64,000 bases of DNA, taken from positions 1 through 64,000 of the IMG/VR virus record IMGVR_UViG_3300025127_000009, one strand, 5' to 3'. Position 1 is the stretch's first letter. Every line of letters starts with the position of its first letter. Origin of the DNA: a virus. The notes beneath the pieces are model-generated. The model was not told the DNA's origin. It searched no databases and saw only the letters and a list, made by a program, of their open reading frames with translations. Both the position numbers and the translations under genes were made by a program. This document shows, one piece after another, positions 1 through 64,000 of this stretch.

Positions 1-32
1 TTAAATTAAACAAAACACTTGGACTTCAACAA

Positions 33-380
33 TTACTCTTCTGTGGTTTCTTTTGGTTGTTTCTTCTTTCTAGTTCTTCTAGTTCTAGTTTTTTTAACAA
101 CTTCTTTTTCAACCTCCGGTTCTGGTTCAGTTTCCTGTGTTACCTCTGGTTCTTCTGGAACTATCTCTTTAAGGGCATTTGGCCTTGGAGGCTTCTGTTC
201 CGGTTCTGGCTGTTCTTCAACTACTGTAACAGGCTCTGGCGATGATACTGGCTCAGGCTCTGTGACCTGAATTGTCTCTTTTTCAACAAGTTTAACTTTG
301 TTTCCAAGGATCGCGGCTCGCTTTTTTGCATATTTGCTCGCATACTTTGCCATTGTTAATCTTTTTCTACGTTTACCCAT
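33..380 (-). CDS. Small protein with Lys/Arg-rich termini and a Pro/Glu-rich middle; hypothetical, possibly nucleic-acid binding
   Basis: 115-aa ORF with AGGAG SD (plus-strand ctcct 387-391); basic MGKRRKR... start and KKTRTRRTRKKK near the end. Confidence 0.75.
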   Translation of the reverse strand: MGKRRKRLTMAKYASKYAKKRAAILGNKVKLVEKETIQVTEPEPVSSPEPVTVVEEQPEPEQKPPRPNALKEIVPEEPEVTQETEPEPEVEKEVVKKTRTRRTRKKKQPKETTEE

Positions 381-414
381 CTCAAACTCCTTTAAACTAA
401 AACGATTGTATCTT

Positions 415-423
415 TAATTAGTT
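415..423 (-). promoter_or_regulatory. Variant of the recurring putative late-promoter motif (AACTAATTA)
   Basis: Resembles the AACTATTTATT copies; about 35 nt upstream of the 115-aa gene. Confidence 0.4.
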
Positions 424-430
424 TTAAAAT

Positions 431-461
431 AAAGAAAACCCCACTCCAAAAGGAGTAGGGT
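431..461 (-). terminator. Rho-independent terminator downstream of the decoration-protein gene
   Basis: Plus-strand accccactcc-aaaa-ggagtagggt (438-461). The single mismatch is a G-U wobble on the minus strand, and a U-rich tract follows on the minus strand. Confidence 0.8.
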
Positions 462-488
462 AAGTTCTTTGATAAGGCGAGTTAGTTA

Positions 489-914
489 TTAGTCAGAAGT
501 AATAGCACCTGTCGCGTTAGAGACAGAGATACCATACCACTTTGAACCGTCCGAAATCAGTTCTACCTGACATCCGATCTCTCCGGTGTTTGCGGTGAAA
601 ATTATTCGGTCACCAGCGGTGCCGCCATGAGAGTCTTCATTGCCCCCAGCTTCATCTAAAACAATGTTGTGTACATTGTCTCCGTCACCAGCTGTTGCGT
701 CAATGTTCCAAGCACCGCCTGTGTTTTTAGTGCCAAGGACAAACTTTGCCCACCAGCCTTTTCCAGCAGCAGAGGCGTCGGGTAATGTCACAGTGCCTCC
801 AGCAGCTGCGTTTAAAATAAACAATGTTCCACAGTCTGCAACTTCCACAGTTTTTGCACCTGTTAGACTTTCTACTTTCTTCCTATCCGCACTATATCTT
901 CCTAATTTACTCAT
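489..914 (-). CDS. Putative head decoration/cement protein
   Basis: 141 aa, Gly/Ala/Thr-rich and beta-prone (TVTLP, VELISDGSKWY); directly downstream of the MCP; AAGGAG SD. Confidence 0.6.
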   Translation of the reverse strand: MSKLGRYSADRKKVESLTGAKTVEVADCGTLFILNAAAGGTVTLPDASAAGKGWWAKFVLGTKNTGGAWNIDATAGDGDNVHNIVLDEAGGNEDSHGGTAGDRIIFTANTGEIGCQVELISDGSKWYGISVSNATGAITSD

Positions 915-965
915 AATTTATGATCTCCTTTAATTAATAAAGGCATTTCGCCTTACCTTTTATAC

Positions 966-976
966 AATAAATAGTT
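966..976 (-). promoter_or_regulatory. Putative late-promoter motif AACTATTTATT
   Basis: Exact 11-mer also at 3943-3953 and 55570-55580, each shortly upstream of a structural gene. Confidence 0.55.
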
Positions 977-995
977 TAACGAAAACCAAACTTAC

Positions 996-1023
996 AAAAA
1001 AAACCCCCCAAAAGAGGGGGGTT
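996..1023 (-). terminator. Rho-independent terminator after the major capsid protein gene
   Basis: aacccccc (1002-1009) pairs with ggggggtt (1016-1023); the A-run 996-1003 gives a U8 tail on the minus strand. Confidence 0.85.
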
Positions 1024-1045
1024 AATTTTTAGTTATCGGATGCTA

Positions 1046-2809
1046 TCAACTAGCACCTGCCTCGCCAAGGAGACCGCGAACAATAACAAGACCATACATA
1101 TCAGGTCTAACCATCTTCTTAGCGTAACGGGTCATAACACCCTTACGTGGCACAAAATCCTCTGTGCCGAAGATGGTGGGAGTCACCTGAAGTGGTACGT
1201 ATGGAGCGTAGACAAAACCACTTTCTAAGAAAGAGTTGCCTCTACGACCAACGAGTAGCACGTTGCGTGGGAAGTATGGGTCAACCATGACGTCAAACTT
1301 CTTGCTAAGTGCACCAACCTTCACAGCACCAATGTCACCGCGATCTGCATCAGCAGTCACGCTAGCACGGAAGCCGCTTGTGAACTCAAGAATGTTAGCA
1401 ACTTCTGGGGAGCAGACAACAAAGTTTGCGCCACCGCGAAGTGTCTTTCTGTGGATCTGAGCACTAACATCGTTAATTGTCTCGATAAGTGTCTCGTACC
1501 ACTCGCTAACAGTACCGGTGAAATCAGGTGAAGCGCTAGTAGCGCCAAGTTCAGCACCAGTGCTATCAACGAAAAGACCAGGTGCACGGCTCCAGTAACG
1601 AGTACCAGCCTTAGCACCAATGATCAAATCACCAAGAATTTCCTGATCAATTTCTAGAGCAATCTGCTCAGAAAGAATGCCAGTCAATTCAACCTCTGCA
1701 TCAAGGTTGTGGTATGCGTTGAGATCTTGTCCCAACTCAGGGGTCCACTTAGCCTTGAGTTTCTTGGTCTGCGCGGTAACAGCAATGCTGTCAACCTTGA
1801 TATCAATCTCTGGGATCTTAGTTGAACTAAGTCTCTGAGGAGATCCATCAGCACCAGCACCTTCGAAGCCAACAGTAGATGCCTTAACAACACCAACGTG
1901 ATCGGTTGAAACAAGAGTATCCTTAATTGGGTACTCAATATCAATAGCAGTCTTGTGACTTGGCTGTCTGTTAGTAGCATTAGCAGCGGCTGCTGCACCT
2001 GCTGTATTAACAAACACAAGTCTCAAGTTACCAGAACTGTCAAGATCAGTCAAGCGACGAATCAACTGTACATTGGTACCGGCAGCATTTGTGCCGTCAA
2101 CTGTTATAACTCTTAGTGCTGCAAGCGCATCTTTGTTAAGATCCGCAGGAATTGCAGAAGAAGAAACCAAAATTTGAATAACTCTGTCACCAGTGTTAGC
2201 CAAAATATCGGGATCAAATCTAATTAATTTCTTTTGTGCTTCGGTAAGAGCCGAAACAAGAACACCTGTGTCAGCGCCACCGATGGCCTGACCAACACTA
2301 CCAGCAGCAATTTCGCTGGAGCCTGTTGGGTGCGAATAACCAGTGCCAAGATCATAGAAACCACCAGGGCCACCCTTGGTAAGATCTGCATCAAGGTCAA
2401 CACCACCGGTCAACTGGCGACCGACAACATTACCACCGTAGATGGATGCGTCAGCAACCATACCAGATCTAGTGTCACTGTGTGTGAAATCCAAGAAGAA
2501 AATCAATCCACTTGGAAGACTCATAGGCTGAACGCTTACGAGATCGTTTGCAATCAATCCACCGAAAACACGGCGAACGATTGGGAAAGCAACTGATGCG
2601 AAACCTTCGACATCACCTGCGGACATAGAGGAAGCCTCGCGAAGAAGTTCCTTTGCTTGGTTCTCAAGAAGAACCGACATACCCTGTCTAGCATGATCAT
2701 CCAACCCTTCCAGAAGGCCAGTCTTCTCCCACTTATTGAGGAGTGCTTCGCCTTCCTTCTGGACGTTACGATGAACAATACCTTCAGTTAATTTTTCTAA
2801 TACAGACAT
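1046..2809 (-). CDS. Major capsid protein, T4 gp23-like
   Basis: Motifs VQPMSLPSGLIFFLDF, AQTKKLKAKWTPELGQDLNAYHNLDAEVELTGILS, GFVYAPYVPL and PRKGVMTRY; TAGGAGG SD at 2820-2826. Confidence 0.97.
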   Translation of the reverse strand: MSVLEKLTEGIVHRNVQKEGEALLNKWEKTGLLEGLDDHARQGMSVLLENQAKELLREASSMSAGDVEGFASVAFPIVRRVFGGLIANDLVSVQPMSLPSGLIFFLDFTHSDTRSGMVADASIYGGNVVGRQLTGGVDLDADLTKGGPGGFYDLGTGYSHPTGSSEIAAGSVGQAIGGADTGVLVSALTEAQKKLIRFDPDILANTGDRVIQILVSSSAIPADLNKDALAALRVITVDGTNAAGTNVQLIRRLTDLDSSGNLRLVFVNTAGAAAAANATNRQPSHKTAIDIEYPIKDTLVSTDHVGVVKASTVGFEGAGADGSPQRLSSTKIPEIDIKVDSIAVTAQTKKLKAKWTPELGQDLNAYHNLDAEVELTGILSEQIALEIDQEILGDLIIGAKAGTRYWSRAPGLFVDSTGAELGATSASPDFTGTVSEWYETLIETINDVSAQIHRKTLRGGANFVVCSPEVANILEFTSGFRASVTADADRGDIGAVKVGALSKKFDVMVDPYFPRNVLLVGRRGNSFLESGFVYAPYVPLQVTPTIFGTEDFVPRKGVMTRYAKKMVRPDMYGLVIVRGLLGEAGAS

Positions 2810-2833
2810 TGTGTAATAACCTCCTAAAGTTTT

Positions 2834-3913
2834 TTATTGTTTTGTAATACCAGCAAGTCGCTGCATTCTTTCAGCAAAAATATCTGCTGAAGTTGTTCGC
2901 TTCTCTTCACGGGAACGAACTAACAGGCTTGGTCTTCTGTCTACGGCTTCGCTCAGTGATTCAGGACCAGTCTTCTTAGTATCAGACTGCACTGTGCTTT
3001 GAAGTGTTTCATAGATAACCTTCGCCTCATTTGCATCTTCGGTCTTAGCGATTGCTTCAACAATTTTCTTTTTCTGTCGCTCATTCAGGGAGCCACAACC
3101 TAAAGTCCGATTAATGTATAGTAACTTGGCGTTTGATGTATTGACGACATCAAACTTTTCTTTTAATTCTCCAACTGCGCTTTTATGAGCGTTTAAGTTT
3201 TCAGTTAAAGACAAGTTTTCTTCTTTAAGTAATTTGTTTTTCTTTGTAATCTTTTTGTTTGCCTCTTCTAGTTTCTTGAGGGCAGCACGCATTTCTTCCA
3301 TTTCTTCTTTTACTTTGTCATCTTGCATGCGAGCCAACTCAAGTTCTGCAGCATGCTCAAGTTCTTCATCAGAAATACCTAACCAGCCGCGCTTCTGAGG
3401 TTTAATATCGACCTTAAGAGATTCCAAAACATCTTGCACGATCATGTTTTCAATATCTTGTTCCCATTCGGCAACACCTTCAGTTGTAAGAGAATCAGCG
3501 TCAGCAGAAGATACGATGTCATCAGACATATCAGCAGCAACATCTTCGCTCGGGACCTTTTCTGCCTCCAAAGAATCTAAACCTGCATCGCCTTCTTCTT
3601 GTTCGATCTTTTCAATTCTTCTTTCTAATTCTGTAAGATCTAATGTAATTTTATCAGTTTCGCTAGGAGAAACTTCATCCATCAATTCTTGATCGGCTTT
3701 ATCAGAACCAGTTTGTTCTTCGTTTTCATTGGTACTTTCGTCTCCGCCGAGACCAAGGCCCATATCCAAATCCTCTTCTTGCTCCAGAAGAGTACTAACA
3801 GCCTCTTTAACTTGATCGGAATATTTTTCAATTACCAATTGTTCAGCATTTTTTAATGCAGCATCTCTTAATGCTTTTGCATCAACGATTGCTTGTTCTA
3901 GAAGTGAAGACAT
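2834..3913 (-). CDS. Prohead core scaffold protein, T4 gp22-like
   Basis: Acidic, coiled-coil, immediately upstream of the MCP; NAKLLYINR motif, C-terminal RMQRLAGI, many L-x-E sites. Confidence 0.85.
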   Translation of the reverse strand: MSSLLEQAIVDAKALRDAALKNAEQLVIEKYSDQVKEAVSTLLEQEEDLDMGLGLGGDESTNENEEQTGSDKADQELMDEVSPSETDKITLDLTELERRIEKIEQEEGDAGLDSLEAEKVPSEDVAADMSDDIVSSADADSLTTEGVAEWEQDIENMIVQDVLESLKVDIKPQKRGWLGISDEELEHAAELELARMQDDKVKEEMEEMRAALKKLEEANKKITKKNKLLKEENLSLTENLNAHKSAVGELKEKFDVVNTSNAKLLYINRTLGCGSLNERQKKKIVEAIAKTEDANEAKVIYETLQSTVQSDTKKTGPESLSEAVDRRPSLLVRSREEKRTTSADIFAERMQRLAGITKQ

Positions 3914-3942
3914 AAGTAACCCCTTATATATTTAAACTCACT

Positions 3943-3953
3943 AATAAATAGTT
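3943..3953 (-). promoter_or_regulatory. Putative late-promoter motif AACTATTTATT upstream of the scaffold-MCP genes
   Basis: Exact copy of the 11-mer, 30 nt upstream of the scaffold ATG. Confidence 0.6.
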
Positions 3954-3998
3954 AAATATATTTCTAAAAACCATAATTTTATTAATGTGGTTTTTTGA

Positions 3999-6188
3999 TT
4001 ACTTATTAAACAAATATGCTAAATCTTTCCACTCTTTTACTGCTTTTTTCTGGCGCTTCGGTTTAGCAGCAGGAGGGGGCACATCTCCCCTAACTAGACC
4101 ATATTCTTTAAACGCTCTTAGTATAGCAAAGAGTGCTTCCTGATTCTTTGCAGTCTCAGGAAGACCTGCTTTCTTAAGTTGAGATGCTAATGTTTTGCTT
4201 ACTACTTTCCAAGTAAGTTTTTTGATTTTCTGTGAGTCTCTTGGCTCTCTATTAATTCTTGGTAGAATCTTTTCAATTGTTTGGTCAATAGCAGTTGACA
4301 ACTTTTTATTAAGTCTAGAACCTTTTATGACTCCTGCTCTTCTTAATTGTTTGGCTGCCGCTCTGAAAATACTAGCATCTACAGTTATAAGCGGATCTAC
4401 CACCTGTTTGCTTCTTCTGTTTGCTTTCTTGAAAGCGGTAGCAAGATCAGTGTCTGACATGTTTTTAACTTTATCAATTCTATCATCTTTAAACTTGCGA
4501 CTTAGATCATCTGTTGATGGTTCAGTATTGCCGCCGACAACGCCCTGATCCTGCGCAGCCTTTTGTATCTTTCTGTCTCGGTCCCTGCCCTTGTCTGATC
4601 TAGCAGTAGAGGGATGAAACTTTAAACCATCGTCATCTAATCTGACTAAAATAGGTCTAGTGTTAGCCTTGTCTTCTGGTTCTGGCTCTTCTTCCGCAGT
4701 CTCAGCAGGAGGAATTTCTGGCTCTGGCAAGGGTTGTAACTTTTGAAACAAATCATTTAGTTTTTGTGCTCTAGATGATTTTTCTCCCTTTAATCTTGCC
4801 AACTTGACTCCTAGCGCTGCAGCAGTTAAGCCAACTCCAATGGCACCTAAAGCACCAGAACCAACAAGCGCGGTGCCTGCACCAATCTTGCTTACGGTGT
4901 ATCCGCCTACAAATTTCGGACCAACCTTTGTAACGACTGCTTTTGCTGCTACTTGTGCAACACCCTTTGAAATGCCCAGAAGGTTTGTTAGGCCACCTTT
5001 AAAAGTTCCTGCACCTGACGCGCCCTGTGACATCATTTGTGCTAACTGTTGATCTTGGCCTGCAACGTATTGTATAAATTCGCTGGAAGGTGCTTTATTG
5101 TTGACAATTTTAAATATATTCTCTCCCGGATTCTCTTTACCATATTGATACATGTATTCCATCATCTTAGCACCGTCGCCCTTGGATGGCATCATTTGAG
5201 AGATTGCAGATGTAATATCAGATGTTTCAGCGTTTGAAATAGAAGAGATCTTATCTATTTGAGACGTAAAGTCTCCCATTGTTTTGGCCACGCCCGTACC
5301 GGTCGCGTTCCCAAGAGATTTTAAAAGACCAGCAGGAGAAGAAGAAACATCAACCCCCTGTCCCATCACTTGCTGAAAGTCGTCTATTTGTTTAATATTT
5401 TGAACGATCTCTGGCTTACCTAGCCCAGAACTCATTGCCATGAAATGAGCAGCGGTAAACGTACCGCCCAATAATCCTAGTACTGCTGGCAGTGTATTGG
5501 ACTTAAGACCTTTCATCGCTTTGGTTTGCTTAGCACCCTTATCTTGAAATCCAGCACGGGCGCGAGGATCGTCTTCTTCCTGTTCTGCAATAATATCTTG
5601 CACTAAATTAAATCTTGCTATGGGATCTTCGTTTAGCCAATCAACAAAAGTGTGATTTGTGTTTCCAAATTCTTTTTCATAAATTAAATAAAGATTTGAA
5701 AACTGATTCATCTGTTCTTCGTTGAAGTGTTTATATACATCTGCTAATTTTTTATCAGAATAAAATTCAACAAGATCCTTGAGGTCTTGAATCATCTCAT
5801 TTGCCATAGCGACTGGAAGATGTCCCTTCTCTTTCGGGTCTAACTTTGTTGCCTTAACAATGTCTTCATATGCCTGCTCCATTGCTGCTACGCCATTGAA
5901 GAAAACAAACTCGTCCTTCATGTTTGGGAAGCCTTTTAATTCTCCGTCTATTTCTTTCTTGAACGCCTGTAAAAACTTGTTTGACTCTTTATTGAACAAG
6001 TTTGCAATATATTCTTCAGCAGCCTGCTTCTCCATTCTCTTTCTTTTAGAAAACACAGAAATAAGATCGTCCATTGTTCCCAACTTAGCCAAGCCAGATT
6101 TAAAAGAGTTCCAAAGACCCTCATCTAGTTGTTGAAGGTTTTGATATTTATTCCAATTTTCGAAAATTAATTTTGTATCTTTACTCAT
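3999..6188 (-). CDS. Putative internal head or ejection protein (729 aa)
   Basis: Lies within the head module; N-terminal LIFENW...LDE|G; two Gly/Ala-rich hydrophobic segments; basic C-terminal third. Confidence 0.55.
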   Translation of the reverse strand: MSKDTKLIFENWNKYQNLQQLDEGLWNSFKSGLAKLGTMDDLISVFSKRKRMEKQAAEEYIANLFNKESNKFLQAFKKEIDGELKGFPNMKDEFVFFNGVAAMEQAYEDIVKATKLDPKEKGHLPVAMANEMIQDLKDLVEFYSDKKLADVYKHFNEEQMNQFSNLYLIYEKEFGNTNHTFVDWLNEDPIARFNLVQDIIAEQEEDDPRARAGFQDKGAKQTKAMKGLKSNTLPAVLGLLGGTFTAAHFMAMSSGLGKPEIVQNIKQIDDFQQVMGQGVDVSSSPAGLLKSLGNATGTGVAKTMGDFTSQIDKISSISNAETSDITSAISQMMPSKGDGAKMMEYMYQYGKENPGENIFKIVNNKAPSSEFIQYVAGQDQQLAQMMSQGASGAGTFKGGLTNLLGISKGVAQVAAKAVVTKVGPKFVGGYTVSKIGAGTALVGSGALGAIGVGLTAAALGVKLARLKGEKSSRAQKLNDLFQKLQPLPEPEIPPAETAEEEPEPEDKANTRPILVRLDDDGLKFHPSTARSDKGRDRDRKIQKAAQDQGVVGGNTEPSTDDLSRKFKDDRIDKVKNMSDTDLATAFKKANRRSKQVVDPLITVDASIFRAAAKQLRRAGVIKGSRLNKKLSTAIDQTIEKILPRINREPRDSQKIKKLTWKVVSKTLASQLKKAGLPETAKNQEALFAILRAFKEYGLVRGDVPPPAAKPKRQKKAVKEWKDLAYLFNK

Positions 6189-6195
6189 TTACTTT

Positions 6196-6366
6196 TTAAT
6201 CCCTTGTTGGATCGGTTCTTAATGAGGACAGGCCAGGGATAATTAGCCTTAATGGTGCAGATGCTAATTCCTTCTTTTTCCTTCTGTCTACAAAGATACC
6301 ATCCTTATTTAATTCTACTATCTCATCTATTACAAAGTTAGGTTTAATGCTGTATTTTCTATTCAC
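6196..6366 (-). CDS. Small hypothetical protein (about 56 aa, GTG start)
   Basis: Perfect TAAGGAGG SD overlapping the upstream stop (6373-6380) points to the GTG at 6366 rather than the track start at 6393. Confidence 0.65.
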   Translation of the reverse strand: MNRKYSIKPNFVIDEIVELNKDGIFVDRRKKKELASAPLRLIIPGLSSLRTDPTRD

Positions 6367-6377
6367 AACAAGCCTCC

Positions 6378-6833
6378 TTAGAATGTTGAACAAGCAGCAA
6401 AAATACTAGTGCCGGTGGCGCTACTACAAACAAAAGCAACACGATCAATACCAAGAATTTCATATGTTCTATATTCTCTCTCGTCAGGTGTAATGTCAGC
6501 AGCGTCTGCGTGCCCACTATCTGCTGGAGCGGGGATAGTTACAGCCGTGGGTGCCGCGTTAGCACCGACCTGACTAAAAGATTGTGGAAGTTCAAACCAT
6601 CGCTGAAAAGCGTGAGTATATCCGTATACCTTTACAGTTCCTGGCGCTGCACTGTGAGCGTCTTCTGTTAGAACATGCAGATATCTTTGGTTTTCGGTTG
6701 CGTACCCTGTTGTTGTGGCTGTTATACCTAACAAGTCAGCGGCAGAACTTGCTGTAACAGCGCCGCCTACAACGCCTGTTAAATTTTTTGGACCTCTTGT
6801 GCGGCCCCAACTAGTATTTTTAAAAGTTGTCAT
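6378..6833 (-). CDS. Hypothetical, probable virion protein (151 aa)
   Basis: AAGGAG SD; Ala/Thr-rich and beta-prone; motif variant ACTAGTTAT upstream at 6855-6863. Confidence 0.7.
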   Translation of the reverse strand: MTTFKNTSWGRTRGPKNLTGVVGGAVTASSAADLLGITATTTGYATENQRYLHVLTEDAHSAAPGTVKVYGYTHAFQRWFELPQSFSQVGANAAPTAVTIPAPADSGHADAADITPDEREYRTYEILGIDRVAFVCSSATGTSIFAACSTF

Positions 6834-6858
6834 CCTAAATCTCCTTAACTAAGTATAA

Positions 6859-7083
6859 CTAGTCTTTAAATTGGTCTAAATACTTTCTAGTTGCTTCTTG
6901 CGCCAATCTCTTTCTTCTTAACTTTTTAAGTTTTCTTTTTTCTGATTTAGAGATGAATCTTTGGCGCTTCTTGTACAATTCTATGATTCCACTCTTTTTA
7001 GTTTTCTTAATGAATCTTCTGACCATTCTCATTTGATCTTCATTTCTACGTGACTCAACTCCAAAATTAACTGCCTTGCTCAT
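6859..7083 (-). CDS. rpsU: Phage-encoded ribosomal protein bS21
   Basis: 74 aa, highly basic; V..RRNEDQMRMVRRFIKKTKKSGII...KRQRF...SEKRKLKK follows the bS21 pattern (RRF, G-I/V-L, SEKRK). Confidence 0.85.
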   Translation of the reverse strand: MSKAVNFGVESRRNEDQMRMVRRFIKKTKKSGIIELYKKRQRFISKSEKRKLKKLRRKRLAQEATRKYLDQFKD

Positions 7084-7093
7084 TTTTATTCCT

Positions 7094-7519
7094 TTACTTT
7101 AAAGCATTCCACTTACTGCCAAACAAACCAACTAAACTGTCTATATCCACTCCCTTATCTCTAGGATCTATATTTGCCAATGGAGAGGCGGAAGGAGCAT
7201 TGTTTGGATTACCGCCTTTACTTAAAGGTTCCGTACCTTCAAATACATTAACGCCTCCTAAGTTAGCGTAACCTGATTCAGCAATGGCTGAAAGCATTTT
7301 GTTTTTTGTTTCGTTAACTGCTTTGTGTGCTGCAGCATTGCGCCTTTCTACTTTTGGCTCTGGCGCTTTAGTTTCAACAATTCTATCTGCACCCATCCCT
7401 ACGACAATTTCTGCAACAAGTGTTGAAAGCACACCTTCCTCAAATATTGCCTCTCTAATACATTCCTTGACTACGGGTTTTAAAATAGTTTTTAACTTTT
7501 CTATTTCTTTTTTATTCAT
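7094..7519 (-). CDS. Head-module hypothetical protein (141 aa)
   Basis: GAGGA SD; N-terminal LKTILKPVVKECIREAIFEE; 4-nt overlap with the protease stop. Confidence 0.75.
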   Translation of the reverse strand: MNKKEIEKLKTILKPVVKECIREAIFEEGVLSTLVAEIVVGMGADRIVETKAPEPKVERRNAAAHKAVNETKNKMLSAIAESGYANLGGVNVFEGTEPLSKGGNPNNAPSASPLANIDPRDKGVDIDSLVGLFGSKWNALK

Positions 7520-8118
7520 TTGTTCCTCAAAATGTCTGTCATTAATCTATTAACTCTATCTAACTTAGACAGCGGCCTTGTCATATCTTTTGATTCGTTA
7601 ACCTGGCTCATGATTGCTCCAGGAGTAGAGGGGTCAGAAACCATATCAAAGCAAATTAATTGAAAATCATCTTCCACGATTGTGGCTCCGTCACGCTCTG
7701 TAACAGATCCCATTCCCCGAGAAGATATGCCACATGGAATGTTACATTCGACAAGATTTCTTAGAATCTTTCCCGCAGGGGTTGATAAAACTTCTATCTT
7801 GCCCATAACCTTTTTGCCTTCCATCCATATATCAGTTACCAAGTGTGAACAGTTCTGTAGATTAATAACAGAAGACTCTGGATGATCTAACTCACCTAGC
7901 GCTCTGCGCTCTTTTACTAACTGCTTGTATCTACCAACTTCTCTTTCCAGCAGTGCGTGTGGGTACATTCTACCATTGTGATTTTTTGTTTCTGACATTT
8001 GCATAACACCAGACAAAATAATAGTACCATTAGCAACACGGCGTTTCTCATCTTCTGTCAAAAGATCTTGGCAAACACCACCATCACAAAGTTCAAAATA
8101 TTCTCTTAAAAGTTTCAT
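7516..8118 (-). CDS. Prohead maturation protease, T4 gp21-like
   Basis: Motifs NHNGRMYP, ALGELDHP, GISSRGMGSV and FDMVSDPSTPGA. Confidence 0.96.
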   Translation of the reverse strand: MKLLREYFELCDGGVCQDLLTEDEKRRVANGTIILSGVMQMSETKNHNGRMYPHALLEREVGRYKQLVKERRALGELDHPESSVINLQNCSHLVTDIWMEGKKVMGKIEVLSTPAGKILRNLVECNIPCGISSRGMGSVTERDGATIVEDDFQLICFDMVSDPSTPGAIMSQVNESKDMTRPLSKLDRVNRLMTDILRNK

Positions 8119-8121
8119 ATC

Positions 8122-8208
8122 TTAGTTCCTATATGCGGGGGCCACCCGCTTCATACCAGAGCCCTTACAACAGTTAGCAACAGGTCTAATCATCCATCGC
8201 TTTCTCAT
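8122..8208 (-). CDS. Unannotated 28-aa peptide MRKRWMIRPVANCCKGSGMKRVAPAYRN
   Basis: Translated by hand; AGGAG SD at 8216-8220, ATG at 8208, TAA at 8122-8124; fills the gap before the protease gene. Confidence 0.55.
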   Translation of the reverse strand: MRKRWMIRPVANCCKGSGMKRVAPAYRN

Positions 8209-8509
8209 TTATATTCTCCTTGTGATGGCTAACTTTAATTCCTTCGTCTCCGACAATCATGTTACCAATATAGGAAACTGCTGAAGAGTAGCAGCCTAAT
8301 ATGAAAGCCGTGGACAAAGATCCATCAAATCTAAATAGTTCTGTTGTGCCACTAATTGCCCACAAAAATACCCCGACCCAGAATCCTGTACACATTGCAC
8401 AAGATAAAAGTTTACCCATCCAGCCTTGAGTAGGGCGAACCTTATCAAATATGCTTCCGTAAACTATAATTTGAGTCATACCGATGCAGGCAACTGTAAA
8501 GGTGAGCAT
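8186..8509 (-). CDS. Membrane protein with a CxxC motif (DUF1360-like)
   Basis: Hydrophobic helices and CAMCTGFWVG; GGAGA SD. Confidence 0.65.
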   Translation of the reverse strand: MLTFTVACIGMTQIIVYGSIFDKVRPTQGWMGKLLSCAMCTGFWVGVFLWAISGTTELFRFDGSLSTAFILGCYSSAVSYIGNMIVGDEGIKVSHHKENINEKAMDD

Positions 8510-9069
8510 TACTTCTCCATCATTTCTCTAAGGATGGAGTACATGTATTGAAATCCGTAAGGGCGAACCTGATGATCAAAAGAGCCTTTCTTTTCATCAT
8601 GCGGGACCTCTCCCAATTCTGTACTTTCTTCTTCTGAGGGATCGAGGAAAAAGTCTTGCAATTGTGTTTTGTAAACTTTTCTGGACTTGATTTCTGGTGT
8701 TTCCTCAAGAATAAAATCATAAAGTTCAGATAAGGCCATCTGAAAACTGGAGACTCCGTTAATGCTTGATTCATTTAATGTTCCTTCTAGAGAAGAAAAA
8801 ACAGAACCAGATCGTATGCTTGTTCTGTCAACTATTCCAACTCTTGCCATTCTCGAAAGAAGCCTATCTTGCGTATTGTATACTTCTTCTGAGGTTTCTT
8901 TTTTAGGAAAAATTGTAATTTTAGATTTTTCTCTAGAGACTACAATGTCTACCAAATCATGATCATAGATAAGTAAGTCACCATTAACAGACTGCCTCCC
9001 CTCGAAGGAAACAGTTTTTAATACTTCCTTATCTTTTTCTCCTCTCACGATTGTAATCTTAACTGACAT
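8509..9069 (-). CDS. Hypothetical protein (186 aa)
   Basis: GAGGGA SD; tightly coupled to both neighbours. Confidence 0.75.
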   Translation of the reverse strand: MSVKITIVRGEKDKEVLKTVSFEGRQSVNGDLLIYDHDLVDIVVSREKSKITIFPKKETSEEVYNTQDRLLSRMARVGIVDRTSIRSGSVFSSLEGTLNESSINGVSSFQMALSELYDFILEETPEIKSRKVYKTQLQDFFLDPSEEESTELGEVPHDEKKGSFDHQVRPYGFQYMYSILREMMEK

Positions 9070-9874
9070 CTTGTAATTCCCTCACAACCTCTTGTATCTT
9101 CAACACCTCCGAAACCATACTAATATCTATTTCTGCATTCTTGTAAGAATCAAGTTTTACAATTAATTCATCATATTTTTCTTTCATTTGATCGCTCTCA
9201 AACACACTATTATCTTTTTGATCCCTGAGAGAGACCTTGAGATCACTGATTTGTTCGTTTAGGTGATGTTTAAGTTCTAAAGAATTATCTGCGAAAGAAG
9301 CAATATACACTGTTAATAGTTCTTTTTGCTCTTTTGGGAGATCTCCGTATTTCTCATTAAACTTGTTAACAAAGGTTTTGTAGGTTAGATTATCAACGTG
9401 TTTAATATTATCTCCCTGTTCCTTCGAAGTTAAACTTTCAATTAGTTTTTGTTCTAACAAAACTTTTTCTTTTATAGATGTTTTGTTATTAAAGATATTA
9501 TAAATTGTTGCTAAATTTTTGTAATTTGGTACAAAGTTTGTGAAAACATCTTGAGATAACTTATAGTTTATCTCTTTTATTAATTTATTTTGTTCATGAA
9601 ATATTTGTTTCTTGTTCAAAGAATCGTATCTTCGTTTTGCTTCCTCAAGAACAGCGGTTGCCTCATCTTGTTCCAAACCTTGAGATTCTAGGATTTCACG
9701 ATACAAAGACAACTCTTCATTCAAAACACTTGGTTTGCAAAAGTTCTCTTTTATAATATCTTTAATTGTGTCTTGCTTGCCAGGGCTTTTCTTAATAATG
9801 GCTTTAACATACTCTCTGGAAAGTGTCTCAAACAAAAACGCTGTATTTCTTTTCTTATTGTGCTTCAATCTCAT
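9059..9874 (-). CDS. Hypothetical helical protein downstream of portal (271 aa)
   Basis: AGGGAG SD; starts MRLKHNKKRNTAFLFE; 4-nt overlap with the portal stop. Confidence 0.75.
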   Translation of the reverse strand: MRLKHNKKRNTAFLFETLSREYVKAIIKKSPGKQDTIKDIIKENFCKPSVLNEELSLYREILESQGLEQDEATAVLEEAKRRYDSLNKKQIFHEQNKLIKEINYKLSQDVFTNFVPNYKNLATIYNIFNNKTSIKEKVLLEQKLIESLTSKEQGDNIKHVDNLTYKTFVNKFNEKYGDLPKEQKELLTVYIASFADNSLELKHHLNEQISDLKVSLRDQKDNSVFESDQMKEKYDELIVKLDSYKNAEIDISMVSEVLKIQEVVRELQDVS

Positions 9875-11829
9875 TTTTTGGACTCCCTACTGTTTAGTTC
9901 TTCAATAAGACTTGTCACCTCATTGTTTAAAGCAAAAATTCTGCTTTCTTCATTAAAGTAATTAGTATCCAAATCTCTAGAAAGTTGTTCCTTTGCGACA
10001 ACTCCACGCCCTAAAGCCTTAAAGTTTGTAAATGGTTTTCCTTTTGTTAAAGCCTTCAAGGGACCCTCGCCAGGAATGTTTCTAACGCTCTGAGTTCTTC
10101 CACCAGTTTCTCTTTTGTCTTTTGCACCGGTCATTGCTTTTGTTATATGAATTTTGCCTTTCGAAGGATCGTCCTCTCTTGATCCTGGCGCTGCAAGTAG
10201 AGCAGAATCTGCCCCGCCCGTCTCAGGCGTATCTGCTGCTGGTTCCGGCGGTGTGGCTGGTGTGTCACCAATATTAAGACCACCCATGTCTGTTGGGCCA
10301 GCATCTGCATCAGCACCAAGGGTTGCCATCTCATCGGCAGTGTTAACACCAGAGGTGACCTCCTCTTGTGCCTGTTCTGCCACTGCTTCAAGTTTTGAAT
10401 CAAATTGACGGTCATAATACATTTGTCTTTGATTTTTCAAGAACTCCTCTTCTGTCATGTTAAACAGATGAGTTGCAATCCACTGACGACTAAAATATCC
10501 TTCTGTTGCTGCTGAAGCGACATCAAATTTTGTTTTCCAGTGTTCTAGTTCTTGAATCTCCGCTATCTTTGATGGGTTACTTAACTTTAATTTAAAATTA
10601 ATTAAATCTTCACCTCGGAAGCCCATTGTAAAAAGGTGCACTATTCCAATTTTTTCTAGTTCTGTGATAATCGATCTTTGAAGTCTTTGAATAGTTCTAG
10701 CAAATCTAATATCTTTTTGTGCTAATGTTGTCTGATCTTCACCACCTGCGTCGTCGCCTCTAGAGAGATATGATTGAGGAATTTTAAGTGCTGAGAACAA
10801 TTTGTCTCTCATGTACTTGACATCATCTATGTCTCCCGTGTATGTTCCACCAGGCAATGATTCAACTCTAGAGTTTTGGCCAGCGCGAGTGGGTATAAAG
10901 TAATCTTCATCTACAGACATCGGATTGTATCTTAAGTCCACTCGTCCTGTGTTTGGATCAACCACTTGATTTCTTTTCATCTGGGTCATGACTCTCTGCA
11001 TGTATTGTTCTATGTCTTGTGGAGGAATGCTTCCTACGTCAATGTAGAACACTCTTCTTTCTGGAGAGCGAACAATGCGATATGCCATCATCGCATCTTC
11101 GATAAGAGTCAATTGTCTCCAAATTCTTCTGGCAGGCTCCAAAACAGATGTACCATATGGCGCATACTTGTCGTTACCAAGGATTCTAAAGTGACCAACT
11201 TGCCAGTTTTCAAAAGTTAAACCAGCAGAATTCCATTGAAACTGACAATAATTTGGATTTGTCTTATCTTCCCCTTCTAGTCTCTCTAACTCCGTGCCAG
11301 GTAGGCCAATTACGTTTTTTATTCCGATTGCCTCATCAATATCCAAGTACAAAAAGAAATCACCATACTTGCACATTGTCCTACACCACCCAAATAGATT
11401 AAACTCCAGATTCATTATATTAAAGTAAAGATTGTGAAGGATCGCTTTAATTTCATCGTTGTTGCAATCTACAACCATTAATGGCTGCAGGCCACTGTGA
11501 GTTGTCATTTCGTCTGCATAGATATCTAGAGCCGACGCTATTTCGGGGGTATATTCCATTTGATCAAAGTCAACGTACCTCTCTAATCTGTTTTGAGAGT
11601 CTTGCGCTGCGCCATACAATCCAGAAAATGGATTGTAATCTGTTCTTTTAAATTGTTTGCCACTAGCAGACTGAAAACGATTTGCATACTTATCTAATTG
11701 TCTTCTTCTTAAACGGCGGGCCGTTTGCGTTCTGTAGTTTACGATTGGACCAGACAACAATCTTGTTAGTTTTTTAAATAATGTATTTTGAGGATTCTTT
11801 GGATTTATCTTATTAATCTTAAATGGCAT
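9871..11829 (-). CDS. Portal protein, T4 gp20-like, with a low-complexity C-terminal extension
   Basis: Motifs EDAMMAYRIVRSPERRVFYIDVG, EDYFIP, LPGG, DIDDVKYMRDKLFSALKIP and DIRFARTIQRLQ. Confidence 0.96.
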   Translation of the reverse strand: MPFKINKINPKNPQNTLFKKLTRLLSGPIVNYRTQTARRLRRRQLDKYANRFQSASGKQFKRTDYNPFSGLYGAAQDSQNRLERYVDFDQMEYTPEIASALDIYADEMTTHSGLQPLMVVDCNNDEIKAILHNLYFNIMNLEFNLFGWCRTMCKYGDFFLYLDIDEAIGIKNVIGLPGTELERLEGEDKTNPNYCQFQWNSAGLTFENWQVGHFRILGNDKYAPYGTSVLEPARRIWRQLTLIEDAMMAYRIVRSPERRVFYIDVGSIPPQDIEQYMQRVMTQMKRNQVVDPNTGRVDLRYNPMSVDEDYFIPTRAGQNSRVESLPGGTYTGDIDDVKYMRDKLFSALKIPQSYLSRGDDAGGEDQTTLAQKDIRFARTIQRLQRSIITELEKIGIVHLFTMGFRGEDLINFKLKLSNPSKIAEIQELEHWKTKFDVASAATEGYFSRQWIATHLFNMTEEEFLKNQRQMYYDRQFDSKLEAVAEQAQEEVTSGVNTADEMATLGADADAGPTDMGGLNIGDTPATPPEPAADTPETGGADSALLAAPGSREDDPSKGKIHITKAMTGAKDKRETGGRTQSVRNIPGEGPLKALTKGKPFTNFKALGRGVVAKEQLSRDLDTNYFNEESRIFALNNEVTSLIEELNSRESKK

Positions 11830-11835
11830 TTTTTA

Positions 11836-13422
11836 TTATCCTTTAAACAACCAGGCATGTTGTTCTAGTATTTCTTTTTCTTTTCTAGTTTTTTCAAAAG
11901 TGTTTTTAGAATCATAACCTTGCATACCTTTGATTGCGGTGTTGATAGTGGTTTTTGCAGATATCATTGTATCAAGAAAAGCCCTATTATATTCAATATT
12001 TCTTTTATTTTCCACCAAAGCCGTTTCCCTAATCCAACACCCAATTGCACAAGCCATAATCAAATCATCATTGTAGGACCTCATTGCTTCGGGGCGTCCA
12101 TGATTCCAAATGAAAGTCTTCATTTCATTAAAAAGACGAGATGAATTTACTTTAATTAGTTTATTTCTAACAAATTCTTCCAACTTTGCTATAACTAGTG
12201 GTCTTGTCTTTTGACTGGTTGTAAAGCCGCTTACTGCATTTGTCGCTGTCTCTGCTAAAACTGGATCAATATATTCGTGTGTAGACTTTATTGAATAAAA
12301 TATGTTTGGATACTGCTTTTCTTTTAATTTATCTAAAACTGTAAATCCAACACTGTTATTCTCAACCACTACCATACAATTCCCATATTCTCTACCAGCA
12401 TTGTAAATCATATCAGAAAATATATCTGGTGTAATTTTTCCTTGATACTCTGCTACTATTTCCATCGAAACAGTGTCAAATATATGAAACACAGAATAAT
12501 CTTTACCGTCGCCGCGAGCAACATCTGCACTCAACAGATAAGCAACTGCGCTGTCATATTCTTTCCAAATCCAGTAATTTCTATCAAAACCTGTTTTATA
12601 CTTTGGCTCACAAATAGATTCTTCTATTCTTCCTATGTCTTCTGGGTGAAAGACAGTCTCGCCAGACATGTTGAAACTGCATTCTAACTCCTGTGCAATT
12701 TGTCTTCTGGACATGTTTTTAGTTTCTTTTTCAAACCATTCTCTGTCTCTCTCTGGATGCACATCCCAAGGAAGACGAACTGAGTTAAAATCATTGCCAC
12801 CCTGATCTGCTTCGACGTAAGTCTTATGAAACCAATTTCCTACGCCGTTAGGTGTAGATAGGGCGATACAACGTCCACCCGTAGATAGTGTTGGATAAAG
12901 ACCGGTCCACAATTCATCTAATCCTTCAACGTGTGCTGCCTCATCAATAACCAAAAGAGAAAGTGCTTCTGAACGACCTGCATCGCCAGAAGTAGAAGAA
13001 GCCTTTATCTGTGAGCCGTTTGTTAATTCAAAAGAAGTTCTGTTGTCAATTGCAACTTCTGCGATGCGGATCCAATCTGGACAATTTTTTAAAATGGATT
13101 TTACTTTTTTGACCAGATTCGCAGCAGTGTGAAACTTAGTTGCTAACACAAGAACATTCTTTTCTCTGTGAAATAAAAGAAGCCAGACAACATAGGCCGC
13201 AGTAATTGTTGACAACCCCAACTGTCTGGCTTTAAGCACTATATTAAAACGATGATCTTCAAAATCTTTTAAAATATCTTTTTGATAATCATAAGTTTTA
13301 AAGGGAACTAGTCCTTTGAGAGGATGTGTAATCTTGGCGTAATTGTTGATGAAATAAGATGGATCCTTACCAGACTTAAGGATTTCTTTCATCACCTCCT
13401 TTTTAGATAATACTGGTTTCAT
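11836..13422 (-). CDS. Terminase large subunit, T4 gp17-like
   Basis: Walker A KARQLGLST, Walker B LLVIDEAA, STPNG, nuclease ADVARGDGKDYS and DDLIMACAIG. Confidence 0.96.
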   Translation of the reverse strand: MKPVLSKKEVMKEILKSGKDPSYFINNYAKITHPLKGLVPFKTYDYQKDILKDFEDHRFNIVLKARQLGLSTITAAYVVWLLLFHREKNVLVLATKFHTAANLVKKVKSILKNCPDWIRIAEVAIDNRTSFELTNGSQIKASSTSGDAGRSEALSLLVIDEAAHVEGLDELWTGLYPTLSTGGRCIALSTPNGVGNWFHKTYVEADQGGNDFNSVRLPWDVHPERDREWFEKETKNMSRRQIAQELECSFNMSGETVFHPEDIGRIEESICEPKYKTGFDRNYWIWKEYDSAVAYLLSADVARGDGKDYSVFHIFDTVSMEIVAEYQGKITPDIFSDMIYNAGREYGNCMVVVENNSVGFTVLDKLKEKQYPNIFYSIKSTHEYIDPVLAETATNAVSGFTTSQKTRPLVIAKLEEFVRNKLIKVNSSRLFNEMKTFIWNHGRPEAMRSYNDDLIMACAIGCWIRETALVENKRNIEYNRAFLDTMISAKTTINTAIKGMQGYDSKNTFEKTRKEKEILEQHAWLFKG

Positions 13423-13988
13423 CTTTTCCTGTTGGAAAAATTATACGCCTTGAAAACCTCAAAATCATCTTTTGGTGCTTTATCATTCTGTGACTTTTTA
13501 GCATCACCACCCTGCTCTAAATACTTGGTGGTTTCTGGTCTGACCGCTTCATGTTCTTCGGGTGCATCTATACCCCCTATCTTAAAAACCTGATAAGCAG
13601 TTACTGATGTTCTAATTCTAGAAATTGGCTGCACTAGAACTTCTACTTCTCCTTCGGATGTTAAAGACAAAGAAGAACCAGTCAAGCCACGGTATTCCTT
13701 CTTAAGGAAAGCGGCAACATCTGAAATCATGGAGCCAACTTCGTTTTCTAAGCCTCCTCCATAAACCTCTTTTAATTTAATTTCAGAAGAATACGTAATA
13801 CACAGTTTATTCTGTCCGTGAAATTTAATTCCAAAACCGTCAATAACTCTGGAGTCAACAAGAGGATCCCCCTCCTCCCTTTTTAGACCAATCTCAATAG
13901 GCTCTCCATCTTCATTAAGAGCGCCGTCATAATTGATTCTTGCAATTGCATGTGATATGCCATTTAAAATTTCTAAAGTTGTTGCCAT
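13419..13988 (-). CDS. Hypothetical protein overlapping the terminase start (about 189 aa)
   Basis: ATG at 13988 directly follows the upstream stop (13990); the track start at 14081 overlaps the previous gene. Confidence 0.7.
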   Translation of the reverse strand: MATTLEILNGISHAIARINYDGALNEDGEPIEIGLKREEGDPLVDSRVIDGFGIKFHGQNKLCITYSSEIKLKEVYGGGLENEVGSMISDVAAFLKKEYRGLTGSSLSLTSEGEVEVLVQPISRIRTSVTAYQVFKIGGIDAPEEHEAVRPETTKYLEQGGDAKKSQNDKAPKDDFEVFKAYNFSNRKR

Positions 13989-13989
13989 T

Positions 13990-14382
13990 TTATTCCTTCT
14001 CCTGGGGAGGTCTCCAGCCAGATTCCCATCTTTCCTCTCTGTCTTCGACATATTGAATGTAGCAATTAAAACAACATTCAAACTTTGACATATACAAATC
14101 GTCTTTCGCAGAAAAGGAATATTGTGTACAAACTGGACATTCCCTTTTGTTTTCTCTACTAAGTAGTTTTTTACTTACTAAAAAACCTTTGTACTTTTCT
14201 TTGCTATTTTGTGTTTGTTTGAAAAATTTTCTTTTGTAAAATTGTTTTACATCTTCTTGGTGAGTTTCTTCCTTGTCAGGATTCCAATACTTTTTGGGAT
14301 TCTGTATTGCCTCTTCGCCATACTTTTCTTTTATCGCTTTTTCAAGTTTTACAATAAAGTTAGGATCACTGTTGTTACTCAT
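13990..14382 (-). CDS. Small Zn-finger protein (CPVC...CFNC)
   Basis: Two CxxC pairs in a 130-aa Lys-rich protein. Confidence 0.7.
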   Translation of the reverse strand: MSNNSDPNFIVKLEKAIKEKYGEEAIQNPKKYWNPDKEETHQEDVKQFYKRKFFKQTQNSKEKYKGFLVSKKLLSRENKRECPVCTQYSFSAKDDLYMSKFECCFNCYIQYVEDREERWESGWRPPQEKE

Positions 14383-14383
14383 T

Positions 14384-14845
14384 TTAATCTACCAGATACA
14401 CTATCCCTACAGTAGTTAGTATACCAGCAGCAACTCCGCCGCCAAAAAATAAATACCAGTATGAGTTAGGTCTTTTAAGGGCTGCAGATTCTAATTTTTT
14501 CAACTCCTCATCTTTTGTCAACATCATAGTTTCGTATTCTTTGCTAAGGGATTCAAGCCTTAATTCTATAGAACCTAATTCATACTGATGCTTTGATCTT
14601 AAAACAGCAATTTCAGAATTCAACCTTAGTGTACACATCTCCTCCTGCATTTTTTTATTAGCCAAAATAATTGCGGCGGCTTTTTCATCGAAACACCAGG
14701 AATCAAAGGGCGCAGTTTCACCTTCTTTAACTTTTGCATATCTCCCACTATTGTGGTCCGGACGATTTTGCGCAAAAGAAGAAGCCGCAAAACTAATCAA
14801 CGTAATTAAAACCAAACAAATCTTCAACTTTTCTTTTAACTTCAT
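14384..14845 (-). CDS. Envelope protein with N-terminal signal and C-terminal TM; spanin-like candidate
   Basis: K-rich n-region, hydrophobic h-region and SFA|Q site; coiled-coil middle; C-terminal YLFFGGGVAAGILTTVGIVYLV. Confidence 0.45.
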   Translation of the reverse strand: MKLKEKLKICLVLITLISFAASSFAQNRPDHNSGRYAKVKEGETAPFDSWCFDEKAAAIILANKKMQEEMCTLRLNSEIAVLRSKHQYELGSIELRLESLSKEYETMMLTKDEELKKLESAALKRPNSYWYLFFGGGVAAGILTTVGIVYLVD

Positions 14846-15179
14846 CAGGATTATCTTTAGACTCCTCTATTATTTCTTTTACTAACTTTTTTTCTTTTTC
14901 AGTTAGTTCTTTTTCTTTTTGAGAAAATTCCTTTTCTAACTTTTCTATTGTATCATGATATTTGATAACTAATTTGTCTTTTTCAGATAATTCTTTTTTG
15001 TGCGCTTGTTTCAAAAAAGCAATCTGTTTCTCGTAAGACTGCTTTTTGGCATCTAAAACTTCTAATGCCACTTCTGCATTCTTGCGAGAAAAAATCCAAA
15101 CAACAATAGTCCAAAGCACTACCGCTGGTACTTTCCAGTTTTGCTTGATCCAGAGCCAAGCCTTTGTTATGGTGAACAT
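14793..15179 (-). CDS. Inner-membrane anchored coiled-coil protein; i-spanin-like
   Basis: N-terminal TM (VPAVVLWTIVVWIF) then a long charged coiled coil; overlaps the next gene by 53 nt; follows the holin-like gene. Confidence 0.5.
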   Translation of the reverse strand: MFTITKAWLWIKQNWKVPAVVLWTIVVWIFSRKNAEVALEVLDAKKQSYEKQIAFLKQAHKKELSEKDKLVIKYHDTIEKLEKEFSQKEKELTEKEKKLVKEIIEESKDNPDEVKRKVEDLFGFNYVD

Positions 15180-15183
15180 GATA

Positions 15184-15393
15184 TTAGGTACCGGATGAGT
15201 TTGGGCCGTGCCTCCACTTCACGGCGAGATCAACAAGCGCTTGTGAGCCAATGTAGGCTAACGTAACTGCGACCCAATCTGATGAAGAAACTGAATCAAT
15301 ACTGACAAGAACTGTAGCCGTAATCCAAGCCAAAAATTTTCTTGAGATAAATCTTTCAGTGTATTTATCTGCCAAGGCTCTCATAGCCGTCAT
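15184..15393 (-). CDS. Putative holin (2 TM)
   Basis: 69 aa; SRKF followed by two hydrophobic helices; AGGAGG SD at 15402-15407. Confidence 0.55.
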   Translation of the reverse strand: MTAMRALADKYTERFISRKFLAWITATVLVSIDSVSSSDWVAVTLAYIGSQALVDLAVKWRHGPNSSGT

Positions 15394-15405
15394 GTCTAGA
15401 CCCTC

Positions 15406-18400
15406 CTAAATATTGACGTGTGCAAATCCTTTTTTTCTATCAATAACAATCTGCGTATCAACTGCGTCCTTAAGAGTATCTAGGTGCGAGATAAGCATAA
15501 CAGTCCTAAAATATGACTTAACCATATCAATAATCCTCACAAAACCCTCCATATTGTCCTCATCTAGCGCTGTGCCTGGTTCATCAAGTATAAATATGTC
15601 AGGTTTTGGCAAACTAGAAACAGTCAAAAGCGCTAATCGAATGGCCATCGAGGCGATTGTTTTTTCTGCTCCGGAGCCCATTTCTAGGGGTCTAGGTTCG
15701 TATTTTGCATGCTTTATAAAAATATCTAATTTCTTGTCTTCATTCTTTATAAAGATTTCAAAATCAACAACACCTGTTAAAATCTTAGCAATCTCTTCAT
15801 TAATAAGAGGAAGCCTATTTTTTATTATGTTATAGGATATTCCATTTGGGTGGTAACACCTCATCAATAAATCATATGCTGCAAATTCAACCCTAAGAAT
15901 CTCTAGATCTTCTTTGTTTTTATTTATGTTTTCAATATTCTGTTCTGCTGAGCCGATCTCTCTAAATAAATTATTGCTCTCTTCGTTGCAAGAATCACAC
16001 TCTTTTTTAGATGCGCGAATCTTAGACTTTATATTTTTTCTTTCTGCGATAAGATCTTCCAGGTTTTCAATTGCTTCTTTGTTTTCTTCATACTCTAACA
16101 ATTTAGCCTCAAGATTAGACAACAATGTCTTCTCCTTAAACAACTGAGCCTCGTTCTTGTCAATAGACAACTGGGCATTTGTTATACCTGAAGACAGGTT
16201 GTTTTTCTTATCTACTACTTGATTGTACTTATCTAAGTAAACCTCGACCTTTCCAGGCTCCAATTCTCTTAGTTCTTCTCCTAGTTTATTAATGTTGTTA
16301 GACGTCTCCTGTTGCTCTCTCTCTACGACCTGTATTAGTTCAATAGATTCATGAGCATCTTTTATAAACTTACAATTAGGAAACTTATCTCCACAAGGCA
16401 CCTCAGACAATAAGTCTGTTTTTCTATATAAACGTACCCTCTTTTCAGAATGCGACTTTAAATCTTGAATACATTTTGAAATTGAATCTCTCTTATCTTC
16501 AATAAGTTTAATCTTTTCTTCATAAGTCTCTACATCAAACTGGCCAAGAAAATCATTAATTTTAACAAACTTTTCCTTGTCTTGTTCCAGTTCTTCTTCA
16601 AGAGATTTGTTAGCAGTTTCTAGTTTGTCAATGTTTGCATTTCTAGTTTCTATCTCCATTTTTATCTTTATAGGATCAATAACTTCTGTCGGTGCTGAAT
16701 CAATCTTGTTTTGCACTTCATTTAGACTTTCATTAAAAGACTGCAGTTCAGACTCCAACTCTTTACACCTTCTCTGGTTTTGGATAAGTTTTTCATTACA
16801 TTCTTCTAGTGTAGATATGGCTTCTCTCTCAAGTTCTGCGTAATCAACTCCCTCAAGCCGACGCAGTGCGCCTCGTATATCTGTGGACTCTTCCTTTGCC
16901 ATCTTAAACTTTTTATCAAAAACTTCAAGATCTAAGAATTTTGCTAATATCTCTTTGCGCTTTGTGGAGCCCTCATTGATAAAAGTTAGCGAATCAAGTT
17001 GACTAGCCATCGATGTCATGAGAAAGTCTTCTAAATTGCCAAAATACTTTCTTATATTTTTGTCTGTATCTTGTCTGGACGTTCCATTCAATACCTCGAC
17101 ATTCCCTATCATATCTGACGAAGAAAACTCAACATCCGTTTTTGCTTCGAGCGTTTCCTGGCCTTTTAATTTTTTAATATATTTTTCTGATATTCTTTCG
17201 ACTTCAAGTGTTTTATCCCCAACCTTCATGACTGCTTTCGCTGAACCTACATCAAAATTTTGATTGATCATGTTCAAGTTCTTTCTTACAGATTTTGAAG
17301 TAGAATTATAAACAGCATACAACAAACTATCAATAATTGAAGATTTACCAGAAAAATTCTTTCCAAATATTCCTACAATTCCTTCAAGTTTCTCGAAGTC
17401 TATTTTGTTTTTTTCTCCATAATTAAACAAACCACTCCACTCTAAAGACTTAAGGCTCCAATTAATGTTACGATACACATCTTCTTTTTCTTCTATTAAT
17501 TTATTGTATCTTGAATTAAGTTCAAAAATTTTATTCATCACATCTTCTGAAACTTCGTAATCTTCCAAGTAGTCTTTTATTAAGTTTCTTTGAACACTGA
17601 TGCTTCTCAAATCTTCTTTCTTAACTATAGTTATGTCATCGCCTGTGCCAGCGCCAGCGGCTCGATTCAAGTATGTTATCGTATCCGGCTTAAATTTGTG
17701 CTTAGCAACATCTACACTTTTTCTCATCTTATCTAGAGAAATGTTGTTTTCAGCCACTAATCTTATTCTTGCACCCTCTGAGACTTCAACTTCTGGAAGT
17801 CCGCCATCTTTGTTCAGAACAATTGTTACAAACGGCTTAGGATTGTTAAAAGCAATGTGTTTGCAAGTAAACTTATCTTTACTTTCAATATCCCACAGCA
17901 AATAACCCTTGTCTAGCGACTCTCCAAAATTTTGCTGTACAGTTGATCCAGCATATCTAATTTTTCCGTGCTTATCTAATATTTGAGTTTTGTGAATGTC
18001 TCCCAAGAAAGCATAATCAAAATTGTCAAATATAGCAATATCGTGATCACCACCAAGAGTCCAATTTAAATCTGTCTTAGATCTGTCAATCGCTCCGTGA
18101 TACAAAGCAATATTGATTGCTTTTGAATCAGAAGGTTGCACCCAATTATCTTCATCAAAAACTGACAAAACATTTAGGCAAAATTTATCATCAATTTTTG
18201 TTTCGCCAGCGTCTTTTAGCAAATGCAAATGTTGCAAATCGAGAGCATCAACAATCGGAGTTAGCGCATCCTGTCTGCTGCTATTCTTTAGATTGCCATC
18301 GTGATTGCCCAAAATGATATAAGTGGGTGCAATAGTTGCCAAGTTCGTAAAAAACTCTGCAGCCATTTGTACAAACTCTGGAGATATTTGTGTCTTTGTA

Positions 18401-18540
18401 TGCGCAATATCTCCACAGTGAATTATGTAATCTACGCCCTCTTTTTTAAGAGAAGCGTATAGTTGTTTAAAAACCTCTTTGTATTCAAAATGATATTTTA
18501 AGTTACGAATGTGAGTGTCTGCTATATGTGCAAACTTCAT
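15406..18540 (-). CDS. Fused Mre11/SbcD nuclease and Rad50/SbcC ATPase (T4 gp47-gp46-like)
   Basis: N-terminal ADTH, GDIAH, GNHD and GDIH phosphoesterase motifs; Walker A GKNFSGKSS; long coiled coil; signature GSGAEK; Walker B/D-loop ILDEPGTALD; H-loop ISH. Confidence 0.93.
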   Translation of the reverse strand: MKFAHIADTHIRNLKYHFEYKEVFKQLYASLKKEGVDYIIHCGDIAHTKTQISPEFVQMAAEFFTNLATIAPTYIILGNHDGNLKNSSRQDALTPIVDALDLQHLHLLKDAGETKIDDKFCLNVLSVFDEDNWVQPSDSKAINIALYHGAIDRSKTDLNWTLGGDHDIAIFDNFDYAFLGDIHKTQILDKHGKIRYAGSTVQQNFGESLDKGYLLWDIESKDKFTCKHIAFNNPKPFVTIVLNKDGGLPEVEVSEGARIRLVAENNISLDKMRKSVDVAKHKFKPDTITYLNRAAGAGTGDDITIVKKEDLRSISVQRNLIKDYLEDYEVSEDVMNKIFELNSRYNKLIEEKEDVYRNINWSLKSLEWSGLFNYGEKNKIDFEKLEGIVGIFGKNFSGKSSIIDSLLYAVYNSTSKSVRKNLNMINQNFDVGSAKAVMKVGDKTLEVERISEKYIKKLKGQETLEAKTDVEFSSSDMIGNVEVLNGTSRQDTDKNIRKYFGNLEDFLMTSMASQLDSLTFINEGSTKRKEILAKFLDLEVFDKKFKMAKEESTDIRGALRRLEGVDYAELEREAISTLEECNEKLIQNQRRCKELESELQSFNESLNEVQNKIDSAPTEVIDPIKIKMEIETRNANIDKLETANKSLEEELEQDKEKFVKINDFLGQFDVETYEEKIKLIEDKRDSISKCIQDLKSHSEKRVRLYRKTDLLSEVPCGDKFPNCKFIKDAHESIELIQVVEREQQETSNNINKLGEELRELEPGKVEVYLDKYNQVVDKKNNLSSGITNAQLSIDKNEAQLFKEKTLLSNLEAKLLEYEENKEAIENLEDLIAERKNIKSKIRASKKECDSCNEESNNLFREIGSAEQNIENINKNKEDLEILRVEFAAYDLLMRCYHPNGISYNIIKNRLPLINEEIAKILTGVVDFEIFIKNEDKKLDIFIKHAKYEPRPLEMGSGAEKTIASMAIRLALLTVSSLPKPDIFILDEPGTALDEDNMEGFVRIIDMVKSYFRTVMLISHLDTLKDAVDTQIVIDRKKGFAHVNI

Positions 18541-18559
18541 TTAGCCTCCAGTATGTTGA

Positions 18560-18748
18560 TTAGATGTTATTGTTTTCTTTTAGGTAGGAAAAAAGTTTTT
18601 CCAAGAAGTTGATTTGTTGATTTTGATCAAGATCTTGAAACTCTTTAATTGTGCCTTCTGCAAGTTGAAACCCAACAGTAGAAGAATCTAGCGCTCTCGA
18701 AACTTCTTCATTGATTATCTTTTTTAATTCTTTCTTTTCGATTTCCAT
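18560..18748 (-). CDS. Small hypothetical protein (about 62 aa)
   Basis: GGAGG SD at 18757-18761 supports ATG 18748; N-terminal KKELKKIINEEV. Confidence 0.65.
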   Translation of the reverse strand: MEIEKKELKKIINEEVSRALDSSTVGFQLAEGTIKEFQDLDQNQQINFLEKLFSYLKENNNI

Positions 18749-18752
18749 TAGT

Positions 18753-19709
18753 TTAACCTCCAAAGTTAATCTTTTGTAGTAAATAGTCCTCTGAAGTAAT
18801 AACAGAAGCGCGTTTCTTGTATTCTTCTAAGAAGTGACTTGGCACCTCTCCTAAATCATTATGATCATCTATATTAATTTTACAGACTTCTACGCCAAAG
18901 TCAAGAAGTTTTTTAATAATTTTTAATTCTTTTTGCGCAGCGTCCTTATCTAAGCATATGTAAATTTTTTTACATCGATTAACTATCTTATTAAATAACA
19001 TCGAATTTGTTCCCAAAGTGGAGCCCATAATTGGTATGCTGTTCTCATACTTTATCGAATCAAAAAAACCCTCAACTAACACGATTGGCTCGGACCAGTC
19101 AATAAAAATTTCATTAAATACAATATCTTTAGAGCATTTTGGGTTTTTGTATTTTAAATAATTATCGCCAAATGCTCTGGCTACAAAATAGTTTAAGTCT
19201 CCAAACTCATCAAAAGAAGGGATTATAATTCTATTCTTATAATCTCCATGAAAACAAAACCCCATTTTATAAAAAACAATTTGCTCTTCAGTAATGCCTC
19301 TCTCAAGCAAATACCTCATAGCCTTTTGGCCAACTGAAGATAATTTCTTATTGGTAAGAGAATTGAAATATTCCGGCAGTTCTAGAGACACTTGATTAAA
19401 TGCCTCTTCTTGTTCTCCGAATAAATCATCAAATCTACTTATGTCTATTGAGTTTGTTATAGACAACCATCTGGCTTTTAATGTTGGGTCTTTTATAAGT
19501 TTAACTATATTGTTGCCTTTATAGTCGCAAATCCAACACTTAAAAGCATTTTTATTCAAATTGACTGAAAGTTTTCTTTTGTAGTGTTTACACTTAGGGC
19601 AACTGAATAAATGTTCGTCATTAGTTTCGTAACAATTGCCTAAACTCTTTTTTAATATATCTAGTTTTTCTGATTGCAAAGTATGTAACCTGCTTTCGCT
19701 ATTATCCAA
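18753..19709 (-). CDS. DnaG-type DNA primase (Zn finger plus TOPRIM)
   Basis: CPKC...CWIC zinc finger, RIIIPSFD, YFVAR, KYKNP, LVEGFFD and CLDKDA; exact start uncertain (possible TTG at 19679). Confidence 0.9.
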   Translation of the reverse strand: MDNSESRLHTLQSEKLDILKKSLGNCYETNDEHLFSCPKCKHYKRKLSVNLNKNAFKCWICDYKGNNIVKLIKDPTLKARWLSITNSIDISRFDDLFGEQEEAFNQVSLELPEYFNSLTNKKLSSVGQKAMRYLLERGITEEQIVFYKMGFCFHGDYKNRIIIPSFDEFGDLNYFVARAFGDNYLKYKNPKCSKDIVFNEIFIDWSEPIVLVEGFFDSIKYENSIPIMGSTLGTNSMLFNKIVNRCKKIYICLDKDAAQKELKIIKKLLDFGVEVCKINIDDHNDLGEVPSHFLEEYKKRASVITSEDYLLQKINFGG

Positions 19710-20197
19710 CTATCTGACTTATCCATCATGCCAGGCTTTGGGTTTCCATGCTTTGTATATTCTACTATAAAGTTTGGTTCATTTGCAAGAACAAAATTAA
19801 AACTTGTTTCTTTTGCCTTGACACCTTTTTGAGTTTTAACTCCAACTGTTTTGCGAGCAGTGGTGGCCATTATCAATTCCGGTAACAAGCCAAAAACATC
19901 TGCACATATCCAAGAAACGATACCATTGAACCTTTGTAGGGTCGCCATTGTTCTGGCGGACGATCCTCCAGAATTAAAAAAAGTAAAAGGCTCTTCTATA
20001 TAAACGTGACTCGGTGTAATTTGCATTACATTTTTAATATTTTGCAATTGCTCTTGAATTAATTTCGCCTTATCAATAACTGTTGGAAATTTGTTTTTAT
20101 TTCTTGTATCCCACAACTCATTATATATCATCTTGCCATCTTTGTCAAGAATTGTTGCGCCTGTTATGCTTGTTGAAACGTCTAGACCTAATATCAT
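19661..20197 (-). CDS. RuvC-like Holliday junction resolvase
   Basis: ILGLDVST, YIEE and DKSDSWIIA carry the RuvC acidic catalytic residues. Confidence 0.85.
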   Translation of the reverse strand: MILGLDVSTSITGATILDKDGKMIYNELWDTRNKNKFPTVIDKAKLIQEQLQNIKNVMQITPSHVYIEEPFTFFNSGGSSARTMATLQRFNGIVSWICADVFGLLPELIMATTARKTVGVKTQKGVKAKETSFNFVLANEPNFIVEYTKHGNPKPGMMDKSDSWIIAKAGYILCNQKN

Positions 20198-20910
20198 TAT
20201 TTTGAACTTTGTAATAAAAAGTGTGCGTACTTTAGAATAAGATTTTGTTTATCGCTTTCACTTTCTAAATGATACCACCCCCAGGCTACACTTTTTGTAA
20301 TTTGTACAACTTGTTGCTTAATTTCACGAATTCTTGTATCAATTTTTTCAGGGCGATAATAATCTTTTGAAAATTCTTCTGGTATGTCTATGTTTAAAAG
20401 CAAAGCGCAATCAATTAAATTACCATATCTTTCATCCTCTATAGATGCTTGCGCTTGTCGAAATAAATCTATTTTTTCTTCTTTAAGTTCATCGCCTTCT
20501 AGAACGTCCGGGTGTGAATTTCTTGCTATTTTTCTGTACAAATCCTTTAGATTTTTTGGAAGAGGTTTCTTTACTTTTTGTACTTCTCGTTCTGCATCTT
20601 CATTTATTTTATCTCTGTATTCAGGATCATCATGTTGCAACTTTGTTTTTCCTGATTTATATTGCCCTTGTTGCTTTGCGTTTTTTGCTGCCTTTGAAAG
20701 TTCATCTTTTTTTTTAGGTGCTTTTAAGCCTGCCAATATTTCTAGTTTTTCTTTCTGGTTTGGATCTTTAATATTGTTTACATGTTCTCTGAAGGATTCA
20801 GAAAAAGTTTCCATTGCCTCTTTGTTTATTTTGTTATGTATATGCAAGTTTTCTAATTGAAATTGCAACTCATTTAATTTTATTTTGAACAAACTTGTTG
20901 TTTTTTTCAT
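20197..20910 (-). CDS. J-domain (DnaJ-like) protein
   Basis: LKDLYRKIARNSHPD...FRQAQAS matches helix II-HPD-helix III; HPD at 20506-20514. Confidence 0.75.
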   Translation of the reverse strand: MKKTTSLFKIKLNELQFQLENLHIHNKINKEAMETFSESFREHVNNIKDPNQKEKLEILAGLKAPKKKDELSKAAKNAKQQGQYKSGKTKLQHDDPEYRDKINEDAEREVQKVKKPLPKNLKDLYRKIARNSHPDVLEGDELKEEKIDLFRQAQASIEDERYGNLIDCALLLNIDIPEEFSKDYYRPEKIDTRIREIKQQVVQITKSVAWGWYHLESESDKQNLILKYAHFLLQSSK

Positions 20911-22212
20911 TTAAATATCCAACTTTAATTTAAAGGTGTACTCTCTATTTTCTGTTTTCCTAACCGGGTTCGCTAATTTTGCAATTGCAATTAATCTTTT
21001 TTGTTCGTCGTATATTCCAATTTTTGAAACATATGTTTGCTTTTTGTATGAACCTGTATGATTTATATATTCGCCATGTTCTAAATTTGCATACTGTAAG
21101 TTTTTATATTCTTTGTATCTCACAGTTGTTCTTTCTGATTCTTTTGACTGATTTTTTTTATAAGACGTAGGGTTTGTAGAATTATTATAGTCACCCTTTG
21201 GCATATGTGCCATCATAGTTATGGTTGGCACATAATTGACACCTTCAAACTTTAGTTTAAACATCACCTGTGTCAATTTGCCTCTTGCTTCACCATCATT
21301 AGCCCCAGAGCCAAAATGCAACCATTTGCCTCGCGAATCACTATTACCAACATAAGCGTCTTGAGCGTCGGCTGCTGTCAAATCCCAACTGCCTGTCATT
21401 GACAAAAACCCTTCGTTGTACAAAACAACACCAGCAACTTTTCCATTATTTGTTTTTGCGTTGTAAGAACCAGATACTTGAATCAACTCTCCGTTCTTCT
21501 TAATATCTCTACATTCTGCTATCAAAGAACCAGTCTTAAACATTTGCAGTATAACAGAGCCCTTCCGAATTGAAGAGCCATAAAAAATAGAGGGAACTTC
21601 TATCAAAGACATTTCTTGCAAACCCTTATTCCAATCAACTAAAAAGCCTTGACCAGCAGGAACAGATGCGCTGCTGTATGCATAGTGATGGCTAAGATGT
21701 GCGTGCTTGTTGAATGAATTTTTCAAAGCAGTCAAAAATCTTTTATTACTAATTGCTTTAATGTAACTACCTGCAAATCTAGGACTATTAGAAATAACAG
21801 ATTGTTCTTCAGTTGTTTGTGCAAACCTAGTTCTCTTGATGCTTGCAGAGAGAGGGTATCTAGACTTTATAACATCACCATGTTTAAACTGAGAAGTGCT
21901 ATCAAAATTACTTGTGCTTATTGTCTTAAACGAAATTCTGTGGCCTTGTTTAGTTATAAATGGGTATATTGATTTGCCTGCTGGTGGAAGGTTCGTGCCG
22001 CCGGTATCTATTGGCCTGTCTACGTTTAGTTCGAACAAAGAGATAAAACCTTGAGGAACACCCAGAACATTTCCATTCTCGCCTGTACGATCATCCGAAT
22101 TTTTAAAATTATTGTAATATACTTTGGAATCGTAGATAATGAAATCGCATACAGGAAATGTTTTTACCCTGTTATAAAATAGGTCGTTTTTTCCAAATTC
22201 CTTGAATGGCAT
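20911..22212 (-). CDS. Virion structural protein, paralog of 22224-23444
   Basis: C-terminal YVSKIGIYDEQKRLIAIAKLANPVRK...FKLKLDI and internal IRKGS are shared with the neighbour. Confidence 0.65.
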   Translation of the reverse strand: MPFKEFGKNDLFYNRVKTFPVCDFIIYDSKVYYNNFKNSDDRTGENGNVLGVPQGFISLFELNVDRPIDTGGTNLPPAGKSIYPFITKQGHRISFKTISTSNFDSTSQFKHGDVIKSRYPLSASIKRTRFAQTTEEQSVISNSPRFAGSYIKAISNKRFLTALKNSFNKHAHLSHHYAYSSASVPAGQGFLVDWNKGLQEMSLIEVPSIFYGSSIRKGSVILQMFKTGSLIAECRDIKKNGELIQVSGSYNAKTNNGKVAGVVLYNEGFLSMTGSWDLTAADAQDAYVGNSDSRGKWLHFGSGANDGEARGKLTQVMFKLKFEGVNYVPTITMMAHMPKGDYNNSTNPTSYKKNQSKESERTTVRYKEYKNLQYANLEHGEYINHTGSYKKQTYVSKIGIYDEQKRLIAIAKLANPVRKTENREYTFKLKLDI

Positions 22213-22223
22213 AATTCATAATC

Positions 22224-23444
22224 TTAGTAGTCTAATCTTACTCGCAGTGTTAATTCGTTTGTCGGATCTTTTCTTAATGGTTCAGACAATTTAGCGCAAG
22301 CCATTAATTCGTTATCTGGACTATAAAGTCCAACAGAGGTTACATATGATACCGGCATGTCGGCGGGCACATCTTTTACCACAATTTCAGAATCTTGCAA
22401 ATACGTTGGATTTGCACTATAATTAAATTCATTGTGGTTTGCTCGACAAAAATACACTGTTGAATTTAGTTCCGTTGTATTATTAAAAGATATATCATAG
22501 ATTCTTCTACGAATATTGTTTGCAAGATTTTGAATCTTGGAGCCTGTTAACATCTGATCAATACTTGCACTAACAGTGCCTGCTGCGCCAGTACCAATTC
22601 CATGTTGACCACCTAAACTCATCGAAACAGCCTGGTTAAGAAGACCACCATAGTGTGAAACACTACCACTTCTTGCGCCACTAAAGATAGAGGCTGTTAA
22701 GACGCAAACGCCCGCTTGATAAAAGATTAAACCCACCTTATCTGAAACGACTAATTCGCTTCCCGCGCCGCCGTGGCGCATACCTTGCTTTTCGTTATCA
22801 GTTCCAGCAACAGCCGTGTGGGAAGCGGAAAGAATGCCATATTCACCAGCGGGCGAATTAATTCTAAAATCATTTTGTGCATTTGTGTCTCTAATCGTCA
22901 TCAAATGCTTAACGGTTCTCTGCAGTCCTCTGCCTAGATCCGGGTTAGTACCAAGTTTTAATTGAAAACTTCCTTTTTTAATTTCGTCTTTAACCAAAAG
23001 TCTCGAAAAGTTTATAAAAATAACTTCATCCATCTTTGATTTTTGGTCTCCCGCCAATTCTCCATCGCGATCAAACCTTTGGATGTTTCCATCGACGTCG
23101 TGGCCCATCAAAACTTGAGCCATTTGATTGTACATAGAAATTTTCTTTGCTTGCTGCACTAGAGCGGTAGCACCAGTTCTAGTTTTTACATTGCCAGACA
23201 GAGCACTTCCCGTAGAATAACCAGCCGATATATCAAAAATATGATTTGCTGAAGAACTTAAATAAGGATAATCAAAAACAGACTGAAACATTCCATGAGA
23301 ATAGTTTTTAATGTTTGTTTCTGTGCCGCTCTCAAACCCATACGTCCCTGAAACTATAGCCCCTGTAACTGGTATTGCTTCGTGTAACAAGGTTTTTGTG
23401 GTTGTGACGTCGTTGTTTAGAAATGTTTTAAATGTAGTAGCCAT
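22224..23444 (-). CDS. Virion structural protein, paralog of 20911-22212
   Basis: C-terminal YVTSVGLYSPDNELMACAKLSEPLRK...LRVRLDY and internal IKKGS; AAGGA SD. Confidence 0.65.
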   Translation of the reverse strand: MATTFKTFLNNDVTTTKTLLHEAIPVTGAIVSGTYGFESGTETNIKNYSHGMFQSVFDYPYLSSSANHIFDISAGYSTGSALSGNVKTRTGATALVQQAKKISMYNQMAQVLMGHDVDGNIQRFDRDGELAGDQKSKMDEVIFINFSRLLVKDEIKKGSFQLKLGTNPDLGRGLQRTVKHLMTIRDTNAQNDFRINSPAGEYGILSASHTAVAGTDNEKQGMRHGGAGSELVVSDKVGLIFYQAGVCVLTASIFSGARSGSVSHYGGLLNQAVSMSLGGQHGIGTGAAGTVSASIDQMLTGSKIQNLANNIRRRIYDISFNNTTELNSTVYFCRANHNEFNYSANPTYLQDSEIVVKDVPADMPVSYVTSVGLYSPDNELMACAKLSEPLRKDPTNELTLRVRLDY

Positions 23445-23453
23445 ATTTAATCC

Positions 23454-24485
23454 TTACTGTTTTTTCATATACCTAATAGGTATGTCTATGGAATACGCTG
23501 TGGTTGCAGAGGTTACCCTAACTAGAGTGTCTATAAAGAGGTAAGTACCTGCTTTAAATCCCGTAATTTGGTTCAGGGTTAACGTTTTAGAGCCGCCAAG
23601 TTTATCGAACAAGAATGTTGAATTTCTAAGATTTATGCTTGGAGAAATTTTAAATCTTACCATTCTGTCTCTTGGGCCTCGAATATTGTGAATTGTTACA
23701 TCTGCCGAATCGGTTGTTGCTGCGTTTAGAGCAGAATCAGGCCTGATGCTTCCGCCTCCCCCAAGCCCAATCACAATTGGATTACTTGTGTCAACGGTAT
23801 TCTCGCTTATGTAATAAGATGCAATTTGATCATCATCTATAAAAGAAACCGGTACACTTTCAGCCCCGGTGCTAACCAGACTACCTAAACGATGATCCAT
23901 TTCTATTATGAACTGTGTTTCTTGAAGTGTGGCTGGCATGCTGATATTGGGTGGTAATTTTGTAGTATCTAGACCTCTTTCAATTACTATTGAATTTGGA
24001 GAATTAGTAATTGTAGTCGCTGTACTTCCCTTAATAATACCGTTTGCGGACGGATTAGCCTGATTAACTAATTGTTGCTCTGTTGATTCATCCACAGTAA
24101 CAATGTAGCCTGCGGTATTGGGATTAATTGCCGTGTTTGCAACTGCTGTTAAATCAGGTCCTGTGTTTTTAGCGGCAGCATTACCACCATTTAAAAGTTT
24201 CATCACAGGCAAAAAGAGAAGATTTGTTCTTGTGATTGTCAACAACTTACTCTTCATTAACGATGTATTGTTTGTAAACGCCTCTAATATTGGAGTTCGC
24301 AGTATTTCTAAATCATAATATGCAGAACCACTAGGATGATTTTTGTTGAAAAGAGAATAATCAATCTCATCATCTCCAAGGGCAAACTTGGAAATTCTAA
24401 AGTCTCCTCGGGCCATACGAAATCTACCAGTATCCGTTAGCACCGCATCTAAAATTATATCACCAGAATTATCTAAAAACGCCAT
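23454..24485 (-). CDS. Virion structural protein (343 aa)
   Basis: N-terminal DAVLTDTGRFRMARGDFRISKFALGDDEIDY, shared with 33953-35206; GGAG SD. Confidence 0.65.
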   Translation of the reverse strand: MAFLDNSGDIILDAVLTDTGRFRMARGDFRISKFALGDDEIDYSLFNKNHPSGSAYYDLEILRTPILEAFTNNTSLMKSKLLTITRTNLLFLPVMKLLNGGNAAAKNTGPDLTAVANTAINPNTAGYIVTVDESTEQQLVNQANPSANGIIKGSTATTITNSPNSIVIERGLDTTKLPPNISMPATLQETQFIIEMDHRLGSLVSTGAESVPVSFIDDDQIASYYISENTVDTSNPIVIGLGGGGSIRPDSALNAATTDSADVTIHNIRGPRDRMVRFKISPSINLRNSTFLFDKLGGSKTLTLNQITGFKAGTYLFIDTLVRVTSATTAYSIDIPIRYMKKQ

Positions 24486-24513
24486 ATAACTATAACTCCA
24501 TAAACTTACATTT

Positions 24514-24524
24514 ATAATTAGATT
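24514..24524 (-). promoter_or_regulatory. Variant of the putative late-promoter motif (AATCTAATTAT)
   Basis: About 29 nt upstream of the 343-aa gene, inside a 72-nt intergenic gap. Confidence 0.4.
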
Positions 24525-24557
24525 TTAACATATTAAATTCACTTTTTTATTTCCGTT

Positions 24558-27500
24558 TCAACAAAGCGTTTGAGGGTTCTCTTCAGTATCCTCCTCACGC
24601 TTATCTCTTTTTTTGAGGTTAAACTTAATGTTAATATCAATTTCTTTTCCTGTTCTTTTACTTTTAATTCTCATTTTAAATTTTTTACCAAAGACGGAAT
24701 TATCAAATCCCCTTGGTGTGGCGAGGGCTCGTTCTAAACGCCCTTCTCTTTCTAGGTTGCTACCCTTAAAGATACCTTCATCGGGCACTCTTAATCTTTT
24801 TTGCAATAAAGCAGGTCTCAAAGAAAAGAATTGTCTTAACTTGAAAGAAGATTCCCCGAGACGTCCAACTTCTTCTCGACCGCCAGTTGGCTCTACTACT
24901 TTTATTATTGGACGAACTGCTTCATTTATCGTTGCTAATTCAACCTCATATATATGTGATGGATTAGAAACGTGACCATGTACATCTTCAGTTCTAAAAA
25001 CATAATAATATTTTTTATTAGGAAGAATATTGTCTACAAATCCAGCATTATCAGCAGTTCCTTCTATTCTTCGAATCATATTATTCCTAAAGTCTTCATA
25101 TTTAGTTGGATGAAAGTCAACTCTAAAAATCTCAAACGTCGTCGCTGGATCGTCACTCTTAAACTCTAATAACGCTCTTTTTATTTCAAGAGGATTATCT
25201 TTAAAATATTCTGCCCAGGTTAATTTTATTCCGTCAGTATAAGCAGAAGGCAGCACTTGATCATATGTTTTAAAAAGCGTGTCTTCAACGCCTTGATTTA
25301 AAAGAGAAATATAAAACTGTGCCACATCATCGGCCTGAAGAAAAACAGGCGCTGTTCTTGTTTTACCCGTGTTACTAGATAAATTAAACAATATTTTTGT
25401 TGATTCGTTTTTAAAAGGTATTATATCTACATTTGGATATATTGGGGGCCGATCTGCAACCGCAACCCTCTTTGTATGGCTTGGCAGCGTTGCAATCTTA
25501 AGGCAAGGCATATTTACGACACCAAAAGGAAAAACAGAATGTTGTTTGTTTTGAGGGCGTACACGCTCAAGAAGGTAATGGTCAAACATTTCTTCCGGAT
25601 CATAATCATAAATGGCGTTGCGTGTTTCTCCACCATTGTGCCCCAAAGGGTCTAAATAAGAATAATTATTTCCTATTATAGCCACTATTTGGTGTACCTG
25701 ATATTCGTAAACTTCACCATATTTAATTTGGGTATCTACAAATTTTTGCACATCTTTATCATTTCTGCCCATTATCCAAAAATTAGATATGTGTACAGTG
25801 CTTCCATCGCTTTTAACTTTAGATTTAGAAATCATGTATCCAAGAACTTCATTTGCAGCAGGCACGCCCTGTATCATTTGTTTCCAACTTCTAACTTTGT
25901 CATTTAAAATTCTACTTACATTCGCTTTTATTTTAAGTAATTTAAAAATAGATTCAAACTTTTTCAAAGGACTCGAATAATATACAGAAGATAATTCTCC
26001 CATAACCAAACCAAACCAATGTGAAAAATCGATCATATTTACATATTTATCATTACCAGATTCATCAACTGGGTATATCGGATAATTATCTGAATAGTCT
26101 TTCAAGGTCGATGTTGTGTTTCCTAATAGAATGTTTTTATTTACCCTATGACTACTTTGCTCATACACATGATTATACATCTCAGATATAGCCATTTGTT
26201 TTACATAACTAAAAGTTGTTCCTCCAGAGCGCCGAAAGGAACGAGCAAATGATTGTTCGCGACCGGGACCACCAGAGGCTAAAACAGAATCTTGTTGTTC
26301 TTCGACGGTACCTGCCTGGTTGTATATTGAAGAAGGATTCAATATTGAATCGCTAATGCTTTGGCCCTGATTAAAATATCCCATTTGAGACACAGGGTTA
26401 AGAGTAGTAAACAACCTCTGTATAATTGAATCATCTCCGTTAAAAGTCAAAGCATCTGCTATTTGTGATTTTCCAAGACTATCAATTTCAAACTCAACAA
26501 ACATTTGATTCAAGTTTCTTCTTTCGTATGCCTCTTCTAATTTCTCTTTAGGCAAACTTGACAAGAAAAAATCGCGAGTATAGTTTGGATAACCATCTCC
26601 TGCATCTGATACTTCAACTCTGTATGCTTCATTGTCAAACATGGAAATATATTCTGTTTTAGATGATGCACCTGGTGGTGCCATATCGAATCCGTAAACA
26701 TTGCTCATTTGATAGGCCATGTCTCTAACCTTGAGAGGGTCTTGCATATCGCCAATGACACCAACAACGCTGTTATACATTGCTGCCTGCGCTGCCGCAT
26801 CAGTTACATTTGCTCCATAACCAAGTTGTTCTCTAAGATTTTCAAGCCTGGTAGACTCTAACGAACCAATAGCGATAGATTCTGATCCACCAGTTAACCC
26901 GAGTCCTTGTCGATCTTTTATAGATCCCATCATTGCGAACCTTAGAAGAAGCAGTCGCCTATAAGCCTGATTATCAATCATTGAATTTCCTTCTTTTGTC
27001 ATATTGTCAATGAGTGTTTTATAGTCAAAAAGATACGGCGAAGGTAGTTCTACTTCTGGAATTCCATGGGCTGGGTGTGCAAAATAGTTTTCGTAAAGAC
27101 AATCATAGTAATTGTATACAGGCTTTATACTAACAGTTGCAGGGTTTCCCACATGATTGCCTGCAAAACGATTTGTTTTTGTTTCCTCTGCTAAAAGCGC
27201 ATCTGGCACATTAGTACAATAATCTTCAAAAATAAACTTTCCTACAGTAGGAGGAGGTATTTGATATGGGTGGCCAGTTCTGGAACCTGCGTCGTAAGTT
27301 TTTGTGGGGCCATCGCTATCAACAGGATAAGGCCTGCAAGAGTCTTGCATTGCAAAAGCCGCTCCCCAAAATGGAAAAACAGGGTACATATTCATGTTGA
27401 GCGCCCTACGTAAACCGTAATCTGCATATAAATTATCAATTAGATTTTCTCTATTATATACACCATTTGCGTAATTTTCTCGCACTCTATTTCTCAAACT

Positions 27501-29330
27501 TCTGGCAGAGGCAGCGGGTGGTCTTGAACTAAATTCAAACACGCCATCAGACATGGCTGGGGTGGCGTCCATCATGCCAGCGGCCATACCGCCGCGTGCG
27601 GTAGGTTGATTCATATTAACAAAACCAGCGCCCGGATATTGATCTGGATTATCTAAAACCATATATTGCTTTGGTTGGACATGGCCATATAAATAACTTG
27701 CCCAGGTCCAATCTTCATCCGTGTCATTATTCCATCTTCTTACTCCTGAGCCCATCTGCTCAGTATTTAGCGCATATAGTTCATGTTTAATCGAAGTTGC
27801 CAATTTATTCATCACGTTGAATTGTTCATGACAATTTCGTATATTTCTCCAAAAAACTGGATGAAATATATCTTCTTTTTCCGTTTGGGCGATTATACCC
27901 GCTTTGTTAAACAAATTAAATCTATTGAAGAATAGTCCGCCAGCATCGATGTTGTTCTCTACGAGTCGGGCTAGATCTTCTGAATTCCTGGCAGCATAAG
28001 GTCCTACATACAATTCCCCCGATGTGGAATCAAACTGAGTGGCGACATATCTGTTCGCTGTAGGTGCCCAATTATCTGTCAGTAAACTTATGTATGCAAT
28101 TCGATAATTAGGCTCACCTAAATCTTCAGAGGCAATTTGTCCCCAGCGATCACTTTGATCACCTTTTCTGTTTACTTTCATAAAAGTAGCGAATGTTTCA
28201 TCCAAAAGTCCACTGTCAGAAACTGAAGGCACTTCATTATTAATAAAATACAAAGAAGACCCTCTTTTGTGAAAGCGCTCTCTCATAAGATGCGCTGCTC
28301 CGGTTTCTTCGTGTCTTCTGTTCGTTCGGAAATCTACAGAACCTCGGTACTTTTGAGGACCGGCACCCTTAAAAAAAGATGGCCCGTCTAAATGACTTGT
28401 GTTTATCCACATCTTGTTTGATAGTAATCTTACTGGATCTACAATTTTATGCTCTCTCGTTGTGAGGTTTCCGGATTCGCTCAATACCTCTCGAATAGTA
28501 CCTTTGGCCACTGAAACAGCCTGTCGTCTAAAGACTTCGTACATCTTAGCAACGTGAGGTGGTACAGAGTTCGGCTGGCCGTATCGAAGCGGACTATGAA
28601 AGTTGTACCAAGTGTTTGGAGTTTTAAAATAATTGCCTTCAGCGGGTGTGTCATCTCGCGTGTGAATTGTTCTATTAATTTTATGTGTTACTATGTCTTC
28701 TGCAGTTCTCGTAGCACCCATTAATAAAGAATCGTTAAAAAGCCACGTTGATCTTTGCCAAGCAGTGTCTCTGCCTTCTAAAATTTCTACAAAAGCAGCC
28801 TCGCTTTGTAAGGCTAAATCTGTTCCAGCGATAGTTCTTTTACTTTTATTGTTTAGGAGATCTTGTCTGGCCTCTGCAACGCTAACACCTGGGTTCATTC
28901 TTCTTAGAAGACTTAGAGAAAAATTATAAGGTTGCAAAAATTCATTTATTCCCATTTCTCCGTTGTTTATTCTTGCCAATATTGCTTCTTCATTTAACAA
29001 CTCAAGAAGATTGGCTATTATTTCTTCTGTAAGTGGAGTATTGTCATCAATACCGTACCTGTTTAAATCAATACCTTGGAGTTGTGGAGGTAATTCAAGG
29101 CCACCGTCAGCGTTAAGTCCAGTGCCTGGACTTGCGCCATCACCTGTTGCTATATTGTTGGTACCGTCTGCCAGTCCTTGCACAAAAGGTGCTTCACTAG
29201 TTTCTTCATCAGGATCAGGTATGCCACCACCATCACCATCACCGGCACCACCAGCACCTCCGGTTCCGTCATCACCAGTGCCGTCACCGGCTCCATCTTC
29301 TAATTCATCTATACACGGATCACTACTCAT
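24558..29330 (-). CDS. Large probable tail/baseplate protein with degenerate Fn3-like modules (1,590 aa)
   Basis: FVDTQIKYGEVYEYQV and FVDNILPNKKYYYVFRTED resemble Fn3 E/F strands; Asp/Gly-rich N-terminus; GAGG SD. Confidence 0.6.
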   Translation of the reverse strand: MSSDPCIDELEDGAGDGTGDDGTGGAGGAGDGDGGGIPDPDEETSEAPFVQGLADGTNNIATGDGASPGTGLNADGGLELPPQLQGIDLNRYGIDDNTPLTEEIIANLLELLNEEAILARINNGEMGINEFLQPYNFSLSLLRRMNPGVSVAEARQDLLNNKSKRTIAGTDLALQSEAAFVEILEGRDTAWQRSTWLFNDSLLMGATRTAEDIVTHKINRTIHTRDDTPAEGNYFKTPNTWYNFHSPLRYGQPNSVPPHVAKMYEVFRRQAVSVAKGTIREVLSESGNLTTREHKIVDPVRLLSNKMWINTSHLDGPSFFKGAGPQKYRGSVDFRTNRRHEETGAAHLMRERFHKRGSSLYFINNEVPSVSDSGLLDETFATFMKVNRKGDQSDRWGQIASEDLGEPNYRIAYISLLTDNWAPTANRYVATQFDSTSGELYVGPYAARNSEDLARLVENNIDAGGLFFNRFNLFNKAGIIAQTEKEDIFHPVFWRNIRNCHEQFNVMNKLATSIKHELYALNTEQMGSGVRRWNNDTDEDWTWASYLYGHVQPKQYMVLDNPDQYPGAGFVNMNQPTARGGMAAGMMDATPAMSDGVFEFSSRPPAASARSLRNRVRENYANGVYNRENLIDNLYADYGLRRALNMNMYPVFPFWGAAFAMQDSCRPYPVDSDGPTKTYDAGSRTGHPYQIPPPTVGKFIFEDYCTNVPDALLAEETKTNRFAGNHVGNPATVSIKPVYNYYDCLYENYFAHPAHGIPEVELPSPYLFDYKTLIDNMTKEGNSMIDNQAYRRLLLLRFAMMGSIKDRQGLGLTGGSESIAIGSLESTRLENLREQLGYGANVTDAAAQAAMYNSVVGVIGDMQDPLKVRDMAYQMSNVYGFDMAPPGASSKTEYISMFDNEAYRVEVSDAGDGYPNYTRDFFLSSLPKEKLEEAYERRNLNQMFVEFEIDSLGKSQIADALTFNGDDSIIQRLFTTLNPVSQMGYFNQGQSISDSILNPSSIYNQAGTVEEQQDSVLASGGPGREQSFARSFRRSGGTTFSYVKQMAISEMYNHVYEQSSHRVNKNILLGNTTSTLKDYSDNYPIYPVDESGNDKYVNMIDFSHWFGLVMGELSSVYYSSPLKKFESIFKLLKIKANVSRILNDKVRSWKQMIQGVPAANEVLGYMISKSKVKSDGSTVHISNFWIMGRNDKDVQKFVDTQIKYGEVYEYQVHQIVAIIGNNYSYLDPLGHNGGETRNAIYDYDPEEMFDHYLLERVRPQNKQHSVFPFGVVNMPCLKIATLPSHTKRVAVADRPPIYPNVDIIPFKNESTKILFNLSSNTGKTRTAPVFLQADDVAQFYISLLNQGVEDTLFKTYDQVLPSAYTDGIKLTWAEYFKDNPLEIKRALLEFKSDDPATTFEIFRVDFHPTKYEDFRNNMIRRIEGTADNAGFVDNILPNKKYYYVFRTEDVHGHVSNPSHIYEVELATINEAVRPIIKVVEPTGGREEVGRLGESSFKLRQFFSLRPALLQKRLRVPDEGIFKGSNLEREGRLERALATPRGFDNSVFGKKFKMRIKSKRTGKEIDINIKFNLKKRDKREEDTEENPQTLC

Positions 29331-29379
29331 AACTAATAAACCTCATGACTAATTATAACTCAACTTAAAATATTTCTCC

Positions 29380-32300
29380 CTAGTAACCACCGCCGCTGCC
29401 GCCGCCGGGTATTGTTGGTCTTGTTATAGCGGTGACTGGCGCTCTTGGGCTAGACCTAAATCTGCTGGTGCTCATTTGCGGAGATGACTGCACAGACAAC
29501 ACTGGTGAGTTGTTCATTTGTGCCATGACAGCGGGAGACATCGATGGCGCTCTAGGCCCTCGCGGTGAATTAGGATTAATCGCTCGGGACACCGCTTGAA
29601 AATTTATTGGCGTATTTTGATTGATCTCTGCGATTGCGAGAGGAATCATTTGCGATTCTTGACCAACTTCATTAACCGCTTCTCGGGCCGGTGGGCCTGG
29701 ATCATGAAACGCTCTAGCGACAACTCCGCGTGCAGTCATCTGTCTTCTTCCCTCGGCTGAAGTAAAATCGGCTTGGCGTAGAGTGAGACGAGTTTGTAAA
29801 TCTTGATGTATATCTGGCCCTACCTTTAAAGCAAAGTTGTTTTCTCCTGGAGGTATCTTGACAGAATTTACCGAAAACCCATTAATAGAATCTATCAACA
29901 AATTTGGATCTCTTGTAGTATCGTATAAGCGATTAGCCTCTGCTATTTCTGTAACTGGAACATAACTAATGACGTCTCCTCGATTTATTGCTGCTTGAAG
30001 ATCTGTGGCGTTTGTTGCTAGTCGAGTAGGTTGGTTTCCGCTTCTAGGTGTAATTCCAACAAACATCATACCTTCTCTCAATATTTGTGAATCTCTTACT
30101 GCCTGTTCCTCTAATACATCATTTACATTTTGCATCGCCGCTCCTTCGATGTTTGGTTGTGGGGGAGTATTTGGCACATCATAAACTGTTCTTACCTGGT
30201 CATAAAAAGAAGTCAAAGATTGCTCTCTTTCAAAATCTTCTTCGTCAGATTGAATCGACTGGTTTTCCGCTTCTGTATTTACATAAAGGCCGCATTCATT
30301 AAAATCTCCAACATTAACTTTTCTAGATGGAACGATCAAAGGCTTAAATCCATTCTCTTCCAGACGGCTTTCTTGAGAAAAATCTATATAGCGTTGCATT
30401 TGCCCCATAATTGTGCCGTCTACTAACCCTAATGTGTAGTTTCTAATTGTATCATAGACAACCCCTTGAACAAACTGAGCGGCTGCTTCAGTATTCTGTC
30501 CTGGAAGCGTCAAACCTCTTGCTTCCATAATAACACTGGAAATCTGTTCTAGCACTGCGGCGGAGGCAACGCGGCCATGCCTATTTTGAACTTTAACAAG
30601 TTCTCGTTTAAAATCGTCTAGTATCCTTATCTGTTCAGTAGTTTCTGCAAGGATTGGAATAGGATCGTCTCGTTCAATTGGCACTCCTTCGCCAACTAGC
30701 CCACCCTCTCCTGTGATAGCGCGAAATCCATCTGCATCACGCTGTTGCAAATAACTGGATTGCCTATAGGGGACTATTCTTCGCCCATTGTCACCAGGCG
30801 GATACATTCTATCCATATCCTCTTTAGAATAAAAGACTTCTAATGTGTTAGTGCCAATTATCAATGATTGAGGAAGCAAAACCATAGGTGCTGATGAGCC
30901 AGTGTGGCCTCTTGTTCTTAAAGAGCCGAGTAATCGACTCGCAGTGGCGCTATCTCCTCCCCCTTGCATCGCGGTCTGTATCCGTGCCAGAGTAGTTGTA
31001 TATTGCCTAGAAAGATAACTATCTATATTTTCAGACTCGCCACCGGCTGTGACGTCGCCTCTGACTCTAACACCACTGGATGAGATACGAAGAGGATCTA
31101 ATGGATAGGTATAGTTTAAACCTGCTAATTCTTCTTGTTTATCAAAATTTAAATATGTGGTATCACTATTGAAAACTTCAAACAATTGCTTACGATCCCC
31201 TAAATGCGCGGCAGGATTTTCTGGGTCGTGCATATACTCCGTACTTATCTTTCTATAACGATTTTCTGGTAGTAATCTTTCAACCTCTATTATTCGCTTT
31301 GTGCCCTTAGCGGCAGAAAAACCAGCACCTTCAATATCAAATCCTCCGCCCAAATCTTTAAATCCAAAAAAGTTTTCAAGTGATAGTACTATTTGTTCAT
31401 AAGCAGTTATAAAAGTTTGTATTGTCTCTGGGGTGCTATTTTGTGGTTTAAGCATGTTTAAAAACATTGCCCTTGCTGTTTCTCTGTCATATTCGCCTGC
31501 CTCTTGCAAACTATTTAAAGAATCAAAGGCCTGTACAGGATCTACATAATCTTCGCTTGTTTGTATAGATGTAGTGCTACCGGGAGTTGCTGAAAATTTT
31601 GCTTGGGCAAAAGACAAAGAAACTAGATTAAGATATTCATCAACTGCTGGAACGAATATTCTACTCTCTAGTCTGCTATCCACAATTTTTTGTACAAAAC
31701 TTGAATCAAAAGTTCCCGTTCTTCTATTATAATTTCCATACGTTACAGTAGAGCCTGGCTTTACACCTTCTCCTGACAAGCCCATTGGCAAAGCATCGTC
31801 GTTTATTTCAACATAAAATGAATCTTCGACTGGAATAGAAGCGATTTTAAGATAATCTTGCAATTCTGTCAAAAGATATCTAGAATACTTCAACTCTTCT
31901 TTGAAATAATCACTTGTTTCATCCTGTAAGGTCATTCTTATTCCATATTGATACACGCCACCTGTAGATGCCAGACCTCCCGCTGTATAATCTATCGCTT
32001 TAAAAGATACCATACCTAAAGCGCTATCTTCAAGTGTTACAACTCTGTTTGTGCGACCAAGTTTCCAGGTGCCTACAACGTGTACTGGTTCGTTTTGCTC
32101 GTCATAAGGAGAGTGCCTTGAAACAGAAAGTTTATTATTGTCAGTACGTCCGGATGACATTCGACGCCTATACACTTGAACAGTAATTAATTTTAACCTA
32201 CGAGTCACCCAATCCTCTAGACCTATGTAATCTTCATAAGGGCTTGAATCAACAGTTCTGGTGCCGCCTTGATTAGTAAGAACATTATAATCTTTCCATA

Positions 32301-33960
32301 TTTTTTCTTGTCCTTTATTTAACTCTTCAAGAGTTATGGATCCACGGCCATTGTCATATTGCCTATAGAGTTCACTGCTGGCAGCATCTGCAGCGGCTCG
32401 ATCAAAATTTCTGTTTCTAGTTAAAACAAAGTGCGGGTATTCATCAATTCCAGGCAAACCGTCATTGTGTCTAATTGTAAGTTTGGAGCGCTTATCTAAT
32501 GCTTCAATTAATGGATATAATCTTGCATTGTTTCTATAGATGTCAAGCATATTTACTTGGAAATGAATACTCGCTTGACCATTTACAGTGTGAAACTGTG
32601 TGTAAGCATCATATATACCAAAAAAATTTTTGTTTCTTTTACTAAGGTAGTTATCGATTAAAAGACTTGAGGCTTGAAGGTTTGAGTCCCCTTGTTGCAA
32701 TTCTATAGAAGGAGGTTGAAAGTGTGTCATTTTAGACCTTTCGATTTTTCTTAAGTCTTGAACTTTTGTTCTGGGTACGAAAGTTCTTATTAACTCTCTG
32801 CTATCAGGTGTGTGTACTAAACCGCTCATAACGCCACCACCTTGCATATTATGCACAGGCCCCACATAGGCTTCTCCTGTTGCCACATCGCGGTAGACTA
32901 AAGATTGTGATTCTACTTTATTGTTTCTTGTAATTCTATCATAAGTAATGTCACCTATAAAATGACCCAGTTGACTCACCAGTCTGTCATTAACATCATT
33001 TCGTGAATCTAAAGATATTATGCTTGAGAAATCAAAATAAGTAAAACAAAAAAGATCTAAATTGGCACCACTATATTTATCTGTTGAAAGGTTAAACGTT
33101 TTATTATAAGGTATAACATTAACTAAATTATTCTCACTATCATACGTTTGATATTGCGAATTTGCAAGTTCTAATCCGATTGATTGTGGTCTGCCATCCA
33201 TAACTGAAAAAATTGCTTTATGCATGCCTGGGGCATTTATAGACCTGTTTGTTATTTGGGACGTTTTTCTAACTAATCTTTCATAAAAAGTACCTTCATT
33301 GTTGGGTCGTGGCATTTTTTTGCCCTGCGCTATTAAATTAGAATCTACTAAAAATTGATAAATTTGTTGACTTGCCTCTGGTGATGTGGTTAGAACTAAC
33401 CCTATTTTTAAGGCACTAAGCACTTCTTCTCTAAATTGATTATTTTGCTCGCCTGCTATGGCTCCTCTGCTTGCATATCTGCCTGACATTGATGTGACTT
33501 GTTGTGGAGCGACTGACATGTGTTTAGCAATATTTCCTCTCGCATTATTAGGGGGAAGTTCTTCATTTTGTGTTTGTGAAAATATACCAATAGTCCCGTC
33601 TTTTAGGACATCTTTTATATTAAAATCAATAGACACTCCAAGCGCAGGTTTAGGAGCGCCTCTGATGGCCTGCCCGCCTGCTGCTAAGTTAGGAAAAAGT
33701 TGAGAATATTGTGGAATATGTCTACTAGCAAAATCGTGTTTTTGAGCGTCAGACAAGCCTCGCAAAAAGGGACTAGTATACCACCAACTATCTTCAGGAA
33801 TTGGCTGAGAGTCGCCAAGAATTAGCGGATCATTCCCAATCCTTCCTGAAACTGAATATTCTTGTTGGGTTGATAGAGAATCTTCTAAAGTAATTCTTCG
33901 AGTGTATATTTTTGGAAGAAATTGTCCTACTATTGCACCAGGTGTAGAATAATTAGTCAT
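29380..33960 (-). CDS. Large probable virion protein (about 1,526 aa)
   Basis: Long ORF; ATG 33960 overlaps the upstream stop (ATGACTAA); Pro/Ser/Arg-rich tail ending GGGSGGGY; no family recognised. Confidence 0.6.
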   Translation of the reverse strand: MTNYSTPGAIVGQFLPKIYTRRITLEDSLSTQQEYSVSGRIGNDPLILGDSQPIPEDSWWYTSPFLRGLSDAQKHDFASRHIPQYSQLFPNLAAGGQAIRGAPKPALGVSIDFNIKDVLKDGTIGIFSQTQNEELPPNNARGNIAKHMSVAPQQVTSMSGRYASRGAIAGEQNNQFREEVLSALKIGLVLTTSPEASQQIYQFLVDSNLIAQGKKMPRPNNEGTFYERLVRKTSQITNRSINAPGMHKAIFSVMDGRPQSIGLELANSQYQTYDSENNLVNVIPYNKTFNLSTDKYSGANLDLFCFTYFDFSSIISLDSRNDVNDRLVSQLGHFIGDITYDRITRNNKVESQSLVYRDVATGEAYVGPVHNMQGGGVMSGLVHTPDSRELIRTFVPRTKVQDLRKIERSKMTHFQPPSIELQQGDSNLQASSLLIDNYLSKRNKNFFGIYDAYTQFHTVNGQASIHFQVNMLDIYRNNARLYPLIEALDKRSKLTIRHNDGLPGIDEYPHFVLTRNRNFDRAAADAASSELYRQYDNGRGSITLEELNKGQEKIWKDYNVLTNQGGTRTVDSSPYEDYIGLEDWVTRRLKLITVQVYRRRMSSGRTDNNKLSVSRHSPYDEQNEPVHVVGTWKLGRTNRVVTLEDSALGMVSFKAIDYTAGGLASTGGVYQYGIRMTLQDETSDYFKEELKYSRYLLTELQDYLKIASIPVEDSFYVEINDDALPMGLSGEGVKPGSTVTYGNYNRRTGTFDSSFVQKIVDSRLESRIFVPAVDEYLNLVSLSFAQAKFSATPGSTTSIQTSEDYVDPVQAFDSLNSLQEAGEYDRETARAMFLNMLKPQNSTPETIQTFITAYEQIVLSLENFFGFKDLGGGFDIEGAGFSAAKGTKRIIEVERLLPENRYRKISTEYMHDPENPAAHLGDRKQLFEVFNSDTTYLNFDKQEELAGLNYTYPLDPLRISSSGVRVRGDVTAGGESENIDSYLSRQYTTTLARIQTAMQGGGDSATASRLLGSLRTRGHTGSSAPMVLLPQSLIIGTNTLEVFYSKEDMDRMYPPGDNGRRIVPYRQSSYLQQRDADGFRAITGEGGLVGEGVPIERDDPIPILAETTEQIRILDDFKRELVKVQNRHGRVASAAVLEQISSVIMEARGLTLPGQNTEAAAQFVQGVVYDTIRNYTLGLVDGTIMGQMQRYIDFSQESRLEENGFKPLIVPSRKVNVGDFNECGLYVNTEAENQSIQSDEEDFEREQSLTSFYDQVRTVYDVPNTPPQPNIEGAAMQNVNDVLEEQAVRDSQILREGMMFVGITPRSGNQPTRLATNATDLQAAINRGDVISYVPVTEIAEANRLYDTTRDPNLLIDSINGFSVNSVKIPPGENNFALKVGPDIHQDLQTRLTLRQADFTSAEGRRQMTARGVVARAFHDPGPPAREAVNEVGQESQMIPLAIAEINQNTPINFQAVSRAINPNSPRGPRAPSMSPAVMAQMNNSPVLSVQSSPQMSTSRFRSSPRAPVTAITRPTIPGGGSGGGY

Positions 33961-35206
33961 CGCAAATATCCTCTTCATCGCCTAATGATACAGGCCTGTT
34001 TTCATTGTTTGCAGATGACGGTCCACCAGTTGCTCCAGAGTCAGTTTGTACTGGTATACCCGTATCCTCTCCTGCATCATCCAGTACGCCGGTACGGCTT
34101 TGACCTATTTCTCCCATTGAGCCCAACGTTCTTGGTATCGTATTGATTGGATCGCCATCGGCAAAAGATGCCAACAAACCTGCGCGACGTAATTCGTCTA
34201 AGCGCTTATAATAATCGGATATTGCATTAGAAAACATATCTCTAAGTTTGTCTCTGTTTATGCCTCTCAAATCAAAGCCATAAAACTCGGCTAAATCTTG
34301 ATCTGTCATCATGTCAAAGTAATGCTCTATATATTCATATCCTGCTTCAGCAATTGAGTCACTGTTTGCACTATCAAGAAATTCGTTATTTGTTGTATAC
34401 ATTGGTATTAGTTCTTCTTCTGTAACAGTTCCATTTGGGTTTCGAAAATTTGGCCCTCTTTCTACCTCATAAAACTCGATTTCAAAGTTTTCTAAATCAT
34501 AATCAACATTATCTTCGATAACACTAAAAATCATAACACCCTCATCAACTGTTAGTTTTATATCGTCTACAAAACTAAACTCTCTTTCTAAGCCGGTATA
34601 CCTATTTTCAAATTGATCGCTTGTTATATTATAGTCTGGATGGTTTGATCCTAGTCTCTCTACGTTTAAGGTGTGATCTACCTCATATTCTAATACAGGC
34701 CTTTTCATACCTATGTGAGGGGAAGAAGAACTAACATTAACACTTTTTATCTGCCCATGCAACAAACTATCTAATTCCCAAGAAGGAACACCTTGCTCTC
34801 CAATTGTTGAATTACCTAAAAAGTTTCTTACTAGTTTCCTGTCATCAGCACCCATTTTTTCATCATACATGTGATCGGTGCCATATAACATTTCAGAGGG
34901 AGTACCCACAACGTCATTAAACCTATCTATTTTGTATGCTTTAAGTTTCGCAACCCTTGTCTCAACGCCTTCTTGATCGTAAAGAACTTTTAAGCGTTGC
35001 GTGTCTCTTTGAATTCTTTTAGATGTTTCTTTTCCAGTTTCATTAAACTTATCTGTATCCGAATTAACATACGCATTGTTATACAGTATTTCATCATCAG
35101 AAAAAGTATAGAAAACTGGCTTGAATTTACCCTTTGATAGTAAGTATTTGCCAAACTGAGTTAACTCAATGTCGATAACGTCTTCTTTTTTGTTAAAAAA
35201 CGACAA
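33953..35206 (-). CDS. Virion structural protein (417 aa, TTG start)
   Basis: N-terminal IELTQFGKYLLSKGKFKPVFYTFSDDEILY resembles the 343-aa protein; GAGGG SD. Confidence 0.65.
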   Translation of the reverse strand: MSFFNKKEDVIDIELTQFGKYLLSKGKFKPVFYTFSDDEILYNNAYVNSDTDKFNETGKETSKRIQRDTQRLKVLYDQEGVETRVAKLKAYKIDRFNDVVGTPSEMLYGTDHMYDEKMGADDRKLVRNFLGNSTIGEQGVPSWELDSLLHGQIKSVNVSSSSPHIGMKRPVLEYEVDHTLNVERLGSNHPDYNITSDQFENRYTGLEREFSFVDDIKLTVDEGVMIFSVIEDNVDYDLENFEIEFYEVERGPNFRNPNGTVTEEELIPMYTTNNEFLDSANSDSIAEAGYEYIEHYFDMMTDQDLAEFYGFDLRGINRDKLRDMFSNAISDYYKRLDELRRAGLLASFADGDPINTIPRTLGSMGEIGQSRTGVLDDAGEDTGIPVQTDSGATGGPSSANNENRPVSLGDEEDICDD

Positions 35207-35224
35207 CTGCAGACCCTCTTAAAA

Positions 35225-38200
35225 TTACCTTGGCGCTCTACCTAAAAGATGCTTCAATTGCACCAGGCCAGATGCATCAGGAACAATTAACGACCTCTTA
35301 AACTTAAATTCAACTTCTGCATCCAAATTAATTAGTTCTACAAGAGAAAAATAATCATAGGGCCAGTTAAAACCATAATTAAACTTATCCTTTTCAATTG
35401 ACACAATTTTCTCTGGGTGACCATCTGGCAATCTATCTAATTGCTTTTTCCTAAAAAAGTCTGTCTCTGCTTTTTGTTTGACTTTAAAAACCATCCATTG
35501 TAATTTTTGAGATATGCCTCCCTTCCAGCCGTTAACTCTCCATCCTGTTCTGGGCACTTCTGTTAAAGAGACATTTGGATTTAATAAATCTTCAGCACCA
35601 AAAAGTTCGTGACTAACTGTAACTTCTTGTATTGTTTGCTCTCCACCGTTACGCCTGGCTTGGCCAAAAGCAAAATCTAGTCCAATATCTGGAGTTGTAT
35701 TTTGCCAAATTCTTGCTATATCCTGCTTTGACAACGTAACATCAAAAGGAAAGATATACATTGCAAAAGGCTCTATATATTTTCCATTCTTATCATTATA
35801 CTTTAAGAAATTTAACTGTGGAGGTATATTATACCTCAACATATTTTTTACCATTTCTGCGACGGAGTTTCTAACAGGTACTTTCGTCACTCCATCATTC
35901 AAAGTTCTTCTTGGATCATCTTGATCAGAGAAAAGTATATTATCTAATATGCCTGCGTTAGTTCTTTGATCAGCAATATCTTGCTCAGTTAGTTGTTTAT
36001 AATTAGGAAATCCCTGATCTCTGACTGCCTGATATACTTCTTCTTCTGGAAGTTTGAAAAACTGTTTTGTATTTTGTGACGTTACAAAAGGAATAGCAAC
36101 AACTGCTTCTGAAATTACTCTTTGTTCTGGCATTTTACCAATGATGCCATCGCCTTCTAATTGCACACCTAGTAAAGATTTCAGATCTCTTTTGTATCTA
36201 GACGGCCTCTTGTTCCCTATTATACTGACTCTTGGTCTCAGAGCGTTTTCTCCAAAATCACCAGACTGATGCCAAATACCCTTAATTTTAGGTAAATGCT
36301 GAACTGTCTTGTCTGTTCTCGGTTGGTTTGAAGTGACTTTTGTGAAATCAAATGTTGGGCATTCGAATTTAGTTTGTATAACTAAAGATCTCTTACCAGA
36401 TATTGGCTCACCATTGACATTGTAAGATTGAACAAACGCAGTTTCATTGTCTGCACTTAAGCCATAAAAACTTTCTGACAATTGCATAGCAAATCTTTTA
36501 TTGTAAGAGGGAACTGTCTTCCTGTTGTTTGACTTACCAGATCCTCTGTGACCGACAGAACCAGTGGCTCTAATCTGCCTACTATACACAACTTCTGTAT
36601 CTCTAAGAACAGACTCAACTGAATCATAAACTACATCGTCCTGTGGGGTAAACGTGTAATCTACAAATGCAACTTTATCATATTGAGGTGGGGTATATGG
36701 ACTAAAACCATAACCAACCTGTGTCAAGGATCTAGGAAGGTCATTTCCAAATATTTGAGTTCTAGAACTGCCCGCATCAACAGGAGGTCCAAAAGCAGCC
36801 GGGTTATTATACATGGGATTGTCACCAGGTCGGTTTCTTTCTTCAGCGACATCAGCCCTAACTAAAGATATCTGCATCTTGTATGGTATATTTCCACCTA
36901 TGCGGTCGTCAACTTCATGAACCACTGCTTCCTTTAACTCATCTGATGACCTTATTGTTACACCTGTTCGATTTTCTATGAAAAAATTTAGACTTTCAGC
37001 ATAAAAATTGTGCGCGGCTGCAGCGTAAAGAGACGATTTAGATTTTGCCAAATCCATATTAAATGTAGCCAGATTTGATGCTGAGTGTTTTGGTAAACCC
37101 ATAACAAATCTATCATCGCTTGAATATTCAGAAGTCACTCCGTCTGCTCTTAGAGGATTAAAATCTGATTTAAATACAAACTTATCTTTACTTGTCCCAT
37201 CTGTGCCAACAAAACGACGATTTCTTAAGAAAGTTGCATTCAAACTTGCACTTGGGTGTGGCTCCATATCATAAAACAAGGCAGTATTAACTTCACCGTC
37301 ATCTCCCATTGGGGGAGTAAATATTTCTGGTTCAATTATTGCCTCGAACGGTATTCTCACCGCTTTTCTAATACCAGTATTACCATGCAAACTTCTCCAT
37401 CCGTGTGAAAAAACGGTTGAATCATCACCAGAACCTGTAAAATGACTTATTCCGTAACTTGCTGAACCAATTCTTGGTATTGAATTGTCATCAGTAAAGT
37501 TGTGTTTACTTCCTTGTATGTAAGATGGTAATCTGACTGCACCAGTTATCTGCAAAGCAAAATCTTTAAATGTTCCTTCAAATGCTATTACATTTTTTTC
37601 TTGACCAAAATCGTCTGGTGTCCAATAATCTCCGCTCGCAACACCGCGTGTTTGAGACTTAAAAGGAAACCTCCAAGTCTTGTACCTAAATGCTGCACTC
37701 CTTGCGGCACCAAAACTGGCTGCACCAGCAAGAGTTGCTAGACCTGGATTTTCCGTAGAGTGATAAATATATGTATATTGATATGGATTTGACACATCTA
37801 CAATACCATTCCATCTTTGCCTTTGTTTTTCCATAGCAGGAATATCATTTACAATTGAACCTGACCAATCCGTAAACCCGTAAAATGTACCTGATAAAAA
37901 GTTTTTAGTAAAAGGAAAATCTTCTCTTAAGCCGTATGCGTTGACACTGCCTGTTTGCGCTGTAATAACTTTTCCACTGTGTAACGGCTGAGCGTGATTG
38001 AAGACAGGCAATCTGTTTGTTGTTGCGTGGCGACCACCTGCTGCATTTTGTGCTTCATTAGTTGTTTTTTTGTTATACCCAGTGTCATTACCAGGTCTAT
38101 ACCAGGCTACGATGTTATCATGTTTTGATTTATCAATTATAGTGTAAGGGTTAGTAGGCCCAATAAATTTTCCACTTGAATTAACTCTAGGTCTTGAGGG

Positions 38201-41200
38201 CGATGATACACCAAAAGACGATGTAAAATTATTGTTAAATTTGGGATTTTTAACAACACCAGATAAACCTTTTATTTCATCATTGGAAAGAGATTTGTTA
38301 ACAATAACAATTTCACTCATCATAAGTTCGCTTGGCTTTAGAAAATCTAAAAGAAAATCTTTTGTTCGAGGTGCAAACAATCCACCCCTAGCGTTTAATT
38401 CTCCAGCAACTGCATTAGACCGATCTACTTGGTTGGTTAGTCCTTGTCGGGCAACTGCTCGTTTTTGCTCACTATAATGGTAAGCGCCCAGACCACCTTC
38501 ACCGCCAACAAACTTGTTATCATTAAGAAACCTCAAGCACCCTATTTGGTTATTGGTGATTGTTACGTTTCCTGCTGGGCCTGGTAATAATTGATAGATA
38601 TCAACCTTGGCAACTGACACGTTTATCTCCGCATATAATTTAGGATGTGCGTTAACTGCTTTCCATATATTTTTAGCAATAGTGATGTCATCGGCAGATT
38701 TAGCGACATTCATGGCTGTTGGATTGAAATCGCCTCTAGTTGTAGTGCTTGATGCTGCTTTAAAAGTTATAGTTTCTCCATCTGTGGTATTAAACGAAAA
38801 GATAGTAGTTGCATCTGACAATGCATTGAAATTAGAGGCGTTTGTAATTTCTACAACTGCCATAGCCTGAGAATAGGAGCCTGACATCATGTGACTGTTT
38901 ATTCTATTAACGTTACCCAAGTGATTACCTATAAAACAATTTCTTGACCCATCCAATAATATTGGTGCCCCTGCAGTGCCGGGAGTGCCACCGTGAGATG
39001 CCGCATCTGTCCATGTTGTCCTGGTTGAAGTACTGTTTGTATGATCGTAAGCACTGTGAAAGTATTGTACGTGAGTTCTTCCTAAGTTGCCAAAGGGTGC
39101 ATTGTTGTGGTCTTTAGATGTGTTTGTTTCACCTGCTTGAGATGCACCTCTATCGGTATCATACTGGTGTCCGTTTCGAAAAACTTTAAAATGCTGTAGT
39201 TCTCTGCTTTTAAGATCTGCCTCTACATAAAAGTGATTCCAACCAGGGTGAGCCCAATCTGCCTCTACTAACGGATTACCAGGCATCGATCCAGTAGAAG
39301 TCATGCCAGGGCCAGATTGCCAACAAAAATAATTTTTACCATTTCCACCAAATAATTGAAAATATATTTGAGCGTGTGATTTATCTCCTGGAGAATACTT
39401 AAAGTCTGCAGCCTGCGGGTGGTCACCGCCGCGAGTTGTTGCGTTATCGACTGCTGCTGCATCAGGGGTGCTTCCATCGCTACCTACCAGGTCATTACTG
39501 GTTGATCCTCCCAATATGTTCTCTGTCTCGGAGACATTATCCATAAACGGACTGACTTGATATGTCAGGTGAAGTCCGGTTCTCCAAGAGTTTTTTGTTG
39601 CGTCGTTCCCACTTCCAAGCGAACAAATAACCCCTCTTTGACCGAGAAGTCTGCTGTCACCTACCCCGTTGCGGTGAACCCTGTTATTGCTGGATACATT
39701 CGGATCTGTTTCGTTTGTTGACGGCAAATACATCCAAAAAGATATTCCAAATTTACCATCATTTTCAAAGTCGCTACCAGTTAAGGCCTGTCCCCAATGA
39801 GATGCATCTCCTATTTCGATTCTATTTTTTGAAACGAAGCCAGCGTCAAATTGACGCGCAACGACTGCTGTCATATTACTACTACCAGCGTTTTCGTCTG
39901 CATGTTTGCTGGGGGTTCCAGAGTATACTATAGTCTTAACTCCTATTAAAACTATAACACTCTTGGGAGCATCTGCATCTGCGTAAAAAGTAAAACTTGT
40001 GCCATAGAAGGGGCCAAAATCTCGTCTTGCTCTTTCAGCAGTTGTGCATGCTATTTTTCCATTATGCCCACTAGCCGATTCTATAAGTGAAATTAATCCA
40101 TCTGCCCAAAATCTGCCTGAAGTGTCAGTTGGGTTTTCATTGGTAATATCAGCCGACTTGGCAAATTGCAGATTAGATTCTACTTCAGAGGGGCTAGTTT
40201 TAGCAGTGTAAGTTTTAGCGGTTCCATCCAAAGAAGTAATTACAAAAGTATCGCCATCTCCAAGAGCAGCACCGGCATATATGTGTGCAATTCCATTTTT
40301 TACTTCTGCAAAAGTCGTATTAGAATTTACTATAACTGAATCGCCAGGACCTGTAAAATCAAACTGAGTGTCGCCATTTGCATCTTTTGAAGAATAATTT
40401 TCTTCTCCAATTCCAAAATAGGATCCTTTGAAGTCTGCTAGTAAACTTGCACTTTGAAAAATAACGCCATACTGATTATATAGCCTATCTTCGTGTGGCT
40501 CGAACACAGGGTAATCCACTGCAATGCCTGATTTAACAGTGTTGAAGCCAATGCCAGGAGCATAATAAGGAGCCAAAACATTTCGCCAATGTCCACCGGA
40601 TACATACTGGTTGTACGACGAACTAAAATACGAGGCTAATTGAGTCATTCGATCCGCAGGGTAGAATCCTTTATAGGGTAAAAACTTTTTAAACGCCCTG
40701 CATGTTAAAGTGAGTCTTGTAGGAGACACAGAGCCGTCAGAAGTCGCAGGATATGTTTCATTAATTGACTCCTGTACAACATTAAACTGTTTCATAAAAT
40801 CAGTGTGACTGTATGTTTTGTAAAAATCACCTGAACCTGTGCTTGAACTGTTCGAATCTCCTAGTGCGCCTGTTAAAGTTAAGAAAGTATCTCGACAACT
40901 AAAGAATGGGTCTTCGCCTCCAACATCATTTATATAGTGATGCATATGTTCACTAATTCTAAACTCAGGAAGAACAGAATAACCCTTCGCTAAGAGTTTA
41001 GACTGGTATGAAAAGTCTTCATAACTATCAAAATTAAATGGATTTCTTGCTTCATCTTCCGGAACTTTGTAAAATTGAGAACCCCATAAGCAATTATCTA
41101 ATTTATCATTTTTAGCGTATATCATATGTGGCGCTTTCGAAGACGTCACTCTTACTTCAAAATCATAACTTCCAGAAGCATCTTCGAAACCTTGTATAAA

Positions 41201-44200
41201 ACCAGGAGTTTTAATATTTGTATATCTAATATCTGCATAATTATTAATATTTTTAAAATCTACAGCCGCTGGAACTATAAGAGACTCCCCGAAACTACTA
41301 ACATTGGGGCTAAAATATTCTCTTACCGTTCCAGCAGTTTGTACTTCTGCGCCGAATCCAGTTCTAAAGAGATTATTCTTTCTTGGAAGCCTAATTGTGC
41401 CGCCAGCGGTTGTATTACCACCTGCATTGTGATTTCCATCCAAAGATGCAGTGTTATGCATTTCAGTGATACCTACACCGACTCTTGAACTAAAATCTTC
41501 TCTATCAAAAAATATTTGCCTCTCCACTTCTTTCGTTTCATACACATTGACAAAAGTAATCAACCACTGTGATCGGTTAAAGGACGAGCCAAATTGATTG
41601 TGTAAGGTATTCGTTGAAGAAGGTATGTCTGCGTAAGTTAGAAACCTTATATTACCTTTTATAGATGCAGTTACAGTATGCTCAAAATGATGATATTTTA
41701 CTCTATTGTCTGTGCTAAAATTGTCAGTTGAACTAATTATAGGCACGTAAGAGGGGTCATAGGAAGAAGTAAGTGCAGAACCCGTTAATACACCTACAGT
41801 ATGCCAAGTTCCATCTTTACTAGATCCAACTTGAACATACAAAGGAAATCGGTTTTGCGGTCTGCCGTCAAAACCATCTGAACTATTTGCATGATATCTT
41901 ATAACCCCTGGAAATTGATATGAACTTGTAGTTCTAGCCCAAGAATAAGTGGCATTGGAGGAATTGAAATTTAAACGCGGTAAACCTTTTGCTGCAGCAG
42001 CACTAACTGTAGTTTGTCTATCTAAAGAAGCCAGTGGCTGACTTACCAAAAGAGACTTTCTCATACCATAATATGTCACGCCTCCATCATAGCCAGCCTT
42101 TAATTTTAATACCAAAGGTTCTGTAAGTTTAATTCTTTGCCTAAATTCAACAGTGTCTATTCCTTGATATGTGGATAAACCACTAGCGTTACCTGCAACG
42201 TTAACGGTGGTGCCGTCTTCTCTGGTTCGAACATGCTTCCCATTAGCATCGAGAGATAATTTTGAAACCCGAAAAGCCCCAAGAGAGCCACTATTGCTGC
42301 CACCGTGATGATGTTGACCTAAAGTAAAATCTTCTATCGTGCAAGTTGTGTTTGTCCCACTACTATCTCCTGTGTTGTTGCCACTACCATCAAGGTTTAT
42401 AACTGCAGTATCGCCACCCATGCAAGCCCATCCAATCGGGGGAAATCCCACTTCAACACCATAAGAAAAATCGCTTGAATTTTTGGGGTAAAAAGTAGGA
42501 ATAGTGTCTATGTTTGATTCAAATGAATCAACACTGTTCGAGCCATCTATAAATGTGTTGCTTACAGAACCAGCAGAATTTTTTGTTGCAACATACCAGG
42601 TTCCTGAATCACTACCATCTATAGATGTACCTGTGATAACTGTGTTTCCTGTTGCTCCGGGTCGAGTTTGCGTAATCACAACGTATGTTTGAGTAGCGGC
42701 ACCAATACCAGTTGGCCTCTCCTCTTTTGTTGCTATAAATTCATTGCCTGAAGGATCTATTTCCGTTGAATCTGTCAGATTAACCATTTGAATAAAGTTA
42801 TCTATTGTTTCTGAAACATCTGCGCCTATTCTATACCTTCTATCTGCTAAGCGCTTAACTGAGGATTGGCCGACGTTATCGCCTACTGTGTCACCAGGAG
42901 CGGTTACGGTGGTATTTGCTGTAAACCGGTAAACAATACCATCGGTAGATGTTAATAAAAGTGTTTTGCCATTAGTGGGCTGACTTTCCAAGCGTAAAAC
43001 GGCAAATGCTTTTTTTGCACCGGGAACATTTACAGTTTTACTCCTAAACGTATACGGACCTCTTGGTTGCATGTTGTTGCTGTATGATCCGCTTAATTTC
43101 AATATTTTATATTTGTTTCTTGCTGGGAGGCTGCTTGTTGATTGCATAGGAAAAGGTCTTGCAAATAACGCACTGGCGCTTGGAATCATATGATTGTTGT
43201 GAAAAATAGAGTACTCTGCGAACAGTTCTCCTGACCCTACTCCCTTTTCTGCACCTGTGCTATCAGTTCCTAGCAATCTATCTGTTGTTTTTCTTAACGC
43301 AACAGTTTTAAAATTTTGTTGAGCGTCTAAGGGCCAAACACTTAAACGTGATATCTTTTCTCCTTGAGAATTTAGTGCGTCTCTTTGTATTCTACTCTTA
43401 TGGTCTTTTCTCCAAAACTTTAATTTAAAGTTTGGTCTTCCTCTCGAAGACTTTAAAAATGCATTTTTTTCTTTTGGAAAAATACCCTCTCTATAGTAAA
43501 GTGCTGGCTCATATGCTTCATTGTTAAGAGGAAAAAGAGAAAACTGATCAATCCTTTTTAAAGTATTTTTCTTTTGCTTTTTTGTTAATTTAGTATCGGT
43601 AATAATAGCCAATTCTTCATTTGCAAAATTTGTGATATTATTAGAAAAAGTGTAAGACGCTAAGACAGGCAATTGGTTACCCGTGGTTGGCTTGCTAAGT
43701 GTTCTAATAGGATATTTGTTTATAGTAACAGGAGGCTCATTAAATCTATAATCTGTGCCCAGTTTATTAACTCGAACACCCCTAATCCCATAATGATCGT
43801 GATCTGATGTGTTTATCTTAATTGAAACCCATCTAAAGAAAACCTTATTTGCTGGTTCATCTATCACAGCGAATCGTTCATGAAAAGTATTTTTAGCAAG
43901 TTCAGAACCCTTTATATGATGTAGAGTCTTGTATTTTCCAGTTTCTCCGATCTTATATTGTAGGAACAGATCTTCCTGAGCCTCTGGGGCGTTCGTAAGA
44001 CTAAAATCTTGACTCGGGCCAGCGGAATCTGATCCTACAATGAATTCGTATTTTATAACTAGCGGTGCACTAAACGGCACAGAATACTCAACAGAGCGAA
44101 GATGCTTAAGGTTTGAATCAGGAGTACCTGTAAAACCAAAGCCTAAATTAAAAGTTTCGTTAAGAGCAGTATACGAAGCAAAGGTAGTATTTGCTGTTCC

Positions 44201-47200
44201 GATGAGTGCTAAAATCTTTTGACTACTGTCGTTAGCATTGGCCTTTATTCTAGGACCTGTTGTTACAGCAGCAGTAGATGCAAGATGTGTTGCCCAACCT
44301 TCTGGTACAGTGTCTACTGTTTCAGAAGAAAAACTATCTCTGTATTGTGTTTTTCCAACCTGATCAGAACTAGGTACACGTCTACCATATCGCGCTCGCT
44401 TGTGATCTATATTTTTAGGCCAACTATAATTACCTTGGCTAAAATAAGATGCATTGAATGCATTAACTCTACGGCCTGCATTGCTTTCATTTAAGAACGA
44501 TTCATCGTTAAATTCGAGTAAACCATTTTCATCTGGCGTGATCGTACCTTTTAATACTGGTGCATATATATTTCTCTTTCGCAACAATCTACCAAGTTGT
44601 GATTCGCCGCCTCTTATTTGTTTCCAACTAGGCCATCCATATGGACCTTGGCGATGCAAAATTGTTCCTGTTAGAAATTGACTGTTTATCGAACTAACTG
44701 TATTAGTATCCGTGTTGATATTGTCAATAACATGTGTATTCAAGCCCGCGAAGTCAAGCACATATTTTCTTATATTGCTACCCCGCTTTTCTTTTATTGC
44801 TGAGCCTGTTAAAAATTCATATGTTCTTTCATAACGCATAGAACCGGTGGCTGTTCCAAGAGACGCCTGTGTAAAAGAGTGTAGGTGCCCTGGAATTTGA
44901 TTTCTAACCAAGCCGTCTCTCAAAGATGCTGATATCCAGGAGTATTGATGATCATTTTGCGGTATCGGATGAGTAACAAATTTATTATCTTTTACTTTTT
45001 TAATTGTTACTGTACTGTTACTACTACCATGCGATCCATCGAAATACGCCACTCTTCTTGGTCGAGTGTTAATATTTATTTTATGATCTGTTTCCAGATT
45101 TGTAGAACCAACACTTGAACTATAAGAAAGGTGATCTAAGTAGTTTCTTGGTCCCCGCACTGATAAATTACGATAATTCATTGAGTTGTAAACAGAAAAT
45201 TGATTTGTTTCTCTATCTAAACTTTGACCACCTCTTGAATCTCCAGCAACCTCTGTGCCGCCAGGTGCAGAAAACCTTGATGTAATTGTATTTTTGCGTG
45301 TGGTTCTTGGTAACTTGCCAAATTCTTTTGCGCCAAAAAGAGACTTTGTGATGGCCTCAATGGGATGTGCAAATACGGCTCCACCATTCAACGGGTCGGT
45401 GCGGCCAGTTTCGCTAATTAGAATATAATCCGATCCAACTGCTACCGCAGCACCAAGTTCGCGTTGTCCTGCACTCGAAGGAGTAAACCTAAATTTTTGT
45501 TCCCAGTTGGTGCCATTTCTCTGAAACAAGTAGGCTGCGCCAGCATAACTATTATACCTCGCTGCACTCACAACGACATTATCACCAGAAATGGCCACTA
45601 CTTGGCCAAACTGTGAGTTCCCTGCCCTATCCGACGCAACAATTTTAGCCTGTTGGGACCATGTTCCGCTAGATTTTTTGAATATATATGCAGAACCTGC
45701 CAAGCCCAGAGTGTTGCCACCAGCAGCATCTTCGTCTTCAAAGTACGCTCCAACAACAATGTAGTCGCCTGATATCGATACACTAGTGCCAAACTCATCA
45801 ACGCTATTTCTATCAGAAGCAACAATTTTTTGAGTTTGAGACCAAGTTTCGCTTGATCTATCAAACACATATGCAGAGCCAGCCTTGCTCTTAGTGTTAG
45901 AGCCAGCAGCATCTTCGTCCTCTCGCGGTGCGCCGACAACCAAAGTATCGCCATCAAGTGAAACAGAGCGCCCAAATTCATCGTTGGCTGCTAAATCAGA
46001 AGAAACGACTTTTTGAGTTTGAGACCAAGTTTCGCCTGATCTTTTAAATATATAAACAGCGCCTGCCGACGTTGAATTGTCATGTGCTCCAACGGCTATA
46101 TAATCACCCGATATTGCAACGCCTTCTTCACCAAGGCTGAAGTCATCACCCGCTGCTCTATCAGAAGGAACAATTTTTTGTGTCTGAGCCCAAGTATTTC
46201 CAGTTCTTTTAAACACGTATGCGGAACCAGCAAGGCTTAGTGTATTTGAGCCTGCTGCGTCTTCATCTTCCTGTTCCGCACCAACAACAATGTAAGGATC
46301 ATCAATTGCAACAGAACTACCAAACTTATCTGTTGTGGCTCTATCTGAGGCCACAAGTTTTTGCATTTGCGTCCAAGTATTCCCTGTTTTTTTAAAAACA
46401 TACACAGAACCAGCACCACTAAGAGTATTAGAGCCCCCAACGTCATGGTCTTCTTGCGGAGCGCCAACAACAATGTAGTCGCCTGATATTGCTACAGAGT
46501 CGCCAAAATCATCGCCCAAAGCCGTATCGGAGGCTAAAAGAGTTGTGGGAGAACTAAGAGAGTTTATAATTGACTGTGATGTTGATGATGTTAATTGCTC
46601 AAGATTATCGACAACAAAACGCCCACTTTGTCTTGGTGATGTAAACTGCACAATATCAGATACGTGGCTGTAATTTCCTAGTGAATTTACTTTAATATTT
46701 TTTATATTTACAGGACTCTTCGCTAAAGGCTCTCTGAGAAAACGCGATGTAGCATAACTCTCATTAATTATTGGCACCTTCCCTGTTGTTAAGCCTGAAG
46801 CGTTAGGAGGAAGAACATATAATTTTTGGTCTTGCGCTAAAAGCCTAAAACCTTCAAACCGTGTAGTTTCAGAATCTTGTCCCTTATTTAAGCCAACATG
46901 TCGAAAAGCACTGCCACCAACAAACTTTTCTGTAAATGGAGACTGTAGCGTTACCTCTTTATCATCTCCATAAGCATCTGTGTGAAGGTTTGATATTTCT
47001 ACACCTTTCTTAACTTTGCTAAAAATTTCGGCGTGATAATCTTTTGGGTCATCCAAAGAACTACTATAAAGACTAAAAGGAGAAACAAGATCAGAATCGT
47101 GGTCTTTGCTTGTGTGAGATATATCTGCTGGTGCAGCCCACTTCTTTTTTTCGTTTGGAATTTGTACATCTGTGCAATCCACCCTTTGTATTTCAGAGCC

Positions 47201-50200
47201 TGTAATGGCAATGTAAGTTTTATGGCTTGGCTTTGTTACACCAGCATAAAATCTTCTTTTTGAATTACCGAAGAAACTACTACCACCCTTAACTTCTCTT
47301 TGGTTTTCTACAGTAAATTTATACGGTCTAGTTAACCTTCTTGTTACATATGTTGAGCCAGAAACATTAGTATTTGCAATTCTTCTAATGATTTCTCGGT
47401 CCCTATCTACAACAACGTTGCCGGAAGATGTATCAGTTACACGCTGTGCGCGTTCCTTCTTCCAAAGGCAATTATCACCACTCTTTGCCTTTACCACTGT
47501 AACAACATCTGGAATGGCAGGTTTTACAAAGGTGGCATTCATATTTGAATTAGAACCATAAGTAATTGTAAAAGTTCCACCCGAGTCATGAGTTAGTGTC
47601 ACAACGGAAGCCGTTCCATTGCCGCTGGAACCACCATCTGTTGTAACTGCTGCTGTTATTGCAACAGCGCCACTACTTGAGCCGTTAATTGCTGCAGCCA
47701 ACCTGGTGGCCATTGTGCCGTCACCAGGACCTCCACTGGCCGAAACAATATCGTCGTTACCATCGCCTATGTTCATAGTAACATAAACAATTCTGGTGCT
47801 TGAGCCATCATTTAACGTTATTGTGGAGTTACAACCAACACGACCACTGCATGTAAAACCAAGACTGCTACCATCAACAGTGCCATCAGGTATTGTTATT
47901 GTTGTACTGCCAGTATAACCTGCACCAGACTCAGTGATTATTCTATCCGCATCAAATGGTGCGTGCCCATGTTGCCAGTCATAAAGTAATTCGTTTATAC
48001 CTCTAACGTTACCTATGATTGTTGGCTCTTTAAGATTAATGCCTTGATATTTTGATCTGTATTTATTTCTCTCTAGGATGTGGCTTTCAATTACATTCTG
48101 AATGTCGTTAGATGATTCAACAGATGCTGGTATCAACTGATCAATCATAATCGAAAGGGAAGAATCAAGCCATTTGTAATACTCCATATACCTTTCAATG
48201 TCTGGTTCATTTTGTATTCTATCAAAAAACACCTGTCTTAGTTTTGACATTGCTTTATAGTCTTGACGGTATTTCTCGACAGGTGCTCCTATAAGATTAC
48301 TAAAGTCGTTTACACCAGCAAAAAAGTTCATCATCTCATCAGAAATTGCAGAGTACATGCTCTTTTCGAAAGAATAATAATAATCTATTGGTTTTGTTTC
48401 TCTGGTGAAAGTTTGATCATCATTAAGATTAATCTTAACCATATCAGAACTTCGAACACTTTCAAACGCCTGCAATTTAGCAGCGCTATCCATCTCCATA
48501 TCTACACTAGATGTGGTAGAGACAGCAAAATTTATTCCTTTTGCAGGATGCAATACTTTAGTTATTGCCCCAACCTTTCCAGCCCCAAGTCTATGTACAT
48601 CGTTTAAAGAACCAGAAGAGACATCATTAATCCACATTTGTCCCGTTTTGTTAGAGCCTGTTAGATTTGAAAAATCCCAGTTTATAGCAAGTAAATCAAT
48701 TTGAGGTATTTGAACATTTCCAATATTACTCAAAGGAAAAGACATCTGTGAAGGGCTCAATAAACCATACGAAGAAGGATCTATAGCGTGCCTGCGAATC
48801 TCTTCTTTGTCTAAACTTGTTAGCCAGTGCCTAAAGTTAGCAACTTTTACATCTGTTTCTTCTTGTAACTGATCATCGAAATCTTTTCTATGCGCACCTA
48901 GATAAAATCTTTTTGATGCAACACCAAAATCTTGAGTCGTTGAATTTACGCCACCTTGAAAATGACATTGCACTGTAGCATTTGCAATACTGTCGGCGGC
49001 TTCTGTTTCGCCAATGTCACCAACTATACTTTGCGTAAAAGTAATTTTTCTATTACCTGCATCGAAAGTAGCAATTATTTCTCCATTGTGACCAGAGGCT
49101 GCATTAACAGCATTCATCAGATTTGTATATGTGTTGGTTACACTACCGGCGTCAATAGTTACCGAAATGCTTCCTGCAGTCACTGATCCGTTACTATCAA
49201 ACTCGTATCTTTTTGAAGTTCCCTGTGCCGAGATTAGATTTATGAAATTTCCATCTGCTGGAAGTTGATCACCTGAAGAGTTATATTGAATAAACGCACT
49301 TGCTGCCGTACCTGCCGTGTTAAAATCGCTTTGAACATGGTACTCTCTTTTTATAGCGTCACCTATCGACTCGCACGCTATTAATTCTATTTTATTTACA
49401 ACTGCACTACCAGAAACATTAGAAGAAAAAGGTATATCAGAGCCAACTCTTACTGCTACGTTCCACCTGTTAGAATCGTACAAATCTACAATATATGGTG
49501 TTTCAATGGTTGAAAACAAATTGTTTCTACATTTTAAAACAAATTTAGCAGTCCTAGAATCGTTTGTATCCTTTGCTACATAAAGTTGAAAGTTAGCAAC
49601 ATCGTCTGATTCTGACGTCCAAGCCAAAAGTGACCCATCTGCTAAGTATTTTTCTCCAGTTTTTGAGTCTGTTTGACCAGGTGTACCTGTTTTTTTGCGT
49701 ACAGTGTGGCATCCCATGATACTAGAACTTATTGGCGTTGAAAAATAAAATGGATGTCCAATTGCATATCTTGGAGGAAAGAAAACTTGAACTTGAGTTG
49801 TAGATCCAAAGTCTGAAAAATTATGTGCTTCGCTGACTAGTGTCCCTGTCACATATCCTCTGGCGTCTGCTAATCTATAGTCGCCTGTTAGGCCATCTAT
49901 TGTTTGTATAATCGAAGAATCTGTGTGCGCTTCTGTGCTAAAATTTACATATTTAGTCCTTACAGATACAGGACTATAACCATTCTCAATTGGGTACTCC
50001 GAGTCTGTTGAATATAGATTTATTTTTATAAGTTCGTTATCTATACCAAAGCATCTAAATAAGTTTCTAAATGATTTTTCAGTTCCCTTAGACTTATAAA
50101 TGGCTTCTAGATTGTTGTAAATGTTGTTGTATATAAAGTTTTTAACATCGGAAAGTTTCTGTTTAAACTCGTCATCTTCATTTCTGTTCAAGAATAAATT

Positions 50201-51829
50201 TATTGTTTCGGTATCCAAAAATAGTTCAGGAGTTACCAGGCCCAAGGATTCAAGTTTGATATCGTTAAAAGGGTGTGGTTTATTATCTAAACTGTGATAC
50301 TTTCTCTCCGTGATAGATCTAAAATCTTTTATCTGCTGGTATAAACTGTCAAAATAACTCGCTACAATTTGAGTTACTTTTCTTAGTTGATTTCCATTTT
50401 CCCCGTCTTCATCAATAATCCAAGCGGGCATAGTATAATAAAGGCTAGAGTTATTATCTAAATCATATGCATACCCTTGTTCTTTCTTCGCGTCAGTAAA
50501 AGCAAGAACTTTAGGATGTTGCCTGTAGATGATTGGATCTTTAAACTCTTTAAATGAAGAAGAAGACTCGGTAATTGCTGAGCCATTATTCCTACCAACA
50601 CCAGCATAACCAACCCACTGCCCATTTGTAAGCCTACCAGAGTAATCTAAAATAACATTATCTATCTCATTTACTCCTGTGGTACCCTCATTGAACTTAT
50701 AATAAACTCCCAACGGTGTGTTCGCAACATCTTCATTAGAGCCTGCGCCAACCTGTGTGTTAAAGAATCTTCCGACTTCCTTGGAAGACCTTTCTTTCTT
50801 CCAAAACCTAAACTCGTCTAACGAGCCAGACAGTTTTCCGTAACCCAAACCTGCTGTACTCTGATGAAAGTCTCGATTTATTGTAGACAGCGTATTCTTA
50901 CCAGTGGCCAATGCCCCTATTACTCCAACTATAGGCGTATTAAGTTCTCCGACTGCAGAACCTGTTAGGGTAGAAAATTTGGGTGTGCCGTCAATATAAC
51001 CTCTAACTAAAACTGATCCTGAAATATTTTTAAAAGTAAACGCATAATGATGCCAGCCACCATCTTTAACTGAATTATATAAAGTTGAATCTCCAAAATT
51101 TAAGTTTTTGAATCCCGTAGTGCCCGACTGGTATGTCAAGTAAAATGGAGATTTTGAACCATTGCTCGAATCTAGTTCTATAGTCATGCGTCCGTGGCCT
51201 GACTTACTTTCACCTGTGCCTATTGTGTGCGCATCAAAGATTACCTCTCTTTGAGTTTTAGCAGTAACATACTCTGTCTTCTTCAGCCAAAACTCGACTG
51301 TGTTGCCTCTATTCCCATTGATTTCTAAATTAGAAGACCTAAAACTTGCAGTGCTATAAAAGTTGCCAATATTTGGGCCACCTTTTATATAGATGTATTC
51401 TTTTGTACCCGGATTTCCGTAAGACCCACTTGTGGTGCCTGAACTCCAGCCATTGCCGCCGGCTCGATTAGCACTTATTGTTATAAAACCTGTTGTTCTA
51501 GGGTATTCTTTTTCAAATAAATGAAGGTCAAAACCACTAGAGTTGTTGAAATATTCTTGCTTTTCTCTTAAAGAACCATCGTAAGGATATTCTTCCTGAA
51601 TTCTTTTTATGCCTGCTTCATAATATTCTGCCAAAGAACCGAATACTGCAAAGTTGGAACCTGTAGTGTAATCAGTGTGCGCTTTAAAACTATTTTTATC
51701 TTTGATATAGGCTTCGACGTAACCAATAGACTCTACATCATCAAGATATTGAGTAAAATTAGCCAGACTAACAATGTCTTTTTTAACGTCTTTACTGACT
51801 CTATCGCCAAATAACCTTTTTAAACTCAT
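35225..51829 (-). CDS. Giant baseplate wedge (gp7/P2 gpI-like) and adhesin protein, 5,534 aa
   Basis: IYKSKGTEKSFRNLF gpI/gp7-type motif (about 50045-50110); located after gp25 and gp6; LamG-like domains (TVEFWLK...WHHYAFT...LDEFRFW); 7 FG-GAP repeats. Confidence 0.8.
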   Translation of the reverse strand: MSLKRLFGDRVSKDVKKDIVSLANFTQYLDDVESIGYVEAYIKDKNSFKAHTDYTTGSNFAVFGSLAEYYEAGIKRIQEEYPYDGSLREKQEYFNNSSGFDLHLFEKEYPRTTGFITISANRAGGNGWSSGTTSGSYGNPGTKEYIYIKGGPNIGNFYSTASFRSSNLEINGNRGNTVEFWLKKTEYVTAKTQREVIFDAHTIGTGESKSGHGRMTIELDSSNGSKSPFYLTYQSGTTGFKNLNFGDSTLYNSVKDGGWHHYAFTFKNISGSVLVRGYIDGTPKFSTLTGSAVGELNTPIVGVIGALATGKNTLSTINRDFHQSTAGLGYGKLSGSLDEFRFWKKERSSKEVGRFFNTQVGAGSNEDVANTPLGVYYKFNEGTTGVNEIDNVILDYSGRLTNGQWVGYAGVGRNNGSAITESSSSFKEFKDPIIYRQHPKVLAFTDAKKEQGYAYDLDNNSSLYYTMPAWIIDEDGENGNQLRKVTQIVASYFDSLYQQIKDFRSITERKYHSLDNKPHPFNDIKLESLGLVTPELFLDTETINLFLNRNEDDEFKQKLSDVKNFIYNNIYNNLEAIYKSKGTEKSFRNLFRCFGIDNELIKINLYSTDSEYPIENGYSPVSVRTKYVNFSTEAHTDSSIIQTIDGLTGDYRLADARGYVTGTLVSEAHNFSDFGSTTQVQVFFPPRYAIGHPFYFSTPISSSIMGCHTVRKKTGTPGQTDSKTGEKYLADGSLLAWTSESDDVANFQLYVAKDTNDSRTAKFVLKCRNNLFSTIETPYIVDLYDSNRWNVAVRVGSDIPFSSNVSGSAVVNKIELIACESIGDAIKREYHVQSDFNTAGTAASAFIQYNSSGDQLPADGNFINLISAQGTSKRYEFDSNGSVTAGSISVTIDAGSVTNTYTNLMNAVNAASGHNGEIIATFDAGNRKITFTQSIVGDIGETEAADSIANATVQCHFQGGVNSTTQDFGVASKRFYLGAHRKDFDDQLQEETDVKVANFRHWLTSLDKEEIRRHAIDPSSYGLLSPSQMSFPLSNIGNVQIPQIDLLAINWDFSNLTGSNKTGQMWINDVSSGSLNDVHRLGAGKVGAITKVLHPAKGINFAVSTTSSVDMEMDSAAKLQAFESVRSSDMVKINLNDDQTFTRETKPIDYYYSFEKSMYSAISDEMMNFFAGVNDFSNLIGAPVEKYRQDYKAMSKLRQVFFDRIQNEPDIERYMEYYKWLDSSLSIMIDQLIPASVESSNDIQNVIESHILERNKYRSKYQGINLKEPTIIGNVRGINELLYDWQHGHAPFDADRIITESGAGYTGSTTITIPDGTVDGSSLGFTCSGRVGCNSTITLNDGSSTRIVYVTMNIGDGNDDIVSASGGPGDGTMATRLAAAINGSSSGAVAITAAVTTDGGSSGNGTASVVTLTHDSGGTFTITYGSNSNMNATFVKPAIPDVVTVVKAKSGDNCLWKKERAQRVTDTSSGNVVVDRDREIIRRIANTNVSGSTYVTRRLTRPYKFTVENQREVKGGSSFFGNSKRRFYAGVTKPSHKTYIAITGSEIQRVDCTDVQIPNEKKKWAAPADISHTSKDHDSDLVSPFSLYSSSLDDPKDYHAEIFSKVKKGVEISNLHTDAYGDDKEVTLQSPFTEKFVGGSAFRHVGLNKGQDSETTRFEGFRLLAQDQKLYVLPPNASGLTTGKVPIINESYATSRFLREPLAKSPVNIKNIKVNSLGNYSHVSDIVQFTSPRQSGRFVVDNLEQLTSSTSQSIINSLSSPTTLLASDTALGDDFGDSVAISGDYIVVGAPQEDHDVGGSNTLSGAGSVYVFKKTGNTWTQMQKLVASDRATTDKFGSSVAIDDPYIVVGAEQEDEDAAGSNTLSLAGSAYVFKRTGNTWAQTQKIVPSDRAAGDDFSLGEEGVAISGDYIAVGAHDNSTSAGAVYIFKRSGETWSQTQKVVSSDLAANDEFGRSVSLDGDTLVVGAPREDEDAAGSNTKSKAGSAYVFDRSSETWSQTQKIVASDRNSVDEFGTSVSISGDYIVVGAYFEDEDAAGGNTLGLAGSAYIFKKSSGTWSQQAKIVASDRAGNSQFGQVVAISGDNVVVSAARYNSYAGAAYLFQRNGTNWEQKFRFTPSSAGQRELGAAVAVGSDYILISETGRTDPLNGGAVFAHPIEAITKSLFGAKEFGKLPRTTRKNTITSRFSAPGGTEVAGDSRGGQSLDRETNQFSVYNSMNYRNLSVRGPRNYLDHLSYSSSVGSTNLETDHKININTRPRRVAYFDGSHGSSNSTVTIKKVKDNKFVTHPIPQNDHQYSWISASLRDGLVRNQIPGHLHSFTQASLGTATGSMRYERTYEFLTGSAIKEKRGSNIRKYVLDFAGLNTHVIDNINTDTNTVSSINSQFLTGTILHRQGPYGWPSWKQIRGGESQLGRLLRKRNIYAPVLKGTITPDENGLLEFNDESFLNESNAGRRVNAFNASYFSQGNYSWPKNIDHKRARYGRRVPSSDQVGKTQYRDSFSSETVDTVPEGWATHLASTAAVTTGPRIKANANDSSQKILALIGTANTTFASYTALNETFNLGFGFTGTPDSNLKHLRSVEYSVPFSAPLVIKYEFIVGSDSAGPSQDFSLTNAPEAQEDLFLQYKIGETGKYKTLHHIKGSELAKNTFHERFAVIDEPANKVFFRWVSIKINTSDHDHYGIRGVRVNKLGTDYRFNEPPVTINKYPIRTLSKPTTGNQLPVLASYTFSNNITNFANEELAIITDTKLTKKQKKNTLKRIDQFSLFPLNNEAYEPALYYREGIFPKEKNAFLKSSRGRPNFKLKFWRKDHKSRIQRDALNSQGEKISRLSVWPLDAQQNFKTVALRKTTDRLLGTDSTGAEKGVGSGELFAEYSIFHNNHMIPSASALFARPFPMQSTSSLPARNKYKILKLSGSYSNNMQPRGPYTFRSKTVNVPGAKKAFAVLRLESQPTNGKTLLLTSTDGIVYRFTANTTVTAPGDTVGDNVGQSSVKRLADRRYRIGADVSETIDNFIQMVNLTDSTEIDPSGNEFIATKEERPTGIGAATQTYVVITQTRPGATGNTVITGTSIDGSDSGTWYVATKNSAGSVSNTFIDGSNSVDSFESNIDTIPTFYPKNSSDFSYGVEVGFPPIGWACMGGDTAVINLDGSGNNTGDSSGTNTTCTIEDFTLGQHHHGGSNSGSLGAFRVSKLSLDANGKHVRTREDGTTVNVAGNASGLSTYQGIDTVEFRQRIKLTEPLVLKLKAGYDGGVTYYGMRKSLLVSQPLASLDRQTTVSAAAAKGLPRLNFNSSNATYSWARTTSSYQFPGVIRYHANSSDGFDGRPQNRFPLYVQVGSSKDGTWHTVGVLTGSALTSSYDPSYVPIISSTDNFSTDNRVKYHHFEHTVTASIKGNIRFLTYADIPSSTNTLHNQFGSSFNRSQWLITFVNVYETKEVERQIFFDREDFSSRVGVGITEMHNTASLDGNHNAGGNTTAGGTIRLPRKNNLFRTGFGAEVQTAGTVREYFSPNVSSFGESLIVPAAVDFKNINNYADIRYTNIKTPGFIQGFEDASGSYDFEVRVTSSKAPHMIYAKNDKLDNCLWGSQFYKVPEDEARNPFNFDSYEDFSYQSKLLAKGYSVLPEFRISEHMHHYINDVGGEDPFFSCRDTFLTLTGALGDSNSSSTGSGDFYKTYSHTDFMKQFNVVQESINETYPATSDGSVSPTRLTLTCRAFKKFLPYKGFYPADRMTQLASYFSSSYNQYVSGGHWRNVLAPYYAPGIGFNTVKSGIAVDYPVFEPHEDRLYNQYGVIFQSASLLADFKGSYFGIGEENYSSKDANGDTQFDFTGPGDSVIVNSNTTFAEVKNGIAHIYAGAALGDGDTFVITSLDGTAKTYTAKTSPSEVESNLQFAKSADITNENPTDTSGRFWADGLISLIESASGHNGKIACTTAERARRDFGPFYGTSFTFYADADAPKSVIVLIGVKTIVYSGTPSKHADENAGSSNMTAVVARQFDAGFVSKNRIEIGDASHWGQALTGSDFENDGKFGISFWMYLPSTNETDPNVSSNNRVHRNGVGDSRLLGQRGVICSLGSGNDATKNSWRTGLHLTYQVSPFMDNVSETENILGGSTSNDLVGSDGSTPDAAAVDNATTRGGDHPQAADFKYSPGDKSHAQIYFQLFGGNGKNYFCWQSGPGMTSTGSMPGNPLVEADWAHPGWNHFYVEADLKSRELQHFKVFRNGHQYDTDRGASQAGETNTSKDHNNAPFGNLGRTHVQYFHSAYDHTNSTSTRTTWTDAASHGGTPGTAGAPILLDGSRNCFIGNHLGNVNRINSHMMSGSYSQAMAVVEITNASNFNALSDATTIFSFNTTDGETITFKAASSTTTRGDFNPTAMNVAKSADDITIAKNIWKAVNAHPKLYAEINVSVAKVDIYQLLPGPAGNVTITNNQIGCLRFLNDNKFVGGEGGLGAYHYSEQKRAVARQGLTNQVDRSNAVAGELNARGGLFAPRTKDFLLDFLKPSELMMSEIVIVNKSLSNDEIKGLSGVVKNPKFNNNFTSSFGVSSPSRPRVNSSGKFIGPTNPYTIIDKSKHDNIVAWYRPGNDTGYNKKTTNEAQNAAGGRHATTNRLPVFNHAQPLHSGKVITAQTGSVNAYGLREDFPFTKNFLSGTFYGFTDWSGSIVNDIPAMEKQRQRWNGIVDVSNPYQYTYIYHSTENPGLATLAGAASFGAARSAAFRYKTWRFPFKSQTRGVASGDYWTPDDFGQEKNVIAFEGTFKDFALQITGAVRLPSYIQGSKHNFTDDNSIPRIGSASYGISHFTGSGDDSTVFSHGWRSLHGNTGIRKAVRIPFEAIIEPEIFTPPMGDDGEVNTALFYDMEPHPSASLNATFLRNRRFVGTDGTSKDKFVFKSDFNPLRADGVTSEYSSDDRFVMGLPKHSASNLATFNMDLAKSKSSLYAAAAHNFYAESLNFFIENRTGVTIRSSDELKEAVVHEVDDRIGGNIPYKMQISLVRADVAEERNRPGDNPMYNNPAAFGPPVDAGSSRTQIFGNDLPRSLTQVGYGFSPYTPPQYDKVAFVDYTFTPQDDVVYDSVESVLRDTEVVYSRQIRATGSVGHRGSGKSNNRKTVPSYNKRFAMQLSESFYGLSADNETAFVQSYNVNGEPISGKRSLVIQTKFECPTFDFTKVTSNQPRTDKTVQHLPKIKGIWHQSGDFGENALRPRVSIIGNKRPSRYKRDLKSLLGVQLEGDGIIGKMPEQRVISEAVVAIPFVTSQNTKQFFKLPEEEVYQAVRDQGFPNYKQLTEQDIADQRTNAGILDNILFSDQDDPRRTLNDGVTKVPVRNSVAEMVKNMLRYNIPPQLNFLKYNDKNGKYIEPFAMYIFPFDVTLSKQDIARIWQNTTPDIGLDFAFGQARRNGGEQTIQEVTVSHELFGAEDLLNPNVSLTEVPRTGWRVNGWKGGISQKLQWMVFKVKQKAETDFFRKKQLDRLPDGHPEKIVSIEKDKFNYGFNWPYDYFSLVELINLDAEVEFKFKRSLIVPDASGLVQLKHLLGRAPR
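45358..46545 (-). repeat. Seven FG-GAP repeats forming a beta-propeller inside the giant gene
   Basis: Repeats of ASD....D.FG.SVAI.GDYIVVGA...AGSAYVF.R....W.Q.QK; exact 26-nt DNA repeats at 45750-45775/46464-46489 and 45827-45852/46010-46035. Confidence 0.92.
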
Positions 51830-51831
51830 CT

Positions 51832-53757
51832 TTATTCAACTCTAAATTTAAACTCATCTTTGTTAACTACATTTTGTCCATAACAATCTGTAGATATTTC
51901 TAGTGCGTACATGTATCCGGGCTCAAAAAGAGACATGTCTAACTTGAAATAACTTCCACTTGAATCGTAAGAAGCCTTCGTATGAGGTATACTGCCTGAA
52001 CCATAAGATATAACCTCTGTATCATCTATAACCCTGTACGCTCTATAATATAAATTATATAGCACTTCGTTTGGACTTTTTCTTGTTGCAACAGAATAAA
52101 TGTTTGGTTGAAAATCTTTTTTTCTAACGTTGACCCTGAGAGAGGGTTTATCACTTGTTTTGTATGCTGACTTTAAATTGCCGATAGATAAAATATAATC
52201 TTCGTCTGCATTATTGTATGGAAGTGGTTTATGGGTTTTTACTTTTATTGCAGAACCAGTAAACAATTGTACTCCAGCAACAGTACTCCAAACATCATAA
52301 ACTTTAGTTGCAGATCCTGTATAGGCAAATGAAGCACTATACACACCTGTGTCCGTAGATAGATATGCAGATGCCCAATTCCTGTTGTTAACACGCACTC
52401 CTCCACCAATTGGAAACAATATCGGCTTTGCTGTGTTAGATATTTCATCATACAACCTTACTTTCATCAAAGTTTCCCCTGTTGATTGATCTGAGCCATC
52501 TGGTGAAGTTTTTAGAGCAGGTATATTACTTAAACCTTTTCTTGTATAGTTGTATATGTACAGTGTGTTTAAGTTTTCAGCACCTGTCGCTAGTGAAGAA
52601 CTTTTGAAAAAATTAGATCTGTCGTCTCCAATCGATGAATTCCATCTAGCCTCTATATGAGGCCTCTTAAAAAAGAACTCAGTGCCTCTGGCAAAAAACT
52701 TTTTTGTATAGTATGATCTGTTACGCGAACCATCTTCATACGTTCCTGACATTTTTATTAATACACCGTAGTTTTCTCTATCCGGATCAACTGTTGACTC
52801 TGCCTCCAGCCATTCTTCAACTAGGGATGTGATATTAATTTCTATATCTTCGGTCCCTTTGTGCAAAAACTGTGAATAGTGTGGGAGATTTTTCCCGGCA
52901 GTATATCCAACTTCATGGAAATCTCCCCCAGTGTTGGTCCAGCGAGTTTTTCCACCTTGTTGCACTACAGTTAAAGTAAAGACGCTATTATCTAATACGC
53001 TCGATGGGACAGTTGAACCTGCTGTGCCGCCGTTTCCGGTGTTAGTGAGTCTGACTGTTGCTCCGGTTGAGTCTGAAGTGTCGTCTTCTGATATTGAAGC
53101 AGAAATATTTATACTCTGAGCATCTAGTGCTGTTTTTACTTTTTTGGCAAAATGTTTAACAGTGGTCAAACCACCAGCAGATATATCTACTTCTATTTCA
53201 GTTCCGTCAAGACTAGGTGCTGATTGTGCCCCGTCATGATCAAACCAAAAATTGTATATGGCGTTGGAGTTGTCTCTTAAAACAAAATATTTTCCATTAT
53301 AATCTGCTTTTGTGGTGCTAATAAATTTAATGTCTGTAATATCGGGCACTTTTGTATCGTTGGCAAAAACCCAATTTGAAACCATTTCATCAGAATACTC
53401 TTCCATATCCAAGCCGCTGCCCTCAGACCAAGAACGCGATATAGGCAAAATCGCTAAAGAATAATTTTTTGGCAAAGATTGTCCGTGCTCCGCATTAAAG
53501 ATTCTAAGAACAAACTTGACACTACCTGACGCTGGTATTGTTGCTGCATCTCTGTCTGACTTTATTTTAGAGACAGGGAAATTTATTAACGCTCTAGACT
53601 TTTCCACGGAGCCTGACGAGGCTTGTCCGTAAATTGAAAAAACTTCAAGAATGTCAGATTCACCAGAATTGGAACCTGTGCCCCTAACAGATAAATTAGA
53701 TTTAAAAGCATTTGTAATCGTATTGTCAGCATTAGCAAAATATCTTTTAATAGTCAT
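51832..53757 (-). CDS. Baseplate-associated protein with a DNRLRE-like N-terminal domain (641 aa)
   Basis: RALINFPVSKI...IPASGSVKFVLRIFNA...LPISRSWSEGSG fits the DNRLRE-like pattern; lies between gp6 and the giant gene. Confidence 0.55.
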   Translation of the reverse strand: MTIKRYFANADNTITNAFKSNLSVRGTGSNSGESDILEVFSIYGQASSGSVEKSRALINFPVSKIKSDRDAATIPASGSVKFVLRIFNAEHGQSLPKNYSLAILPISRSWSEGSGLDMEEYSDEMVSNWVFANDTKVPDITDIKFISTTKADYNGKYFVLRDNSNAIYNFWFDHDGAQSAPSLDGTEIEVDISAGGLTTVKHFAKKVKTALDAQSINISASISEDDTSDSTGATVRLTNTGNGGTAGSTVPSSVLDNSVFTLTVVQQGGKTRWTNTGGDFHEVGYTAGKNLPHYSQFLHKGTEDIEINITSLVEEWLEAESTVDPDRENYGVLIKMSGTYEDGSRNRSYYTKKFFARGTEFFFKRPHIEARWNSSIGDDRSNFFKSSSLATGAENLNTLYIYNYTRKGLSNIPALKTSPDGSDQSTGETLMKVRLYDEISNTAKPILFPIGGGVRVNNRNWASAYLSTDTGVYSASFAYTGSATKVYDVWSTVAGVQLFTGSAIKVKTHKPLPYNNADEDYILSIGNLKSAYKTSDKPSLRVNVRKKDFQPNIYSVATRKSPNEVLYNLYYRAYRVIDDTEVISYGSGSIPHTKASYDSSGSYFKLDMSLFEPGYMYALEISTDCYGQNVVNKDEFKFRVE

Positions 53758-55553
53758 TAAATTGCTGTCCCTGTTATATCCTTGATTGGAAATTTGATTT
53801 CGTATACGTGATCGAAAGGTAATGTCAATGTTCTACCATCTATACTCAAATTGTCATTTATGATAAAAGTTATATCAGAGTATGGTCCACCTTTTTTGTT
53901 TGAGACAGTTACGTCTAATACATCTACAACTGAATCTAGGTTTCCGAGGATATTGTACACATCATTTAAATACAACCCTTCTCCGATTTCTGGGTGTATC
54001 CTAAAATATTCTTGAATTTCTCTATTGCATTGTAACACTGTTTCTGCCTTATTGGCTGTCGGGGCCACTAAAATTTCATAATTAATACCTAAATTAACTA
54101 TTTTAGCATCCATTATATCAAATGTATCGCCCATCATTTTATAAATTTCAATCCAATTTTTAAGATTATTCTTTAAAGTAATATTACTATTGATTAAACG
54201 TTTATCGTGATCTTCTGATATCACGTAAAGATTTATATTTCTTTTGAAAGAATCTCTATCAACATCAACTCTACATCTCTTTACTGCACCAAACTTTGAA
54301 GGCATTGCATAAGCCATGCTTACATAGTCTTGTCTTGTGACTGCCCTGTTTTGTGTTGAAAAAGAATTTTTGGCTCTAATTTTAATATCAGTCTCTGTAG
54401 GTATGGCGAGGTCACCGACAACCGGTTCTTCATTGAAGACTTCCAAAGAACGTCGTACTGTATTAAGTTTTGCTGCATCTAATGTTGCTTCGTCGTCAAA
54501 TTGTATTCTAGACTCGACCACTTTAGTTATTGAACCTGCAGGCGCATTAGAGACCTCGACGTCATCTGTTCTTAATTTTACCGACAGTGTTGTATTGGCA
54601 GGAGAGATTCCCATCTTATCTGTGGTCGTGAAATTTGTAGGATCTAGATAAGTGTTTGAAACATAATTTTTCCCAAACTGATTTAGCACAACGCGAGAAG
54701 GATCTAAGAAAGATCCAGATAATATTTCTTCATCACTGCCTTGACCAAATTGAATCTCTACGTAGCCAGGGAAGAATTCCGTCATAAATCTTCTTGGGAC
54801 CGAAAAAGGTTTTATTATATTTTTTACTCGATTTCTATCTTTGTTTCTATTAGAAACGTCTCTGTATATAACATCTTGAGAAAGATGCTCTACTTCATAA
54901 TACCTATGGCCTTCTGAATCTTCAACACTGATTACTTCTGAAATATTTTCGGCCTCTACTGTGACTTTGGCAAACCTTTTAAATATTCCTACATCCACAA
55001 ACTTTTCTTCTATAAAGCCAGATCTGACTTGTCCTGTTGCTTTTATGGCATATTCAGTAGGTGCTCCAGTTGTTGGATCAACCGTGGCAACAACAACTAA
55101 GTTATTAGAGTTTTTAAAATCAACATTCTCCATTAAGGAAAAGCGACCGCCACTTTCACTAGCGAAACTAGTTCCCTCTAAAGCAACAGGCGCATATCTT
55201 AAATCTGGGGCGTTGTTTGCAGAATTAACTGGTACAGTTATGTAAAGATCAACAATTCCGAAAGATGATATAGACTCGGAATATTTATAACCCATATTTT
55301 TAGATAAACTTATTATATTCTCTTTTTCTATTGCAGTATCTAAGAAACTTTCGTTTGCTTGATAATCTAAATAGAAAGACAGTACATCTCCCACATAAGC
55401 AACTGAGTCTAACAACAAAGAACCAAATGACGCTTCGTTAAAATCTTTATACGTATTGGGATAATACCTTTTTGCATGTTCCACCAACGAGTTTTTAATA
55501 GAATTAAAATCTCTGTCAGTGTATCTAATTGGAATATTTCTTTTTTCGGACAT
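53757..55553 (-). CDS. Baseplate wedge subunit, T4 gp6-like
   Basis: Motifs YTDRDFNSIK, DFNEASFG, AYVGDVLSFYLDYQANESFLDTA, MGYK, FGQG and QNRAVTRQDY. Confidence 0.93.
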   Translation of the reverse strand: MSEKRNIPIRYTDRDFNSIKNSLVEHAKRYYPNTYKDFNEASFGSLLLDSVAYVGDVLSFYLDYQANESFLDTAIEKENIISLSKNMGYKYSESISSFGIVDLYITVPVNSANNAPDLRYAPVALEGTSFASESGGRFSLMENVDFKNSNNLVVVATVDPTTGAPTEYAIKATGQVRSGFIEEKFVDVGIFKRFAKVTVEAENISEVISVEDSEGHRYYEVEHLSQDVIYRDVSNRNKDRNRVKNIIKPFSVPRRFMTEFFPGYVEIQFGQGSDEEILSGSFLDPSRVVLNQFGKNYVSNTYLDPTNFTTTDKMGISPANTTLSVKLRTDDVEVSNAPAGSITKVVESRIQFDDEATLDAAKLNTVRRSLEVFNEEPVVGDLAIPTETDIKIRAKNSFSTQNRAVTRQDYVSMAYAMPSKFGAVKRCRVDVDRDSFKRNINLYVISEDHDKRLINSNITLKNNLKNWIEIYKMMGDTFDIMDAKIVNLGINYEILVAPTANKAETVLQCNREIQEYFRIHPEIGEGLYLNDVYNILGNLDSVVDVLDVTVSNKKGGPYSDITFIINDNLSIDGRTLTLPFDHVYEIKFPIKDITGTAI

Positions 55554-55569
55554 ACCAACAAACCTCAGT

Positions 55570-55580
55570 AATAAATAGTT
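55570..55580 (-). promoter_or_regulatory. Putative late-promoter motif AACTATTTATT upstream of the gp6-like gene
   Basis: Exact copy of the 11-mer, overlapping the gp25 stop, 17 nt from the gp6 ATG. Confidence 0.5.
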
Positions 55581-55968
55581 ATCTATTGAATTTTGGATCG
55601 ATTGAAAGATTCAATATTTCATCTGTAGATATACCTGCAATTGAATATGTTAATTTAACCTGCATTAAATTTTCATTTTGTGCTTCAGTCATCCCTACTT
55701 CGACAAGTTGTATTTGTACGAAGGGCATATAAATAGAAACTTGCTCTATTATTGCAGATTCTAGTCTTGCCAAAGTAGTGCTTGACCCCTGATCAAAAAG
55801 ATAGTTTCTTAGGCCAACGCCAAACTCAGGATCCATCACTTTTTCTCCGGGCGCTGTTAGTATTAAATGTTTTAAATTTTGTTGCGTATTCTCTTCTATA
55901 GTTCTAGTTGCTTGAAATCCCTCTACCTTATTAATGTTTAAAGGTAGTTTTGGCGCTATACCATACAT
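55579..55968 (-). CDS. Baseplate wedge protein, T4 gp25/GPW-like
   Basis: QNLKHLILTAPGEKVMDPEFGVGLRNYLFDQ. Confidence 0.93.
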   Translation of the reverse strand: MYGIAPKLPLNINKVEGFQATRTIEENTQQNLKHLILTAPGEKVMDPEFGVGLRNYLFDQGSSTTLARLESAIIEQVSIYMPFVQIQLVEVGMTEAQNENLMQVKLTYSIAGISTDEILNLSIDPKFNR

Positions 55969-55980
55969 AATTTTACCCCC

Positions 55981-58900
55981 TTATTCTAAATCTTCGCACA
56001 TACCCATCGGCTCTTCTGGTGGCTCTTCTGGCTTTTCTTCTGGACATGGTTGATCTTCGCAACCATTTTCTCTCTTTAATCTAGCATGCTCTTCGCCAGA
56101 AAGTTCCCCAACAGACAACGCTAACAAACCTGGCGGACCCATAAATTGGCCATACCTTTCGGACTTATCTAGAGGAATTGGAACACCTGGCAAAGGAAAT
56201 AGATTAATAAAATGTTTTGCTGGCGTTATCATATTCTTTGCTGTTTTGAAAAAGTTTATAAATGGTGGCCACGGTGAAAGTGCTATAGAAAATATTATAT
56301 CTAGAGGAAACATCGTGGCCGGAACATAAGTTTTACAAGCCTGACCTTTTCTTATTCCAAAACCATTGTTAAGTTTGTTTCCTTTGTATTTAGGAGAAAA
56401 TCCTGACCGCATGGGTACACCTAATAATCCTGGCCTTAATCCAGACTTCATAGAACAAGGGTCTTCCATGTACTGTTCTTTCATATCTTTATACCCAGGA
56501 TCAGCAGTTTCGGCTACCTGTCTTATTGCTGCAAAAGCAGCCTGCGGAATCATCTTTGCCAACTGCTTCCAAATCATTTTCCATATATCGCCTATACCCG
56601 GCTCACCACCGCCCATGTTATCATTCATGGTTGCCATTGCATTTTTAGGCAAATTAAAACCTGTAGATGCAACAATATCATTCATCAAAACTATGTTTTG
56701 AACTATAAATAGTTTTGTTGCTGTCAATAATTCTTGTGTTTGTGCTTGAGAATCAAAAATTAAAACATTTTGCATTAAATGCATAGCCGCATAACGATCT
56801 AAAGGAAAAAGAAAATCAAACATCAACCTGTGAGGTTTCATTATCTCTTCTGGGGTGTTATTTTCTTGCTTTTTCGTGTCTTTAATTTTCCAACACTTAA
56901 CGTATGAAGCCTCGTCCTGATCTTCTCGCTTAGGTTTAACCTCCATAGACAGAAGATCCTCCAATAAAGAGTCCTCATATTCTTCGAAAAGTCCTCGATT
57001 AAAGAAGTTTTCGATATTTTCGAAGAAATTATCAGTTACAGCATCTCTAGGAGACAAAGTGTTTATAGTGTTTTTTCCTGTCCTTTTGCGTAGCAAATCT
57101 GAAAAACATTCTATAGGCTTTGCAATTTCATCTATTGGTATAGAATAAACCAGATTATCCATTATTTCAGTTGTAACTGGAGCCATCATAAAAGATGTTT
57201 CATCGGCTATTTTAGAAGTGTGTGCTTTCGTTATTTTTAAAGCGTTTTTATAAAATATAGAACTTTCATTCAAACTGCCTCCACTGTAAACTGGTTCAGG
57301 ATCTACATGTCCCAAAAAGCATCTTTTTTTAGTAAAAACGTTTCTGTTTGATGCTAAGCCAAGTCCAGAGTTCACGGGATCAAATCTAAGGGTTTGGTTC
57401 TCTTCTACTGCAGGAAATAAATCTCCATATATTTGTGACGGCTTTATTGTGTTTATTTTTGTAGCATCAAAACCTGTCTGTTCTTCTCTCTTGACTTTGT
57501 GACCAAACATTAATCGATAGCCAATTTGTAAATTTTCTTCAAGATGATTTACTATTCGTTGCCTTCTAGAGACAATGTATTCATCTTCTACAAGATAATT
57601 TGAGTTAATTGTTGGCTGATTTAAAACTCCTGGAGCGTTTCTATTTTCTGTTATTATTTGTCTTGGTATAACGCTGGGGATAAATACTCTAGAAATATAA
57701 TAATCCAAAACGTTCTTTTGAGCGAAATCAGTTTCTACATACTTGGGGGTACCATAACCTCCGAAGGATATTTTTCCGTTGGTTTTCCATCGCCACCAGG
57801 CGGCGCGATTATGAGCGGGCCAGAAGTCATTAGGATATTCCACTGATAAACTTGCAAATCTTAATATATTGTGGACTTTTTCGGTTCTTTCATCCATATC
57901 TCTATCGCTGAGTCTTATTCGATCTGGACTTTTTCTAAAGATAACTCTGTTACCTGGTAGCCCCATTCTACCGGTTGACGTTTGCCAACTGGGATCGTTA
58001 ATGGGCCAATAAGTTTTAAGTTCTGCAAATTCTAGCAAACAATCAATAAATATTTCAATTTTTCTGCGCAAAGGCAGTGACCTAGCCTCCTGACTAAGGT
58101 TTGAGTTTTCTGTAAAAGCCTTTGCAAACCAATAATAATCTTTTATGTTGTCTCCAAAATTTCTTCCAGCATAAGTGTTATATTTTTGTATGGCGCTATT
58201 TTCTGGAAAGATACTGCTTGGCTGTCTTGGCCAAGTAGTGCTTCTTTGAAATTCCGGCAGTCGTGATTCCCAATCAGAGGTTTCTGGATCTGAAGGGTTA
58301 TAATACCTGTTTTTATAAGCAAAATATGTCGAGTGAGCAGGCTGTATTCTTCTGTACGCCCTGTCGTAAAGTTGTTCTTTAGTAACACTACCTGCCCTGT
58401 AAAAACTATCAAATTCTGTAAATGATGTTCTGCCGCCTTCGGACATCTCTCTAGGTGTATCGTATGGACTTTGACTGATTTCACCCTCCTCTGCAATCAC
58501 GGTAACGCCATCGTTCGCATACACTGTTTCTTCGATTGTGAAAGAATTTCGATCTCTTACTCTTGACACACCTCTCAAATATGGTCTTTGCCAGTGAGTT
58601 TCGTTTGTTGTAATTCTTGTTGCGCGAACGCTTCCATCATCATTTGTTAATCGTCGAGCAGACATTGGTGCTTCTGGGTCATCCGATGTAGAGGCGACAG
58701 GTGCTAAAACAACATTAGTTGCCCCTGTTGTGAGTTTGCCGGGGTCGCCGTGACCAGTCATCACCAATCTTTCTCGATTTGAATTTTCGTAACGAGCGGC
58801 GATTCCCAAATCATACATAATTTGATATGCTAAACAGTTTTCATCTCTGATCTGATGGAGATTAGGGTGCTCCGATTGCCACATACTTTCTTTGTGTGGA

Positions 58901-61900
58901 ACAGTTTTTGTTGGTTCTGGGGGCGGTACTACAGCCGGTGGTATACCGAGTCCAACTTCGGGCTCGGGTTGCTTAAGAGAATCAACTAAGCCAGTTGTTT
59001 CAATAGCAGCGAAATATTGCGTCAACAAACTTAAAAAGACATGTTCTATAAATTCATATTCTGCAAAATTTCTATCTGCAGTTGCTAGCGCAGAATCAAC
59101 CAATTCTTCATCTGAAGCCCTGTTGGGTTGTCCATAAAGTAAGTTTATTAGATCTTCTGATGAAAGATATTCTGAATAATAATTCGCGCCTGTTGTATCT
59201 AAACTTGGAATTTTTCTATATGTATATTGTTGAAGAGTGCTAGATTCTGTATAATTTTTAACCTCATTGTAAATTGAGGAGAATTGTTCGAAGTTACCAA
59301 TTCTATAAAATTTTTCAATCCAGAAGTGACCAGAGTTTATTTTTTTGTTTATAGTCTCTTCATCAAAACCTTGAAATCTAAATTTATCTCTCAAGTTTGG
59401 AAGCATCAAACTTGCTGGAACTTCCGCTACATCTCCAGCACCATAAATAAAGTCTCCAAAGTTACGGTCATCTACAACTGTTCTTCCTCTTGGTAAATTG
59501 CCATAATCTTCAAAAACTCCGCGCAGCGATTCTGATAATAGGTTTTCTCTTCTTCTTTGTACTACAACTTTTGGATAATTTGTTGCGCTTGGTATGTGCT
59601 TTGCATTTTTTGCTAAGTCGTTATAAAATTTTTCTTTGTAAGAAGAACTATCATTTTCAAAAACTCTATCAACAAAATCTACCATTTTCTTCATGTCTAA
59701 GTTTCTTAAAACCATCGACTCTAGTGCTTCATCGTTGTCGTCAATGTTAGTTAATCTTTTCAAGATAGAGAATATTTGATTTCTAGTTTTTCTTTCTACT
59801 AAAGCATTTTTAAAGTCATTAGAAATTGTATCAACAAGATAATCCATTACGAATCTTTGATCAAACATTCTTTCAGCACCGAAACTTGAAAACATGAATA
59901 TACCTTTTAGCATAATCTCTAAGCCTGCCATAGTAACATAAACCTTAAACAAGCCTGATATCATTGCATCTTCATACGGACCATTTACATTAAAATCTCG
60001 GTCTACCGGATCGTGTTTTATTTTTGCAACTTCTGTTTTGTATCCTTGCAAAAATTCTTGCACCATCTTTTCAAAATCAATTGCTTTTTTATTTAATATG
60101 TAACAAGGAACCCCGTCTACATCACTGACAAAGTACAATCTCGTTAAATCATCTTTTAATTGTAAAAGTTCATCGTAGTTAAAATACTTTGATTGTTTTA
60201 TTATCTGCGAGATAGAGAAATTAATAGAATCAGAAACTGAAGAATATAACGGGTTGTTAGACAGTCTGCTTTCTAGCAATTGTTCTGCTAACTCTCCAGT
60301 TAAAACCTTGTTGTTTATTGCCTCAAGGCCATTTATCGTTCTAAACTGGCTAAAAGCGTCGTCAACCAGCGTTTGATCTGGGTTTGCGATATATCCTTGG
60401 ATTGCTGGCCTTATATTAGTGTTGGTGGGAGAACCGTGATCATTGTAAGTATCAAAACTATTGTTTTGAGAACTTTCATCTCCAAGGCTCTTATATTTTT
60501 CTATCAGTATCTCGGCAAAACCTCCTGGTCTCAATAGTTTGTGCTGGTGTATGGTAGATCTAACGTCTAATGACTCTTTTCTAAACTGCTGATATTCAGG
60601 CTTTAAATCTTCGCTATACACTCTGTTAAAGTAAGACCTATTACTCCTAAACACACTTGGTATGTTTGAGTATGAAAACCTATAACAGTCTTTTGCTTTA
60701 AAACCCCTCTTAAAAGGCAACTCAGAATACCCCACAGAATATCTAGCCGGTACGTTTGATGTTGATTCAATTCTTGTTGGTTCTCCTCTTACGGGTTCTG
60801 TCATCAATCTAACATGCAATTCTCTTACATTATCTGCAGATCCAGGGAACTTTCTTGTAATTGTTGTTTGATCTAACTTTACGATACTTTTTAATTTAGC
60901 CATTATGTCTGGATCTTGTATTTGATATTTTTGCACGTATCCTATAACGTATTTCTCTATTAGTTCACCAAACTCTTGCACTTTTTCAAATTGAAGTTCA
61001 CCCTCGTCCTCGTTGCTAGGTATTAACACATCTGGATAAAATTCATTTCCTTCCGCGTCTTCCTCTTTGTCTTCGGCCTTTGTGACATAAAATCTCATAT
61101 ATTGTCGATCATTCTCCGGAATACCCATTTCATCAAAAAAATCATTTGCCTCTGCTAGTGTGCTTGGATCTGCATCTATTTGATTATCGTTTTCGTCAAG
61201 GTACTCAACATTACAAGGCTTAAGTTTATGTATCTTTCTCGCAGTAAGCGGCGGGTCTTGTTGAAGGTTGTCAACCTGCTTAAGATAAAAAACATACATT
61301 GTATAGTCTAAAGCATTAAATCTAGGTTCGCCTGGTTGAACCAATTTGGTTGATCTAGACATTAGTAAATTTGGAAACGCTGCTATTTCTACATCAAAAT
61401 ATGATTTGATATTATCAATTAAAGTCTCAACCGACATCTTGACTAACCTGTCGTGCATCGGATTGTTGTACGGCCCCGGAAGACCGGCGTCTTTAAGGTC
61501 GTTATAATTTGTACCTGGTATCAGGCCACTTAGATCGCCCGTTCTCGCCAAGTCCTTCATGATGTCTCTTCTCTCTGCTGCTTTCTTTAATTCAGCAGCA
61601 ATTTCCTCTGGAGATGCTCCAACATCATCTAATAATTTTCTTATATCTCTTTCTCCGCCTTGACCACCTCCTTGACTATCGCCAAAACCACCACCAGTAG
61701 TTCCATCTTCAGGAGGACAAAGATCATTTGCTACAATCACATCATCTAATTCTTTAATCCTAGCACACATATTGGGATCAACAACTTGCCCTAAAGTTTG
61801 AAAGAACATAAAAACATCTTCTCTTGTCGATAAGACAGACGCTAAACTGGAAGAAGTTGCCTGTATAACGTTCAGTACAACTACTAGCACCTCTTCGCTT

Positions 61901-63999
61901 GCTTGGCCTTCCAACAAGGAACAAAGTTCATACGGAGTTAATACAAGACTTATTTTATCTAAAAGAGTAGCAACGGAATCTTCTGATTCACTGTTAAGAA
62001 CTGAGGGTGGTAATCCCATATTTTTCAAAGTGTCTGCTGTCTTTTCGTATAGACTTGCTTTTTCTTCAGCGTTAGCAAAAGGATTGTCTTCATTCTTTTT
62101 GTTGATATCAGATAAGGCCATCGCACCAAATTTTAGTAAATCAGCACAATCAGGTAACCTTATAGAATCTAAAATCATTTTAATAAGTGCGCACAAAAAT
62201 GCCATAATCATATCTGCTATCAGAATTTTTATTTGAGGTATTATAAACTGTAATGGGTCAAAAGATGGCATCTTTGGAAGTTTTGGTAGTTTCCAATTAA
62301 ACTCAAAATTCCAAGGACCTATCATTGGAACACACTTTAAAAAGTCACAAAGTATATAAGACATGTTCCATCTATTTAAAAACTGATTCCACATCTCTTC
62401 TATGTCGCAAGGAATCTTGCCAAAATCAGGAACTAAATCTGCTGTCACAATTGATCCGCCTTTTTGTTCGAAAAAAGTAGATTCCATAAGTGAATTTACG
62501 TTTCCTTCAAGCAACTTTGCAGCCTCTTCAAATTCCTGAGCGGCTGTTAGTAAACTTCCAGGATCAAAATTTATTTTTAAATCAACTAGAGGTTCTGTCT
62601 TTTGATTAAAACTAAAAGATATTATTGGCCAATGATATTTGGCAAAAAACTCAACCGCAGGAGAAGATATTAATTCAACACAAGGATTAACAGTAGCCAC
62701 CTCGCTTGCCATCTCATCAAGCGATACTAAATAGCCCATAATTGTCGGTGAAGTAAAAGGCTCCTCACTATTAAAACTTGGTATACCAGTTGTTAGTTCT
62801 TCGACCTCTCCAGATGAATGTAGATAGTTTATTTTAATAATTCGATATCCAACAATGGTGCCGAAGGTTGGACCCTGTTTTGGTCGCTCATCTAGGTTTG
62901 GAGACAAGTCTTCGTTTTCTGGTATTGATGCTGGAATATTTTTTCTAACCGGTGCAAAGAATATCTCTATTTTGTCACTTGAAAGAGGGCTTACAAGTAT
63001 AGAATAACCATTTGCTGCCATAAAACCACCAAGCGCTACTTGAACTGCTGCGAGTCTGTCTGCTTCGCTTTCAGGGTTAAAGTACGGTGTAATTGCATCT
63101 TTAGGCTTTTTGAAAGGAGACGCTTTTTCTACTCTAGGTTTATTTTTTAGTCTGAATTCTTTAATATCTGGCGCGAATGCCCTTATCTTTTCTGAAACAG
63201 CCAGTATGTTTGGTACAAAATTGCTTAACTTGTACGTAACCCTCACTGGATTTGAAAGCGCCAATTGCATTCTTTTTGATGCCATATCTGCTGCTTGGGA
63301 TGCTGCCCAGGCATCGTTACCAGGACCACCAAAAAACCCTCCTCTTCCAGATGTTGCGTCGGCCCAAGCATTTTTTAATGCATTTTTTCCAGCCTGTTCC
63401 AGTTTTCTCTTTTGACCTTTAGCCCACTTATCAACAGAGTCTTTAAATCTTCCAGCACCATCCCTCAAAAAGTCGCTTGTAAAAGGTTTTTTTAAGTCAT
63501 TAACTATAAAATCTTTGGCCTTGTTGAACCCATCTTCTGCCTCGTCTAAAGCATTACCAATTGCTTCATAGGTTGCTGGGTCTGCTAAGTTTACAGTGCC
63601 TCCAAGACGCCCTCTTTTGCCACCCCTTATTAAATCAAAAAGATCTCTTCTTATTGAAATCTTAATAGAATAAGTTGAACTAGGCCTAAAAGTTGGGTAC
63701 ATGATTTCTGTTACTGATGCAAATATCGGGGTAGCACCTGGCGTAAGATCTTGTCCAAAGAGAACATCAATCTTTTCTCCGTTTAACTGTTCGTTTAAAT
63801 CCATCCTATCCACCGTAAAGGTGAATCTCTGATTTTGCCTAAACCTATCTGATCTGTTTTGATATTGAACTATTTTTTCATACTGTTTTCTTTCATAATC
63901 TCCATCGTCACCTATTAGTTCATATAAGGCGTCCAGCCCCTCTGTACGTGGCGCTCCATCAACAACCCAAGTTGTATCTTTGCCATAAAAATCAAAAAC
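55981..63999 (-). CDS. Very large unknown protein (>2,670 aa), 5'-truncated by the window edge
   Basis: The frame has no stop from the track's GTG (63813) to 63999 (checked codon by codon); mostly helical, with many scattered Cys. Confidence 0.8.
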   Translation of the reverse strand, partial: VFDFYGKDTTWVVDGAPRTEGLDALYELIGDDGDYERKQYEKIVQYQNRSDRFRQNQRFTFTVDRMDLNEQLNGEKIDVLFGQDLTPGATPIFASVTEIMYPTFRPSSTYSIKISIRRDLFDLIRGGKRGRLGGTVNLADPATYEAIGNALDEAEDGFNKAKDFIVNDLKKPFTSDFLRDGAGRFKDSVDKWAKGQKRKLEQAGKNALKNAWADATSGRGGFFGGPGNDAWAASQAADMASKRMQLALSNPVRVTYKLSNFVPNILAVSEKIRAFAPDIKEFRLKNKPRVEKASPFKKPKDAITPYFNPESEADRLAAVQVALGGFMAANGYSILVSPLSSDKIEIFFAPVRKNIPASIPENEDLSPNLDERPKQGPTFGTIVGYRIIKINYLHSSGEVEELTTGIPSFNSEEPFTSPTIMGYLVSLDEMASEVATVNPCVELISSPAVEFFAKYHWPIISFSFNQKTEPLVDLKINFDPGSLLTAAQEFEEAAKLLEGNVNSLMESTFFEQKGGSIVTADLVPDFGKIPCDIEEMWNQFLNRWNMSYILCDFLKCVPMIGPWNFEFNWKLPKLPKMPSFDPLQFIIPQIKILIADMIMAFLCALIKMILDSIRLPDCADLLKFGAMALSDINKKNEDNPFANAEEKASLYEKTADTLKNMGLPPSVLNSESEDSVATLLDKISLVLTPYELCSLLEGQASEEVLVVVLNVIQATSSSLASVLSTREDVFMFFQTLGQVVDPNMCARIKELDDVIVANDLCPPEDGTTGGGFGDSQGGGQGGERDIRKLLDDVGASPEEIAAELKKAAERRDIMKDLARTGDLSGLIPGTNYNDLKDAGLPGPYNNPMHDRLVKMSVETLIDNIKSYFDVEIAAFPNLLMSRSTKLVQPGEPRFNALDYTMYVFYLKQVDNLQQDPPLTARKIHKLKPCNVEYLDENDNQIDADPSTLAEANDFFDEMGIPENDRQYMRFYVTKAEDKEEDAEGNEFYPDVLIPSNEDEGELQFEKVQEFGELIEKYVIGYVQKYQIQDPDIMAKLKSIVKLDQTTITRKFPGSADNVRELHVRLMTEPVRGEPTRIESTSNVPARYSVGYSELPFKRGFKAKDCYRFSYSNIPSVFRSNRSYFNRVYSEDLKPEYQQFRKESLDVRSTIHQHKLLRPGGFAEILIEKYKSLGDESSQNNSFDTYNDHGSPTNTNIRPAIQGYIANPDQTLVDDAFSQFRTINGLEAINNKVLTGELAEQLLESRLSNNPLYSSVSDSINFSISQIIKQSKYFNYDELLQLKDDLTRLYFVSDVDGVPCYILNKKAIDFEKMVQEFLQGYKTEVAKIKHDPVDRDFNVNGPYEDAMISGLFKVYVTMAGLEIMLKGIFMFSSFGAERMFDQRFVMDYLVDTISNDFKNALVERKTRNQIFSILKRLTNIDDNDEALESMVLRNLDMKKMVDFVDRVFENDSSSYKEKFYNDLAKNAKHIPSATNYPKVVVQRRRENLLSESLRGVFEDYGNLPRGRTVVDDRNFGDFIYGAGDVAEVPASLMLPNLRDKFRFQGFDEETINKKINSGHFWIEKFYRIGNFEQFSSIYNEVKNYTESSTLQQYTYRKIPSLDTTGANYYSEYLSSEDLINLLYGQPNRASDEELVDSALATADRNFAEYEFIEHVFLSLLTQYFAAIETTGLVDSLKQPEPEVGLGIPPAVVPPPEPTKTVPHKESMWQSEHPNLHQIRDENCLAYQIMYDLGIAARYENSNRERLVMTGHGDPGKLTTGATNVVLAPVASTSDDPEAPMSARRLTNDDGSVRATRITTNETHWQRPYLRGVSRVRDRNSFTIEETVYANDGVTVIAEEGEISQSPYDTPREMSEGGRTSFTEFDSFYRAGSVTKEQLYDRAYRRIQPAHSTYFAYKNRYYNPSDPETSDWESRLPEFQRSTTWPRQPSSIFPENSAIQKYNTYAGRNFGDNIKDYYWFAKAFTENSNLSQEARSLPLRRKIEIFIDCLLEFAELKTYWPINDPSWQTSTGRMGLPGNRVIFRKSPDRIRLSDRDMDERTEKVHNILRFASLSVEYPNDFWPAHNRAAWWRWKTNGKISFGGYGTPKYVETDFAQKNVLDYYISRVFIPSVIPRQIITENRNAPGVLNQPTINSNYLVEDEYIVSRRQRIVNHLEENLQIGYRLMFGHKVKREEQTGFDATKINTIKPSQIYGDLFPAVEENQTLRFDPVNSGLGLASNRNVFTKKRCFLGHVDPEPVYSGGSLNESSIFYKNALKITKAHTSKIADETSFMMAPVTTEIMDNLVYSIPIDEIAKPIECFSDLLRKRTGKNTINTLSPRDAVTDNFFENIENFFNRGLFEEYEDSLLEDLLSMEVKPKREDQDEASYVKCWKIKDTKKQENNTPEEIMKPHRLMFDFLFPLDRYAAMHLMQNVLIFDSQAQTQELLTATKLFIVQNIVLMNDIVASTGFNLPKNAMATMNDNMGGGEPGIGDIWKMIWKQLAKMIPQAAFAAIRQVAETADPGYKDMKEQYMEDPCSMKSGLRPGLLGVPMRSGFSPKYKGNKLNNGFGIRKGQACKTYVPATMFPLDIIFSIALSPWPPFINFFKTAKNMITPAKHFINLFPLPGVPIPLDKSERYGQFMGPPGLLALSVGELSGEEHARLKRENGCEDQPCPEEKPEEPPEEPMGMCEDLE

Positions 64000-64000
64000 A

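Follow-up and report, generated by a model that had tools for sequence, protein, structure and literature searches.

bS21 is the commonest ribosomal protein encoded by viruses (Mizuno et al. 2019, PMC6375957). In the ribosome, it lies by the anti-Shine-Dalgarno (anti-SD) sequence and the mRNA exit channel (PMC12262407). It is required for natural mRNA binding, and a phage copy has been found to enter the E. coli 70S ribosome, leading to the proposal that it replaces the host bS21 (PMC6375957). This copy, the only one for which entry has been shown, is that of the Pelagibacter phage HTVC008M, a marine myophage of a Kyanoviridae-type lineage, and is 54 % identical to the protein of its host. The prohead protease is the commonest neighbour of bS21 genes, being found in 310 of 900 phages and usually 2-4 genes away (Chen et al. 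2022, PMC9723584). In clades a-e of the same study, which comprise phages with genomes of 293-331 kb and freshwater Bacteroidetes hosts, bS21 lies a few genes from TerL, portal, prohead protease, and MCP, on the reverse strand with respect to its neighbours. Its C-terminus is conserved within clades, and both late expression and ribosome substitution have been inferred. Co-expression of bS21 with head genes has been documented in lake phages (PMC9723584). In Bacteroidia, the cellular bS21 displays a signature that helps to sequester the anti-SD, i.e., a Tyr54 stacking on A1534 and a C-terminal domain that is far less basic than that of other phyla (Jha et al., PMC7797042).

The locus described here belongs to the IMG/VR record IMGVR_UViG_3300025127_000009, a phage genome of 192,597 bp estimated as 100 % complete by CheckV, with a GC content of 37.8 %, five tRNAs, and a tmRNA. 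The window, i.e., the whole stretch of DNA that was presented for analysis, covers positions 1 to 64,000 of this record (64,000 nucleotides), and its coordinates are also those of the genome. A simple ORF caller assigns 193 of the 205 ORFs to the minus strand. The two ends of the genome (1-1018 and 191580-192597, ~1 kb each) are 82-98 % identical and share an identical stretch with the late motif discussed below as well as paralogous ~141-aa genes (489-914 and 192062-192493). They could form an imperfect terminal duplication or reflect a circular genome closed across strain variants. The features of the head module and its surroundings are collected in Table 1.

Table 1. Features of the bS21 locus and of the neighbouring head module (positions in the window).
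Feature	Position	Strand	Details
Major capsid protein (MCP), Gp23-type	1046..2809	-	PF07068, 244 bits; SD TAGGAGG
p359, probable scaffold	2834..3913	-	behind perfect late motif AACTATTTATTAG
p151, variable gene directly after bS21	6378..6833	-	SD TAAGGAG
Late-promoter-like motif ACTAGTTA	6856..6863	-	overlaps bS21 stop codon, 30 nt before the start of the next gene
bS21 (rpsU-like) gene	6859..7083	-	74 aa, pI 11.3; PF01165, PDB bS21 matches, AF2/Foldseek, dN/dS
bS21 SD AAGGA	7090..7094	-	6 nt before ATG, overlaps TAA stop of p141
p141, conserved head-module protein	7094..7519	-	protease-bS21 interval
T4-type prohead core protease (gp21-like)	7516..8118	-	PF03420, 99.5 bits; phrog_207
p107, p186, p271, three conserved prohead-module ORFs	8186..9874	-	syntenic in related loci
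T4-type portal (gp20-like)	9871..11829	-	PF07230, 272.6 bits
Late-promoter-like motif ACTAATTA	9959..9966	-	92 nt before p271
Large terminase (TerL)	11836..13422	-	PF03237
Mre11/Rad50-type (SbcCD-like) fusion	15406..18540

The preliminary description of this DNA, made from its letters, had read a bS21 gene at 6859-7083. This assignment is borne out by profile matches and by the constraint on the sequence (see below), and the ORF encodes a real phage bS21 homologue. A Pfam profile search, a negative outcome of which had been named as a refutation, returns PF01165 (Ribosomal_S21) at 32.6 bits against a curated cut-off of 27, with residues 9-59 aligned on profile positions 2-52 of 55. It is the single match to this family across the whole genome. 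Searched against the PDB, a profile of the close family retrieves bS21 chains in solved ribosomes, with best E-values of about 1e-7 to 1e-6. The calculated pI of 11.27 and the length place the protein within the small (about 55-75 aa), strongly basic bS21 class. The AF2 model (pLDDT 87.9) is composed of helices 17-31, 33-41, and 46-72. The 12 best Foldseek matches of this model are all bS21 chains, with target-normalised TM values up to 0.83 and rmsd of 1.3-3.9 Å, yet with E-values of 0.24 or worse, as is usual for tiny helical proteins.

The phage protein shares its size, its basic C-terminal domain, and apparently its fold with E. coli-type cellular bS21s, the PDB entries with the highest profile scores (31-35 bits). 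Identity, however, is about 23-29 %, and the KPS/T motif reads SKS (S45-K46-S47), the proline being replaced while S47 is invariant in the family. The phage clade also has a C-terminal tail of its own, ...TRKY..F.D, in which Y68 and F72 are conserved across the close clade. The N-terminus, read from the translation, is MSKAVNFGVESRRNE, and 17 residues are invariant among 16 homologues. By its PF01165 score and its SKS motif, the protein is very diverged from cellular bS21, much more so than that of HTVC008M, which scores 65.7 bits with the same profile.

These 16 close homologues, 47-81 % identical, all originate from marine metagenomes. More widely, relatives of this bS21 are found in 50 IMG/VR loci at 37-100 % identity, with conserved position and length, although in three of these loci a tblastn re-check failed to recover the weak bS21 match. 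In all 50, the order TerL-portal-p271-p186-p107-protease-p141-bS21 is kept on one strand as far as the contigs reach. p141 precedes bS21 in 49 of the 50 (33-100 % identity), the exception being locus L044, a contig starting 19 nt before the bS21 match. The identity of bS21 declines in parallel with that of the neighbouring genes across related loci, and an AAGGA/AAGGG SD is conserved before the gene in close relatives. Pairwise dN/dS values have a median of 0.07 (28 usable pairs), which points to strong purifying selection, in agreement with what has been found for ribosomal-protein genes of viruses (PMC6375957). The best explanation of this pattern would be that bS21 is a vertically inherited core head-morphogenesis gene in a large marine clade of T4-like phages.

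A PF01165 score only just over threshold might have suggested a decaying or neutral passenger gene devoid of a role. This reading is refuted by the dN/dS, the conserved position and length in the 50 loci, the intact reading frame, and the conserved SD, and its probability is close to nil.

Two scans of 185,579 GTDB species genomes bear on the origin of the gene. The first, using family-specific patterns, found no relative of this bS21 in these genomes. The second returned three matches, all of them on mis-binned contigs carrying the same phage head module. These contigs, PBOB01000007.1, PBHR01000019.1, and PIWD01000006.1, represent the head module of this phage lineage, with protease, p141, and bS21 (plus MCP in the first), and are binning contaminants filed under an Acidiferrobacteraceae MAG, a "Methanobacteriota archaeon" MAG, and a Gammaproteobacteria MAG, respectively. 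They could mislead readers into taking the phage bS21 for a cellular one, and the S21 filed under "Betaproteobacteria bacterium TMED156" is probably a phage mis-binning likewise. Because all three GTDB matches are mis-binned phage modules, this type of bS21 looks phage-only. A tblastn search of bS21 against a phage collection yielded no match, although the Microcystis phage Mel-JY01 carries a homologue. This result is uninformative, the homologue having probably been hidden by the low-complexity filter or by its short length.

Phage Mel-JY01 (PP395634), a cultured phage of 190 kb and thus of similar genome size, displays the same architecture: TerL, portal, three ORFs, prohead protease, one ORF, bS21, and then MCP, all on one strand. 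Its annotated RpsU occupies the same slot and is 36 % identical to the present bS21 over 50 residues. In contrast, its TerL (42 % identity) and portal (39-42 %) are distant, the C-terminal tail of its bS21 is different, and its host is a freshwater cyanobacterium. The portal of the Flavobacterium phage immuto is as close as that of Mel-JY01 (42.5 % identity), and no bS21 is found anywhere in the 160 kb of immuto. Directly after its protease, in the slot of p141, immuto possesses an unrelated acidic 75-aa ORF (L052:25241-25468) with the N-terminus ..HKWQAKFLKE.... Compared with the phages of clades a-e, the locus shares the proximity of bS21 to TerL, portal, protease, and MCP, and differs by a bS21 encoded on the strand of its neighbours and by a genome of 192.6 kb.

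The bS21 gene lies two genes from the protease and six genes from both the MCP and the portal. The preliminary description had located it between protease and scaffold, which is roughly right. The full order is protease, p141, bS21, p151, a small ORF, p729, the scaffold-like p359, and MCP, and p359 matches the end of an acidic pre-MCP protein in phage immuto. In an otherwise rigid head module, the part that follows bS21 (3999-6833, minus strand) is variable. p151 is just 32-50 % identical in relatives in which the flanking genes reach 60-80 %, and p729 (729 aa) is detectable in just 3 of the 50 related loci. The small ORF (6196-6362, minus strand, ~55 aa) opens with GTG, and the very strong SD TAAGGAGG, at about 6371-6378, precedes this start by 6 nt; in the program-made ORF list it begins further upstream, at a TTG at 6393 inside the end of p151.

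A position in the protease-scaffold interval, where T4 encodes prohead core proteins, together with the very basic pI, invites the idea of a moonlighting virion protein, packaged as a DNA-condensing internal protein or injected as a cargo acting on ribosomes from the start of infection. Packaging has indeed been raised as a possibility by Chen et al. (PMC9723584). The conservation of the bS21 core under strong purifying selection is, however, what would be expected of an rRNA-binding protein, and a virion role seems improbable.

The time at which the gene is expressed may be approached through a recurrent sequence motif. The motif [AT]CTA[TAG]TTA occurs in 57 copies on the coding strand versus 22 on the other, and 27 of the 57 fall within the 100 nt preceding a start, for an expectation of 10 %. 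A longer form, AACTATTTAWTAG, precedes some structural genes. This sequence, with the above core, is a candidate late promoter, found for example at 3941-3953, 55568-55580, and 964-976. Among the 19 loci checked, the copy located -92/-93 before p271 recurs in 6, and a copy at or just past the end of bS21 recurs in 10. The late unit p271-p186-p107-protease-p141-bS21 therefore probably starts at the motif near 9966, with bS21 as its last gene, and the protein would consequently be made together with the capsid proteins. Module membership and the candidate promoter motif thus both suggest a late timing. A terminator scan revealed nothing bounding the bS21 transcription unit and no clear minus-strand terminator between 20148 and bS21. 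Read-through into bS21 from a sigma70 promoter at 20148 (see below) may occur, the genome being one-stranded. A GC-rich hairpin (GCGGG-TGGCC-CCCGC, 8135-8149, minus strand), with no T-run, is located in the 67-nt gap ahead of the gene for the prohead protease; within the late unit, it might act in the processing or the stability of the RNA.

Two options had been put forward for a bS21 gene surrounded by SD motifs. Either the host belongs to an SD-using lineage, or it belongs to Bacteroidota, in which the anti-SD is sequestered by bS21, bS18, and bS6; in that case, the phage bS21 would replace the host copy, free the anti-SD, and favour SD-led late mRNAs. A comparison of the C-terminus with the anti-SD contacts of Flavobacterium bS21 had been named as a check. 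The profile alignment with the F. johnsoniae protein (7JIL chain z, profile score 21 bits) covers the homologous core, residues 13-53 of the phage protein being placed without gaps onto residues 8-48 of the chain. With this offset of 5 (S47 = S42), the position of Tyr54 corresponds to R59. The equivalent residue is R or K in 13 of the 16 homologues; of the other three, the two most distant carry E and the third, a truncated sequence, lacks the position. The C-terminal domain has a pI of 10.73 (10.3-11.5 in the family), with 12 K/R versus 4 D/E. The phage bS21 is thus devoid of both Bacteroidia features, the aromatic residue 54 and the less basic C-terminal domain. Taken by itself, this absence would fit a host outside Bacteroidota and would equally fit the freeing of the anti-SD, as such a protein would not sequester it. 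The freeing option might also draw on the gain of SD reading by F. johnsoniae ribosomes without bS21 (PMC9976891) and on the fact that, of the two cultured phages with the closest portals, one infects Flavobacterium. On the other hand, a syntenic bS21 is found in a cyanophage (Mel-JY01), and the published bS21s of Bacteroidetes phages keep an aromatic residue at position 54 (PMC9723584), where the present family has R/K. The signature being ambiguous, the decision is carried by the promoters and by the SDs of early genes.

SD usage was scored as the longest match to TAAGGAGGTGA at positions -20 to -4, with a single simple ORF caller for all genomes, and the background as the identical measure at internal in-frame ATG codons (random sites were also used for the present phage). 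Over the whole genome, SDs of at least 4 nt are found at 61-65 % of starts, the upper value being that of minus-strand starts, versus a background of 16-19 %, and those of at least 5 nt at 32-34 % versus 5 %. SD 4-mers show a sharp peak at -15 to -9. With the same threshold of at least 4 nt, the values in 50 kb are 58 % (background 11 %) for T4 of E. coli, 53 % (20 %) for HTVC008M, likewise an SD-rich marine phage, and 40 % (20 %) for P-SSM2 of Prochlorococcus. Mel-JY01 is lower than the present phage, with 47 % (9 %) in 39 kb and 38 % (8 %) in the whole genome. Phage immuto reaches only 4 % (20 %) in 50 kb and 7 % (26 %) in the whole genome, i.e., a frequency below background. The 61 % of the present phage exceeds those of the other marine phages tested and is as high as that of T4.

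The preliminary description was therefore right in reporting SD motifs on most genes (61-65 % of starts against a background of about 17 %), and the sites that it named for the MCP (TAGGAGG), the small ORF (TAAGGAGG), and the SbcCD-like gene (GGAGG) are present. Its view of the head module as specially SD-rich does not hold, because SD richness is genome-wide. A comparison of early and late genes, also named as a check, reveals no difference: 62 of 99 starts have an SD in the 100.6-160.6 kb region, which holds the tRNAs, a chaperonin, DnaE, and many small genes, versus 42 of 59 in the structural regions (Fisher p = 0.30).

The promoters of this early region are of a canonical type. Perfect TTGACA-N16/17-TATAAT sequences occur five times on the coding strand and never on the other, for a mean of 0.2 in first-order Markov simulations. 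With at most one mismatch and spacers of N16-18, they number 18 versus 4, for a simulation mean of 4.6. Four of the five perfect sigma70 promoters are located within the 100.6-160.6 kb region, and the fifth is found at 20148, ahead of a DnaG-like primase gene. The sigma-A/RNA polymerase of Bacteroidota uses a different promoter consensus. The Bacteroidota pattern TTTG-N18-22-TAnnTTTG shows no enrichment in the present genome; its rarity in immuto, however, leaves this comparison without power.

Since early genes behind sigma70 promoters carry SDs as often as late genes, the host ribosomes must read SDs, and an SD reading that takes place before the late protein exists cannot depend on it. Most likely, the host is an ordinary bacterium outside Bacteroidota that uses SDs and has a canonical sigma70 RNA polymerase, and the many SD sites of the phage are ordinary, host-matched signals. 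With such a host, no unmasking of the anti-SD would be needed. The first option, an SD-using lineage, is thereby supported by the T4-level SD frequency, the contrast with immuto, and the early-gene SDs. The same data, together with the sigma70 promoters, leave the second without support: the early region is as SD-rich as the late modules, and immuto, whose SDs are so rare, lacks bS21 altogether. A Bacteroidota host whose anti-SD is freed by the phage protein is accordingly very improbable, and the SD and promoter evidence sets this phage apart from clades a-e in terms of host.

Further hints on the host are weak. The contigs of relatives are mostly binned with Gammaproteobacteria-class MAGs. 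All five tRNAs (Lys-UUU, Ile-UAU, Thr-UGU, Leu-UAA, and Arg-UCU; 112799-121550) read A-ending codons, which hints at a host with a higher GC content than that of the phage. The cellular-type IMPDH/GMP-reductase-like gene at 142416-143453 gave no host clue, either from its homologues of 62-68 % identity or from its PDB matches.

The reading favoured here, with a probability of roughly 60 %, is that of a late-made bS21 homologue that binds the host 30S in an ordinary, SD-using host outside Bacteroidota, with no unmasking of the anti-SD. On the 30S platform, the protein would bind at the bS21 site, close to the anti-SD and to the channel through which mRNA exits, where it would supplement or displace the loosely bound, exchangeable bS21 of the host. 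Ribosomes would then stay initiation-competent during the bulk synthesis of phage structural proteins. We infer both the incorporation into ribosomes and the benefit to phage translation. In E. coli in vitro, ribosomes with the pelagiphage bS21 translated poorly, at about 5 % (Mizuno et al., PMC6375957), so a "boost" is not the sole possible outcome. The strong divergence of the phage protein from cellular bS21 likewise counts against the favoured reading.

The phage protein might also do more than keep ribosomes competent. Its clade-specific N-terminus and conserved tail could give rise to specialised ribosomes in an SD-using host, shifting leader preference to phage mRNAs, whether SD-rich or bearing another leader feature, which would then outcompete those of the host. 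Such an effect has a precedent in the bS21 paralogues of Francisella, which alter translation in a leader-dependent manner (PMC12262407, PMC9578407). The conservation of Y68 and F72 across the close clade, the absence of this bS21 type from any cellular genome among the 185,579 GTDB species, and an SD frequency above that of other marine phages are in line with this idea. Nothing in the sequence, however, indicates selectivity; the SD usage recorded here is that of the phage alone, and the divergence may merely reflect a long residence in phages. Specialised ribosomes are thus an unlikely, though not negligible, alternative. One form of it, in which a phage-only bS21 with the basic tail ...TRKY..F.D would make the 30S prefer SD-rich phage leaders in a marine host that itself uses SDs less, appears slightly more doubtful.

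The favoured reading, a late-made bS21 binding the 30S of an SD-using host, opens no new kind of biology. The presence of bS21 beside the prohead protease has already been published (Chen 2022; Mizuno 2019), and the SD-rich context is ordinary. Freeing of the anti-SD by bS21 should not be assumed merely from SD-rich genes in a phage that carries this protein. The locus contributes a complete, clean example (193 kb) from a populous clade of marine phages, with bS21 as a fixed part of the head operon. As its genome clearly uses SDs and sigma70-type promoters, this clade lends itself better to tests in SD-using laboratory hosts than do the Bacteroidetes phages examined so far.
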